Positions 1 through 64,000 of a DNA stretch of 64,000 nucleotides are shown piece by piece. Both the position numbers and the translations under genes were made by a program. Position 1 is the stretch's first letter. Each line of letters begins with the position of its first letter. Origin of the DNA: Rebecca billardiae RCC1528 (taxonomy: Eukaryota; Protista; Haptophyta); assembly GCA_965240325.2 (NCBI GenBank), contig OZ251225.1, positions 2,604,001 through 2,668,000 of the forward strand. Direction: 5' to 3'. The notes below the pieces were generated by a model, which was not told the origin of the DNA, did no database searches, and saw only the letters and a program-made list of their open reading frames with translations.

Positions 1-1785
1 CGGCTGCGCATCGGCGCTGAGGTACACGGGTCCATCCGCGCCGATCGCGCGCGTGCGCACGCCCTTCCTCGCCGCTGCGGCAGGCGCACGCGCTTCGCGA
101 GCCGCCATGCGTGCGCTGGGAGGCAAAAGCGCACGCGCGCGGCGAGGCACGTTGAACGCCCCGGACGCAGCGATGCGTCGTATGGCGTAGCACGTGTCAC
201 ACGCGTGCTCTTAGCTTCGCGTGGCGCCGCGCGTGTGCACGGTCTCGGCGGTGCGCGTCGCGCGCTTTGCGCAGCCGCCAGCACACAGCCAGCTGACCCA
301 CGTGCGCCCGGCGTCGTCGAGTGGGCTGTGCACTGCGCGCACGAGGCGTGGCGCTGCGTGCCTGGCTCGTGGATGGCATGATGCCCGCGCTCTGCGCCCC
401 GCCTGGCGCTTGGCCAGCGATGTGTACCTCCGCGGCCAAGCTGTTCCGCGGCGTGGCAGGCGGTGCGATCGCAGGGCGCGGCCGGTTCCAGCCGCCGGCT
501 CGCCGGCCATGCGCACCGGGACATGCGGTGCCATGTCGGCCTCGCGAGCGCGCGCGGGTGTCACGTAGTGATGCAACCGCCCCTCGGCGGCCGCAGGGCG
601 GTCGCGGCCGCAGCCTGGCTCATCTCGTCCCCCGCTGCTGATCTGATTGACAAGCTGGTTGCGGCCTGCGGTGTTGCTCAGCACAGCAGCCGAAGTGCAC
701 AGGTCGGGTATTGTCATCAGGTGCAGCGCAACTCGAGAACAACTTGGCATGTCTCTGAGATGGGGGCGTTGCCATTTGCCGGGCAGGTAGCGCACATGTC
801 AAGTCTGGCGGCAGGATTCGTCGCATTGTGACTCGATGGCTGCCAAAACCATGCAGCATGCCTGTGGCTGTGTCGCATGCCGGCATGCACGGCCCAGTCC
901 ACAGAGCTCGCTGAGCAGATGAGAGATGCCAGCTAGCAACAGGCGACGATATGTTGCTGCGACAGCCTATTGATCAGCAGCAGCGCCAGCGGAAGTCCAC
1001 CCGTTTGCTACCGACAACCAAATGGCGTGGGCTGACGAGTCTCGGTCACTCGTCCGAGAGGCGAGCTAGAACCAGCAGACGGCCGCGGCCGATTCACAGT
1101 GCGCCTGGCTGCTGTCGTGCTCGCCTGCCTGATGCATGAGCTGACCGCCATGCGCGATCCCATGGCGCCAGGCTGCGGCCGCGACCGCCCTGCGGCCGCC
1201 GAGGGGCGGTTGCATCACTACGTGACACCCGCGCGCGCTCGCGAGGCCGACATGGCACCGCATGTCCCGGTGCGCATGGCCGGCGAGCCGGCGGCTGGAA
1301 CCGGCCGCGCCCTGCGATCGCACCGCCTGCCACGCCGCGGAACAGCTTGGCCGCGGAGGTACACATCGCTGGCCAAGCGCCAGGCGGGGCGCAGAGCGCG
1401 GGCATCATGCCATCCACGAGCCAGGCACGCAGCGCCACGCCTCGTGCGCGCAGTGCACAGCCCACTCGACGACGCCGGGCGCACGTGGGTCAGCTGGCTG
1501 TGTGCTGGCGGCTGCGCAAAGCGCGCGACGCGCACCGCCGAGACCGTGCACACGCGCGGCGCCACGCGAAGCTAAGAGCACGCGTGTGACACGTGCTACG
1601 CCATACGACGCATCGCTGCGTCCGGGGCGTTCAACGTGCCTCGCCGCGCGCGTGCGCTTTTGCCTCCCAGCGCACGCATGGCGGCTCGCGAAGCGCGTGC
1701 GCCTGCCGCAGCGGCGAGGAAGGGCGTGCGCACGCGCGCGATCGGCGCGGATGGACCCGTGTACCTCAGCGCCGATGCGCAGCCG
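1..1785. repeat. Long inverted repeat: arms 1-619 and 1167-1785 around a 547-bp unique spacer; left arm cut by the window edge
   Basis: Position x pairs with 1786-x. ORFs 197..439(-) and 1347..1589(+), and 221..568(+) and 1218..1565(-), translate identically. Complementarity stops at 619/1167. Confidence 0.95.
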
Positions 1786-2349
1786 CGTGAGTCGCGTGCC
1801 ACGCGTCGGTGCGACGTGCGAGGAGGCGCAAGGCGCCTCGGCGCGCGCGGCGCCTACTATCTCGCGCTTTCCCCGTATGTGGAGATCGACCTCAGCCGGC
1901 CTCGGCTCGGCTGAGGTCCGACCTCAGCCGCCAGCGCAGCCGCGACCCCAGCCGAGCACGATTTCCCTGAAGGGGTCTCGGTCCGCGTGCGGCCGTCCGG
2001 GAAGTGGCCGCCGTTTGCCCACAAGTCACGAACTACGTCTACTAGTACTGTAGTGCAAGTACGACTACGTCTACGAGCCGTCCGAGGCGGCGGTGAGACT
2101 GGCAACTTTGGACAACACTGCTGCAGTACCGTCATCACCAGGCCGCACGCAGCCTGCGGCGTCGTCCCGCTGCCAACGCCAGCCAACGCCAACGGCCAAG
2201 TCACAAGTGCCAATCCTGCGACACTGCCGACACGACACGGTCACGGATGCACACCGCGGGGACGGCGTGCGCTGCACAGCAGCCCTTGGTGATACGTCAC
2301 GCTGGAAGAGGACCTGCGTGCTGCAGACGAACGGCGTGCACGCCTTGGA

Positions 2350-4462
2350 TTAGCCTGGGCACGCCGCCTCGTGTGATGGCGCAGCTCGTCTCCGCTTGCC
2401 ACCCGGCGCCGCTGCGCCCGCGAGGCCTGCGTCGGCGCCTGCGTCGAGCGAGTCGTCGCGCGCCGCCGCGCAGCCAGGCGCTGCACTGGCCGCGTGCGGG
2501 GGTGTGGTTTCGGCTCGGCCGGCGGCCGCCCTTCCCTCGGCTCTCGCGGCTCGCACGGGCGCCGAAGCTCCGGCGCTGGCGCCCGCCGCGCCCGACGACG
2601 AGGCAGGCAGATCGCAATGCCTCGTGCGGGGCCGCTTGGCAGCCGCGGCGGCCGTGGGCGATGCAGCAGTGGCCGAAGCCGCGGCGGCCGATCGATCCGA
2701 AGTCTGGTGCGCGGACGAGGCGCCCCGGTCGACGCCCGCCGGCTCGGAGCCACGCGAGTGGCCCTCGTCGGACTCGCCCACGGCGGACGCGGCGGCGGGC
2801 ACGGGGATCGTGCCCCCTTGGCCGAGCGCGCGCAGCGACGGGCCGCGCCCGTCCGAGATGTAGGACGGCCGACGCGACATCTGCACCTCGTACCGCTGGT
2901 ACGAGTTGATCTCGTCTCGGATGAGCTGGCGCAGCTGGTGCGGGGAGAGGTTGAGGTCCTCGAAGTCGGACGTGCGCGGCACGAGGGGCTGGCTCCCACG
3001 CGGCAGCTCGGGCATGCCGTGGAAGAAGCGGTGCTCGAGCGCCTGCGCGCACGGCGCGACGCGCGCCGAGGCCATGTGAGCAGAAGCCCGCGGCGGGGCG
3101 CAGGCCTCCGCGGCCGCTCGCGGGGCGCGCGCCCGATGCGGCGAGCGCACACCTGGCGCACGGTGCACCTCTCGGAGGGGTTGAAGGCAAGCATCCAGTC
3201 GAGTAGCGCGATCGCCTCCGCGCTCGCCCCGGGGTAGAGCTGCGCGAGCGGCGTGCGCTCGGCGTGCGGCATCGCGCGCAGGTACTCGCGGAGCTCCTCA
3301 TTCTCAATCCACGACAAGTCGCCCTGAGACGTGCCGAGGACGCGCACGATGGTCGAGAGCTGGTCGTACGGCGCGCTGAGCTGCGTGTCCTCGCCCGACG
3401 GCGAGAGCGGGAAGCACGACGAGCCGGGGAAGATCGCCGAGCGCTCGTGCGGCCGCGAGTGCGACTGCGGCAGCATCGTGAGCAGCTCGGCCATGATGCA
3501 GCCCACAGACCACACGTCGATGGCGGCGGTGTACCGCTGCATCAGGATGAGCTCCTGCGCGAGCGAGAGCGCGCGCCGCACGGGCGACGGAGGGCGGGGG
3601 CGCCGAGGGGTCCGGATGACACGCTGGTCTGGACACGCCGGCACGGTGCGAGCGCGGCGAGCGGCGCCCGACGCGGCGCGGCGCGGCGCGGCGCGTACCG
3701 GTGCGCGGTACCACCGCGTGACAACATGCGACGTGAGCTGGCGCGTGAGCCGCGCCAGGCGCTCCGGCTCGGCCGCGGGCCTGGGATCCACCGCATCGGG
3801 CGGGCTGAACACCCCGCCCTGGTTCACCACGCGAGACAGCCCAAAGTCGCAGATCTTGACGTCGCAGCTCCCGTTGAGCAGCACGTTTGCTGGCTTGAGG
3901 TCGCGGTGCAGCACGTGCGCAGAGTGGATGTGCTCGAGCGCCGCGAGCGTCTGCCGCACGATCCACTGGACGTGCTGCAGCGTGATCGTCTGCGGTGATA
4001 CAATGAGCTTGCGCATGTCTAGGTCGACGTAGTCCATCACGATCCACAGGTCCTGGAACGTCTCCAGCGAGAGCGGGCGGAGCAGGCCACGGATCTTGAT
4101 CACGTGCGGGTCGTCGAGGTGGCGCAGAATGCGCAGCTCACGCAGGAGCCGCTTGGCCTCGGTGAGGTTGTTGAAGCAGTTGGACACCTTCTTGATCGCG
4201 ACGAGCTCCTTCGTCTTGAGATCAATCGCGGCTCTGGAGGTGCGGAGGCGCCCGGCGGCGGGAGCGGCGTGCACGGTTGGCCACGCGCCGTTGGCGCGCG
4301 ATGCGCGCGCAAGGGCAAGCGGGGACGCCGCAGCGCGTACGCGACTTCGCCATAGGCGCCACGGCCGAGGTAACATCGGAACTCGAAGCGGCGTGTGCAC
4401 TCGGGATGGCAGCCCTTGAAAAAGCGAGCGGCGGCGAGGCCCGCGCGATCGGGGCCGGCCAT
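2350..4462 (-). CDS. MAP kinase-family Ser/Thr kinase with TSH activation loop; exons approx. 4462-4341, 4233-3699, 3554-3153, 3042-2350
   Basis: The spliced product has LGRGAYGEV, VAIKK, KRLLRELRILRHL, HRDLKPAN, ICDFGLSR, TSHVVTRWYRAPE, IDVWSVGCI and a low-complexity tail. GT-AG introns restore the frame. Confidence 0.92.
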
Positions 4463-4696
4463 CGTCGCAATTTCAAGGATCACTCATCACCCGCGCCCAA
4501 CCCAGGACGAGGCCGGGCGCAAAGGGCCGTGGAGACCGGGAGAGCTGGCCAGGGCCACTGGGGACTCCCTTGCCAGGGCGGCCGGTCGCCCTTCAATGTC
4601 GGGGGCTTGATGGCGGGGAAAACGACGAACGTCGAACGTTGACGAACCTCTCCGACGACGCCCAGGCCCGCCGGCTGGCGACGTCCACTGGACGCA

Positions 4697-6042
4697 ATGC
4701 TTGCCCGCCGAGGGTATCGCCGCATGTCGTCGGCTGCCGGCCCAACGCACCTGTGGGTCAGCAAGACGCCATTCACGCTGCGCTCGGGCAAGCAGCTTCC
4801 TGAGCTGCGAATCGCGTACGAGACCTGGGGCAGATTGAACGCGAAGCGCGACAACGTGATCCTACTCTTCGGCGGTATGTCAGCGTCGTCGCACGCGGCC
4901 TCGCACCCAGCGGACACGTCACCGGGCTGGTGGGAGAAGTTCATCGGACCCGGCCGCGCCCTGGACACCAACCTCTTCCACGTCATCTGCGCCAACAACC
5001 TCGGCAGCTGCTATGGCACCTCGGGGCCGTCGTCGATCAACCCGGAGACGGGCAGGCGCTTTGGCACGGATTTCCCGCTCTTTTCGATCCAGGACATGGT
5101 CGCCGCACAGTTCGCGTTGCTCGATCATCTGGACGTGCACAAGCTGCACGCGACAGTGGGAGGCTCGCTCGGCGGGATGCAGGCGGCCTGTGCCGCGGTG
5201 CTCCATCCCGAGCGCGTCGCGCGCTTCGTCTCCATCTCGGCAACCGCCCACTCCTTCCCCACGTCGGTCGCGTTCAGGCATGTGCAGCGGCAGGTGAGTC
5301 CCGGCGCTTGCCTCTGCCCGCCCGCCCCCCGCCTCTCCCCCCGGCGATGCGCTGCCCGCGCTGTGGCCAACACTGCCCACCGCGCGCAACCGCACGCACC
5401 AAGGCTATCATGGCCGACCCGGATTGGAACGGCGGGCACTACTACGATGGGCCCCTTCCCACGCAGGGTCTGCGGCTCGCGCGTGAGATTGCGACGCTCA
5501 CATACCGCTCGGGGCCCGAGTGGGGCGGGCGCTTCGGCATCGACCGGCAGCACGACTCCCCACTCATTGCCGAGGAGCTGATCCCGAGCCTGCCGCGCAC
5601 GCTCGGCAACGAACTCCTGATCGAGCATTACCTGTCACACCAGGGCAAGAAGTGGGTGGGCCACTTCGACCCGAACACGGTGCTCTACATCTCCAAGGCG
5701 ATGGACTGCTTCACGCTGCAGGCACCCGACGAGGACGGCCGCCCGAGCCTCGTTGCCGGGCTGCGCCGCGCGAACCAGCCCGCGCTTGTGATCGGAGTGC
5801 AGACTGACGTGCTCTTCCCGGTGTGGCAGCAGAAGGAGCTCGCCGACGCGCTGCGGGCCGCGGGGAACCGGTCCGTGAATTACATCGAGCTCGATGCCAT
5901 CTACGGGCACGACACCTTCCTCCTCGACGAGACCTCGATGGCGCCAGCCGTGCGTGGCCACCTCACGCTGCTCGATGAGAGATACTGCGTGCAGCGCGAC
6001 CACGTGCTTGAGGACGCCGCTGGCGAGTACGTGGCCATCTGA
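4697..6042 (+). CDS. MetX-family alpha/beta-hydrolase acyltransferase, closest in motifs to Cys2-type serine O-succinyltransferase; exons 4697-5293, 5404-6042
   Basis: Motifs IAYETWG, SASSHA..PGWWEKFIGPG, GGSLGGMQ (catalytic Ser), LAREIATLTYRSGPEW, TDVLFP and GHDTFL (catalytic His). Intron GTGAGT..AAG at 5294-5403. Arg/Ser-rich N-terminus resembles a mitochondrial presequence. Confidence 0.9.
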
Positions 6043-6360
6043 GCATTCAGTCATCGCGACTACACCGCCTAACTAGTAACTTATTACCACGACGACTACG
6101 ACACGTGGACGATGCCGGATCGGCTTGTAAGTCGATGTAATAATAGTGTATCGTCACACATCTGACATCAGCGGCTCGGCGCGATCCAATTATTCGAACT
6201 TAGACGGACTACGAATACAATACTGACCGCGAATATAATTATTATGATATACACTACTGATAGACAATACTTATTAAAAATTATTATTATTATTATTATA
6301 CTGATACGGCCTAGCAGCACGGTAAGACTAAGAGGTCCAGGCCGTACGTCTACGTATGAG

Positions 6361-7235
6361 TACAGTAATCTCGCCTGCCTCAGCCTGAGCTCAGAGCTGT
6401 GTGCGTCTCTTATTCTTAGTTACAAACTGTACCCTCCATAATCAGCTCCGATGGACAGTATTCAGGACGAGCCATGGTGGCGGGTACTTACTAGCTGGGC
6501 AGGCTTTGGATTCGGTCCGGTTGACTGGCCGGTCCGGGTGCTCTGTTGTACAGCTTACCGGGTACGTACGTATGGGGCGCTCGTTGGAACTTGAGCGGGG
6601 GTGGAACTTGACACCGCATTTCCCAGCGAAGTGCCCCATATCGGCGGGGCTGGCACGGTCGGCACACGCTCCTGAGCGCTCGCTTCGCGGTGCGGCAGGC
6701 CTTGGGCAGCCCAGACAGACATGCCGCGACCGAATTACCGGGCCATGCGCGCACCACACCCGCGCTACATGGCCTACGCGCTGGACGACTGAGAGGCAAC
6801 GCCGAACCACTGCATTCCACTGCCCCGCATGCACCCCGAGTCACCTTCAGAGGGCGTCGACGAGCGCAGAGCGGGTGCGTGGGAGTTCGACCAACTCGTG
6901 TACCTTCTTGCAAGCACCAGCGGCGAGGTCGCAAGCCGAACCTTGACCAGCCGTGGAACTTGAGCTGGTCGGCAGCAAAACCACCGTTCAACCCGGATCA
7001 AGTTAGCAGCGTGCGAGGAGGAGGCGCGGTGCGCGTCCGCGGCTGGCGAGAGGCGTCCGGACCGTGCCGTTCTCGGCCGCGCCCGCGCGCTTCCCGCCGC
7101 CGCGGGCCCCGTGTACGCCCGTAGTCGCCCTCGCCGCGCGGGCGCCAAACCGGCGTCAAGTTCCAACGAGCGCTCCATACAGTGTCAATCTCGCCTGCCT
7201 GAGCTGTGTGCGTCTCTTATTCTTAGTAAACTGTA
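6361..7235. repeat. Two copies of a 58-71 bp repeat (6361-6431, 7178-7235), each bounded by TACAGT...ACTGTA
   Basis: Both share AATCTCGCCTGCCT..GAGCTGTGTGCGTCTCTTATTCTTAGT..AAACTGTA. Confidence 0.85.
6573..7177. mobile_element. Putative non-autonomous TIR element (MITE-like), about 605 bp, flanked by TA
   Basis: GTATGGGGCGCTCGTTGGAACTTGA (6570-6594) is the reverse complement of TCAAGTTCCAACGAGCGCTCCATAC (7156-7180) with one mismatch. TA lies at 6571-6572 and 7178-7179. No credible internal ORF. Confidence 0.7.
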
Positions 7236-7435
7236 GTGATGTTCAATGTGGTATTTTGTAAGCCCCTTGGTTCAATCTGGCGGAGATTGCTCAGCCATCG
7301 CTAAGTCGCCTACCGTAGTGGACGGCAGCAAAAGCGCGCTGGCGGGTGGGTGGCCGCGGGAGTTCTCCGCCCGCGCCCGGGGGCGGCCGCGCAGGCCGTA
7401 CTCCCGCGCGGGCACCTCTGGGCCGATCGCATCAC

Positions 7436-8127
7436 ATGGGCCGCATATTCCTTGAATACGTCGCTGGCGACGTGGTGCACGTCTGCGCCGTCTGTCGCAC
7501 CCACCTCGCAGACCAGGACGGGATCATCTCCAAGGTGTGCTGCTGGCAGCCGCAGGGTGCGGAGTCCTGACTGAGCCAGCGCGGGCATGCGCGTGCGGGC
7601 CCATCGGCTGACCTGGCCTGCGTGCTAGTGCCGCCGCGCAGGCGTTTCAAGGCCGCCACGGCCGCGCCTACCTCTTCTCAGATGTGGTGAATGTGACGAC
7701 TGGACCGCGAGAGAACCGTTTGCTGCTCACCGGTTTGCACGTGGTCGCGGACATCTACTGCAACTGCTGCGACACACGTCTAGGCTGGAAATATGTGCGT
7801 GCTGGCTGCTGCCTGCCTGCACGCGCACCTTGTGCCCGCCCATGCGCTGTGCGCCCGAACTTACTATCTGCCCACCATCTGCCAACGCGTCCGCATGCGC
7901 AGGTGGAAGCATTTGAAGAGACGCAGAAATACAAGGAGGGCAAGTTCATCCTGGAAAAGGCCATGATCTCCAAAGAGGAGGAGCGCCAGCTGCATAGATT
8001 TGTCGAGCAGGAGCTGCCGATTGCGAGCCCTGCTGGGCGCGGTGGCGTTGCCGCGGCAGTACACCACGGCCACGGCCACGGGGCATCAGCGTTGGCGGCT
8101 GGAGAACCTGTCGCTGCTGAGTCCTGA
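7436..8127 (+). CDS. Yippee-like (YPEL) zinc-binding protein; exons 7436-7534, 7642-7794, 7903-8127
   Basis: Spliced product [71 protein letters not shown] is the Yippee signature. Both GT-AG introns are phase 0. Confidence 0.95.
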
Positions 8128-8740
8128 GTCTCGGCCTGACTGTGACCGGCAGAGTCGTCGCCGGGCAGCTCGTGAACATTTCTTCTGTCATCATCATCAT
8201 CGCCGTGCGCCAAAATACTGCTACTATGTGTGTCGTCCGCCGGCGCGCTGCCACGCGCGCCGAGTCCGACCGAGTGGCGAGTCGGAGTCCGAGTTCGTTG
8301 ATGAATAATCGTTCGAGCACAATTTATTACTAATATTAATAACTGCTACAATTAATCGGACCGTCACTGGCGTCAGACTACGGGCGGATGTTACTGCTGT
8401 CGTGATGACGCAGTTAATTACTATTAATTGGCTGCCTACTCAGAGTCACTGTGTACATAACAACCATCAGGCTGATATAATAATCGTCAGCGTATTATTA
8501 GCTAATAATACGCTGCTATAATGAATAACTCAAATAAGTAGTAGTGGCTTGCCTGACGACGTCGTCGACGACAAACAACAACATCCACCATGGCGACCAA
8601 CATCAACGTGCTCACACCACTGCCACTGCTGCAAGCAAGCTTCGACCAGTACTCCAGTCTCCATCCGCACGACACGGACGAATTCAGGCAGGAGAGCTGC
8701 GCCCTCGTGCCTGTGTCAATTTTTAAAAAAACATAGAATT

Positions 8741-8942
<202 letters not shown>

Positions 8943-9306
8943 GCGGTCAGTCCGACCGCCGCCTGCGCACACGGCACAGCCGCCACAGCACTGGCGGCTA
9001 CGTTAACGAGTACCGGTACCGAGCCCGAGTGGCGAGTGACGCATAGTTATACTCCGATCAGTCACAGTGATGACTGAGCGGTAGTTACGATTATTTATGT
9101 ATATTAATATATATATTAATATTCGGTGCAACTGATGCGCGCGGCCATCAACTCTGAATAATCAGTGCCCTGCCCGCTGACCGCGGTGCGCTGGTCATCA
9201 TTAGACCCTGAGGCCGCCGCAGACCACTGACATTCTCAGAGTACTAGTGACTACGTCAATAGCGTTATTATGCCATTCGTTATGCCGCGCGGCAGCGCCA
9301 CATTAG

Positions 9307-10149
9307 GACCCGTTGCAAGCGTGAGCGCCGAAAAAACGACACTTCTGCGGCCTAGAGTGACGATAGTCTTGCCGGCGGCGGCGGCGGCGGCGGGAGCGTG
9401 ACAGTGCGTCTACCATCACCTTCCGTTTAGCGCGCTACGCCGCGCGTGCCGGGTAGTGCCCCCGGCCCGCCGCAGCAGCAGTCGACAAGTAGTGAAGAGA
9501 CGATGACCGCGGACGCAGCGCCGCAGTACAGCCTGCATCCACTTGCAGCGCAGCGCGCACTGTAGTTGCACTTGCAGCGCTCGCGCTCAGCGAGCATGGG
9601 CGTACGCTCAGGCGTGTCAAGTGCTGTGTCGTCGGCGCGCTTCGCCTGCCACCTCGCGAACCCGTGCACGCAGCTTCATCGTCTTCATGAGGACTGCTCG
9701 GTGCTGCTGTCGCCATCCGACCCGAGTCCGCGGTCGCGCGGCGCGCGCGGTGGCAGCTGTGCACCGCAGAGTGTCACTGCTGCTGCTTCGCAGCAGTCGT
9801 CAGCAGTTGCGTCGTCATCCTCCTCGTCGTCGGCTTCCACTGCCGCAAGAGGGAACGCTGCCAAAGCTGCAGTTGGGAGGCAAGTCCTTCTCTCTTCCCA
9901 CCGCGGCGCGCGCGTTGTGACAGCCCTCCCCGTTTGGCTTCTCTTGACCACCTGCTGAGGGTTTTGCAGCTCGATCTCGGCAACGGCACCTGGCGACGAA
10001 CGGATTGGATTATTGGATTCCCCGTGCACCAATCCGCTCGGTTCGTCGCGCCCGGCCGCCATCGCCCAGCGCTAGTTGCAAAACCGTATTTTCACCGGTA
10101 CGTCGCATCATTTTCACCGCCCTACGGTCACTCACCCGTGCAACGGGTC
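9307..10149. mobile_element. Putative non-autonomous DNA transposon, 843 bp, with 11-bp perfect TIR and TTAG target-site duplication
   Basis: TTAG|GACCCGTTGCA (9303-9317) and TGCAACGGGTC|TTAG (10139-10153). Imperfect complementarity continues a few more bases. Confidence 0.65.
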
Positions 10150-10497
10150 TTAGTCCGATTACGACTCGGCGTCATCAGTCATTAGTCAACTAAGCTACGG
10201 GCAGCTACGGTTTATAACTGCAGTTGAGTCCGTTTAAGTTCGTTTAGGCTTAATTCCGGGGTGTAGAATCCGCCTGTGCCAATTTCAGACCGCCAAAATG
10301 TGATCTAGCCGGTGCGATTCTGGTACAAATTATAGCGAGATCACCTTGGAGATCGTGTACAGTATCTCCCAGTCTACTAATATGTTGCCGAGCTCGCATC
10401 GAGATTGAGGTCCGGACTCCGGTACGTATATATCTAGACATTATTAATATGTTGTGATATTTTTCGCAATAAAACATGTCAGCGTGACCCCAGGTCA

Positions 10498-10740
10498 TTT
10501 CAGGCGAATATTGACATCCCGAAGTTTGAGAGCCTTATCATCTCAATTAGACGACAGAAAGTTATATTGGATTTTGGGCCCCCACCACCCCACATCAGTG
10601 GGGCTCTGCCGCTCTCGGATTTCAGGCGAATATTGACATCCCGAAGTTTGAGAGCCTCATCATCTCAATTAGACGACAGAAAGTTATATTGGATTTTGGG
10701 GCCCCACCACCCCACATCAGTGGGGCTCTGCCGCTCTCGG
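10498..10740. repeat. Near-perfect tandem duplication of a roughly 122-bp unit
   Basis: TTTCAGGCGAATATTGACATCCCGAAG...CCCCACATCAGTGGGGCTCTGCCGCTCTCGG occurs at 10498 and again at 10620. Confidence 0.93.
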
Positions 10741-10813
10741 TAACTGCGTCGGCCCGCGCCCGACGTCTGGGCGACGAGTGACTGACGCTCTAAAGTATAT
10801 GATGTGACGAATA

Positions 10814-10848
<35 letters not shown>

Positions 10849-12034
10849 CTAGCCGTCCTCGTGAACGCCGACGCCAACTGCTGGCCGAAGGTGGGCACGC
10901 CGCCTGGCATGTCGATGCTGAGGCGGCTGGGGATTTATGTGTCCTGGGGATTTATGTGTCCTCATGGCTTGGCGAGCGGCAGCAGATGCGGTGGGCATGC
11001 CGCTCGCCGTCGACGAGACGCGGTGCGTGTCAGTGATCGGCCCGCGCGGACGTCCGCTGACGGAAGGCTGAGCGCCTGCGGACTCGTCGACTGAACCTCC
11101 ACCTGACCGCCCGGGAGCAGCACTGCTGGGGACCTAACCTGAAAAACCCAACCGTGTTGGGACGCAGGGGGTCACATGAGCCCTACTAAGTGCAGCGCCG
11201 CAAGACCGGGCGGTCGGACGGCGGGTGTTGTGGTCCCGCCGCCCGAGCACCAGACCAACGGGCCCTGGGTGGGCGGGTCGCCGAAAGATGTTGGTCGGTG
11301 CACGCGACGCGCCACCCGCGTGCGAGCCGCCGCCGCCGGCGACGCAGGTGACGAGCTTGGCTGGAGCCACCTCGCACGCCGCGCCTGGCAAAGCAGGCGG
11401 CAGAGGCCGGCGCCGGAAACCGATCTCCTGGGCGGCAGAAAAACCCGGACAGACTGTTTGTCCGGGAGCAGCCCTTTGAGGCGATGGTCTGTTACAGGGC
11501 GGCGTGGCTGATGAGCGGCGCTGGCGCCCGGCGGCGTTCTTGTCGTCCGGCTTAGAGTTAGACAATAATCAGTTATTCAGTACCAGTAACCCCATCACAC
11601 ATATATACATGTATATATATATACGACTCAACCGCGCGCGTGATAGAAGTGTGACGTCATCGTTATCAACGACATCAGCAGTATCGTCACTCGGCTTCGT
11701 CGGCCGGAGTCGGAGTCCACTCAGAATCGCTACGCGTCGCAGTGGTCCCGGACCGGACCGACTTGGACTCTGCTCCGGGAGTAGTCGTACGGCACAGACT
11801 GTTTTCGCTAGCCGTCACGCAGCAGTGACAGCGTGAGAGAGGGACGCGTGCCTAGCCGCTGAATTGTCACACGCGCAATACTTCCATAGGCGCAAAGACC
11901 GCCGTTCGCGGCCAAAAGAAGCGCCGGCCCGCGATTGGAGGCAGTCGTCCACCGTACCAGCAAATGCGCAGAGGGCAATCTGCCCTTCGGGCGACGACCA
12001 GCATGGCTGCGAAGCGCCCATCGAAGGCTGCGCT

Positions 12035-12331
12035 TCATCTCCTCTTCTTCTTGTCGAGGCGTTCGCGAAGCCCCTTTGTCGTGGGTGACTCGGGTATCTT
12101 CGAAATCGCGCTGCTATCGTGCTGGAACTTGCACAGGATTGGCCAGTACCGTCTCCACAAAAGGATGGAACAGCCGATCGAGCACACGATGAGGACGGTG
12201 AGCACGGCGCAGATGCGCGTGTGCAAAGCCAGTACCTCGGGAGGCACACCACCTGTCGGAAGGTCGCTCGCCGAGGGCTGCGGAGTGTCGTCGATCATTG
12301 CCTCGTCATCAGGCACGAGCACGCCCGACAT
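12035..12331 (-). CDS. Small (98 aa) single-pass membrane protein, unknown function
   Basis: ATG start, acidic N-terminus, hydrophobic ICAVLTVLIVCSIGCSILLW followed by RR and a basic tail. It is divergent from the next gene. Confidence 0.55.
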   Translation of the reverse strand: MSGVLVPDDEAMIDDTPQPSASDLPTGGVPPEVLALHTRICAVLTVLIVCSIGCSILLWRRYWPILCKFQHDSSAISKIPESPTTKGLRERLDKKKRR

Positions 12332-12360
12332 GACCCCGGGCGCGGGCTTTCCGTTGAACG

Positions 12361-15029
12361 ATGGCGGCCGACCCGGACGGGCCCGGACTCACGAACGCGG
12401 TAGCGAAGGGACGCGAGGTGCTTGTAACGTTCGCAAGCCAATGGCGTAGGCTGGGTAGGCCGATGCTCAAGCGCGGACCGCAGGTGAAGAAGGAGGTCGC
12501 GGGGCAGCAGGACCGCTCGGAGGTGCTCGATAAGGCGGGTATCAAGTACAGCTCCAACGATGTCCTCATCGGCCGGCTCAACGATCGCACTGCGCGCGAG
12601 GAGGTGACAGCGGCGCGTGCCTTCTCGAAGCGCGGCGCGCAGCCCGCCGCGGAGCCCGTCGACAACGCGGCGGTGATCGTGAGCGTGGCTGGCGAGCACG
12701 GGGACGGGGACGAGCGCGACGTGTCCGCCCATGGCAACGAGCCCGGCCGGGGCCGCCGCCGCTCCGACGCGGAGGAGCGGTGGGACAAGCAGCGCGATTG
12801 GAAGATGCGGAAGATCAACGAGATCAATCAGCGCGTCGAGTACACGGTGCGCGAGTTCGAGAAGGCGACGGCGCAGCACGACATCGACGCGATGCGCATC
12901 GGTGCTGACTTCCAGGAGCGCACGCGCGACATCCTCACCAACTTCCGCCGCCTCGCCGACCAGCGCGAGGACGTGCTAGGCGCGCTCAGCGGTTGGTTCA
13001 CGCGCTACTCGCGCGCCGACCGGTCGGACGGCGACGAGAGCGACGAGGACGACGCGCGCTCGGCGGGCAGCGGCGGCGACGGCTGGGCGGCGCCGCCGCC
13101 GCTCGAGCGCTCCGCCTCGACCTTCTCCGAGCTCGAGGACGCCAAGGCGGCCACCGAGGTCGCGGCGTTCAGCAACCAGGTCGTGACGGACGCTCGCAAG
13201 CTCAAGGAACTACATGGCAGGATGCTCGGGGAGGCGCAGGTGGCGCTGCGCTCGATGGAGGAGCGGATGAAGCGCTCGCTCGCGGAGTACGACGGGTTCG
13301 TCTCGCCCGACGCCGCGGCCAAGCTCGGCGCCGCGCTCACCGCGTCGCAGGACGTCGTCCACCAGCTGCAGGCTGAGCTCGAGGCCACGGCCAGGGGGCA
13401 CGCGGAGAGCGCCGCCAAGCTCGCCGAAGTGCAGAAGGCGCTGCGGACGAAGGAGTCGAACGAGAAGCTGCTGCGGCACGAGCTCGAGCGGCTCAAGGCG
13501 GAGTGGGCGAGGCTCGACGAGCAGCTCCGCTCCACGCGCACCGGCGCCGAGGACGAGCTCGACGCCGCCAACCTGCGGCTGGGCGAGCTCGAGGCGCAGC
13601 GCGAGCGAGACGCGGACGAGCGCGCGAGGCTGGAGAACGAGCTGCGCCATTCGCAGCGGATCGCGAGCGAGCACCTCGCGGCGAGCCAGCGGCTGCTCGA
13701 CGAGCGCGACGAGCACAAGGCGCTGATGCGCAAGCTGCGCTTCCAGAACGCCGCGCTGCGCGCGACGATCGCGGGCAGCGAGCACCGCGCCGAGCTGACC
13801 GCGAGCGCCGCCGCGCTCGGCGTCGAGCTGGGCCGCGCGGAGCAGCTGACCGCCGACCTTCTCACGCAGAAGGAAGGGCTGCTCGACCGGCTCGCCGAGC
13901 TGGAGGAGGAGGGCGAGGACGCGTACGCCGAGCGGCAGTCCGCCGCCGCGCTCCGCGCGCAGGTCGGCTCGCTCCTCGACGAGCTCGCGGCGGTCAAGGA
14001 CGAGCGGGACTCGACGGATGACCGGGCCAAGGGTGCGTTGGCGCGCGTCGCCTCGCTCGAGGCCGAGGCCACGCAGCTCAGGGCGAAGGGGAAGAAGGGC
14101 GAGGTGCGCGTGACGCAGCTGCTCGGCCTCAACGCCGAGTCGCACCGCGAGAGCCTCGCCGCCGCCGCGCGGCACGACGCCGCGCTCGGCGCGCTCGCTG
14201 AGGTCGACGCCGAGCTGCGCACCGCCCTTGAGGCGTACACGGCATCGCAGGCGTGCCTTCGGATGACGCGCGCGCGGCGCGCGGCGGAGCGCGCGCGGCT
14301 GCAGGGGAAGGTGGAGGAGCTCGAGCGCGCGGCGCTCGTGGCGCAGTCGGATCACATCCGCGAGCGCGAGGCCGCGCGCGCCGAGGGCGCGCGCACCGCG
14401 CTCGACGCCGCGCAGACCGCCTCGGAGCGGCACTCGCGGCACGCCGGAGCCAAAATCGAATCTCTCGAAGAAGAACACTCGAGCCTGCTGGCGCAAAGGG
14501 AGGTCCTGGCGTACGAGCGCGACCGGGCGTCGGTCGCGGCGCGCGCGCTGACGGCGGAGCTCGGCGTCGTCGAGGCCGACGCGTCGCTCGCGGCGATGGC
14601 GGCGCGCGCCGCCGAGTCCGACGCGCGCGCCGTCAAGCGCGCCGCCGCCGAGTCGCGCGGCGCGGTGACTGCGCAGGTGCGCGAGACGCGCCAAGCGCTC
14701 GGCCGCGCGCTCGGGCTGCTCGCGCGCGCGATGGGCTCGCGCGCCGACGCGCTGCGCGCTGTGCACGCCAGCACCGCCGTCGGAGCGTTGCCGCCGCTGC
14801 CGGGCGCGCAGCTCAGCGCCGCGAGCGCCGCCACCGATCCCGACGCAGGCGCGGGCGCGGACGCGGGCGCCGACGCGGCAGTCGACAGCGTCGGTGCTGC
14901 ACTCGCGCTTCAGGTGCGCACGCTGCGCGCGATTGGCCGCGAGCTCGCGCCGAGCGCGGAGCAGCCCGGGTCGACGCGGCACGACTCCGCCGACGCGGAC
15001 GGCGCCGAGACCGGCACCAGCTCCGACGA

Positions 15030-15072
<43 letters not shown>

Positions 15073-18000
15073 CGCCGTGGCGGCGCCGGCAAGGATGCGC
15101 TGCGCCGGGGCCTTCGAGCTCTGGAGGAGGCGAGTGCGCTCACCGAGCGCATAGCGGCGGAGGTGAAGGGCGCGCATGGCGGGGATGGCGCCGGGGCATC
15201 CGTGGCGCTCAGGGACGCGGTGAGCGGGCTGTACCATGCGCTCGAGGCGGCGTTGGCCACGGCGCCGGCCGAGGGCGGCGACACGAGACAAGTCCACACC
15301 TCGACGGCCCTCGCGCCGGTCGCCCCGCCGGCCGCGTCGGTTGCGCCGCCGGCGGCGTTGTCGGCCGCGCCACCGGCTGTCGAGGCGGCTGCACCGCCCG
15401 CCGTCGAGGGCGCCGCGCCACCTGCCGTCGAGGCTGTCGCGCCGCCCCCCGTCACCCCGCCGGGCGACAGCGCGAGCGCGGCGCCTGCAGTGGCACCGTC
15501 GCACGATGGTCCAGCCACCGCGGAGGCAGGTGGCATCGCGGGCCCGGCGACCGCCGATGCGCCGATCGCGCGGCCGCGCACCGCCGCCGGTGCCGAGGCA
15601 GCAACGGGCGCGGCGCCAGCGGCCGCGCCAGCGGCACGCACCGTCCATTCAGCCCCCGAGCCTACCGTCGCTCCGGCGGCGCGCGCCGCGGCGGCAAGCG
15701 GCGCGGTGCAGCCGATCGGCGCGCCGCGCGATCCGCGTCAGCCCAAGCGCATGCGGCCGCCGGCGCCGCCCCTTCTGCTTGACGACGCATCCGCCACGGC
15801 CTACCTGAACGAGCTCGGCGCGTGGATGGCGAGCGCGCTGGCGGCTGCGGCGGCGCGGGGCGGCCGCTCCCGAGGCAGAACGTCGATCGGACAGACTCAG
15901 ACCGAGTCCGCGCGCGCTCTGCATACGCAGCTTGCAACGCTAAGCGCAATCAGCGTGCGCGCGCGCGACTGGCGAGTGCGCGCGCACACGGAGAGTCCGA
16001 GCGAGCACGCGCCCGGGGCCGGCGCGGCCGACGGCGTAGCGGACGCGGACGCGGCTGCAGCCGCGGCCGGAAGCGGACGCGAGAGCGATGGCGCCCTTCT
16101 TGTCGCCGGCACGGACTCGCAGACGGCTGCGGCTGGCTCGGCCGCGGCTGGCGGTCTGGCGCCGGCGGCGCTCGGCGCAGCCGCTCCCGCGAGCGAGCGC
16201 GCGGACGGCGCGCCTGCCGCCGCGCACGCGTCGGCGGCTGAGCACGCCGCCCTCGCCGACGCCGGCACCGCGCCTCCGAGCACCGCCGCCTCGGCCGAGC
16301 CTCGCGCGGCCGAGCCCGCCCCTGGCGCGCCCGACCCGCAGTCTGCCGATGCCACACGGGCAGCGGAGCACCCGCCTCTTTTCGTCACGACGGGTGGCAC
16401 GCTCGTGTACGATGGGCGGATGCTGGCGAGCGTGCTGTTCGGCGTGTCCGAGGCCGCGGCGCGCGTGAGTGAGGCGGAGGCGACGGCGGCCTCGGCCGAC
16501 GCGCGGCGAGTGCTAGTCGAGGTGCGCGCGCACGCGACGACGTCGCGTGCGGCCGTGCGCGCTCGCGCGCGCGCAACCCACCCACGTCAACGCGGCGCGC
16601 CCCACTTTCCTCGCGCGTTGGCCTGACCCGCGCGCACGCCCCCTGCCCCGCGCGCGCCCTTTCCTCGCCACGTGCGGGATTGGATGACCCTCGCGCTTGC
16701 GCTCGCGCTCGCAGGATGCGCTGCGGTCCGACCCGATGGTGAGCGCTTGGCTCTCGCCGCTCGCTGTGCCTGCGCGCGCGGCCGCAGCGGCCGCGACTGA
16801 CAGCTCGGCGGTGGGCACGCAGACCGACCTTCTGATCCTGGATGAGGACGAGGAGAACGACGACGGCGACGGCGTGCGCTCTGACTCGGGGGAGCCGGAA
16901 GGGGAGGGGCACAGCGGCGTCGATGCGCTCAGCGAGCGGCTGGAGCGCGCGGCACGGATGCGCAAGCGGCTGAGTACCGAAATCGACAGAGAGCGCGAGG
17001 CGCGCACGCAGCTCGAGGCGCTGCTCGCGGAGTCGCGCGCGCAGATCGGGGAGGCGGAGGCGGCGCGCGAGGCCGCCGAGCGCGACGCGGCGCAGGTGCA
17101 GGCTGCGCTGCAGGCCGAGCTCGTGGCTGCGGGCGAGGAGGGCGCGCGCGCTCGACAAGCGCTGGATGAGGCGCGCGCCGCCGCGGACGACGCTTCGCGC
17201 GGCGAGCAGCGCACGGTCGCCTCGCTCCGCGCTCAGCTCGAGCTCGCGCAGGCGGAGGCGGACACCCTCGCGGCGGATCTGGACGACGCCCGCGCGGACC
17301 TTGCCGCGCTCGCCGAGAGCGCCGCGGCCGCGGACGTGAGCGCGCCGCGCCGCGACGCGCTCTTCAAAGCGGAGGTCGCGCTCAGGGCAAAGGCAATGGC
17401 CCTGCAAGAGGCACACGACGAAATACAGAGGCTGCGCGCGTCGATCGGCAGGCTCGAGGCACGGCGCGCTCGAGCGGAGCCCGCGCAGCACGCGCCCGCC
17501 GAGCCGCGCGCGCCGCCGGCCGACGGCGGCGGTGCGGTGCGGCGGCCAGCGCAGCCGGCGGCGGCCGGCGGCGGCGCTCGCGCGGAGCGCGGCGGTGCAG
17601 GCGCGCCGCACGGCCGCGGCGGAGCGCCCACGATTCAGCAGGACACGCTGGAGATGCCTGCCGATGTGGTCAGCCTCGCCTTTCAGGTGTGCGAGGCGCG
17701 CGCCACGCCGCCGGCCGCCATGCGTCTGCCCGCGCGGTGCATGCCGCCGCCATGCTCCTTTCTGCCCGCGCGGCGTCGGCCGCGAGCGCGCGCGGCGCCG
17801 TGCGTTCCGAGCGCGCGCTGAGCCTCTGCGCCGCGCGCCCCCCTGCCGCGGCACAGGTCGTTAAGGTGGAGCGCGGCACGCGCGAGCGCGCGTCCGCCGT
17901 CAACGCGCGCCGCGCGGAGGCGAGCGAGCGACTCGCCACAGTCAGGCAGCAGCTGGCCGCCACCGGCTCACAGCACGGCCCCGCTCGCGCAGACCTGCGC

Positions 18001-18987
18001 CGGATGGAGCGGCGGTATGCCGAGCAGCTGGCTGAATGGGAGCAGCGCAAGGCGACGATCGCCGCGGAGCGGGAGCGCTCTCTGGAGCTCGCGCTCAACG
18101 CGATGTCGATCATCGTCGACTACGGGCAGCCGGGCGAGCACGCGAAGGCGTTCCTCACGCCGCTGGGCGGCGGAGGCGGCGGTGGCGATGGAGGCGCCGC
18201 GCCCGCACGAGGTCTCCGCGCTGCGCAGCCGGTGGAAGCCGCCGCTCCGGCCTCCCCGGCGCCCAGCGGGCGCGCGATACCGGTCGCCCCGGACGGCCCG
18301 GGCGGTCTCACGGTCGTCAAGCTGAGCAGCTCTGGGCCGGGGCAGCGGAACTGGGCGGTGCCGGTCATCAGTGAGGCCGAGGCTGGCGCAGCCGGGCGCG
18401 CGGCCGCGCCTGGCGGCGGGGCGCCGCGCGTCTCGCCCCGCCCGGCCCTCTCGTCTGAGGACATGCTCGGCGCGTGGCACTCGCCGGTCGAGGAATTGCC
18501 AACGCCCGGGCGCAAGCAGACGCTCGCGCCGATGCGGCCGACGGGCGGCGCACACACGGCGAGCAGCCCGCGCGCAAAGCACGCGGGTGCAGCAGGCGCG
18601 CGCGGCGCGCCGTCGCCCGAGAGAGCGCGCGCGCCGGCAGCGCCACCGCTCGCGGTAGGCTTCAAGGGCCCGAGCCTGCAGCCGCGGCTCGGCGCCGCGG
18701 AGTCAAGTGCCTCGCCCAGCGCCGCGCGCGAGAGGCGCGTCGCGCAGGCCCAAGGCGTCGCGCCTGCACCCAGCGCGGCGCAGGGCAGCTCAAGCGCTGC
18801 AGCACCGCGTGCCAGGCCCAGTGGAGGCGGCGCGAGTGCCGCGCCACTCCCTGAGCGCAGCCTGGCGGGACAAGCGGCCAAGGCGCAGCTTGCACTGGCG
18901 CACACCACGCGCATGCCGCGGAAGCCAGCGCCAGCAGCTGCCAGCAGCGGTGGCGCGGACAATGGCGGCGGCACCAATGGCGGATGA
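12361..18987 (+). CDS. Very large (about 2,090 aa) coiled-coil, Ala-rich protein; exons approx. 12361-16521, 16715-17686, 17857-18987
   Basis: Three ORFs join in phase 0 through GT-AG introns 16522-16714 and 17687-17856. Long E/A/L/R heptad tracts and a poly-Asp run near 15025-15069. No family recognised. Confidence 0.8.
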
Positions 18988-19640
18988 TGGTATAACGCAC
19001 TGGGACCACTCATGACTCATGATGAGGCTGACTACTGAGTATTAGCAGATTGGCGCTGCACAGTCCGCAGCGCTGAGTGAGGCCCTGGCCCTGCTGAGCG
19101 CAAATATATATATTATATATCCGCGCGAGCATGATAACAATGTCCGGGCCGGCGGGCACTCCGCGTGCTGACTCCGCTAAGGAAAAGGATAGTGAGTGAT
19201 AGCTAGCTTGATGTCATCAATAGTAGCCGAGTTAGACTGCGCGCGCTGCTTAATAATCCGGAATATATACTATATATATATACTGATATAGCTTCAAGTA
19301 GTGTGAGTGTAGTAAGTGGCAGTGACTTAGGGCTAGGCAGTGCCCGCCGAGCAGCACGGCTCGGACGTTGAGTGACGAGCGGCTTGAGGAGTACTATACC
19401 GTTCACTAGCTACCGCCGTACAGTGAGTTACTCGGTAGTGCGAGTCTTGCCACGGAGTGTTGATATGTAGCGTTAGTTACTACTTAGTAGCGCAGCTATA
19501 CGGTTCCCATGGACAGACGGTGCCAGCAGGCCGCCGCGCCGGCTACTACTAAGTACTACTAGCTGCCGCTACCGTACTCTCCGACTCCGTACTCGCTGAG
19601 AGGCATGCACGCTGGATTCGGACGACGGCGGACTAGTATG

Positions 19641-19671
<31 letters not shown>

Positions 19672-19689
19672 CGTCTATATCTATCTATC

Positions 19690-19789
<100 letters not shown>

Positions 19790-20010
19790 GCACGTCATTG
19801 ATGACGACCGCCGATCCGGATCACCGCGATGAGTCATCCGCGATGACAGTACGCACAATCCATGGCCCTGGCCTGCCGCCGTTAGCCGTTGCGTTCCGCT
19901 GCCTGCCGCCGCCGGCCGGCGGCGGCGCGGCGCGGCGCGCGGCGCACGATCGTCATCGGCGTCGCCGTCCGATCAGCACGAATGGGCGCCACCGGGCACC
20001 GCCTCACCAC

Positions 20011-21078
20011 CTACGACGTGGTGGCACTTACAACTTGATGATCATCAGCACGTGGTCCACCGCTGTTGTGAGTGTTGCTGTTGCTGGCATCACCGGGCTC
20101 AGCAGTAGAGCCTGATGCTGGGTTGATGCTGTCGAGCAAGTGCTGTACGTCGCTGGAGCCCATCTGGTTGTTGACGTAGCGTTCGAGTGTCTCACTCACA
20201 ATTCTCTGGAGGAGGAGAAGCGTGGCTGGCGAGAGCGACGGTGGCATCCCTTTGCGTGTGGCGAAGGAGCCACGCCTGCCCTGATGAGCATCGTTGCTGT
20301 GGTCAATGTCCCGCGCGAAGGAGATGAAGTCGACTAGGCTGTCTTCTGAGAGCATGCCAACACCGAACTGGTCACTGAAGCGCTTCACGTAGTGCAAGAG
20401 GTCCCGCGCGTCGAGGTTCGTGGGTGGTGCGGTGTGCGCTGCGTGCTTCACGTTGTAGAGGGCGTCCATCGCAGGCACGATGCTCCCGAGGACCATTGTG
20501 GACGCCAGGATGACAAATGGGCCCAGCCATATCCACGTCGCCAGCTGGTCGAGAGAGAACATGACAGAGTGCGCGATGCAGATGACCCCTACCAAAATGA
20601 GACTGAGCATGAGGTACTGATAGCCCATGGACTGCCGCAGGCCCATGAGCTGCGCGAAGCGCGACGCCTCCATCTCAGTCCCCAGCTCACCATTCACGAT
20701 GAGCATGGTCACGGAACCCAGCATGGCAAGCACGCTGCAGGTGACGAAGACAAAGCTGAGCGCAAGCGTCACCTCGTGCATCCTGCCTGCCGGGCGCTTG
20801 CCCCAGCGCTCCTCGAGGCCCTGCCAGTCGAACTCGTCGATCGCAAACATGTGTGCAGTGGCAATGGTCAACATGAGAGCTGCGACAAGAGACACGTTGA
20901 TGTTCTCATTGTTCGCCTGAGATTTGGTGTCCTTCGTGTCCCGGTCACCGAGTGTCAGCCAAGTCCCCGTGCCCATCAGAAACAAATGCGAGAAGAACGG
21001 CGGTGGTTGGCGGATCTTGCTTCTGAGCATGAGCTTGGTGGACTGGGTCATGATCACGTCCTCCATTGCTGCCGCCAT
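20011..21078 (-). CDS. Intronless protein with about 4 TM helices, PGG-domain-like
   Basis: NENINVSLVAALMLTIA resembles the first helix of PGG domains, and three more hydrophobic segments follow. Probable ATG at 21078 (MAAAMEDV). GC is lower than in neighbouring genes. Confidence 0.7.
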   Translation of the reverse strand: MAAAMEDVIMTQSTKLMLRSKIRQPPPFFSHLFLMGTGTWLTLGDRDTKDTKSQANNENINVSLVAALMLTIATAHMFAIDEFDWQGLEERWGKRPAGRMHEVTLALSFVFVTCSVLAMLGSVTMLIVNGELGTEMEASRFAQLMGLRQSMGYQYLMLSLILVGVICIAHSVMFSLDQLATWIWLGPFVILASTMVLGSIVPAMDALYNVKHAAHTAPPTNLDARDLLHYVKRFSDQFGVGMLSEDSLVDFISFARDIDHSNDAHQGRRGSFATRKGMPPSLSPATLLLLQRIVSETLERYVNNQMGSSDVQHLLDSINPASGSTAEPGDASNSNTHNSGGPRADDHQVVSATTS

Positions 21079-21387
21079 TGCGAAAGACGTGATGATTGTG
21101 GAGTACTGGAGTCGGTGCGACGTCAGACGACAGACGGTTGGTCGCACCGCCGCGACAATACGATGCTGATGGTCAACATAGCCGCAACGGAGCCCGCGAG
21201 TGGCGCTCCCTTCGCTCGTCTCCTAGAAGAGCAGCGTGGCGCAGCAGTACAACTTTGAAGTCCGACCACCCGATCGTCATTTGAGCGAGCCACAGCCCAC
21301 CGTGCGCTACTAGTACCATCTGTCTAGTAGCGCATGCGTTTCAAACCGTGACCGATCAAGTCACGCGGACTCGGCGCGCCGGCGGAG

Positions 21388-21440
21388 CAGCAGCCAGCAG
21401 CCAGCAGCCAGCAGCCAGCAGCCAGCAGCCAGCAGCCAGC
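21388..21440. repeat. Heptamer tandem repeat (CAGCCAG)n
   Basis: About 7 copies visible. Confidence 0.9.
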
Positions 21441-21955
21441 GAGTGTCCGGGCGACGCACGCACGTGTGCGGGGCATGACATCAACTAGTTACACAGTGAG
21501 CAGGACGATACTTATGGGCAAAAGTACTGCTCTACTAGTATACGGACGACTACTGGCGTTTTGGCTGGGGACGTGCCGGACGGCGCCTCAGACCGCCGAA
21601 TCGTGAGACCGCGGGACCGAGACCCGAGAGTGTACTTCTGAGACTCTGTCAACGCCACAGGCACATATTAGCAGCCGCAGCATCAGCTTGATGATGAGTG
21701 AATAGCAACTACTACAGGCACTCACAGGCGGAATCACCGTCCCGGAACTCTCCTCGGAAGCCTTAGAGTTAGAATCTAAGTTAGAAGCAGTAAGCTCTGT
21801 ACTCAGCCTCGCGGGGCGGCGTGCCGCGCGCCGCGTCACTGCTGCATCACAGCACTGAGCATCAGCACAGCATCAGTAGTACTTAGTTAGCACCGATGAG
21901 CCGGAATCACAACGGACGAACGGTAGGACGGGTACCGACTACCGAGTCGTCAGAA

Positions 21956-24562
21956 TCAGTACGCCTCGCCTGGTGGCAACTCGCGCCAGTGGCGCTGTCG
22001 CCACGCAGGGATGTCGGACTCGCTGTGCTCGTTGAGCCACTGCGCCACCGCCGTGTCGTTGTCGATCTTGCCCGGCACGGGCGCGGCGAGCGCCTCCGCC
22101 CAGTCGGACGGCCACGCGGGCACGGGGTCGTCCACGTTCCCCTGCGGCATGAACTTGCGGCAGCGCTCGCCAAAGTCGCGGCACAGCTCGGTGCGCACCT
22201 CGGCGCCGAGCCCCGTGACGCGCGGGAACTGCATGTCGCGCGGCACGTGCAGCACGAGCACGGACGCGCCGGCGCGCTCGGGCGTGTTCAGCGCCGCCAT
22301 CAGGGCCTCCGCGCCCAGCTCGGCGCCCGGCGGCAGCCCGAGCTCCGCCCAGCGCACGTCGACGCGCGTCGCGCCCGCCTCCTCCAGCTTGGCCTCGACG
22401 AGGCGGTGGTGGACGCCCGGGAGGCCGTGCACGCCGTGCCGCTCGCGGATCGTCTTGCAGAACATCGGGTAGCAGCACACGCCCTGCGGGTGCGGCGGCG
22501 GCGGCGAGAAGCCCTCCGCGCAGTCGCCCAGGAAGGCGCCCACGCCCGTGCGCTCGTCGTAATTCTGATAGATGCCCTCGCGCGGGTAGCGCTGCCGGCG
22601 GCGCGAGTAGCCAAAGCGCGTGTTGTTCATCCGCATGATCCACTTGGAGGTGCACGCGGTGACGGGCTCGACGCCGACGCGGCCGATGAGCCGCGCGAGC
22701 ACCGAGAGCCACACGCGCCGCGCCGCCTGCGCGCGGACGGACACGCGGTAGCTCGCGTGCGCCGGGCTGGCGCCCTCGCCCGCCATTGCCAGGACCTTTG
22801 GCAGGCCCGCGCGGAAGTGGCGCTGCATCTGCGGCTCGACGGCGCCGACCGCGACGGGCCCCTGCTTGTCGTCCTTGCGCAGGCTCGCGACGAGCACCTC
22901 GGTCTCCCACCGCCACCAGCCGAGCGCCAGCATCGCGCCCACCTTGTCCAGCCCGCCCACAAAGTGCGCGACGACCGGCGGCTTGTACGCCCAGTGGCCG
23001 TCCCAGCCAGCAATCTCGCCCTCCATCGTGCCGTGCCATGAGGAGATGAAAGTGGAGTTGGGCGCGGCGGCGCTCTCCTGCCCCGAGGCCGGGTCGACGT
23101 GCACGGCGGGCGGCGGGTCGCCCGGGTTGGGCCCGCGCAGGTCGACGCCGACGATCCCGCCCGACGCGGGCCGCGCGGGCAGCCGCAGCGCGTGCGTCCA
23201 GTGCGAATAGCCGGACTTGGGGTCGGCCGGATCGTTGCGGTGCGCGACAAAGCGCGCGCACGCCTCCATCTCGTCGTTGGTGATGCCGCCGGTGAAGTAC
23301 TTGACGTACTCCTGCCACTTCTCGATCTTGCACTGCGTCGGCTCGTTGCGGATGATGATGTGCCGCCCGCAGAACGCCGACATGAGCACATCCTGGTAGA
23401 TCTTCTGATCCTTGGCGCTCACAAACACGTACTTGTGGTGCCCCGAGGTGATGCCCTGCGCGTCGGGGTGCGACCAGTACGCGCCGCCCTTCGCGTACAC
23501 CTCGGGGCGCTTGCACACGTCGCGCTCGCGCTGCAGGATCTCGTGCAGGATGCGGTACACCTGGTTCCCCACCTTGCAGCCGCGCAGGTACATGAAGCCG
23601 TTGTTGATCATGAGCGCGGACGGCCCGTTGTCGAGCGAGAGGATGAACGCGTGCTTGCCGAGCGTGGCGGGGTCGTGCAGCATGGGGTAGGGGAGGGACT
23701 GGATGGTCATGTCGCCGTCGAGCGCCATCACGTTCACCCCGCCCAGCTCGATGATCCGCGCGAGGTAGTAGTGCCGGATGAACCACATCCGCTCGGTCTT
23801 ACCCACCCTGTCGGACTCTGACTTGCAGCCGTCCAGGTCCCAGCTCGACCAGCCGCACGAGAGCTGGCTGGGCGAGTCGAAGAGCCCGTCGCAGCCGCGC
23901 TTCGTCATCATGATCACGAGGAAGTGCTCGATCCCCGCGTCGCGCAGGCTGAGCACCAGGTTCGTCACCCACGGGCTGCCGGCCTCGTTTGCGTACGTGA
24001 TGACGAGCTCGCCGCTGTGCGAGCGCGCACGCACCGCCTTCTCGAGCTCGCCCTCGGCCTCCAGGTCGCCCGCGCGGTACGGCGCGACCTTGCCCACCGA
24101 GCAGAGCGGGCCTTCGCACGCGACGCGCGTCGACCCCGCGCTGCTGCCGCCGCCGGACCCGCCGCCGCCAACGGCGCTGCTGAGGGCCGCGCCCGCGCTC
24201 GCGATCGCCCCCGCCACCGTGCTGGCCGCCGCTGCGGCCGTGCCCGTGGTAGGTGCCTCGGGGGCGGGCACGGGCTGCGGGGTTGGGCGGGGCTGTGACA
24301 AAGGCATCTCGAGCATGGCGCCGGCCAACGCCGCCGTGCGCTCCTCTGCTGTGAACGAGCGCGTCGAGATCGCGCTCGGGTCGATCGGCGGACGCGCCAG
24401 CGTGCCGGGCACCGACGTCGCCTCGTACGCACTCGAGCGCATGCTGAATGTGCCGGGTGCCGATATGCTTTGCGCGACGATGAGAAGCACGAGCGCGAGC
24501 GGCACCGCCACAAGGCATGGCACCGAGTACGGGCTGACAGACGGCGCGCGTTGCGCCTGCAT
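21956..24562 (-). CDS. Type II membrane nucleotide-diphospho-sugar transferase (GT77-like, GT-A fold)
   Basis: N-terminal TM anchor, P/A/S stem, then NLVLSL, RHYYLARIIELG.NVMALDGD (DxD), INNGFMYLR and KDQKIYQD. Confidence 0.82.
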   Translation of the reverse strand: MQAQRAPSVSPYSVPCLVAVPLALVLLIVAQSISAPGTFSMRSSAYEATSVPGTLARPPIDPSAISTRSFTAEERTAALAGAMLEMPLSQPRPTPQPVPAPEAPTTGTAAAAASTVAGAIASAGAALSSAVGGGGSGGGSSAGSTRVACEGPLCSVGKVAPYRAGDLEAEGELEKAVRARSHSGELVITYANEAGSPWVTNLVLSLRDAGIEHFLVIMMTKRGCDGLFDSPSQLSCGWSSWDLDGCKSESDRVGKTERMWFIRHYYLARIIELGGVNVMALDGDMTIQSLPYPMLHDPATLGKHAFILSLDNGPSALMINNGFMYLRGCKVGNQVYRILHEILQRERDVCKRPEVYAKGGAYWSHPDAQGITSGHHKYVFVSAKDQKIYQDVLMSAFCGRHIIIRNEPTQCKIEKWQEYVKYFTGGITNDEMEACARFVAHRNDPADPKSGYSHWTHALRLPARPASGGIVGVDLRGPNPGDPPPAVHVDPASGQESAAAPNSTFISSWHGTMEGEIAGWDGHWAYKPPVVAHFVGGLDKVGAMLALGWWRWETEVLVASLRKDDKQGPVAVGAVEPQMQRHFRAGLPKVLAMAGEGASPAHASYRVSVRAQAARRVWLSVLARLIGRVGVEPVTACTSKWIMRMNNTRFGYSRRRQRYPREGIYQNYDERTGVGAFLGDCAEGFSPPPPHPQGVCCYPMFCKTIRERHGVHGLPGVHHRLVEAKLEEAGATRVDVRWAELGLPPGAELGAEALMAALNTPERAGASVLVLHVPRDMQFPRVTGLGAEVRTELCRDFGERCRKFMPQGNVDDPVPAWPSDWAEALAAPVPGKIDNDTAVAQWLNEHSESDIPAWRQRHWRELPPGEAY

Positions 24563-24807
24563 TCTCGCCTGTCACAAGATGCTGCCACTGCGCGGTTTGC
24601 TTCGCCCGTGCACCGGAGACGCGTCAGGACTCCCTTGCCGGACCGGATGTTACAACCGCCCGCGGCCCAGCCAATGAGAAGCCGCCGCCGCCGGATGAGA
24701 GCTCTTGATCACGATCAAGAGCCGATGATGAGAATTATTGGCGCGACCGGGGGGGGCCGGGGCGGACGCCTTCCGCACGACGACCGCACCTCTCGACGCT
24801 TCGCGCG

Positions 24808-26010
24808 ATGTACGCTGTGCTGGTGGCCGCAACTGTCGCCGCCGTCCTCGCGGCTGCTCCGGCAAGCGTGGACGATTGCGCGCTCGAGCTCAGCGGCAAG
24901 GAGCATGTCACCGTGCCATCCGCCGAGCGTGCCCTGCCCACGGGCTCGCATGGCATTTCCCTCTGGCTGCGCGCGGCGACGTCCGCGCCGCCGCCCACTG
25001 GCGGCGACGGCAAGCGCGTAGTGCTGATGAAGCACTCCGAGGTGGACTCATTCCGCCTGACCGCCGATCCGTTCGGTCGTCTCGCCCTCCACATCGAGCG
25101 TCCCACCGAGTCGTGCATTGTGACCGCCGTGAACGGCTCGGACGCGCTCGACGGCAAGTGGCACATGCTCTCTGTCAACTACAACGCGCCCACGGAGGAG
25201 TCGAGCGCGTCGGCGACGCTCGTGCTGGACGAGGCGGTGATTGCGCGCTGCACGGACTGGCTGGCGCACGAGCTCTACGCGCAGGCAGAGCCCTCCGCCG
25301 ACGTGCTCCTGCTCGGCGGCTGCCCGCACACCGACGCCCGGGGATCGAGCTTCGCTGGCGCGCTCGCGGACGTGCGCCTGTGGCCAGCGGCCCTCACGAG
25401 CGAGATGGCGGCGGAAGTGTACGCCGCGGGCCCGAAGTGCACGACGAGCGCGGATGAGGCCGAGGACGCCGCCGCCTCGGCCGCCCCGCGCGACCAAGGC
25501 GCGGTGCCGGCGCAGCTGCTCCGCTGCCTCCAGAGCGTCACAGTCGGTGTCGACATTGCCGATGCGAACAGCCCAGACTCGCAGCTGCGCACGAGCACCA
25601 CCGTCGTCAGCCAGCACATCTTCGACCCGAGCGCCGCGCATAGCTCGCCTGAGTGCTCGCCGCTGCTCGAGACAGCTGCGGTCGTCGCGGGCGCCGTCGA
25701 GCGCACCCTCACGGCCGAGCGGTTCGTCAAGATGGTGATGGATGCGGCCGCGGCGCAGCAGGCGTCGCGCGAGCGCCCCTTGTCCTCGGCGGCGACGATG
25801 CGGCCACACACGCACCTCTTCACGCTGGCCAAGACGGACCCGCAGCTTCTCGACGACGCAACGCAGGTGCTTGTGATGGGCATGATGGCCGGCACGGTGG
25901 CCTCGGTGTGCTCCCTGCTCGTCGGTCTCGGCGTTGGCTGCTGGGCTGGGCACAGCGTGCTCACAGCTGGCCACGTCAAGAGAGCCGCCAAGGCGGTCGC
26001 CGTGCTCTGA
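24808..26010 (+). CDS. Signal-peptide protein with a LamG/ConA-like domain and a C-terminal TM helix
   Basis: Signal peptide MYAVLVAATVAAVLA. Motifs GISLWLR, DGKWHMLSV and LLLGG..FAGALADVRLWPAALT are typical of LamG-like domains. Hydrophobic C-terminal segment. Confidence 0.75.
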   Translation: MYAVLVAATVAAVLAAAPASVDDCALELSGKEHVTVPSAERALPTGSHGISLWLRAATSAPPPTGGDGKRVVLMKHSEVDSFRLTADPFGRLALHIERPTESCIVTAVNGSDALDGKWHMLSVNYNAPTEESSASATLVLDEAVIARCTDWLAHELYAQAEPSADVLLLGGCPHTDARGSSFAGALADVRLWPAALTSEMAAEVYAAGPKCTTSADEAEDAAASAAPRDQGAVPAQLLRCLQSVTVGVDIADANSPDSQLRTSTTVVSQHIFDPSAAHSSPECSPLLETAAVVAGAVERTLTAERFVKMVMDAAAAQQASRERPLSSAATMRPHTHLFTLAKTDPQLLDDATQVLVMGMMAGTVASVCSLLVGLGVGCWAGHSVLTAGHVKRAAKAVAVL

Positions 26011-26588
26011 GCGCGGTGGTCGCGACGCGCTGGCGTGGCGGGCGGAGGCGCGACTGCGGGTGCCGTGCGCGGACCCGAGCGCATGTGTGTGGCACGCCCT
26101 TCCTTACCCATTCGGAGAGCAGCAGTGCCAAGCGCGACGGGCGACCGGTGGCGGTGGTGCGGGCAGCAGGCGATTGACCGCCCGCCCGCGTCCGGACGGA
26201 CCGCGCCGGGGCCTGCCTGTCGCCTGAACAAGTTGATCCTGCAGTTGATCCATCCATCCAGAAAGGCTGCCACTAAGCACGACTAAGCAGGCGCCATGAA
26301 TCGATATCACCGGCACTCCGTGGCTTCAGACTTTCGGCGAGCGGAGCGTGAATTGTGTAGTCGGCTAGTGACGTGTCACGTCACCGTGGACTCTGGTCAC
26401 TCTGGAGTGACAAGCAGCCATCGAGTTGCGGATGCTCTGAAGCCGGCTTTTCGCTTTTGCTTTTTGCTTTTTGCTTTTGCTTCGAACTCTGCCAAGGCCG
26501 TTTCGCCTTTTCGCGAGGGCTCGTTACAGCGAGCGGCCGCCATTGCCCAAGGCCATCCCGGGCCGCGCACTGCTGCACGGCGGGCGGG

Positions 26589-28617
26589 ATGCCCGGCCCG
26601 CTGGACGACTATGTCAGCGCGCTGCTCGAGCGACGAAAGAATGCGCCCTCGAGCGAGGGAGACCGCGAGTTCTACCTCACGGAGATCAAGCTTCTCAAGG
26701 AGAAGCTGATCAGTGCCGAGCTCAAGGTCGAGTCGCTGACCGCGCAGACGACCGAGCTCGCGAGCAACCTGGGCACACAGAAGGTGGACCAGGCGGACAT
26801 CTTCGAGTATCTGAACGGCGAACTCTCGAAGAAGACCGACGAGATCGTGCGCCTCGAGGAGACCGTGCAGACGCTCGAGGACGAGAACACGAACATCATG
26901 ACGGAGTATGAGGGGAAGCTCTCGGCGCGCGAGGACGAGGCGCGCGAGGACCGCGAGACGATGGAGAAGCAGATCACCGAGCTGACGCAGCGGCTGGAGG
27001 CGCTGAACGAGTTCCAGGTGCGCAAGGACGAGCTCGAGCGCGACAACGCCGAGGTCAAGGCCACGCTCGAGGACGAGAAGCGCGAGCACCAGCGGCACAT
27101 CTCCGAGCTCGAGCGCAAGCACGTGCAGGAGAAGGACAGGCTGAAGAAGGAGATGCTGGTCAAGCTGCGCGAGACGAAGGCGACGCTGCACAAGATGACG
27201 GTGAACCAGCTCGACACGACCACGAAGCGCACCATCGCCGAGAACGAGCAGATCACCGCCGAGCTCGCGTGGCAGTCGCGCGAGACGGAGAAGCTCGTGC
27301 GCAAGAACGAAAAGCTCGCGACCGAGAACCGCTCGATGAAGCGCGAGCTCGAGCTGCACAAGCAGACGGAGGACGAGTTCGCGCGCAAGGTGCACGTGTA
27401 CCAGAAGACGATCAAGACGCTGCTCGCAAAGCTCAACTCGATGGACCTCGCCAAGCGCTCCGAGGTCGAGCAGCTCACGCACACGGAGGAGGAGGTGGAG
27501 CGCGCGCGCGCGGTCGCGCAGGCGCAGATTGACGCGCTCGAGAGCGAGACGCGCCGCCTGCGCGGAGAGAAGGGGTACGCGGACTCGGAGCTGGAGCAGC
27601 TGAGGGTGGAGCTGCAGCAGGCGCGCGAGCTCAACGCGCAGCGGGAGATGCTCGCCGACGAGGGCGTTCGCTTCCTCCTGCGCTGCGTCCGCGACCTACA
27701 GGCATCGCGCACCGGCGCGGACGGCACTCGCCCCGAGGCGGCGCGGGTCAGTGCCGATATCGGGTGCGCGCGCTGGGATGGGCGCATCTTGGCCACCCGC
27801 CCTTCGCGTGCCTCGCCCCTCGCCGGCGTTCCTCACGCCGCACCCCACGCCCTCGGCCGCGCGTGCCCGCAGGCCGGACACAGCAGAAGCGGCGCCATTC
27901 GGCGACGGCGGCGACGGCGGCGATGGCGGCGCGACAGCCGAAGGGAGCCCAGCGGAGGCGGGCGGCGTGTCGGCAAGTAGCAGCGAATTGCTTGCGATGC
28001 CCTTCGAGGAGCTCTCCGCCGACGAGCGCGAGACGATGCTCCGCCAGCTCGTCGGCCAGCTGCAGGCGTACCAGCGCCAGGTGAACGATCTCTCGCTGCA
28101 CAAAGAATGGCGGCAGATTCAGAGACAGGCGTTCGAGCAGGCAAGGGACGGCGGCGTGCCTCCCGCAGTGCCGCTGCCACGTGCGTGCCGCGCGGGCCGC
28201 GCTCGGCGCGCGCGCGGACGCGACGTGCGCGCGGCCACCGCGCCCACTGCCCAGGCCTCACTGCTCACGCGCGCCACTTCCCACGTACCCGCTCCTCCAC
28301 CCGCCGCTGCGACCGATGCGCGCGCAGCGATCGGCATGCCGCCGTCCGCGGTCGCCAACGGTGCCACGCTGCCGGACGGAGAGGTGGCACCGGGAGTGCC
28401 GATGCTCATGCCCGATCCGTTCGCCTTCGGGCCCGGGCTGGCTACGCTCTCGGGCAAGGCGCCACCCGTCGCGTCCGCCGCGAGGCAGCTCGGGCTCAGG
28501 GGCAGCTCGAGCGCCATCGAGCCGGGCGTCACCGGCCAGGTGCGGCCGTGGGGCAAGCGCTCGCAGGAACTGCCCCTCAGCTCGAGGCGGGTGCAGGCCA
28601 GCAGTAGTATGATCTGA
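26589..28617 (+). CDS. CFAP157: Cilia- and flagella-associated protein 157-like; exons approx. 26589-27763, 27873-28180, 28328-28617
   Basis: Coiled coil with EFYLTEIK, LEALNEFQVRKDEL, LERKHVQEKDRLKKEM and QLDTTTKRTIAENEQI, matching CFAP157 as remembered. Phase-compatible introns GTGCGC..GCAG and GTGCGT..GCAG. Confidence 0.8.
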
Positions 28618-29335
28618 CAGCCGGTCGACAGCTGCGGCTCTGCCTGCAGTCCCGAGCCCACGCGCCGGCTACAGGGGAGAGCGGCCCGCCGGGACCCGGA
28701 AGCGCCCGCGGATCAGACAGGCCAACAGTGGCGCGGGCGCCGGCCACGCGCCGGGCCCGCGGCCAGCGGCCGCGGCCGACGGGTCCGGAGTACTCAGAGT
28801 AGTCGCGGCGTACGCGGTACGGCCAGGCCACGGGCCGCCGGGTCACCGAGCAGAGTGGTCATCAGGCTGGTCAGGGGCGTCCGACTCCTCACACTCCGAC
28901 GCCAGACGTCTGCGGGACTGCGCGGGTGGCACGTCTCCGAGGCCTGCCTCTCGCTAGGGCTCTACCTCGTCTAGTCGCTGGCTCCGGGTCAGACCGGGAC
29001 TCGGAGGCCGCCGAGGCGGGCAGGCGGCGGCCACTGGCGGCGGCCGCGCCGCTATTATTTATACTATTTACTGGCGGCGGTGCACAGTGCATGCATCTAA
29101 ATAATTATATACGGCCGCCATCCGCCATATTCGTCATCCGGCCTACAATATCCTACATAAGCCCCACATCGGCCGTCCTTTATTCGCGGCCCATCGCCAT
29201 CAGAGGTCGGCCCCCGGCGGGACCCCGGGGAAGCTTCACGGCGCTGAATCGATCACACTGACACACTCATTCCGGCATATTAGCGCGGCGCCTATTTAAT
29301 ACATACGACGTAGCTAAGCTACGCGCGGTCTGCTG

Positions 29336-29339
29336 TATA

Positions 29340-29406
<67 letters not shown>
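29336..29406. repeat. (TA)n microsatellite
   Basis: Directly visible. Confidence 0.97.
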
Positions 29407-29409
<3 letters not shown>

Positions 29410-29687
29410 GGCGCAGCTCGAGAGCCGCCAAGCCGCACGAGAGCAAGGCACAAAGCACCATCGTGCAGAGGGCATCGCGAAGATGCGGGCCGGAAACAGC
29501 TGCAGCCATCATGCCAGTGGGCACTTCCGAAGGGCGTTCGCTGCGAGTGAGCGAGAGGCACTGGACTGCGTCGGTTCGCTCGGCGCCTGATGAAAAAACC
29601 CAGTTCACCAATTGGCCGTCCTGTGCCGCCGCCAACCTTGCCTATTTGCCTAAGGCCCAGGAGCATCACAGCGAGTAGGTTGTTCGG

Positions 29688-31618
29688 TACCAGGTCGTTC
29701 CCCCTGCACTGGGAATCCGCGGTTTGGACATACGAGAAAAACAGCCGCAGGACGCACCCGTCGCTACCCGCGAATAAGATTTTCAGGTCTCGCGGGTGCG
29801 GATGTGCGTCAATCGATGAGCTGGTCTCGCAATCCCAAAATTGAGCCGCAATGAGATAGATGGTGCAGGGAGCCCCCGGCCGGTGGCGGCTCGGCAGGCG
29901 AGGGCCGACCAAATCTTGACCTTTGCCCTCGGCGGCAGGGCGGGCAGGCGAAGGCGGCCGAGCGCCGTTGGCGGCCGGCGCGCCCGGGGCACGGCGCTGC
30001 GGGCGCGGATGTGCTCGCGGAGCCGGCTTGCGTGGACAGGCTGTTGCGGGAGAGTATATGGCGCCCTCCTGCGCCGCGCGTCTCGCGCCACGCCTCTTTT
30101 CGCCGCGGCTCAGGGCAGCGCGCACGCGCGCGCCGCCTCGGAGGCCAGGGCCGCACCGTGCCCGCGCCGCAGCCGCAACCGCGCGCGCGCCGTGCGCGGC
30201 GTGGTCGGGAAGGAACGGGGGGTGCTGCCGGGCGAGATGACGACATCATGTGCGCACGCCATGCCGCCCCGCGGCGCCGCGAAAGGGCACGATAACGGAT
30301 CCGCACAGCTGTTGACGAGTGCTGATTTCTTGTCGTGCCTGAAGCCAGACCTCGGAGCTCGAAGAAGATGATGAAAGTGCATCCGCGCGAGGAAAGCGTC
30401 GCACCCAGCACTTCTACACGACCACGTGGTGATGAACATTCATGTAAGAGTATCCCGCGTGCCCGCTTGGCACTGTTCTGTGTCTCAATGATCGTCCCGG
30501 CAAGGGTCACGACCGCGAGGCCGTGGCACACCATTCATAGTGTGACAACTCGAAGAGGCGTGCAAACGGACCAGCGACACGCTCGGCAAGGCGTGGCGGG
30601 GCGGCATGGCGTGCGCACATGATATCGCCATCTCGCCCGGCAGCCGTGCCCGTTCCTTCCCGACCACGCCGCGCACGGCGCGCACGCGGTCGGCTGCGGC
30701 GCAGGCAAGGCTGGCCTTGAGGCGACGCGCCGCGTGCGCGCTGCCCTGAGCCGAGGCGAAAGAGGCGTGGCGCAAGTCGCGCGGTGCAGGAGGGCGGCAG
30801 ATACTCTCCCACAACAGCCCGTCCACGCACGCCGGCTCCGCAAGCACATCCGCGCCCGCAGCGCCCTGGCCCGGGCGCGGCCCCCAGCGGTCACAACCGC
30901 GAGGCCGCGTGCACACCATTTGTGACAACTCGAAGAGGCGTGCAAATGGACCAGCGACACGCTCGGCAAGGCGTGGCGGGGCGGCATGGCGTGCGCACAT
31001 GATATCGCCATCTCGCCCGGCAGCCGCGCCCGTTCCTTCCCGACCACGCCGCGCACGGCGCGCGCGCGGTCGGCTGCGGCGCAGGCCGAAGGCTGGCCCC
31101 GGAGGCGGCGCGCGCGTGCGCGCTGCCCTGAGCCGAGGCGAAAGAGGCGTGGCGCAAGTCGCGCGGCGCAGGAGGGCGGCAGATACTCTCCCGCAACAGC
31201 CCGTCCACGCACGCCGGCTCCGCAAGCACATCCGCGCCCCCCAGCGCCGGGCCAGCTGCATCGCACTCGCCGCCCGGCCGCAGGCGCAGGGGGCGGGTCA
31301 GAATCGGTGCTCCGCACCCGCGGGAGGGCTCCCGCCTCCGCGGTTGCACGCGAAGAACTCATTTCCAGCGCCTCGATTTCGTGAGCGGACTATCGCTGAC
31401 GAGGCTGATTACTGCGTTCCACGGCTTTGCCGCGCTCGGGATTTGGGTTCTCTAATGGATGGATGTACTTTCGTCATTTTCAATTGGAAACCTCGATTAG
31501 ATCGTTCAAGTGGTCTGATAGAGCAAGCGGAAGAATAAATCTGCGTTGCTATGCCGCGGCCTCGTGCTCTGAATAGTGCGAAACCGCGGATTCCCAGTGC
31601 AGGGGGAACGACCTGGTA
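29688..31618. repeat. Complex repeat: perfect 38-bp inverted repeat enclosing one forward and two tandem inverted copies of a roughly 380-bp unit
   Basis: 29688-29725 is the exact reverse complement of 31581-31618. TGTGACAACTCGAAGAGG at 30541 and 30921 gives a 380-bp period. A diverged opposite-strand copy lies at about 29995-30270. Confidence 0.88.
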
Positions 31619-32145
31619 GGTCGTTGTGCGAGCGCACAGAGCAGGCTCGAAAATCCCTCGTGGCACGAGAAGAGGGTGGCCAAGATGGCAGCCGGACTTG
31701 AGCTCGGCCGCCTGGCTCGGGCCGAATGGCAGGCAGGTGTTGATACGGCGCATTGCGCTCCCACCGCCATCCTCTTAGACAATCAGTTATTGTGCCAATA
31801 ATAACCCCACATATATCGTCGAGTGGTCGCCGTCGGGTCTCTGGACCGCGTCCGCGTCGGACGGGCGGCCCGCCCGCAGCCCCGCTCCGGCAGATCCTCG
31901 CGGTAGGTAGATCGCACTGCTCCGACTGGCCGTCGTGACGGCCGCCCAGACGTGACGCGACTGCGCTGAGTCTCCCATATGCCCGGACATGGCGGCAACG
32001 CGCGCGCTGCCCTGTGCCCACCGCGGACGCGGTGTGATTGCAGGTGGCCGGTGCCACGCCGGCCGATGTCGCCGATCATCATCACATCAGGCGATCAGCC
32101 GTTGTCTCGACGAGTAGAGATCGTGAGGGAGCGACATCGATGAAG

Positions 32146-33921
32146 TCACTCAGCAACTAGCTCCCCGCCGCTGAACATCGCGGTAATGTGCGCGATCGCC
32201 TGCTCGCGCGTCGTGCCCGGGTGCGAGAGCTGCAGCTCGAGCAGCGCGCGGCTTGCGCGCCCCACGGCCGGGCCCTTTGGCACGCCAGCCTCGCGCATGA
32301 GCTCCGCGCCCGTGAGGACCGGCCGCAGCTCGTGTGCGCGGCCCAGCCCGAGGCCAAGCACGCGTTGGCGCAGCGCGCGCGCTTCGGCCAGCGGCACGCG
32401 CGCGCCCGCCAGCCACGCGGCGCGCGCCGCCTCGAGCACGCCCGCGTCTGCGTCCGCCCCGCTCGGCAGCGCGGCCTCGGCGTCAAAGCGAGGCGATGGC
32501 AGGAGTGTGGCAAGTGTGAGGGCCGTCGGCCAGAGTGCGCCCGCCTCGCGGACGCACAGGCCAAGGTCGAGGCGGCTGGGCTCGGCGGAGGCGCCCTCAC
32601 GGGCGCACCACGCGCACATCTGCTCCGCCGCCGCGTGCACGCGCGCGACCGCACTCAGGTCTGCCAGGGGGATTCCGGGCAGAGCCGTGCGCAGCGTGGC
32701 CTCGGCGAGTGGCGCCGGCTTGGCCTTCTTGCCACCGCCGCCACCGCCGCCGCCGGGCGGCGGCGCGGCGGGCAGGATGAGCCGGCGCAGCGGGAGCACC
32801 GCGCAGGCCAGCCACGCCAGGCGCACGTCGAGCACGTCCGCCCCGCCCGCATCCGCATCGGCCGCCGCCCGCTCGGCGCTCGCCAGCCCGGAGCACGGCG
32901 GGCCGCACGCCAGCGCGAGGTCGAGCGCCTCAAGGCACGCGCACGCGAGCTGCTCATACTCAGAGCGCACGGCGCCGTCGTCGAGGCCGTCCGTGTCCGC
33001 GCGGGCGCGCAGCGCGAGGCGCGACACGACGGCCTGGCCCGGATCGGCCGACCCTGCGGCCTCGCTCGCGCGCTCCGCCGCCGGCACCGCCGCGGCGCAG
33101 CCGTCGGGCAGCACAAAGACAGCCCCGAGAATCCCCATGGAGCGGAGGAGCCGGAACGCGGCCGCGGGCGAGCGCCGCTGGTCATCTGAGCCGCTCGGTG
33201 CCGCCGCGTGCTTGAGCACCTTGTCGAGCTCGGCGGTGACGCGCTCGCGAGACACCTTTGACGACAGCGCAAGCCGCACTTCCTGCTCCCGCGCGGCGTC
33301 GACCACCTCCGCAGCCGCGTCGAAGCCGAGCCGCGTCGCGAAGCGTACGGCGCGGAGCACGCGCAGCGGGTCGTCGAGGAAAGTCTTGCGCGCTGCGAGC
33401 GGCGTGCGGCAGACGCGCGCGCGAAGGTCGGCAAGGCCACGGCCGGAGAGGTCCTCGACGGACCGCGTGGCCAGGTTGTAGAAGAGCGCGTTGATCGTGA
33501 GGTCCCGCCGCACCGCGTCGGCGTGCGGGCTTCCAAACTCGACGGTCGGGATGCGCGAGCCCTCCGCGTACGACTCGGAGCGGAGGTTGACGAAGTCGAC
33601 GTCGAAGCCGAGCACGCGCACGGCGACGGTCTCGAGGTGCTTGGACTGCTCCGGATTCGCGTGGATCACGCCGAGCGTGTGCGTCTCGTGGCCGAGCTCC
33701 TCGAGTCGCGCGTTTACGAGCTGTGCGAACGCGAGCCCCGTGATGTCGTCGAGCGCAATGTCGATGTCGTCGCTCTCGGCGCCGAGGATCTTGTCGCGCA
33801 CCCAGCCGCCGGCGACGCGCATCACCGTCTGCCGCCCGCTGTGCGCAACGACGCCGCGCAGGAAGTCGAACAGCGCCTCCTCGCGAGCATTGAGGTGCAG
33901 CTCCGCGGCGGAAGCCGCCAT
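32146..33921 (-). CDS. CCA1: CCA tRNA nucleotidyltransferase (class II), intronless
   Basis: RVAGGWVRDKILG..SDDIDIALD, NPEQSKHLET, DFVNLRSE.Y, RRDLTINALFYN, DDPLRVLRAVRF and KVSRER. Probable ATG at 33921. Confidence 0.93.
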   Translation of the reverse strand: MAASAAELHLNAREEALFDFLRGVVAHSGRQTVMRVAGGWVRDKILGAESDDIDIALDDITGLAFAQLVNARLEELGHETHTLGVIHANPEQSKHLETVAVRVLGFDVDFVNLRSESYAEGSRIPTVEFGSPHADAVRRDLTINALFYNLATRSVEDLSGRGLADLRARVCRTPLAARKTFLDDPLRVLRAVRFATRLGFDAAAEVVDAAREQEVRLALSSKVSRERVTAELDKVLKHAAAPSGSDDQRRSPAAAFRLLRSMGILGAVFVLPDGCAAAVPAAERASEAAGSADPGQAVVSRLALRARADTDGLDDGAVRSEYEQLACACLEALDLALACGPPCSGLASAERAAADADAGGADVLDVRLAWLACAVLPLRRLILPAAPPPGGGGGGGGKKAKPAPLAEATLRTALPGIPLADLSAVARVHAAAEQMCAWCAREGASAEPSRLDLGLCVREAGALWPTALTLATLLPSPRFDAEAALPSGADADAGVLEAARAAWLAGARVPLAEARALRQRVLGLGLGRAHELRPVLTGAELMREAGVPKGPAVGRASRALLELQLSHPGTTREQAIAHITAMFSGGELVAE

Positions 33922-34065
33922 CGTCGCCCGATGATGACCGATCAGCCGCGTCGTCGACTGACCGTGAGCGCTTTGCGCTTCGTGATCGAGACCCGCCCGA
34001 GTGCGGCCCGAGCGACCCCGGGCTGGGGGTGAGTCTGACGAAGCCATATGGCGCGGTCCCAGCGG

Positions 34066-37000
34066 ATGCATCGCGCCTTCCTCCTGCTCGTGCTCGCGCG
34101 AGCGGGCGCGCCGACGGGCCCACCCGGCGAGTGCGAGGTGCCCTCGTGGTGGTACGCCGACGAGGCCGCGCGCAGCTCCGAGGACGACGCCTTGGCAGCG
34201 CTCGAGGCCCGTTGGAGCGCGCGCCGCGCCGCCTGCCCAATCAGCGGAGCTCACACTCTCGCGTGCCCGCCGGGCGCGGTGCTCGTGGACGCGTGGGTCG
34301 AGGCGCGCACGAACGGCACGACAAAGGTGCTCGCTCCCGCGCCGTTTGACGTCTACGGCTGCTTCGGCGGCGATCAGTGCCGGCTGCCAACCGCGCACGT
34401 CTGCGCAGGCGCGTCCGCGCCCAGTAACGTGTCGACGACTGTGGCGATCAGCGGCGAGTGCGCCACGAGCGAGGCGGTGCGCGAGGCCAGCATCGCACAG
34501 GCGGGCGCCCCGTCGCCCGCCTCCGCCCCCGCCGCCACCGGTGAGCAGGACGAGGCGGACGATCACATTATTCCCCTGTTTGAGTGGAAGGAGCGAATGC
34601 TCGCGCGCCTCGCCGAGCAGGCGACGCATCACGCGACGCAGCACGAGGGCGCGGCGGAGGGCGGCGCGCAGGCGGGCGAGGTGAACGGCGGGCCCGCCGC
34701 CGCGGAGGGCACGGACGGCGCGCCCACGGCCGACGCGGGCGCTCAGAACGCCACAGGCCGGCCGACGGCGCCTCCTGCAGGCGCGGCCACGCTGCCACCG
34801 TCTGGCCCGGCGCGCATTCGGCTGCCACTGAGCCAGCGCTTCAACTACGGCTCGTTCGACGCGGGGGCGCGCCTGGTGACAGCCAACCCCGAGGCGAAGG
34901 GGGCGAACGACATCCTCCGCGCGGACAAGGACAAGTGCGCGCACCGCGCGCGGCGCGGCTCACGCGTCACAACTGCGCGCGCGTGCGAGCTTGCGCGCCC
35001 ACAAGCGCTGGCGCTCGGCTCACGCCACCTCGTCCACGCGGCCGCTGGGCGTGCGCCCGCCGCGGCGCGCAGGTACATGCTCAGCCCGTGCGCGGCGCGC
35101 AAGTGGGTGGTGATCGCGCTGCCCGAGGACATCAAGGTCGACGCGATCTCGCTCTCGAACCGCGAGCTCTTCTCGTCGTCCGTGCGCGAGTTCCAACTGC
35201 TAGGCTCTATGAAGTACCCCACCGACCTCTGGTTCGAGCTGGGCAAGTTCGAGGCGCAGGACACGAAGCACGTGCGCGCAGAGCGCGGCGCAGGCGGCGG
35301 GCGTGCACGCGGCGGGCGCGGCGTGTCTCCCAGCACGGTCTCGTGTGCGGCCCGTGCTCACGCGCCGCACGCCCGCCCACCGCGCCGCGCCGTTCCGCAC
35401 GACAATTGCCGCGCGCCCCGTGCGTCGGCGCGCGCAGGTCCAAGAGTTCTACATGAGCACGCCCAACTGGGCGCGGTTCCTCAAGCTGAGGCTGATCTCG
35501 CACCACCGCGCCGAGCACTACTGCACGCTCTCGAGCGTCGCGATCTACGGGCAGACGGTGATGGACGACTTCAGCGAGTCGATGGAGCTGCAGGAGCAGC
35601 AGATGGAGGTGATGCGGCAGCGCATGACGAGCGCGGCCTCGGGCGCCGAGGGCGCGGGCGCGGAGGCGCAGGCGGAGGTGGCGGCGGCGGCGCATGCGGA
35701 GGCGGCGGCGGCTCCGGCCAATGCCACCGAGCGCACGGCTGCCGCGGCAGAGGGGCAGCCCACGGCCGAGGGCGGCGCTGGCACGGACAGCTCGGTCTCA
35801 GCTGAGCATGCCCCTCCGGGGTCTGATGAGCCGGCTGGCTACGGCGCTGAGTCGGCCACGTCGGACACCGACGGCGAGTGCAGCGGCACAGCGGCGGCCG
35901 CGCAGGCAGCAGCCAACGCGGGGCTGAGCGTGAGCCCCGCAGACGGCGCGGCGGCGCGAGGCAGGAACACCTCAGACGCGAGGGTCGCGACAGGCGGTCG
36001 CTCGCCGCGCCGCCGCGCTCGCTCCCGCCACAGCGAGGGCGACGGGTGCCCCCCCTCCCTGCGCGGCGCCGGCGCGTCTGCGCCGGGTGCTCAGCAGCAG
36101 CAGCAGCAGCAGCCGCCGCCGCAGCAGCAGCAGCAGTCGCCGCAGCCGCAGCCGCAGCCGCAGCAGCTTCCGCAGCAGCAGCCGAGTGCAAGGACACCGA
36201 GCGGTGCAGAGGCGGCGCACGCCGAGCGGAGCAGCGGGGCGGTGGCCACGGGCGACGCGGCGCACGGCGCGACGGGCGACGGCGGACTCCGCTCTCCCTC
36301 TCCGCCACCATCCCCGCCCTCGGCCGAGCAGCCCGGTGGCTCTCCGGCCGCCGCGCACGGTGGCGTGGACGCGTGTGCGGAGATGCATGCACGGCAGCAC
36401 CGGTCGCTCCCGCCAGACGCGCTGGCGGTGGCGCTGCGCCCCGAGCACGCGGTCGGGATGCCCCTGGCCGATGTCGAGGCGTCGCTCAATCCCGACCCGA
36501 TGCGCGGCAGGTGCGCCGTGCCAGCAGGCGCCGCGAGCAAGGCGACCGCCCCAGACGCTGCTGACGCGATGCCCGTGGCGGAGACTCGGCCTGTGCCGCC
36601 GAATGACCCGGCGCGCAGCGTCGCGAGTGCGCTCAAGGACGCCGCGGCGGCAGTGGCTGGATTGTGGGAGTCGGTCGTCAAGCCGCACGGGTCGCCGCCC
36701 AGGCCGGCAAGCGCCGGGGATGGGGAGGACGCGGGCGGGGCGGGCACAGCCCCTTCGCAGCCCGTGGGCACGTCGTCGCGCGACCCGCCCTCGACTCCGC
36801 CGCCGGTCCTGCCGCCCGAGGCCCAGCCACCAGGGTCCGGCCCGGTCTCTCCCGGCACACCACGGGCGGCAGGCAGCTCCAGCTCCGACTCCGCAGAATC
36901 ATCCGCGGTGCCCTCGCCCGCGCCCGCGCCGGCCGCGGCCGAGCCGTCGGCCGCGAACGGCACCGCCGCCTCTGTCCCAGCTGCCGAGGACGCGGTGCCC

Positions 37001-37948
37001 GGCGGCTCTGCGGGTGGCACGGCGCTCGGCACAAACACGAGCGGCGGCGCAGGCATTGGCGCGAGCGGCTCGCGGCCAGCGGCTGACGCGCAGCTCGGCT
37101 CCGAGCCTAACGCGACGGTTGCGGCCGACGGCACCACCGGCGTCACCGGCGCGACGAACGCCTCGAGCGCGGCAGCGATCGCGGGCATCCTGCTCAACGC
37201 GCCGCTGCCGCCGCCGTCGGGCGCGAAGGAGGGTGTGCTGAAGGCGCTGACGACGCAGGTCCACACGCTTGAACTCAACGTCTCGCTGACCTCGCTCTGG
37301 CTCACGGAGTTCAACACGCGTAACAACGCCACGCTGAGCGGCCTCCGCGAGAAGCTCGCGCGCGCGAGAGAGAACATCACCGCGACCTCGGAGCGCGTGC
37401 GCGCGCTCGAGGAGAGCCAGGCGTCTCGGCTCGAGGCTCTGGAAGGCCTCAAGGCGGAGCTCGCCGCGATCGACTCGCAGCTCAGCCTGCTCGTCGCGAC
37501 GATCGAACGGCAGAGCGCATTGCACGCGCACGACATCGCGGCAGCGCGCGCTGGCGCAAGGCGCGAGCTCGTGTGCGGCCTGCTCGTGGCGCTCGGCATC
37601 GTCGCGTGCATGACGCGCGCACGAGAGCCGTCGCAGGCTCGGGCGAGCCCGCCTGGGCCGGGCGCGACCCAGGGCGGCGAGCCCGTCGCCGCGGCCGGGC
37701 TTGGGGTCGCCACGGCAGACGCTCCGCCCTCCACCGCCTACGGCCGCGTGTGGGGCCGGTTCATCCGCCCGCGCGCGCGCTCCGCAGGCCGGGGCATCCG
37801 CGCTCGGCCCAATGGCGCCGTGCCGCAGACGCACAGCATCGACAATCTGCGTGACGTCGCGTCGCTGCGCGCGGATCCACTCGGCAAGCTGCAGCCAGCC
37901 GACTCCGCTGACTGGCGGGTGAACTCGATGACTTCGGGCGGTAGCTGA
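34066..37948 (+). CDS. Mid-SUN domain protein (Slp1/SUCO/SUN3-like); exons approx. 34066-34934, 35073-35271, 35438-37948
   Basis: Signal peptide, then spliced RFNYGSFDAGA..KDKYMLSPC..ELFSSSVREF..YPTD.W..LG.F..WARFLKL..HYCTLS.V.IYG. Later LELNVSL coiled coil and a TM helix. An alternative ATG exists at 34048. Confidence 0.9.
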
Positions 37949-38278
37949 TGAGCCTGATGACTGATGATGCAACCGTTATTCACGGACCTTGCACTATACT
38001 CTGACTCGATCTAATCATCTATATATATATATATATATATAGCTTATTATGACCGCGTTCCGCGGTCCTTTTCCGTAGAACCAACGCAGTTGGGGGCCCG
38101 CGGCGCAGTGGTTGAGAATGAGACCGTGACGTCGTCAATCCGCACGGTCTGGCGTCTGCCTGGCAGTCAGACAGGCCGAGCCGCACCGTCTCGGAGAGTG
38201 AGTGAGAGTCAGACCCGTCCGTCGGACTCGCGGCGCGTGAATGGGCGCGCCGACGGCCAAGGGTGGCACGGGACACCA

Positions 38279-38925
38279 GCGGACGGGCCGCGCGGGGAAG
38301 CGGGGCGGCGCGCGCGCAGGGCGAGAGGCGCGGACGGGCCGCGCGGGGAAGCGGGGCGGCGCGCGTGCAGGGCGAGAGGCGCCGCGCGGCGCGGGCCGGC
38401 GCGTGCGCGCGCGCGCGCGCACCTGCTAGAGGTGCTCGCGCTGCGCCATGCGCTCGACGAAGGGCCGCTGGTCGCTCAGCCGGCGCGCCTCGGGCCGGCA
38501 TAGCGAGAGCGCGCGCCACTGCTGCCCGCCCACGCTGCGCAGCCACGCGCAGACCGAGCGGAGCTCGGGGTGGGACGAAGCGAGTGGCGTGTCGCGCCCG
38601 CCGCCAGGCGCACGCGTGCCCTGCTCCGCACCGCGCCGCCGTGCTCGCCCGCCGCCTGCTCCGCCGCGTCGGCCTCGAGGATGGCGGCGGCCAGCGGCAG
38701 GCTGAGCGGCGCGCGCTCGCCCACCGTAGCTTCGAGGGCCGTCCACACCTGCTCGAGCTGCTGCAGGGCGTGGACAAGGGCAGCGCGCGCGCCCAGCGCA
38801 TCCGTGCCGCGTGACGCAGCGCGTCGAGCTCGGCGTCTCGCTTCGCCAGCTCGGCGCCCAGCGCCTCTGCGCGCACGCGTCGAGCTCGGCGTCGCGCTTT
38901 GCCAGCTCGGCGCCCAGCGCCTTCA
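38279..38925 (-). pseudogene. Possible decayed coiled-coil gene fragment with local tandem duplications
   Basis: A roughly 50-bp duplication at 38279-38380 and a roughly 57-bp duplication at 38820-38925 encoding ALGAELAKRDAELDA twice in different frames. No intact reading frame could be assembled. Confidence 0.35.
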
Positions 38926-40478
38926 CGCGCACGTGCTCGTGTATCTGCGCGCGCACGGCCTGCGCGCCGCCGCCCATCTGCGCGCGCAGACTCGGACTCG
39001 TCGCGGCTGGCTGCTAGGGAGTGCTAGGGTGCGCGCCGCGTAGTCGATGGCCAAGGCCTGCAGCCAGCGCGCCTGCACCGAGAAAAGAAGGCGCGGCACG
39101 CGCGCTATAACCCAGTCCACGCAGACACGCGAGCGCGTGCTGGAGCGGCGCGCCGGGGCAACCGTCCACGTCGGCCGCGCGGGAGCCGCAGGTACTCTCG
39201 CGTGCCTGCGCGACGCAGCGCGCACGCACAGCGAAACGGGCGCGGGGTAGAATTCAGGAGAGCGCCGCCGCCCGCGCACCACCCCACCGAGAGTGCGCAC
39301 ATGCGCACGCCACGACATGGCACGACATGGCGCACGAGTCGGACGCAACGCCCGACAGACAGAAGCCTTCGAAAATCCGCGCGCGCCCGCAAACGCGGCC
39401 GCGCGCGCGGGCGGGCGCGCGGGCGGGCGTGCGCCACCCGCGCGGGAGGCGCCCGCGGCCGCGCGGGCGGCGCGCGCGCGGCGCGCGCTCCGCGCGGTCG
39501 TCCACACCGATGGCGGTCGATCGAGGGCGACGAGGGCTCGCCCCGTTTTGGAGCGAGCGCGTGCCGCGCGCCCCCTGGCCCCCCCCCAACTGGGTATGAT
39601 AATACCCACAATTACCCAAAATGACCTTATGCCCCCAACACCGTTAGCGAGCCAATGTACTGATATGATAGACTGAACGAGAGTACCCACAATTACCCAA
39701 TATACTCCAGTAGTGAATACGACCCCGACGAAGCCAATATATATCGGTTGGTTACTTCACTGATCCCGTAAGGACGTGCAAAAATAGCCTCAAAGAAGTG
39801 GTGGTTGGTTGGGGGCTGGCCAGGGTAGGGCTGGAGGCTTCGGCCGCCAGTCTGATCACCCGGAGCCCGTTATAAAGGGGAATTTAGGAGAAGCTGACGC
39901 TTGTATTGGACTTGTAACCGTCCTACTTCACACAGAAGTGAACTCTCACGCCCGGCCGTCCACGATTGATTAGGGGAATGTCGTGGACGCGGTTTTTTTC
40001 TCCGTGATGCATCTGTAGAGAGGGTCTCAAAATTCGAAACTCGGTCTCCGCCAGCCCTAAAAATCGGCCCCCGCGTCCCTTTTTCTTGATCAAAGATCTT
40101 TTTGAAACGTGGTTCCGGCCCGCTGGTGCGGGCTCCACGCTGCGCGCTCCGCCCTGCACCGCGGGCCATAAATATTACAGTTCACTGCAGCCATCATCAT
40201 TGAAGTGATCATCATGATCATGTGTAACGCTGGAGTGACTACTGTACTACGGCTGTCCCGGATGAACCGTCCCAGTAAATCCAGTTGATGATAATAACGG
40301 GCGAGCAGTTATTGACGACGAAGATGTAGTATAGTCAGCAGCAGTCGTTATTCGCCGCCGCCCCCCGGCCCCGGGCCGCGGCAGCGGCTTGCGGCCTTGG
40401 CCGCCCTTGGGCTTGGCCTTCAGCCCCGAGCGGCGGCGGCCCGATTGCGGCTTGCCTGCCTTGGCGCTTGGCGGTAGT

Positions 40479-40604
<126 letters not shown>

Positions 40605-40757
40605 TCGGTGACTACTTCATCGGCTCAGGCTGAGTGAGGCTGCTCCGTGCTCGACGACCGGGGCCGCAAGACGTAATACGCATCAGAGCCAGAGGCTGGC
40701 GGGGGATGGACCGGAGCCGGAGCCATATATCGATATACAAACGTAGCTGATGTATGG

Positions 40758-41809
40758 TTACCACGCCCGGATGGCATCCATGGTGTGGGGCCGCCACCAG
40801 ACGGCTCTCCATGCGTCTGTCTCAGCTCGCGTGGCCGAGAAGTCAAGCAGCCGCCGTTGCGCCCGTTCGTCAGAACGCTGTGAATGCATCCCAGAGCGAG
40901 CGCTTTGCGAAGCATTTCGGCGATCATGATCGTTCGCCTCGTACGTCGCCGAGTTCGAGTGCGGAAACGCCCGCCTGCACGCGGGCCAGTCGGCCTGGGA
41001 CACGCCCAGGAAGGCACACAGCCGCGCTGACAGCTCGAGCGGCTCCTCGCGCAGGAGGTTCACCTCCAGGAGCTGGCTCTCCGCGTGCTGCTGGCGGAAG
41101 AAGGTACGCACGCGCGTGTTGTGCTCCTGCATGCCCTTGATGGCAGTCTCGCGTTTCAGCGGGTGCGAGTTCAGCAGATTCTCGTACTGCTTCTTCTTCT
41201 GTGTGTTCTGCACGTGCACATGGTTGACCCAGTTGTCAACCGAGCTCCACCAAGAGGCTGGCTCGCGGACTGTCAGCACAAAGCGCGTGGTCGGTCGCAG
41301 CCGGAGCATCGCCTCGATCGCGCGCATGTCACAGCACCAGGGGTAGTCCTCGAAGCTGAAGCAACCCTCAGACGCGTTGACCACCTGATGCATGGTCAAG
41401 CCCTTGCCACCAATCTTGGCCGGGACGGTCGGATAAAGCTTGGGCTTGAAGCCGACCCGCCGCAAGAAGCTGCCGAGGGAGCTCGTGCCCTGCGCCGCCG
41501 CGGGACGGGCGGTTCGGGGTCGGGAGGAGGATGGCACACCCCAGGCTTAGCCCACCCAGGTGCAGTGCCATACCCCAGTGGGACCACCCCGGCTCGCGAG
41601 TTGCCTGTGTCACGCGCAAGAGGACGCTCGCGCACCGTCTTCTTCCAGCCTACACCAACCACCGCGTATGGCGGCGATTGCGAGCCAGCGTGGGACCTTG
41701 CGCACTTGAAAAGGGACAGTGCGTGGCTCTCGCTCGTCCGTTCATGGGGCCCCACGTGGCGTGTCACAGCCGCGATCGCCGACACGACGGCGACTGACAG
41801 CGCCGCCAT
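40758..41809 (-). CDS. P-loop sulfotransferase-family protein (Sulfotransfer_4-like); exons 41809-41636, 41489-40758
   Basis: Splicing rebuilds the PAPS-binding loop VVGVGWKKT/GTSSL. Also FEDYPW, RFVLTVREPASWWSS, HNTRVR..LLEVNL and LCAFLG..FPHSN. Hydrophobic N-terminus. Confidence 0.83.
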
Positions 41810-42565
41810 CGCGTTGAGCAGTTTACTAAGAATGAGAGACGCACACAGCTCAGGCAGGCGAGATCGACGCCCGCCAACTGTCACCGCCCACCGAAGCCGT
41901 CGTCGCCGATGGCTGCGCCGCCGGAAAATTCGTTCAGCCGTCTGCCTGCGAGGCCTGGATGAGGGCTGCGGCCGCCTCGCGGCGCGCCAGCGCCCGTCGT
42001 CCTCGCCCCACCGTCGTCCACAAAACGTCGTCGTCCGAACTCGCCGCCTGGGCGCCGATGCAACAGCGCGCCGACACTGGATGTCTGATGTTCCATACTA
42101 CTCATCGAGTGCTGGTCATCAACGCCGATGACGGGCCGCCGCGTGGGACGGCGTGGGTATTATTCTCGGCATCAGCGGAAGACAACACCGCCACGGGCAC
42201 CGCATATCACTTATCAGTATCACGTCTGTCTGATCATCACCGCTCATACTGTCATAGTCCGATCCGGAGTCACGCGTCGTGACTCAGCGTCACCGTATAC
42301 AGAGTCACGCCTTCACGAATATTACGACTATAATAAATATTATTGCCGCAGCTCCGACGGAGCCCGACGCGGATTATAGGCGGTCGGGCAGCGCTGAGCG
42401 CGCACGGATTGTCCGCGCAAGCCGCCGCCGCAGTCACGTGTTGGCCAACTGAGCGGTGAAGGCCCCACTCGAAGCACTGCCTGTGCGCTGTCGCAGATGA
42501 CGGCCAACGCGCAAGCCGCGATCTCCTCGCCGCAGGCCGCGCGCCGGCTTTGCGCCTGGCGCACG

Positions 42566-43364
42566 CTAGCCTTGCACCTTGGCCGCCTGTGTGCGCATCC
42601 GCTTGCTCAGAGGCTTCCCGCTGCGCTTGCGCGCAGATTCGATCACGCACTTCGGACAGATGTACTTCTTGATGTCCTTAGCCTCGTGCTCGGTGATGTC
42701 GACGCACCAGCCGTAGTACCACTTGTCTGCGCCCGCGCGCGAGGTGTGCGCAGTGGCGGCCAAGGGGCGGGGGCAGCCGTCACGAGCTGTGCGCGCATCG
42801 CATGGCACACGGGCCACGATGCTCTGCGCGCGCGTACCGCAGTTGTCACAGCCAATCATGAAGCCCCCGATGTTCTCCGCCGCGGGCCAGCCCATCCCAT
42901 CCTCCTTCCCGTCCGCCTCCTTCGGATTCTCCTCCTCCTTCTCCTCCCGCTGTGCAGGCGCATCCCGCTTCTCGTCGCCGGCTGGCCGCTCAGCGGCCAG
43001 CTCGAGATCGTCATCAAGCCATCGTATCCGCATGGGGACCCACTTGTGGTCCTCCAAGAGCCAGAGATTTCTGCTGTCGAGGATGCCTACGTCCTCCATG
43101 CCGTCCTCGTACACCACGCGATGGCGCAAGCCCGCGTATGTCTGCGTCGCCCAATGCGCCGCGATGCGTGAGTGCGTTGCGCGCGTGAGAGGTCCGCACC
43201 CGGGCGTGCACGTGAGGCGCGCAGGCGCGAGTTGGGCGTGCGCGCGCCTTGACGACAGCTTCAAACCACTCCTCGTACTCGGGCCAGAAGACCTCCAGCC
43301 GGCACCCCACCGCGCGCCGGCCGAGGTCCGTCGTGGGCTGTGTGCTCGAGGCCGCGCCTGACAT
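42566..43364 (-). CDS. Small chromatin-reader-like protein with a Tudor-like domain and a degenerate PHD finger; exons 43364-43248, 43141-42838, 42726-42566
   Basis: VGCRLEVFWPEYEEWFEAVVK/TY...HRVVYEDG is Tudor-like. FMIGCDNC/DKWYYGWC..KYICPKC is the C-terminal part of a PHD. The basic tail could be an NLS. Confidence 0.8.
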
Positions 43365-43584
43365 GCTTACGGAACGCAAAGGCCACCGCCCGGGCCGGAC
43401 GACGTTTTTATTGGGTTCGCAAACCACGATAGAATCGAGATGCAATCCCGCTTGCGCAATATTCTCCCAGCCAAGGCTCCCCTTTTATTATTGTTGCTGC
43501 TTGGCCGCGACCCCAGCGTGGAGGAGGCCAGAAGCTCGCCCCGCGGGCTCCCAAGCCGCGGCCTCCGCCGCGCGCCAGGCACAG

Positions 43585-46328
43585 ATGGAGCCGGGCGTGC
43601 CGACGCGCCGGCTCCCGCGGCCGGAGGGCCTGCGCATCTCGACGCGCCTGGCTCACTGCCTGATCATCACGACCAACATCGCGCAGCTGCTGCTGATCAT
43701 CCTCTTCCTCTCGCTCATGCTGATCCGCCTCGACGGCGTCGACGTGGCGTGGGCGGCCGTCTTCGCGCCGCTGTGGATCTCAGACATGATCACGCTGAGC
43801 ACGGGCGCGCACGAGGTCGCGCGCCTCGTCCGCCCCATGCCCTCGGAGCCCATCCGGCGCAACCTGCTCATCATGCAGGTGAACCGGCTGAAGGGCACGC
43901 TCTGCACGGCCGTCTTCAAGGTGCTCGTCGTGCTCCGGCTGTCGGACCCGGAGGACACGACGCCCGCGCGGGTGATCATCATCCCGTTCTACGTCTGCGC
44001 CGCCGGCCGCCTCTTCCTGCACACGCTCAAGGAGAAGGTGCCCTCGTCCGAGCCGTCGAGCCCGCCCAAGCGGCCGGGCGCGCCACTCAACCCGCTGCAC
44101 ATCTTCATCCTGCTGATCGCGTGCCGGATAGACGGGCTGAACGACCTGTCGTGGGCGGCGACGTTCTGGCCGATGTGGATCGTCTTCGGCATGCTCGGCC
44201 TCACGCTCCTCGGCGCGATCTTCCTCGGCGTCGGTATCTGCGTCACGGGCGAGCCGCGCGAGAACGGGCAGCGCGCGCTCTTTGCCATCTGCTTTGGCGT
44301 GCTCCTCACGATCACGACGTGCGGCTTCGCGTTCCAGCTCAACCTGACGAACCGGCTGGACGGGGACGAGAGCATCAGCAACGCCGCGATCATCACGCCG
44401 CTGATCTGCGCGTACGGCGGGCTGCTGCTCTTCTACCTCGCCTTCACGTTCGTGCTGCCGCGGATCGTCGAGTACGACATCGCCGCGATGACGGAGCGCA
44501 TCGTCGAGGAGGAGGACCAGCGCGACGGCGTGCTGGAGGCGGTGTCGCAGCAGCTCGCGCCGCCGTTCCTCGTGCAGACGTCTTCGACGCTCTTCCAGCG
44601 CGTCAACTCGACGATGATGTCGGCGTTCCTCACGCCGGGGTCGGCGGCGGACAGGCGCGAGAGCGGCGCGGCGGCGGAGGACGGCGCTGAGGCGGCAAGC
44701 CCAGCCTCGGGCGGCGCGCCCGCACCCGCGCCCGCGCCCGCGCCCACGCCCGCCGCGCAGGCGCACGCGCCCGAAGCGCGCGGCGACGGCGGGGACGGCG
44801 GGCTGAACGCGATGGAGGAGGGCTGGGCCGACGGCCCCGGCCCCGTCCTCACCGAGTTCGAGGAGCTGCAGACGGAGCTGAGCGATTGGCTGCGCAATCA
44901 GCAGCCACCGCACAACTCGAGCCAGCTGCGCGCCGAGGCCTTTATGGCCGACTCGCCGTGGGGCATCGAGGAGGCGGGGGAGGCGCTGGACGAGGCCTCG
45001 CGCAGCGACGGCGACGCGGAGGCGGGCGCGGACGGCACGCCCGCAGACAGCAGCAACCGCCGCGCCGACGTGGTCGACGAGCACGTCGATGACGCAGCCG
45101 ACGCTGCCGGCGATGGCGGTGCGGACGTCGAGCGAGAGCTCGAGCGTGAGCGCGCCGCAGCGCCGGCCGCCGCGCGCGCGGATGCGCCCGCGGGCGCCGT
45201 GCCGGCGGAGAGCGAGGGGTCGAGCGACGGGGCGGCCGAGCCACCCGCGTCCGCGCCGGAGGACGGCGCGGTCTCGCGATCGCCGGCCGCCGCGCCCTCG
45301 GACGACGCCGCCGCGCCCAGCCCTGCGAGCGAGCCCGCCGCGCAGGCGGACGGCGCGGCGCCGGCGGCCGCGGACGCGGCGGCCCGGCCGCCGGGCAGCG
45401 CGCTGACCACGCTCGTTCCCGTCCCCCCCATCGCGGCGGGGAGCACGGCGCTGAGCCCGAGCGTGCGCGGCGCCGGCCCGGTGCACGTCCCTCCCGACAT
45501 CGTGCAGAAGCTCCACCGCTTCGTCGCCCTCCGGCAGCAGATTGTGTCGCGCGCCGTCGCGACCGCGCTCGTCGACCTGCAGGACGTGGCCGAGCCCAGC
45601 AGGGCAGCCGCCGCGCCCGTGGACGAGACCAAGACGGACGCCGCGCCGGCGGCCGCCGCGCCCAGCATCGCGTCGCGCCTCTCGCTGCCCGGCGCGAGCA
45701 GGCGGCGCGCGCAGACCCGCGCGACGAGCACGCTCGCCGAGCGCCGCTGCTCCGCGGCGGTGACGGCAACGGCGACGGCCGCGGCGTCGCGCGACAGCGC
45801 GGGCGCGGCCAAGCCGGTGGCGGCGGCGGGCGAGAAGGCCGCGGCTGCCGCGCCGGCCGCAGACGTGGGCACCGACGGCGATGCCGTCGCTGCGGATGGC
45901 GCGGATGACGAGGACGTCTCCGAGATCATGTGCTGGATCTGCTGCGAGGGCCCTCGCGACGCGGTGCGTGCGCCTGCCCGCGCCACGCTCGCGCCGCGCC
46001 CTCCGCGCGCGATCCATGGCACGCGCGTGTGACTTGACTGACGGCTCGCGCGCGGCGCGCGCCTTCGTCCTTCGGCGCGCAGGTCTTCCTGGAGTGCGGT
46101 CACGGCGGTGTGTGCCTCGCCTGCGCGAAGCGGTGCTGGAAGAAGCGCGGACGGCTGTGCCCCATGTGCCGACAGGGCATCGAGCAGGTCGTGCACATCG
46201 CCCCGCAGGCGGCGGACTACCAAGGCGCACGCATTGTCCGCGTGCGCGAGGCCGACCCGGCGGCAATCGAGTCGCTCGAAAAGCTGCAGGCGGCGACTAC
46301 CGCGAGCCCACTGGCGGGGCGCGCCTGA
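43585..46328 (+). CDS. Multi-pass membrane protein (TMEM185-like N-terminus) with a C-terminal C3HC4 RING; exons 43585-45963, 46083-46328
   Basis: Repeated RLDG..WAAVFAPLW and RIDG..WAATFWPMW segments. Spliced CWICCEGPRDA/VFLECGHGGVCLAC..CPMCRQ. Confidence 0.87.
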
Positions 46329-47068
46329 TGATCCGGACAGATGGCGTGTAGGGCGAGCGCACAGCATTGGCAGTCTCATCCGACATCATCGGTAATAAAT
46401 AACTGTATGGTCCGGTAGTATTCAATATCGCCCGGGTAATAATCGCAAATAATCGCGCGGACTAATCGCCCGGCGGGTCGCGCCGGTCGCGCGGGACGAC
46501 CGCCGGGCCGAAGGCCGAATTATGAAATTATCAGCAGCGGTACGCGGTGCTGACCGAGTGACGGCGCCGTGGCGCCGACCAGACCGCGCGGTCCTGACAG
46601 TGTCGATCGTCAGTGACTAGCTTTTGTTTTATAATACAACTTCAGCCCCGGACCGGCCTCGGGCTCGGACCCCGTCGTCTCGGACCGGAGGCGGAGGCCC
46701 ACCAGTGGCCGGTCTCCGACACCGTTGCTCCGACGGGCCCCCGCCGACGGGGCCTCACGGATTGCCTGATGAAATATCGGGCCTGGGCCTGGCTGTTCGA
46801 CGGCGGCCCGCGCGGCCCGAGCATGGCTCTCTCGTCGAGTCTCAGGCTGCGCGCCTTGCGTGGGTGGAGCCCGCAGTGGGTGACTGCGGACCGTGACGAA
46901 GTCGGCTGACGAGCGTTGACGGCTCCGCCGCCAAGCCGCAAGCGGCGTGGCAGCGCCGAGACCGTGCATGGCGGTGACAAGGTGGGCACCAGACGGCGCC
47001 AGTGACGCGCGGGTTGCGCTCAGGTGGGCAGGTGAACCTCATTGAGACGAGGCCAGACTGCACGATGC

Positions 47069-47314
47069 TTAGTAGCCGTAGTCGTGCTGGATCGCCTGCT
47101 CGTCGGCGAGCGCGGCTTGCTCCATCCCCTGGAACTGCGACGGGTCGATGGCGTTCGTCATGTGGGGCGACACGTGCACCATGTTGATGGTGTTTTCGAT
47201 GCTGCCAATGTCGAGAGACATGAGCTTCATTGTGATCCCGGGGAAGTCCACCGTGTTGAGCGCCTCCTGGAGGCCATCGACCTCGATGCCGGCCGCGAAG
47301 TCGGGAACGCTCAT
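47069..47314 (-). CDS. 81-aa acidic microprotein, paralogue A, unknown family
   Basis: About 90% identical in protein to the product of 47862-48119. Similarity ends at the stop codon and includes many synonymous differences. Confidence 0.8.
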   Translation of the reverse strand: MSVPDFAAGIEVDGLQEALNTVDFPGITMKLMSLDIGSIENTINMVHVSPHMTNAIDPSQFQGMEQAALADEQAIQHDYGY

Positions 47315-47861
47315 CTTGTCGGGTTGTGCGCGAGATTCGGCTACACGCTGGTGTACGATAGGCTGTCCCGTGAATTTTGGCGGCGGATGCACGGGGATCT
47401 GTATGAAGACCTTGACCGGACCCCTAAATGGAGAGCTACAACTGGCTGCTCATTCGGCTCATCACTTGAGGGAAATGGGTCACGAAGACATAACGCAAGA
47501 ATTCGTCATTGGGATAGTCTGTTACGTCTGAAACCCCCTTGGTCTGAAGACCATGAATCCCGATCGCTTTTGATCCGCCGACGACGGCCATCATAATATC
47601 CCACAGTATTCAATCTTGGGATGATCTGGAATACATAGCTCTGTGCCTGTCTCTGTCGTTCTCTGATACTTCCCCCATACCTCTTTTACCTTTGAGTGAG
47701 TGGCTCTTGACTGAGCTGATTATGACAGGAACCTTCCAGACTCGGCCCGGCCTGTGAATCGACAGGATCCTTTTGATCGGAGGAGGAAGGAGTGTGCCAC
47801 CGCGGTCAAGAATCTCGCGCACCCTTCCCGTCTTCCGTTCACGCCCCTCAACACCGGCGAG

Positions 47862-48119
47862 ATGAGCTTCGAGAAGGGCATGCCCGACTTCGCCGCTGGT
47901 ATCCAGGTCGATGGCCTCCAGGATGCGCTCAACACGGTCGACTTCCCCGGGATCACAATGAAGCTCATGTCTCTCGACATTGGCAGCATCGAGAACACGA
48001 TCAACACGGTGCACGTGTCGCCGCACATGATGGGCAACATCGACCCGTCGCAGTTCCAGGGGATGGGGCAGGCCGCGCTCGCCGACGAGCAGGCGATCCA
48101 GCACGACTTCGGCTACTAG
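47862..48119 (+). CDS. 85-aa acidic microprotein, paralogue B, unknown family
   Basis: MSFEKGMPDFAAGIQVDGLQDALNTVDFPGITMKLMSLDIGSIENT...QHDFGY, an inverted paralogue of 47069-47314. Confidence 0.8.
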   Translation: MSFEKGMPDFAAGIQVDGLQDALNTVDFPGITMKLMSLDIGSIENTINTVHVSPHMMGNIDPSQFQGMGQAALADEQAIQHDFGY

Positions 48120-48933
48120 AGCTTACCTCTGCGAGGCTCGCCCGCCTGACTTGGACTCAGGCCCGCGGACTGTTAGCAGAGTTCCGGTGGTCTCACTTTA
48201 TGCCGACGCGGTGCGGCCCGCTGTAGTCAACGGGCCGACCCGTCGTCGGAAGCGTCAGAGTTTGGTGTCAGTCATCGCCAGCAGCGTTGATCGAGCCCTG
48301 TGAATCCACCAGGCGCGTCATGTGCGACGTATAGCGACCGAATACGAGCTTCGCTTGTGAAAATCACTGCTCACGTCAAGTCATCCGCCGGAACTCACTT
48401 ACTCTTAATTACTATCATAATGTGACCGTATAAGTCCGCATCCGCGCGGGCCTCCCGCGCCGGGTATGGCGCGGAGCGCCAAGGGCGAGTGGCATCACGC
48501 GGAGTACTCCGAGGGCTACCGTCTGGCGTAGACGTGACGCGCGCGCCACCGCGGTGGTCGCGGTGCCACGCGTCGTCAGCCGTCGTCTCGAAGTAGTCGT
48601 CGTGCGCAGCGCCCCCGCGGGCGCGTCGGCCCCCGGGCGCACGCCAGTGCGCCACTGCGCGCGCGGGCGCTGAGCATCTTGGTCTGGCCACGCAGGTAGC
48701 GCATGCCCAGCTCGCGCCGCATGGTGCCAAGCAGCGCGCGCTCGGCGGAATATGAGCCATGATGAGCCGATATGAGATTATTGCGGGTCAAGCCTCCCGA
48801 GGGCTGGCCAGGGAAACCGAGCGCTACGCAGCTCCCTGACGGCCACCAACGCGGAGCCCGCGAGGGCGCGTGACCGTCTGACACGAACAGCCCGGAGACA
48901 GCCGTGCGGTCAAGCCGTGCGTCGTCGGGGCGT

Positions 48934-51900
48934 TCACCGCTGCCACCGCATGTGCACCACACCGCCGACGCGGCCTTCCGCATCGGGCGGCTTGAAGTGG
49001 TAGACGCCGCGCACGAGGCGCGCATCCGCCGGGCTGTCCACCTTGAGCCCGGCCCCCGGGAGGTGCGCGCCCTCCTTGGCGACACGCAGGGCGTACGTGG
49101 TGAACGGCGCGCCGCCGCCCGCGGCCCGTGCCTCGGCGATCGGCGGCTCGAGCTCGACGCGCAGCCAGCGCGCGCGCAGGTCGAACGCGACCGCGCGGAT
49201 CCGTCCGGCCATCGCCTCGAGCTGCAGCCCGAGCGGCTGCACGTACACGCGCCGGCGCACGGAGTCTCGCGGCTCGGCGCGCACGACGGCGCTCGTCCGA
49301 TTCGGCGGCGCGATGTCGCAAAAGTAGCAGAGCCAGCCCGCGGTGGAGTGGCGCACGACGAACGCGCCCGCCTGCAGCGCGTGCCCAAAGAAGCCCAGCC
49401 CAAAGTCGCCCGAGTGCGGGTCGTGGTCGAGCACGAACGGCGAGGCGTGGAACATGAGCGACGGCGCGCCCCGCTCGTCGATGCTCGCGAGCGCGCCGCC
49501 GAGCGCGCCCGCCGCAATCTCGAGCAGCACGAGATTGGCCTCGTCCGGGGCGGCGCGGTACGCCTCGACGCACGGGATCATGTTCAGCCCCGCGCGGTAG
49601 TGCATCAGCCCGCGCTCGGTGCCGCGCGTGACGAACACCTTGCCGTTGTTCCCCAGGTCGCCGAGCGAGCGCGCGCCGCCGTGGTACGCCCACGTCGCGC
49701 TCGAGCGCATGAAGCTCAGGACTGCGTCCAGCGTGCGCGCCGCCGCCGCGTCGTGGCCGTAGTGCCGGAGCCAAACGTAGACCTCCTCCTGGCCTGTGGT
49801 GTCGAAGTTGAACTCCGAGCCGTACGGGAAGGCCAGCGTCGACCAGTGCTCGGCGCGGTGGCGCATGTTCCCGTCGAGCTCCTCCGCCCACGCCGCGATC
49901 GTCGCGTTCGCGCCGCCCTCGGCGCGCAGCGCGACGAGCAGCTCGCGAAAGACGGTCCCAACCATCAGGCCGACGCTCGGCCGGTGCACGCGGCGCGCGG
50001 TGAGGAACGCGTGCTCGAGGTACCACGCCCAGCCGTGCGCCGTGCGCACGCGGTCGTAGTACCGCGCCACCCGGTACAGCGCCCAGTACACCGCCGTCTG
50101 GTGCGGGTAGTTGAACGCGCGGTACGTAGCATTGGCCAGCTTCTCAGTCTGTGCGCGCGCGCGCGCGCGAGCGCGAGCGCGCAGGCGAGAGCGCGTGCGA
50201 GCGAGCGAGGTTGTGCGCAGCCGCGGAGGCGTGCGCGCGCGCGGGTTCGCGTGGCACCAGCGAGCGTGCGTGGCGTGAGGGCGCTCGAGCGCGGAGGCCG
50301 CGCGGGCTCGGGCGCGCACCATGCACCACACGGGCCCGCGGAGCGGCACCCGGCACTTGTTCTCCTCCGTGTAATCGTGCGGCCAGTGCGTCTGGTTGTA
50401 GTAGAAGAGAGTCATCCGGACTGCGTGGGTGTCCGGGTCCTGGAGGGATCGGAGCGGCGGGCGGGCGGTGTCGGGCTTGGTGCCGAGCAGCGTGCTGTCC
50501 ACGTACTCGTCGAGCCGCGCCACCTCCGACGCGACGGGCGCCACCGCCACCTTCATCGCCAGCCCGAGGTTCTGCGCCGCCCCCGCGTCGTCGCTCAGTC
50601 CGACGTTGTACGCCCGCGCGTCCTCGAGCACCCAGCGCTGCGCCTCGCGGTCGAACGGCATGACGGAGGCGCTGCGGCCGAACGGGTCCGGGTACGAGCG
50701 CGGCAGCCACGCGGTGTGCGCCCAGTGCGCGCCGAGCGCGTCGAGCTGCTCGGTGGACGGCGGCAGCACGCGGTAGTGCACGGCAAGCTCTGTGCCGTCC
50801 TCAAAGCGAACCGACACACGCGCGGCGCCGCGCGCGAGGCCGCGCACGGCGAGCCGCTGAGCGGCCGCGCCGACGCCGGGCGGCGCGGCGTGTGGCTCGC
50901 CGCCGAGCGCGACGGAGAGCACGCCGCCGGGTGCCACGTCGACCGCGACGATCGCCGAGCCCGGCGGCGGCCGCACGAACAGCGCGGCCGAGCGCATGTC
51001 CGTGCCAATCACGAATCCGGGCACGGCGTGCACCACGGGCTGGGCGAGCGCGGCCAGCGCTGCGTCGCGCGCGAGCCGTCGCGGCGCGGGCGGGCCAGGA
51101 GGCGGCTCGGCGGCGGCGGCGGCGGGTGGCGGCGTGGGCGGCGTGCTCCCCGGCGCGTCCGGCACGAGCATCAGCCGCAGCGCGAACGACGCCGCCTCGC
51201 CCGGCTGCAGCACAGCGGAGGTCGGCGGGTTCCAAGGCTTGGGCGGCGCGGCCGACAGGTACGTCTGCGCGCGGTGCAGCTCGGGCCATGGCGACCTTGG
51301 GTGGGGCCACACGCCGGTGCGCGCGAGGTTCTCCGCGAGCTCGAGCGCCGGCGCCTGCCGGTTCGTCGCCCACTCCGCCGCCCACGCCTCCGAGAGCACC
51401 GTCCACTCGCTGATCTGCGAGTTGTAAGCGCAGTCCTCGAGCAATGGCCGCCAGGCCTCGAGCCGCGTGGCGGCTGTGTGCGCGACCGCGAGCATCGACG
51501 CGTTGCCCACGGCGCGGATCCACTCGGCGTACCCGCGGTGCGAGCCGATGTGCGGGTCGACGAACGACACCGTCGGCGCGATCTGCTCCAGCTTCATCCC
51601 GCCCCAGTTGTCGTCCGCCGGCAGCGCGAAGCCAAGGCCGCCGATTCGCACGCCGGCGCGCGCGTCCGATGGCACAGACAGGTTGAGCCGCAGGACGAGG
51701 GCGCCGTCTCCCGGCCCGCCGTCGGGCGCGGCGCGCTCCCACGAGCGCACGGCGCGCAGCCCGAGCGCGAAGTCCGCGCGCCCGCGCAGCGGCGCGCGCA
51801 GGCATTCCGAGACGACGCGCTGCCGGCCGCGCATGCCGGCGCCGCCCGCGCCGCGCGCGCTCGGGTCCCTGTCATGCAGAGTGGCGCTCAGCGAGCCGTG

Positions 51901-52620
51901 CGGGCACTCGCCCGGGAAGGAGGGGTGCTCGTACTCGAGGAGTGGCGTCACGTCGTGAGCGGCGAGCACGCCCGGCGGGAGCGGCCCCGCCACGGGCGGC
52001 GCGTCCACCTCCGCCCCCGCGAGAGCGGTCGAGAACGTCGCCCACGCCGCGCGGTCGCGTTCTGCGACCGGCTGCACACGCAGCGTCACGTCACCGAGGT
52101 GATGGCAGCCCGGGTGGGAGCGCGTGGGCCGCTTGTAGCCCGAGAGCGGCGGGACCCACGAGAAGTTGTGCGGCGGCATCGGATCGGTCTCCAGCCGCAG
52201 CTGCTGCGCGGTGTGCGAGTGCAGCCGCAGCGCAAGGAGCAAACCACCGACGCTGAAGTTCCGATCGGCGACCTCGGGCGGGACGGGCTTGAGGTGCGCG
52301 CGCCACGTGCCATCCGCGTTGGCGTGGCGCGTGGCCTTGAAGTGGACGCGCAGGGACGCGTTCGTCCGCGCGCTCGCAGGCCCGACACGCGGCGGCAGCT
52401 TGTACGTGAAGCCCAGGCATCGTGGCATCACGTCGCACGCGCGCGCCGCGTCGCGTGCGTCGTCAAAGGTGCCCGTCGAAAGGTCTGCGCCGAGGCGCAG
52501 AGCGCCATGGAGCAGGAAATAATCGGCACCGCTCGAGGTCGCGCGTGCGGGCGTGGTGCTCACGGCCACTGCGAACGCCACCAGCGCCGCGTAGCGTCCG
52601 CCCGTCCGTCCACGAGCCAT
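48934..52620 (-). CDS. Secreted DUF5695-family protein (putative glycoside hydrolase); exons 52620-50320, 50148-48934
   Basis: Signal peptide. HHLGDVTLR, DPHIG..GY, DPFGRSASVM, GLSDDAGA, RAFNYPH, YGSEFNFDTTGQE, HYRAGLN and DPHSGDFGLGFFGH match DUF5695 as remembered. One in-frame 171-nt GT-AG intron. Confidence 0.8.
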   Translation of the reverse strand: MARGRTGGRYAALVAFAVAVSTTPARATSSGADYFLLHGALRLGADLSTGTFDDARDAARACDVMPRCLGFTYKLPPRVGPASARTNASLRVHFKATRHANADGTWRAHLKPVPPEVADRNFSVGGLLLALRLHSHTAQQLRLETDPMPPHNFSWVPPLSGYKRPTRSHPGCHHLGDVTLRVQPVAERDRAAWATFSTALAGAEVDAPPVAGPLPPGVLAAHDVTPLLEYEHPSFPGECPHGSLSATLHDRDPSARGAGGAGMRGRQRVVSECLRAPLRGRADFALGLRAVRSWERAAPDGGPGDGALVLRLNLSVPSDARAGVRIGGLGFALPADDNWGGMKLEQIAPTVSFVDPHIGSHRGYAEWIRAVGNASMLAVAHTAATRLEAWRPLLEDCAYNSQISEWTVLSEAWAAEWATNRQAPALELAENLARTGVWPHPRSPWPELHRAQTYLSAAPPKPWNPPTSAVLQPGEAASFALRLMLVPDAPGSTPPTPPPAAAAAEPPPGPPAPRRLARDAALAALAQPVVHAVPGFVIGTDMRSAALFVRPPPGSAIVAVDVAPGGVLSVALGGEPHAAPPGVGAAAQRLAVRGLARGAARVSVRFEDGTELAVHYRVLPPSTEQLDALGAHWAHTAWLPRSYPDPFGRSASVMPFDREAQRWVLEDARAYNVGLSDDAGAAQNLGLAMKVAVAPVASEVARLDEYVDSTLLGTKPDTARPPLRSLQDPDTHAVRMTLFYYNQTHWPHDYTEENKCRVPLRGPVWCMVRARARAASALERPHATHARWCHANPRARTPPRLRTTSLARTRSRLRARARARARAQTEKLANATYRAFNYPHQTAVYWALYRVARYYDRVRTAHGWAWYLEHAFLTARRVHRPSVGLMVGTVFRELLVALRAEGGANATIAAWAEELDGNMRHRAEHWSTLAFPYGSEFNFDTTGQEEVYVWLRHYGHDAAAARTLDAVLSFMRSSATWAYHGGARSLGDLGNNGKVFVTRGTERGLMHYRAGLNMIPCVEAYRAAPDEANLVLLEIAAGALGGALASIDERGAPSLMFHASPFVLDHDPHSGDFGLGFFGHALQAGAFVVRHSTAGWLCYFCDIAPPNRTSAVVRAEPRDSVRRRVYVQPLGLQLEAMAGRIRAVAFDLRARWLRVELEPPIAEARAAGGGAPFTTYALRVAKEGAHLPGAGLKVDSPADARLVRGVYHFKPPDAEGRVGGVVHMRWQR

Positions 52621-52767
52621 GGCGGCGATGATGGGCTGGACTTTTGCCGAGAAGGTTCTCTGTTTGGTCGATCACGGCTGTCCTGAGAACGACGCCGATC
52701 GCCGACTCGCCGAGAGTGGCCGACGACGCGCGCACGGACTGCGCGGGGCCCGCCGACGCAGCACGGC

Positions 52768-53385
52768 ATGTCGCGAGCGAGAGTCGCCGGCTCGCTGATC
52801 GTTGTGAGTGCCGCATGCACGGCCGCTGTGGCCTACGTGCTGCGGCGTAGACGAGCACAGGCCAAGAGGCAAGCACGCGCTGCCCTCGTGGTGGTCGGCC
52901 GAGAAGACCAGTTCACGCGCATCGATGGCTCCCCGCTCGAAATGCTCGTTGCGAGCGCGGGCAGCAGCATGGAGTGGGCTGGGGAGGATGTCATGATCGT
53001 GAGACGCAGAACGGATGGGCACGTCTGGGCGATGGCTGACCTCTGCCCCCACGCGGGCTACCCCCTGCACGAGGGCGACATTGAGGATGTCCCTGAGGCG
53101 CTGGGCGGGCGTCAGCTCGGCGCTCCGGTCGTGAGCTGCCCGGCGCACGCCTACCTGTTCGACATGCAGCGTGGCACGTGCCTCTCGGAACGCCGGTGCC
53201 CGGCATCCCCCGTGTACGACGTGCTCATCGAATCGGGCCAGGTCCTCCTCGCACGCGCGCCGCGCGGCGGGCCTGACGTTGGCGCGCAGGTGCTCTCCGT
53301 GCAGGAGGCAAACCAGCTGCAGTTGCACCTCGTCGATGTCGCGCTCACGCGCAAGTACGGCCCGGCGCAGCCTGCAACGCGCTGA
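52768..53385 (+). CDS. Rieske [2Fe-2S] ferredoxin-like protein with an N-terminal membrane anchor
   Basis: CPHAG and CPAH ligand boxes, FD..G.C. Hydrophobic N-terminus followed by RRRR. Confidence 0.88.
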   Translation: MSRARVAGSLIVVSAACTAAVAYVLRRRRAQAKRQARAALVVVGREDQFTRIDGSPLEMLVASAGSSMEWAGEDVMIVRRRTDGHVWAMADLCPHAGYPLHEGDIEDVPEALGGRQLGAPVVSCPAHAYLFDMQRGTCLSERRCPASPVYDVLIESGQVLLARAPRGGPDVGAQVLSVQEANQLQLHLVDVALTRKYGPAQPATR

Positions 53386-54041
53386 GCACACCGCGCGCGC
53401 ATCCGAGCTGCACGCTGTGCCGACGCCAGCCGCCTCGGCGAACGTGCCGTGCGCACCTGATGTGAGTATTGTAAGTGCCATGCCGGCTTGCCGCGTGCAC
53501 CGCGTGGCGCGTGGCAGCGCGTCCGCCGCGTCGCAGATTCGCAGCGTAGTATCCGCCAGCAGTCTCACTTTCTCAGACCGTCGGCTAGCTGTGACGAGCT
53601 GCAATTCGTCGCGGGGACTACATGGTTTACAGCTGAGTCGTCAGGTGGGCCGTGGGCCCCCCGAGTCGTCCGTGCTGCAGCCGTATGTACGCAGAAAAAA
53701 GACGCGAAACCTGACGCGCAGTTCGCCGCTGGCATCCCGCTGCCGCGGCTGCCGGCAGGCGGGGCCGGCCGCCTGGCCGGGCACTGCCGCACGCGGCCCC
53801 GCGGCGGCCGAGGCCAGGGCTCCACAGTAGCCAGCTGGCTGCATTAGGACAGGCGCAGGGTGCCCACAGGCGCAGTGACCGCCATATATCCACACAGCGA
53901 TGACCCGGAACACGGGCTCAATCACAGCGGCGCCGCCTCACCATGATTTCGACCTGCGGGCCGCCGTCACACCATGCTGCCGCCCGTGACTCGTGAGTCA
54001 ATTGCTCGCTCGTCCAAGGTGCACGCAGTAGGTCGGACGCC

Positions 54042-54518
54042 TCAGTCGGCGTGCTGACGGCCGCTGTCGTAAGCGGGGCGCGACGAGAGCTGCATACGGA
54101 GCGGGTTGAAAGCGTTGGCGCCCGTGGCCCGCATGCCCCCGAACAGGAGGGCAGCGTTGCTCGGCGGTGGGGCCATCGTCGCCGGCTCGATGCCCTCATC
54201 GCATCGGATGATCATCCCGCATGCGAGGAAGAGGCCGAAGCCAAAGCCAGCCTGGACGACCGAGATGGGGATGTAGAGGATGTGCTTATAGGCGATTGCT
54301 GCGTAGGTGCCGTACAGGAAGCCGAACGATCCGCCCAGAGCGCCGCCGAGCATGGCGCCAGTCTTGATGCGCTGGAAGCAAGCGTTGATCCGGTTCGAGG
54401 ACTCGGAAGGGAGCTGCCACTGCTGGGAGGGCTGGTCCACCTTCGCACTATCTGGAAGGTACTTGCTGAAATCCTCCGCCGCATACTTGTCGTCCTCGCT
54501 TCCCTGCTTCTTCTCCAT
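54042..54518 (-). CDS. ROMO1/Mgr2-like mitochondrial inner-membrane protein
   Basis: CFQRIKTGAMLGGALGGSFGFLYG ... GFGFGLFLACGMIIRC matches the Romo1 pattern. Confidence 0.85.
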   Translation of the reverse strand: MEKKQGSEDDKYAAEDFSKYLPDSAKVDQPSQQWQLPSESSNRINACFQRIKTGAMLGGALGGSFGFLYGTYAAIAYKHILYIPISVVQAGFGFGLFLACGMIIRCDEGIEPATMAPPPSNAALLFGGMRATGANAFNPLRMQLSSRPAYDSGRQHAD

Positions 54519-54707
54519 GGTGCCGGCGGTCCCTCAGCGCGCCGCGGGGAGCGATCACGGGCAGCCACGCTTCCACGGCCCACCTGCACAGCAACTTTCC
54601 GGGTGGCTCTTGCGGCACCCCCGCCCGCGCGGGCGCTGCAGCTGCAGCACTACCTCCACTGATCGAATCCGGTGGTCCTTGATGATGAACGAGTCCTACT
54701 GATCGTG

Positions 54708-55793
54708 ATGGCGGCGGCAGCAATGCGCTCCGTGCTTCCCACCACCATGAAAGTTGGGGTGGACGGGAAGGAGAGAGCGTTCGTCATCGGCGAGAGAGCC
54801 GCGCGCAAAGTTTCTGTCGTCGGGTTCATCGCCTGCGTGCTCGCCGTCCTGGGTATCGGCGCGATCCTCGCGGCGCTGCGCTCAACGATGCAGGCTATGT
54901 CCACTCAACGGCACAGGCAGCACCAAGCACACGCGCAGACGGCTCGTTTCGGCCTGAGCATGCAGCGGCTGCTCGAGAGGCAACGAGAGTACGCCACGTC
55001 AATGGATGCCTTCCTGCGTGAGCACCAGGTGCGAGTTGAGACCATGTCGGCCTCAATCGCGACCGCGCACGACCTAGCAGCCGCACGGCTGCTGGCATCT
55101 GACTTTGCCTCACTAGACCGCCAGGCCCTGCTCATCGCGCACGAGCGCCTCACCTCGGCCCGCGCTGAGCTGGAGGAAGGGCTTCGCGAGCTCTCTAAAA
55201 CAGTCCTCTCTGCCCTTGGCGGCGCTGATTCGCATGTTGGTGACCCCAAAGAGCAGACCAGCACGCCGACTGAGGAGTTTGACGAGGACGATGACGATGC
55301 TGAGCTCGAGCCCGCCATCGAGAAGCTGCACGCGCGTGTGCAGGCTGGTGATTTCACCTGGCACATGCAGCCCGACGTCGAGGCGGCGTGGGATCGCGTG
55401 CAGCGCGAGCTCGTTAGCGGCAGGATGACGCTCCGTGCCGCCGATCTCGAGCAGCTGATCGCTGACGCGGGCCACCCGCCGTTTGCGAGAAGAGTCGGGA
55501 TGGCAGCCGATGCCGCAGATGTGTTTGCGTACTTTAGGCACCTGTACCACGCGGGTAAGCTCCACGCGCGCAAGCAGGAGCTGCTTGACGAGCTCGACGA
55601 ATGGCGCACCGACGAAGCGAGCGTGTGGGGCGTCCTGGAGGTCGTCCAGAGACTTCGCAACGACGGAGCCTTTGACCTCAATTGGCTTTCGCTTGACGCG
55701 ATCTCTGCGGATGCGTCGCATCCGCTCAGGGCGCACGTGCACAGGCGGGTTACAACCGGTGGCGATGGAGCCAACGGCGGGCCGCCCTCTTGA
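54708..55793 (+). CDS. Single-pass membrane protein with a coiled-coil/helical domain, unknown function
   Basis: Long ORF with TM VVGFIACVLAVLGIGAILAAL, helical segments and an acidic patch. Start is uncertain (54708, 54723 or 54747). Confidence 0.65.
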   Translation: MAAAAMRSVLPTTMKVGVDGKERAFVIGERAARKVSVVGFIACVLAVLGIGAILAALRSTMQAMSTQRHRQHQAHAQTARFGLSMQRLLERQREYATSMDAFLREHQVRVETMSASIATAHDLAAARLLASDFASLDRQALLIAHERLTSARAELEEGLRELSKTVLSALGGADSHVGDPKEQTSTPTEEFDEDDDDAELEPAIEKLHARVQAGDFTWHMQPDVEAAWDRVQRELVSGRMTLRAADLEQLIADAGHPPFARRVGMAADAADVFAYFRHLYHAGKLHARKQELLDELDEWRTDEASVWGVLEVVQRLRNDGAFDLNWLSLDAISADASHPLRAHVHRRVTTGGDGANGGPPS

Positions 55794-56258
55794 AGACCTG
55801 ATCGCGAGACGGCGACCCAGCTTTTGCGGTACATTGGCGGCGGCGCGGCCCGAGTGCCCGTCTGAAACACTGCCGCGCGGCCCACATGCCCGACCGCAGT
55901 CGGCAGGTACCGCGGCAGTCGCAGGCGGTACCGCGGAACCTGGAATCGGATAAGCTAGTAGAGTCACGCGTGACGCGTCGCAGGTCGCCGGTAGCCTCGG
56001 TGAGGCTTCATGACTCACTGAGTGAGTCGGTCCGGTCCCGTATAAAGTGTTGGCTGCATGATGGCCTAGCTCACGGAGCGTCAGCACCGAGGCTGCGCAC
56101 GTTATTCATAGAGATGGCGGCATGGCGATGGCGGCATCGCTCGATCGCGACGGGCGACGGCGAGGAGGAGACCAGTGGCCATACCATCGGGTGTCGCTTC
56201 GTCCACTCGTCGTACCATCGCGGCCAAATCGGGGTCCACTCGGATAGTTGGATCATCA

Positions 56259-56819
56259 TCACACAATGTAGTTCTCGAAATTGAAGTCGTTGTCATCGGC
56301 AGGTACTGTCGCGTCATAGGCGGGGACGTAGGCCGTCGGCGAGCGTGTGACCTCAGCAGCCTTGCTGTTGGTTGGAGTGCGATCAGCCCCACCGGCCACC
56401 TCGAAGATGGCGCACAGGCGTGAGGGCTTGAAGCACTTGGCGCGGAACATGTACACTGGCGGCACATTCACGACGACGTGATCCGCAGAGTCGAGGTACG
56501 TCTCGAGATCACGAGGCATCCCTCGGGGAGTGTCGTCGGTGTACGCCTTCGGCTCGAAGAGGATACCGCTGTAGCTCGCCTTCATCGCGCCCGACAGGCG
56601 CACCACCTCGCCCGTCATCTCATCTGACGAGAGCAACGTCGCCAGTTCCGCCTTTACGTCCTGCGCCACCTCAGCGACAGTGCCGTCCCCGCAGCCACAG
56701 TCAGCACGCGGACCCGGACGTGCGCTCGCTCGGGTGAGACTGACACGGCTGGTACTGAGCCGGCTGGTGGGAGCGTATCCCACCGCGAACCCCACCAGGA
56801 CCATCGTCAGCGCGCTCAT
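56259..56819 (-). CDS. Probable plastid-targeted protein of unknown function
   Basis: Signal peptide MSALTMVLVGFAVG, then YAP and an S/T/R-rich transit-like segment, then a globular domain (VVVNVPPVYMFRAKCFKPSRLCAIFE). Confidence 0.7.
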   Translation of the reverse strand: MSALTMVLVGFAVGYAPTSRLSTSRVSLTRASARPGPRADCGCGDGTVAEVAQDVKAELATLLSSDEMTGEVVRLSGAMKASYSGILFEPKAYTDDTPRGMPRDLETYLDSADHVVVNVPPVYMFRAKCFKPSRLCAIFEVAGGADRTPTNSKAAEVTRSPTAYVPAYDATVPADDNDFNFENYIV

Positions 56820-57440
56820 GACGGCGGGTCGCGGGGTCAAGGGTCGCTCGGCGGCCGAGGCGTCGGAGGGACGGCAAGCACGTCGTTCAGAAGTAATTTG
56901 ACGCAACCTGGTCAGCTAGAGCGGGGTTGATGAGCGGCTAATTGAACTATTTCGTAGTAATTGCAGATAGAGGTGAACCACTGATCATCACCGCAAGCTT
57001 GTGCTCCGTTAGGGAACGAATGTCGAAATAAAAACACCAACGAACCCCTGAAGTAAAATCTCCGCCACGATGGCTGAGCGCGGATGGGGCGGGGATGCCA
57101 CAAATCTTCATCTTGGACTTGTGGCGGGGTAGCAGTCAGTGTTGCGTGGTCGGCAGCCCATAGCCCGTAGGCCAAAGCCACGTTCAAAACCGACGCCTGC
57201 ATGTAGGACAGGCACGTCCCGACGTGCTCCTACACAGAGCCCGTGCACGTGAGACATTCGGGGCCCGCGGGACCGGCGGGAAAGCGAGCGGGTGCATTTT
57301 GAGCGTCTGGTGCTTTCACAGAGCCGCAAACCATACCCCTGAGCAGACGCGGCGCAGGGTCACGTGTCGCAGCTGCTGCGACATCTTGAAGGTAGGATGA
57401 CCTCCCCGCGCCAGGCATCATCCGCTAGACCCTCTGCGCA

Positions 57441-57644
57441 TCACTTGGGGTGAGCGAGTGGCGCATCGCCGCCTGAGGCGCGCTGCCCTCGAGTATCTGC
57501 CACCAGCCGTCGGAGCTCGTCCTGGACGCGTTGAAGCTGGAAGTACGCATCGCCCGCGAGCCGAGTTTCTTCCTTCGTGAACCGCGTCAGCTGTTTGAGC
57601 GCCTCTGCTGTGGAGCACGGCTCGCGGGACTCAACTCGCAGCAT
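57441..57644 (-). CDS. Possible 67-aa helical microprotein
   Basis: ATG ORF with an amphipathic helix (DAYFQLQRVQDELRRL), lying 167 bp head-to-head with MFAP1 like the other gene pairs. Confidence 0.35.
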   Translation of the reverse strand: MLRVESREPCSTAEALKQLTRFTKEETRLAGDAYFQLQRVQDELRRLVADTRGQRASGGDAPLAHPK

Positions 57645-57811
57645 GGCGACGTGACGCTCTCACGTCCGCGCTAGGCGGTAGCGTTCGGCATCGCGCGGCC
57701 GACTGCGACCCCGGACTTTGTCACAGGACTTTTGGAACTTGTCCAAGCCGGACACCAGCACCAACAAGGCAGCAGAAGACGAAGGCTGCCCCGCCATCGT
57801 TGACTACCGCG

Positions 57812-59260
57812 ATGAGTGGCGCGCGCACGGTCGCAGAGCGCGGGCAGCACGCCTCCTTGACGGGCACGGGGCGCTCCGAGGTCCACGAGCCAGGTATCGA
57901 GGTCGTGCCCGTCAAGCGCTACCGCCCGGGCAAGGCGCCCGACTGGCTGCGGGAGCAGGAGGGTCTGTCTGCGGCCGGATCCAACCTTCAGCTGCCTGCA
58001 CCGCCGCACAAGCCGGCGGAGGACAGCAGGCCGCGCGTGCGGCACGAGGCGCAGATCGTGGCGACCTCCCGTCCTGACGCGTCGGCGAAGCGGCCGTCGC
58101 GGGACGACGAGGAGGACGATGACGACGAGGAGGAAGACGAGATTGAAGCCAGACGGGCACGCGCGCGTGCCAAGATGCGCCAGCAAGAGGCTGCGGCCTC
58201 GGCTGCCGCCGGTGGCGCCGGCCCGGCGGGCGCGGCGGCCGCCGATGACGGCGTCGGGGAGGAGGAGGAGGAGTCCGAGTACGAGACCGACTCGGGCGAG
58301 GACGACGACGACGACGACGACGACGACACCGGCGGCGGCGGCGGGCGCGTGCTGCTCAAGCCTGTGTTTGTGAGCAAGACGGCGCGTGCGACCGTGCGCG
58401 AGCGCGAGCTCGAGGAGGCGGCGGCGGAGGAGGAGGAGAAGCGGAAGATCGAGCGGCTCGCGGAGCGTCGGAAGGAGACCCTCGACCTCGTCGTGCAGAC
58501 CGTCCGCCTCGAGGACGAGGCCGAGTCGGCGAAGCTCGAGCTCGACCCCGCGCTGCCGGACGACGACGACGAGGCGGACGAGCTCGAGGAGTACGAGGCC
58601 TGGAAGGTGCGCGAGCTGCGGCGGGTGAAGGCGGAGCGCGACCGGCGGGTGGCGGCGGAGAACGAGCGGCGCGAGCTCGAGCGCCGGCGCAACCTCACCG
58701 AGGAGGAGCGCGCGCGCGAGGACGCCGAGCGGCTCGCGGCGCAGCACGACAAAAAGGACGGCGCTGTCGAGCGGCGCTTCTTGCAAAAGTATTATCACAA
58801 GGGGGCCTTCTACCAGGGCGACGACGAGAAGGGGGACCCGCTGCTCGGCGACGTGATGCGGCGCGACTTTGGCGAGGTGCGTGCGAGGCGCCGCGCGCGC
58901 GCGCGCGCGCGCGCAGCCCCGGAGCCAGCCCCACCGAGCCCACCGCGCACCCATCTCACACTGGTCGCCGCGCGGCGCGCGCCTTTGTCCCCGCGCGCGC
59001 TCCAGGCGACGGGGAACGACAGGATTGGCAACAAGGCGAGCTTGCCCGCTGTCATGCAGGTCAAGAAGTTTGGCTTCAGGAGCCAGGTGAAGTGGACGCA
59101 TCTGTCCGCAGAGGACACCACCGAGAAGGAGGCCATCTTCGCCGCGCGCGATCGCCAGCCCGGCGCCTACGTACCTGGGCCGCCACGTGCCGGGCTCGCT
59201 GGCAGGCGGACTGGTGGCGACGACTTCTCGCGCCCGTCAGGCAAGCGCGCGCGCAGATGA
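57812..59260 (+). CDS. MFAP1: Microfibrillar-associated protein 1 (spliceosomal B-complex factor); exons 57812-58876, 59006-59260
   Basis: KRYRPGKAPDW, LLKPVFVSK, EYEAWKVRELRR, FLQKYYHKGAFY and LPAVMQVKKFG..KWTHL..EDTT. One in-frame 129-nt GT-AG intron. Confidence 0.95.
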   Translation: MSGARTVAERGQHASLTGTGRSEVHEPGIEVVPVKRYRPGKAPDWLREQEGLSAAGSNLQLPAPPHKPAEDSRPRVRHEAQIVATSRPDASAKRPSRDDEEDDDDEEEDEIEARRARARAKMRQQEAAASAAAGGAGPAGAAAADDGVGEEEEESEYETDSGEDDDDDDDDDTGGGGGRVLLKPVFVSKTARATVRERELEEAAAEEEEKRKIERLAERRKETLDLVVQTVRLEDEAESAKLELDPALPDDDDEADELEEYEAWKVRELRRVKAERDRRVAAENERRELERRRNLTEEERAREDAERLAAQHDKKDGAVERRFLQKYYHKGAFYQGDDEKGDPLLGDVMRRDFGEVRARRRARARARAAPEPAPPSPPRTHLTLVAARRAPLSPRALQATGNDRIGNKASLPAVMQVKKFGFRSQVKWTHLSAEDTTEKEAIFAARDRQPGAYVPGPPRAGLAGRRTGGDDFSRPSGKRARR

Positions 59261-59931
59261 CGCGTGGGACCCGTGACCTGTAGTCTTAGCAGTGTCAGTC
59301 GTCGTGGGAGGAGCGACAAAACATCAGAGTCTCGTCATTCAGAGTCGTTTATAATCAGGACTACTACTGATGCATCACTGTATAGTCATAATAGTGGCAG
59401 GTTGCTAAACCGTAAACTTGGCGGTAAACGAGAATCACGAGAGAGTCGTACTATGTCGCTATATATATATATAGCACAGTGATAGTATTCTTACTTATAC
59501 TCCCCGCCCATGACGACGATGCCGGAGTGCTGATGATTCTGACGATGATCGATCTAATATATCGCAGCTGTGAGTGACCTGACCGCACCCGTGGAGACAC
59601 GGTCACGGTTCGCCGGGCCCCGCCCCCGGGCCGTCAGCCGGGCCCGGGCCCGGGCCGCCAGGGGCAGGACCGGCCGGGCCGGGCCGAGCCGCGGACGCAT
59701 CGTGCAGGCTCCGCCGTCAGGCGGACCCGCGGACGTGTCGCAGCCGCCGTCAGGCAGACAGCCACAAGTCCCTCACAGTGGCTGGGGCACGCCACACAGT
59801 GACACCGACGGTGAGGTTCCTGCAGTGCCCGTGTCGACCGGCAGGCGAGGGCTCCGCCAGGCGGCAATAAGCCGACCACGTCCGGGCCGGATGGCCCGGC
59901 AGGAGCGCTGGCTCGTCTGTCCAGCTCATGG

Positions 59932-61616
59932 TCACACCTCCGCGGACGCATGCTCGATCGACCTCGGCCCGAGGCACGGCAGGCATGGGCCAAGGCACAG
60001 GCGGAGACACCTCGGCAGCCTGCTCGCGCGCCGGGGTGTTGGCGAGTCTGGAGGCGCGCCTGTGAGCGGCTTTGTGCTGTGCACGTCCTCCGCGCCGCTG
60101 CACGGCACGAGCGGGGCCTCGCTCGAGGCGCTCATCTCGCGGTGCACGAGCTCCACGCCGTCGCCAGCGTGTGTCGGCCGCGCGCGCTCGCGCAAGCTCG
60201 GCCGCTTGGCCGCCACGGCCGGCGGCGGGTCCCAGCTGCGCGCAGTCGACACGCACGGACGCGCGCAGGGGAGGAGGCCGCCGTTCGGCCGAGCAGGCGC
60301 GTGAGCCGCCAGCGCGGGACGCGCGAGGCCCCCCGCGCGAGGGCCCCACGCAGCACGCCCCGCTTCCCCGCGCGCGGACGTGACCCACGCGCCGCCCCGG
60401 GCGCGCGGCGCACCGCTTCTCGTGCGTCACGCGGTTGAACCACCAGGTGCGGCCGGCGTCTGTTACGTACTGCTCCCACACGTCATCCTCGTGGCGCGCC
60501 TCCTCCTGCGCGGCTCGGAGCAGCTCCCACAGCTCGGGCGAGCGCATCGCCTCGAGCAGCTGCGCGGAGCGCTGCTTGAGCAGCTCGCGCTTGTGCCCGA
60601 GCGTCGGCGACGTCTCGAGCAGCTGCATGTCCGTCATCAGCGCCGCCCACACCTCCGCCTTGTCCTCCGCGGCCGACGCGGTCGAGTACCGGTTGAGGAA
60701 GGCGTCGCTCTGCGCGGAGCCGATGTATCCCGAGGTCGAGTCCTCGCTGCGCATCACGGCGCCACCCTTGCCGTACTGGAAGCCCGCCGGGTTGAGCTGC
60801 TGCCTGCGCGGCGACGGCAACGAGACACGCGCCGGCGCGGGCAGAGCGCATGGCGCGCGAGCCGGACACACACGCCGCGTGAGCGACGGGCGGACTGGCG
60901 CGGCGGATGTGCCACCGGGAGCGCGGCCATCGCGCGCGGCAGGGCGCGCTCGCGCGCGTATCGCCTCGCCGAGCTCGGCCCGCCGCGCGCTGGCCGCGCG
61001 CCGCGCACCACTCGCTGTCCCCGAACTCGTAGTCGCGGCCGAGCATTGTGTAGTCGGCAAAGTGCCACAGCTCGTGGTGGAACGACGAGACGGCGCGGCG
61101 CTTGGGCTGGCGCTGGCAGTCGATGTACATCGTGCGCGAGTGGAAGGAAGGGACGTGCCCTCGCCGCTGCCCGCCGTAGTGTAGCCGGCTGCAGAAGATG
61201 ATGCGATCGAGCCCCGCCTTGGACGGGAAGCCCGACGGGTAGCGCAGGAACTCGGGCGCAATCTGCTCGATCGTGCGCACCATGTCCTCCGCGGAGGGGG
61301 GCTGGCCCGAGATGGTCTTGCACTCGGGCATATCCGATCCGAACGAGTGGGTGCACACCCAGCAGATGTGATCAAGCCCGTTGTCGCGCGCGGCGAGCTT
61401 GGCAGAGGGGGCAGCGGCCAGGCCTGAAGCAGTCAGCACCTCGGTTAGGTGCGCTGTCGGCGGCTGTGGCTGCGCCCACGTCTTCTGCCCGTTCTCCGCG
61501 TGCATCCAGAAGACTCGTCCGCCGTGCTCGGGCGACGCGTATGCCAGCCACGGCAGGCTGTCCAGGCCCTGCCCATCGAGGCGCCTGGCCGCGCCCGCAC
61601 TGCCACCACCCGCCAT
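59932..61616 (-). CDS. WW domain - zincin (HExxH) metallopeptidase-like domain - WW domain protein; exons 61616-61009, 60803-60414, 60235-59932
   Basis: WW1 is PWLAYASPEHGGRVFWMHAENGQKTWAQP. The core has FHHELWHFAD..W/QQLNPAGFQYG..FLNRYS..EDKAEVWA. WW2 is WEQYVTDAGRTWWFNRVTHEKR/WDPP. Both introns are phase-2 GT-AG. Confidence 0.85.
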
Positions 61617-61877
61617 GGCGGTTCCCCCGGGCGTGAGACGTGAAGATGCCCGTGTGGCCGTGTCGCCTCCACGGCGAAATGATTTACGAGAATGCGGGTA
61701 AAGGCGCCGCATCTGACCTTTTTGAAACGGTGGGTGGTCTTAAGCTTCGTCCAATCAACGGCCACTGTCTTCGCGAGTTCTCGGTGCGTTTAGTCGTTTA
61801 GTCGTCGCACATCCAGTTCGTCGCGGTGCGGCTCGCACCCGTCCGTCCGCACGCCGGGGTTCGCGTCGCTCCCGACG

Positions 61878-63107
61878 ATGCTCGGCCTTCTCGCGCTCGC
61901 GCCATGGCTCGCCAGGGCAGCCATGGGCGGAGCCAGCGACACTACCTTCGTGCACGCCGGTCGCGGCGACATGGGCTCCGACGCGCACTGCCCGCCCATC
62001 GATCTGAGCACAACCTATCCGATCCCGGACCTCGCGACCGCGACGGCGTCCATGAAGTCGCTCGGCTCGGGAGGGCATCCAAAGGGGTCCTCGATCTACC
62101 AGCGGATGCACAACCCCAACGTCGCTCGCTTCGAGCAGGCGCTCGCGTCGCTCGAGGCCACCGACGAGGCGGTCGCGTTTGCGTCCGGCATGGCGGCCCT
62201 CACCGCGGCGGTGCTGGCCGCGCGCACCAAGGACAAGAAGCACATCGTCGGCGTGCGCCCGCTGTACGCCGCGACGGACTCGCTGATCCTATGCGGCATG
62301 CTTGACGTCGAGGTCTCGTGGGCCACGCCCGACACCGTCGCCCAGCACATCCGCGACGACACGTGCCTCGTGCTCTGCGAGTCTCCCGCCAACCCCACGT
62401 GCACGATCATCGACATCGCGGCGGTGTGCAAGCAGGCGGGGGGCGTGCCCGTGCTGGTGGACTCCACGTTCGGCACGCCCGTTTGCCAGCAGCCCGCCAA
62501 GCTCGGCGCGGCCATGGTCGTGCACTCGTGCACCAAGGCCATCGGCGGGCATGGCGACATCCTGGGCGGAGTTGTCGCGTGCGACGGCGAGTGGGGCAAG
62601 AAGCTGCGACGCGTGCGCGCGCTCACCGGGGCCAACCTGCACCCGATGGCGGCGTACCAGCTGCACCGCGGTCTGCAGACGCTCCCAGTGCGCATGCGAG
62701 CCGCCGAGCACTCCGCCATCGAGATCGCCAAGCGGCTGGCCTCGAGCCCGCACGTCGAGCGCGTGAGCTTCCCTGGCGCGAGCGGCGGTCCGACTGACAA
62801 GCTCGTGGGCGCGGGGAAGCAGATGAGCGGGCCGGGAGCGATGATCGCGTTCGACCTCGCCGGAGGGTACGAGGCTGCGCGTGCGCTGATGAGCGCGGTG
62901 CGCCTCGTCACCCCGGCCGTCAGCCTGGGCACGACGGATACCCTCATCCAGCACCCAGCGGGGATGACGCACACCAGCCTGCCGCAGGACGCCAAGGATG
63001 CCGGCGGGATCGGCCCCGGGCTGATCCGGCTGAGCGTGGGCCTGGAGGATGTGGAGGACATCTGGGATGACCTCGCGCAGGCACTCGAGGTGGGAGCCGG
63101 GAGCTGA
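61878..63107 (+). CDS. PLP-dependent trans-sulfuration enzyme (cystathionine gamma-synthase/lyase or methionine gamma-lyase family), intronless
   Basis: PPIDLSTTY, IYQRMHNP, FASGMAA, ESPANP, VDSTFGTP, HSCTKAIGGHGD (PLP Lys), AVSLG..LIQHPA and LIRLSVGLED. Alternative start at 61923. Confidence 0.93.
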   Translation: MLGLLALAPWLARAAMGGASDTTFVHAGRGDMGSDAHCPPIDLSTTYPIPDLATATASMKSLGSGGHPKGSSIYQRMHNPNVARFEQALASLEATDEAVAFASGMAALTAAVLAARTKDKKHIVGVRPLYAATDSLILCGMLDVEVSWATPDTVAQHIRDDTCLVLCESPANPTCTIIDIAAVCKQAGGVPVLVDSTFGTPVCQQPAKLGAAMVVHSCTKAIGGHGDILGGVVACDGEWGKKLRRVRALTGANLHPMAAYQLHRGLQTLPVRMRAAEHSAIEIAKRLASSPHVERVSFPGASGGPTDKLVGAGKQMSGPGAMIAFDLAGGYEAARALMSAVRLVTPAVSLGTTDTLIQHPAGMTHTSLPQDAKDAGGIGPGLIRLSVGLEDVEDIWDDLAQALEVGAGS

Positions 63108-63765
63108 GGCGGCGGCGGAGGCGACGCGGGCACCTCGCTAGTGACTGCGATGATCTGTGCGCGCGGCCCGCCACTCGGCGCTCTGTTGCCAGGGTTGTCG
63201 GGGAGGAGCCCTGACTGCTGAGTGTCAGTGAGGCAGCAGGGCTGGTTGCTGCTGGTCGCGTGGGCCCGGGCGCCGCGCCGCTGGCAGCACCGCCATACAT
63301 CAGCCCAGGGCCCAGGCCGCCGCCAGGCTCAGCGCCGGCGGCGCAGCGCGCGCATCGCGCCGCCCGTCCCGTTACGGACGGCCCTGATGCCGCCTGGCGG
63401 GCTGGAGGTGCCCATCATGTGTGATGTGGCATGTGCCGCCCTGAGCTCGTCTGCGAAGTAGTGCGAGCGCGCGGCGATCTGCGATGACGATCGTCATCGT
63501 GCGCGCGCGACTTCACGGGTAGTGGCGCTTCAGGTTACGAAATGCCAGCCCGATCCGCTTTAATTATTAATACACCGGCCGAGCCGGCGCGGGTCAGCGG
63601 CTAACTGCTACAAGATTGCTGCGCCAGAAATAATAATATCGCGTATTATAATATATATATGTAATTATTTACGGAGGCTTGCGGCCCCCGATGCCATGAT
63701 GACTGATCGGTCCGCGGACTGCTACTCTAAGTTAAGGCTACTACTGACGACGACTGCACTTTAGA

Positions 63766-63767
<2 letters not shown>

Positions 63768-63843
<76 letters not shown>
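63768..63843. repeat. (AT)n microsatellite
   Basis: Directly visible. Confidence 0.97.
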
Positions 63844-63850
<7 letters not shown>

Positions 63851-64000
63851 CAGGGAACGCGTCTTGAGGCATGACGGTCGAGGTCGCGTGACGAGCTTCG
63901 GCTCTTGTTTGCGGTGGTGAGCACAACGTGTTTTCGTGTGCTTGGGCTCATGTTTCGTTCATTTCAGAATTTTCTGGAATGCTTCGAGATGCCGCCGCAG

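Follow-up and report, generated by a model that had tools for sequence, protein, structure and literature searches.

Two small genes lying head-to-head in this alga's genome, here called A and B, are very probably a real, duplicated and lineage-restricted pair of small-protein genes, probably expressed divergently from the spacer between them. Our full explanation makes A and B functional single-exon genes of an orphan family, duplicated head-to-head and transcribed in opposite directions, and we regard it as likely. The pair lies in the window, a 64,000-nt stretch corresponding to positions 2,604,001-2,668,000 of contig 7 in an assembly of 72 Mb and 41 contigs; all positions below, unless attributed to another contig, are those of the window.

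Gene A occupies 47069..47314 on the minus strand, with its ATG at 47314 and a TAA at 47069-47071, whereas gene B occupies 47862..48119 on the plus strand, with its ATG at 47862 and a TAG at 48117-48119. Both are single-exon coding sequences, of 81 and 85 codons plus stop, respectively. The spacer (47315..47861) measures 547 bp from ATG to ATG and represents the GC minimum of the neighbourhood (0.45-0.55), the surrounding DNA being eukaryotic with a GC content of ~0.68. The preliminary description of two intronless ORFs of 81 and 85 aa, inverted around a lower-GC spacer of 547 bp, was therefore accurate.

The two proteins are identical at 70 of 79 aligned residues, and over the 79 aligned codons there are 8 synonymous and 9 amino-acid differences. 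The preliminary count (8 and 8 over 78 codons) was right for the synonymous changes, but it had left out a V/M codon at the edge of the alignment. Four codons that follow the start in gene B and in the orthologue described below are missing from gene A. As previously noted, the stop codons differ (TAA in A, TAG in B) and the similarity ends there, with none left on the 3' side.

A Logan short-read contig (L003, i.e., ERR14847150_49050 from run ERR14847150) joins the start of B, the entire spacer and A, meaning that the head-to-head arrangement is not a fold-back artefact of assembly. This contig, which spans the full spacer, is probably genomic. It is also chimeric, running from A into the 3' flank of B and switching inside a tract that is identical in the two genes. 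An 81-aa hybrid protein in a public collection (P0001), which stems from this same chimeric contig of the same organism, was consequently rejected as an independent homologue. Exact-protein look-ups yielded no further contigs with A or B.

Several features attest to the coding status of the pair. The GC contents at the three codon positions are about 0.60/0.33/0.91 in both genes (0.605/0.333/0.914 in A; 0.588/0.341/0.918 in B), and they take these values in the coding frame only; the pattern was not found in the spacer or in the 3' flanks. The GC3 values also match those of host genes in the window (0.81-0.96). When A was compared with B by the Nei-Gojobori method, we obtained dN = 0.064, dS = 0.19 and omega = 0.33, a ratio not near 1. 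Eight synonymous codon changes were observed, vs 3.6 expected for 20 random differences (P 0.019), a modest test given that only 20 sites differ. About one-third of random sets of 20 differences would create a stop codon.

Searches of the 72-Mb genome with the proteins, a three-sequence profile, the DNA and a degenerate pattern covering the tail at the C-terminus and the stop codon put the copy number at two, namely A and B. When the genome was searched at the DNA level with positions 47000-48200 of the window, only the locus itself was recovered, and no other copy of either arm or of the spacer.

When 1.84 billion cluster representatives were scanned exhaustively with phmmer, a sole true relative emerged, an 86-aa protein (P0002) that aligns end-to-end with 45% identity (E 2e-16). 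Across about 15 billion public proteins, that makes one relative, of environmental origin. It is encoded on a eukaryotic JGI metagenome contig of 1,450 bp (L007, from sample 3300009451), and its gene has GC1/2/3 values of 0.52/0.34/0.95. A tblastx comparison of this contig with the window showed similarity from the ATG to the stop and no farther. The N-terminus of B is that of the orthologue (M-x-x-EKG-x-PD), and the last 11 residues of the orthologue, DEQAIQHDYGY, are identical to those of A; the shared N-terminus and the identical C-terminus together fix both ends of the coding sequence. When A and B are compared with the orthologue, omega is ~0.7 (with dS compressed by the extreme codon bias), on which ground we conclude that most of the protein is fast-evolving. 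A second, inverted copy of the orthologue was not found within the 1.45 kb of its contig.

Codon-position GC, an omega of 0.33, an orthologue from another species with matching start and stop positions, and the lack of a match to any known family or transposon lead us to conclude that A and B are real, intact protein-coding genes under purifying selection, and not chance ORFs or transposon ends. The proposal that they represent a paralogous coding pair of an undescribed family is upheld on the same grounds.

The search for relatives extended well beyond the orthologue. Pfam and NCBIfam gave no matches for A or B; PHROGs and PDB sequences, searched with single sequences and with a profile (the profile search came back empty), contained no credible relative; and the ESM Atlas, queried with B and with the orthologue, gave no usable match. 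The weak matches that did appear (PHROG 34530 at E 0.042, for A alone, and NTF2 at E 0.18) were not common to the orthologues. A match of both A and B to PHROG 963 (baseplate wedge; E 0.2) was rejected as chance, the orthologue failing to reproduce it. Word-index protein searches with B and with the environmental protein returned self-type matches only, and contigs of metagenomes, viruses and prokaryotic genomes, scanned with the alignment, revealed no relatives. A degenerate DNA pattern for the C-terminus, run against metagenomes, matched only proteins with an internal QAIQHDFGY, which by eye we take to be NuoE/HoxE-like, and these matches were judged to be chance. No match to the locus emerged from Rfam and tRNA scans, and we found no paper containing the tail motif, the metagenome identifier or the run accession.

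Eukaryotic algal genomes and transcriptomes were covered in these searches through predicted-protein collections, from which short genes are often missing. Within this scope the family comprises three sequences from two organisms, and no confident match to a known family or to a transposable-element fragment turned up in Pfam, NCBIfam, PHROGs, PDB, the ESM Atlas or the DNA search of the genome. Judged from these results, A and B are members of an undescribed, narrowly distributed protein family, yet one of a well-known type, in which a divergent duplicate pair encodes an orphan small protein.

In many respects the family resembles other orphan microproteins, as its members have 81-86 residues, homologues in two organisms only, a fast-evolving body, low structure confidence and no Pfam domain. 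Many orphans, however, come without evidence of selection, whereas A and B have an orthologue, a strong codon bias like that of the host and a tail of 11 invariant residues, so they are no de novo ORFs whose coding status is in doubt. The pair offers a clean case of a very narrowly distributed small protein that is demonstrably under selection and invisible to all family libraries, and genes this small are easily missed when algal genomes are annotated. No process is tied to A and B, and for the present they count as a well-validated orphan gene, not as a new system. The invariant tail and the compact, presumably divergent promoter provide two simple experimental handles.

The A and B proteins are of ~9 kDa, with a pI of ~4.1 and a neutral GRAVY score. 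As previously described, they have no Cys, Trp or Arg and just 1-2 Lys, and they end in HDYGY (A) or HDFGY (B). The orthologue has one Arg; like A and B, it has no Cys or Trp, and in all three proteins the Met count is 6-7 per ~85 residues. Direct reading of the sequences showed neither a hydrophobic nor a basic leader at the N-terminus.

Starting from the EKG motif, the sequences can be written as four rows of 12 residues, in identical register in both species, with the consensus x-G/S-h-x-x-x-h-x-S/T-h-D/N-h. A fifth, degenerate row follows, and then a conserved C-terminal segment. The protein therefore appears to consist of four 12-residue repeats and an invariant C-terminal tail, although the internal repeat is only weakly significant in each sequence by self-alignment (P 0.03-0.3). 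Hydrophobicity varies with a period of 3 residues, not 3.6 (P 0.01-0.05). An AlphaFold2 model built from the three-sequence alignment showed five short helices, but with a pLDDT of 54 and a pTM of 0.18 it was uninformative. The segments conserved among the three proteins are QDALN, ENTI, DPS and, above all, the C-terminal tail.

A plausible course of events can be sketched from these features. A and B would most likely be transcribed outward from the 547-bp low-GC spacer, and they would probably be co-expressed, either as a doubled dose of one product or as two slightly different isoforms. The product would be a cytosolic protein of ~9 kDa with no targeting peptide. It would begin with a short N-terminal cap, continue with the four 12-residue repeats in tandem and finish with a C-terminal segment whose end is DEQAIQHD(Y/F)GY. 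The variable repeat body might then serve as a small scaffold presenting the invariant tail, acidic and aromatic at its end, to a partner protein into which it docks; the small protein would accordingly be an adaptor or a regulator, not an enzyme. We propose this scaffold-and-docking mechanism tentatively, because an invariant, acidic and aromatic-ended tail is carried on a fast-evolving repeat body, and we consider it possible rather than likely. Acidic C-terminal tails that dock into partners are known from the tip of bacterial SSB and from the ribosomal P-stalk, and here too the acidic, aromatic-ended free C-terminus is the best-conserved part. A and B have no sequence relationship to those proteins, so the comparison is a functional analogy and not a family assignment.

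Other roles can be imagined for the same protein; among those raised in the preliminary description, a heterodimeric system, a stress protein, a structural subunit and a peptide precursor are guesses. Another, close to its example of a stress or metal-binding protein, is that of a metal-binding protein or of a buffer against oxidative stress, acting through His and Met. The 6-7 Met residues, the acidic character and the lack of Cys and Trp in all three proteins would suit such a role, as would the HxxxHM and MxxM-like clusters of A and B. In the orthologue, however, the positions of these His/Met clusters are occupied by N, G, F, T, R and S, and the tail residue H81 is the one conserved His among the three of B. 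Together with the absence of matches to metal-binding families, these replacements weaken the idea and make it improbable.

We also consider it quite improbable that A and B encode the precursor of a modified or cleaved peptide, with DEQAIQHD(Y/F)GY as the core and the variable body as the leader. Conservation is indeed strongest at the very C-terminal end, in contrast to a rapidly diverging body, and a small protein with a Tyr-Gly-Tyr end recalls known modified peptides such as mycofactocin, which carry a C-terminal Gly-x-Tyr. On the other hand, there is no signal peptide, the last-but-one aromatic of the tail, at the third-last position, varies (Y in A, F in B), and no evident gene for a modifying enzyme adjoins the pair, the neighbours being a Tmemb_185A/RING gene and a DUF5695 gene. 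To our knowledge, such a modified-peptide precursor has no precedent in eukaryotic algae. If the tail were nevertheless the core of a modified peptide, the pair would represent a peptide-precursor system in a red-plastid alga.

The reading of A and B as complete single-exon genes depends on where the coding sequences begin. Read upstream past the ATG, both ORFs remain open (to 107 and 121 aa, counted from a GTG), an AG stands before both ATGs, and the frame of the orthologue is likewise open for 107 codons upstream of its own ATG. Taken alone, these facts could mean that the two ORFs are the terminal exons of larger spliced genes. However, the upstream extensions of A, B and the orthologue are dissimilar, with similarity beginning at the ATG, and the 547 bp between the two genes leave no room for upstream exons of both, so we hold the terminal-exon alternative to be very improbable.

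On the orthologue's contig, by our reading of the sequence, a putative ORF on the opposite strand lies upstream of the gene and ends in a GTAAGT splice donor. In a check of synteny, this upstream neighbour exon had no match in the present genome. Some 235 nt past the stop codon of the orthologue, the GC content drops abruptly from ~60% to 25% (L007:1261-1450).

The spacer between A and B presumably comprises a shared divergent promoter and both 5' UTRs, as the layout would have it. It contains two copies of the 13-mer GAATCTCGCGCAC: in front of A, at 47326..47338 on the minus strand, 12-24 nt before the start codon, and in front of B, at 47810..47822 on the plus strand, 40-52 nt before the start codon. 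This 13-mer is the sole similarity left between A and B outside the coding sequences (P 0.003 against dinucleotide shuffles). A 12-mer, GCCTGTGAATCG, lies at 47750..47761 on the plus strand, ~110 nt upstream of B, and is a candidate cis-element: it recurs twice upstream of the orthologue, at -46 and -75, within a 29-bp tandem repeat (P 0.007 against shuffles, for a motif that was noticed post hoc). The orthologue's contig carries GTGAATCG four times. Genome-wide, GCCTGTGAATCG has 4 sites vs 2 for a control, i.e., it is not enriched. The co-regulation of A and B envisaged in the preliminary description is suggested by the shared spacer and the short shared upstream motifs, and we would not word it more strongly.

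A few minor observations concern the same motifs. The tandem duplication of 29 bp (GAATCCCGCGCCTGTGAATCGCGTGAATC) lies just upstream of the orthologue gene, at L007:680-750. A second copy of CCTGTGAATC is found at 48297-48306 on the plus strand, ~180 nt downstream of the stop codon of B; the whole 64-kb window holds two copies, vs 0.11 expected. As for GAATCTCGCGCAC, we rejected it as a general promoter motif, its 19-fold genome-wide excess stemming from two repeat families. At least 10 copies on different contigs (L010, L012, L017, L018, L020-L024 and L026; e.g., G000:C1:4512241-4513253) have surroundings that are identical over the 173 nt inspected, which suggests a dispersed repeat or a transposon family of recent origin. 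The second family bearing GAATCTCGCGCAC consists of three similar copies (L011, L015 and L016).

Divergent pairs with a shared bidirectional promoter are well known among histone genes, as in H2A-H2B and H3-H4. A and B are like such pairs in being small, intronless and head-to-head over a few hundred bp of lower-GC DNA, with short motifs on both sides. Unlike histones, they are acidic and match no family, and their bidirectional promoter is a predicted one; moreover, the head-to-head pairing was not seen within the 1.45 kb available of the single orthologous locus. A more ambitious proposal would combine promoter and tail: A and B would then found a new eukaryotic family in which DEQAIQHD(Y/F)GY is the working part (acting either as a docking peptide that controls a partner specific to the lineage or as a modified peptide's core), served by a dedicated bidirectional promoter with a conserved GTGAATCG-type element. 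We regard this combination as rather doubtful.

The head-to-head layout also makes the locus an inverted repeat, which a repeat finder resolved into arms of 247 nt that are 91% complementary and separated by a loop of 555 nt. The left arm (47070..47316) equals the coding sequence of A and the right arm (47872..48118) that of B from codon 4 on; such a repeat far exceeds chance. The least probable alternative, and one that is largely refuted by the sequence data, is that this repeat is non-coding (a hairpin-RNA locus of the siRNA or proto-miRNA type, or else a MITE-like element present once, its terminal inverted repeats being the 247-bp arms) and that its ORFs arose by chance: the complementarity of the arms, the TA that bounds the repeat on both sides, as TA flanks Tc1/mariner insertions, and the abundance of long chance ORFs in this genome would fit, but the bounding TAs simply open the stop codons TAA and TAG, a GC3 of 0.91 against a GC2 of 0.33 is a coding signature, synonymous changes between A and B are in excess, the orthologous protein is conserved, begins and ends at the matching points and has no inverted partner on its contig, and divergent transcription would give two same-sense mRNAs, unable to pair. 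The arms and spacer occur at this single locus and have no other copies in the genome, and this removes the transposon reading.

Hairpin RNA loci born of inverted duplication reportedly fit a proto-miRNA model put forward by Allen and co-workers in 2004. A and B are like such loci in constituting an inverted gene duplicate with ~90% complementarity between the arms, around a loop several hundred nt long. However, both of their arms keep intact, selected ORFs, the genome contains no separate parent gene, and the two genes are divergent, so that normal transcripts would not contain both arms. The likeness to Stowaway-like MITEs and Tc1-mariner derivatives resides in the inverted arms flanked by TA; unlike MITEs, A and B form a single locus in 72 Mb, have coding arms and carry the TA within their stop codons.

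Returning to A and B as a duplicated gene pair, their distance from each other is far smaller than their distance from the environmental orthologue (dN 0.06 vs 0.45). Their history is most simply explained by an inverted tandem duplication in the lineage of this alga, after it split from the lineage of the orthologue. The central tract of ~50 identical nt on which the preliminary description had remarked is real, the longest identical run measuring 53 nt. Gene conversion, which this tract had been taken to suggest, is not statistically supported: 10% of random placements of 20 differences reach a run of that length (P 0.10), and the third-position differences between A and B are unclustered (P 0.70). 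A GC3 above 0.9 implies strong constraint on synonymous sites, and pS is just 0.42 even against the 45%-identical orthologue. With synonymous sites so constrained, even a duplication so ancient that its freely evolving flanks have decayed could show a dS of 0.19. The constraint exerted by codon bias would hence be sufficient to explain how conserved coding sequences lie within unalignable flanks, without gene conversion.

We found no functional link between the pair and the neighbouring genes (Tmemb_185A/RING, DUF5695 and sulfotransferase). The sulfotransferase is represented by a Sulfotransfer_4 ORF (E 1e-11) at 40758-41537 on the minus strand, in a lower-GC stretch ~6 kb from the pair. On the other side, at 48934-52620 on the minus strand and convergent with B, lies an uninterrupted ORF of 1,228 aa with a DUF5695 domain (E 1.5e-154). 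Upstream of A, and convergent with it, the interval 43249-46328 on the plus strand contains a long ORF that combines a transmembrane domain of the Tmemb_185A type (Fragile-X-F-like) with a tail very rich in Ala and Pro. A RING motif begins at the end of this Tmemb_185A ORF, and the remainder of what may be a RING finger is found in a separate ORF at 46110-46328 (Pfam zf-C3HC4_3, E 0.0012; 19 bits, below the 27-bit cutoff); the two ORFs may thus be separated by a short intron or by a frameshift.
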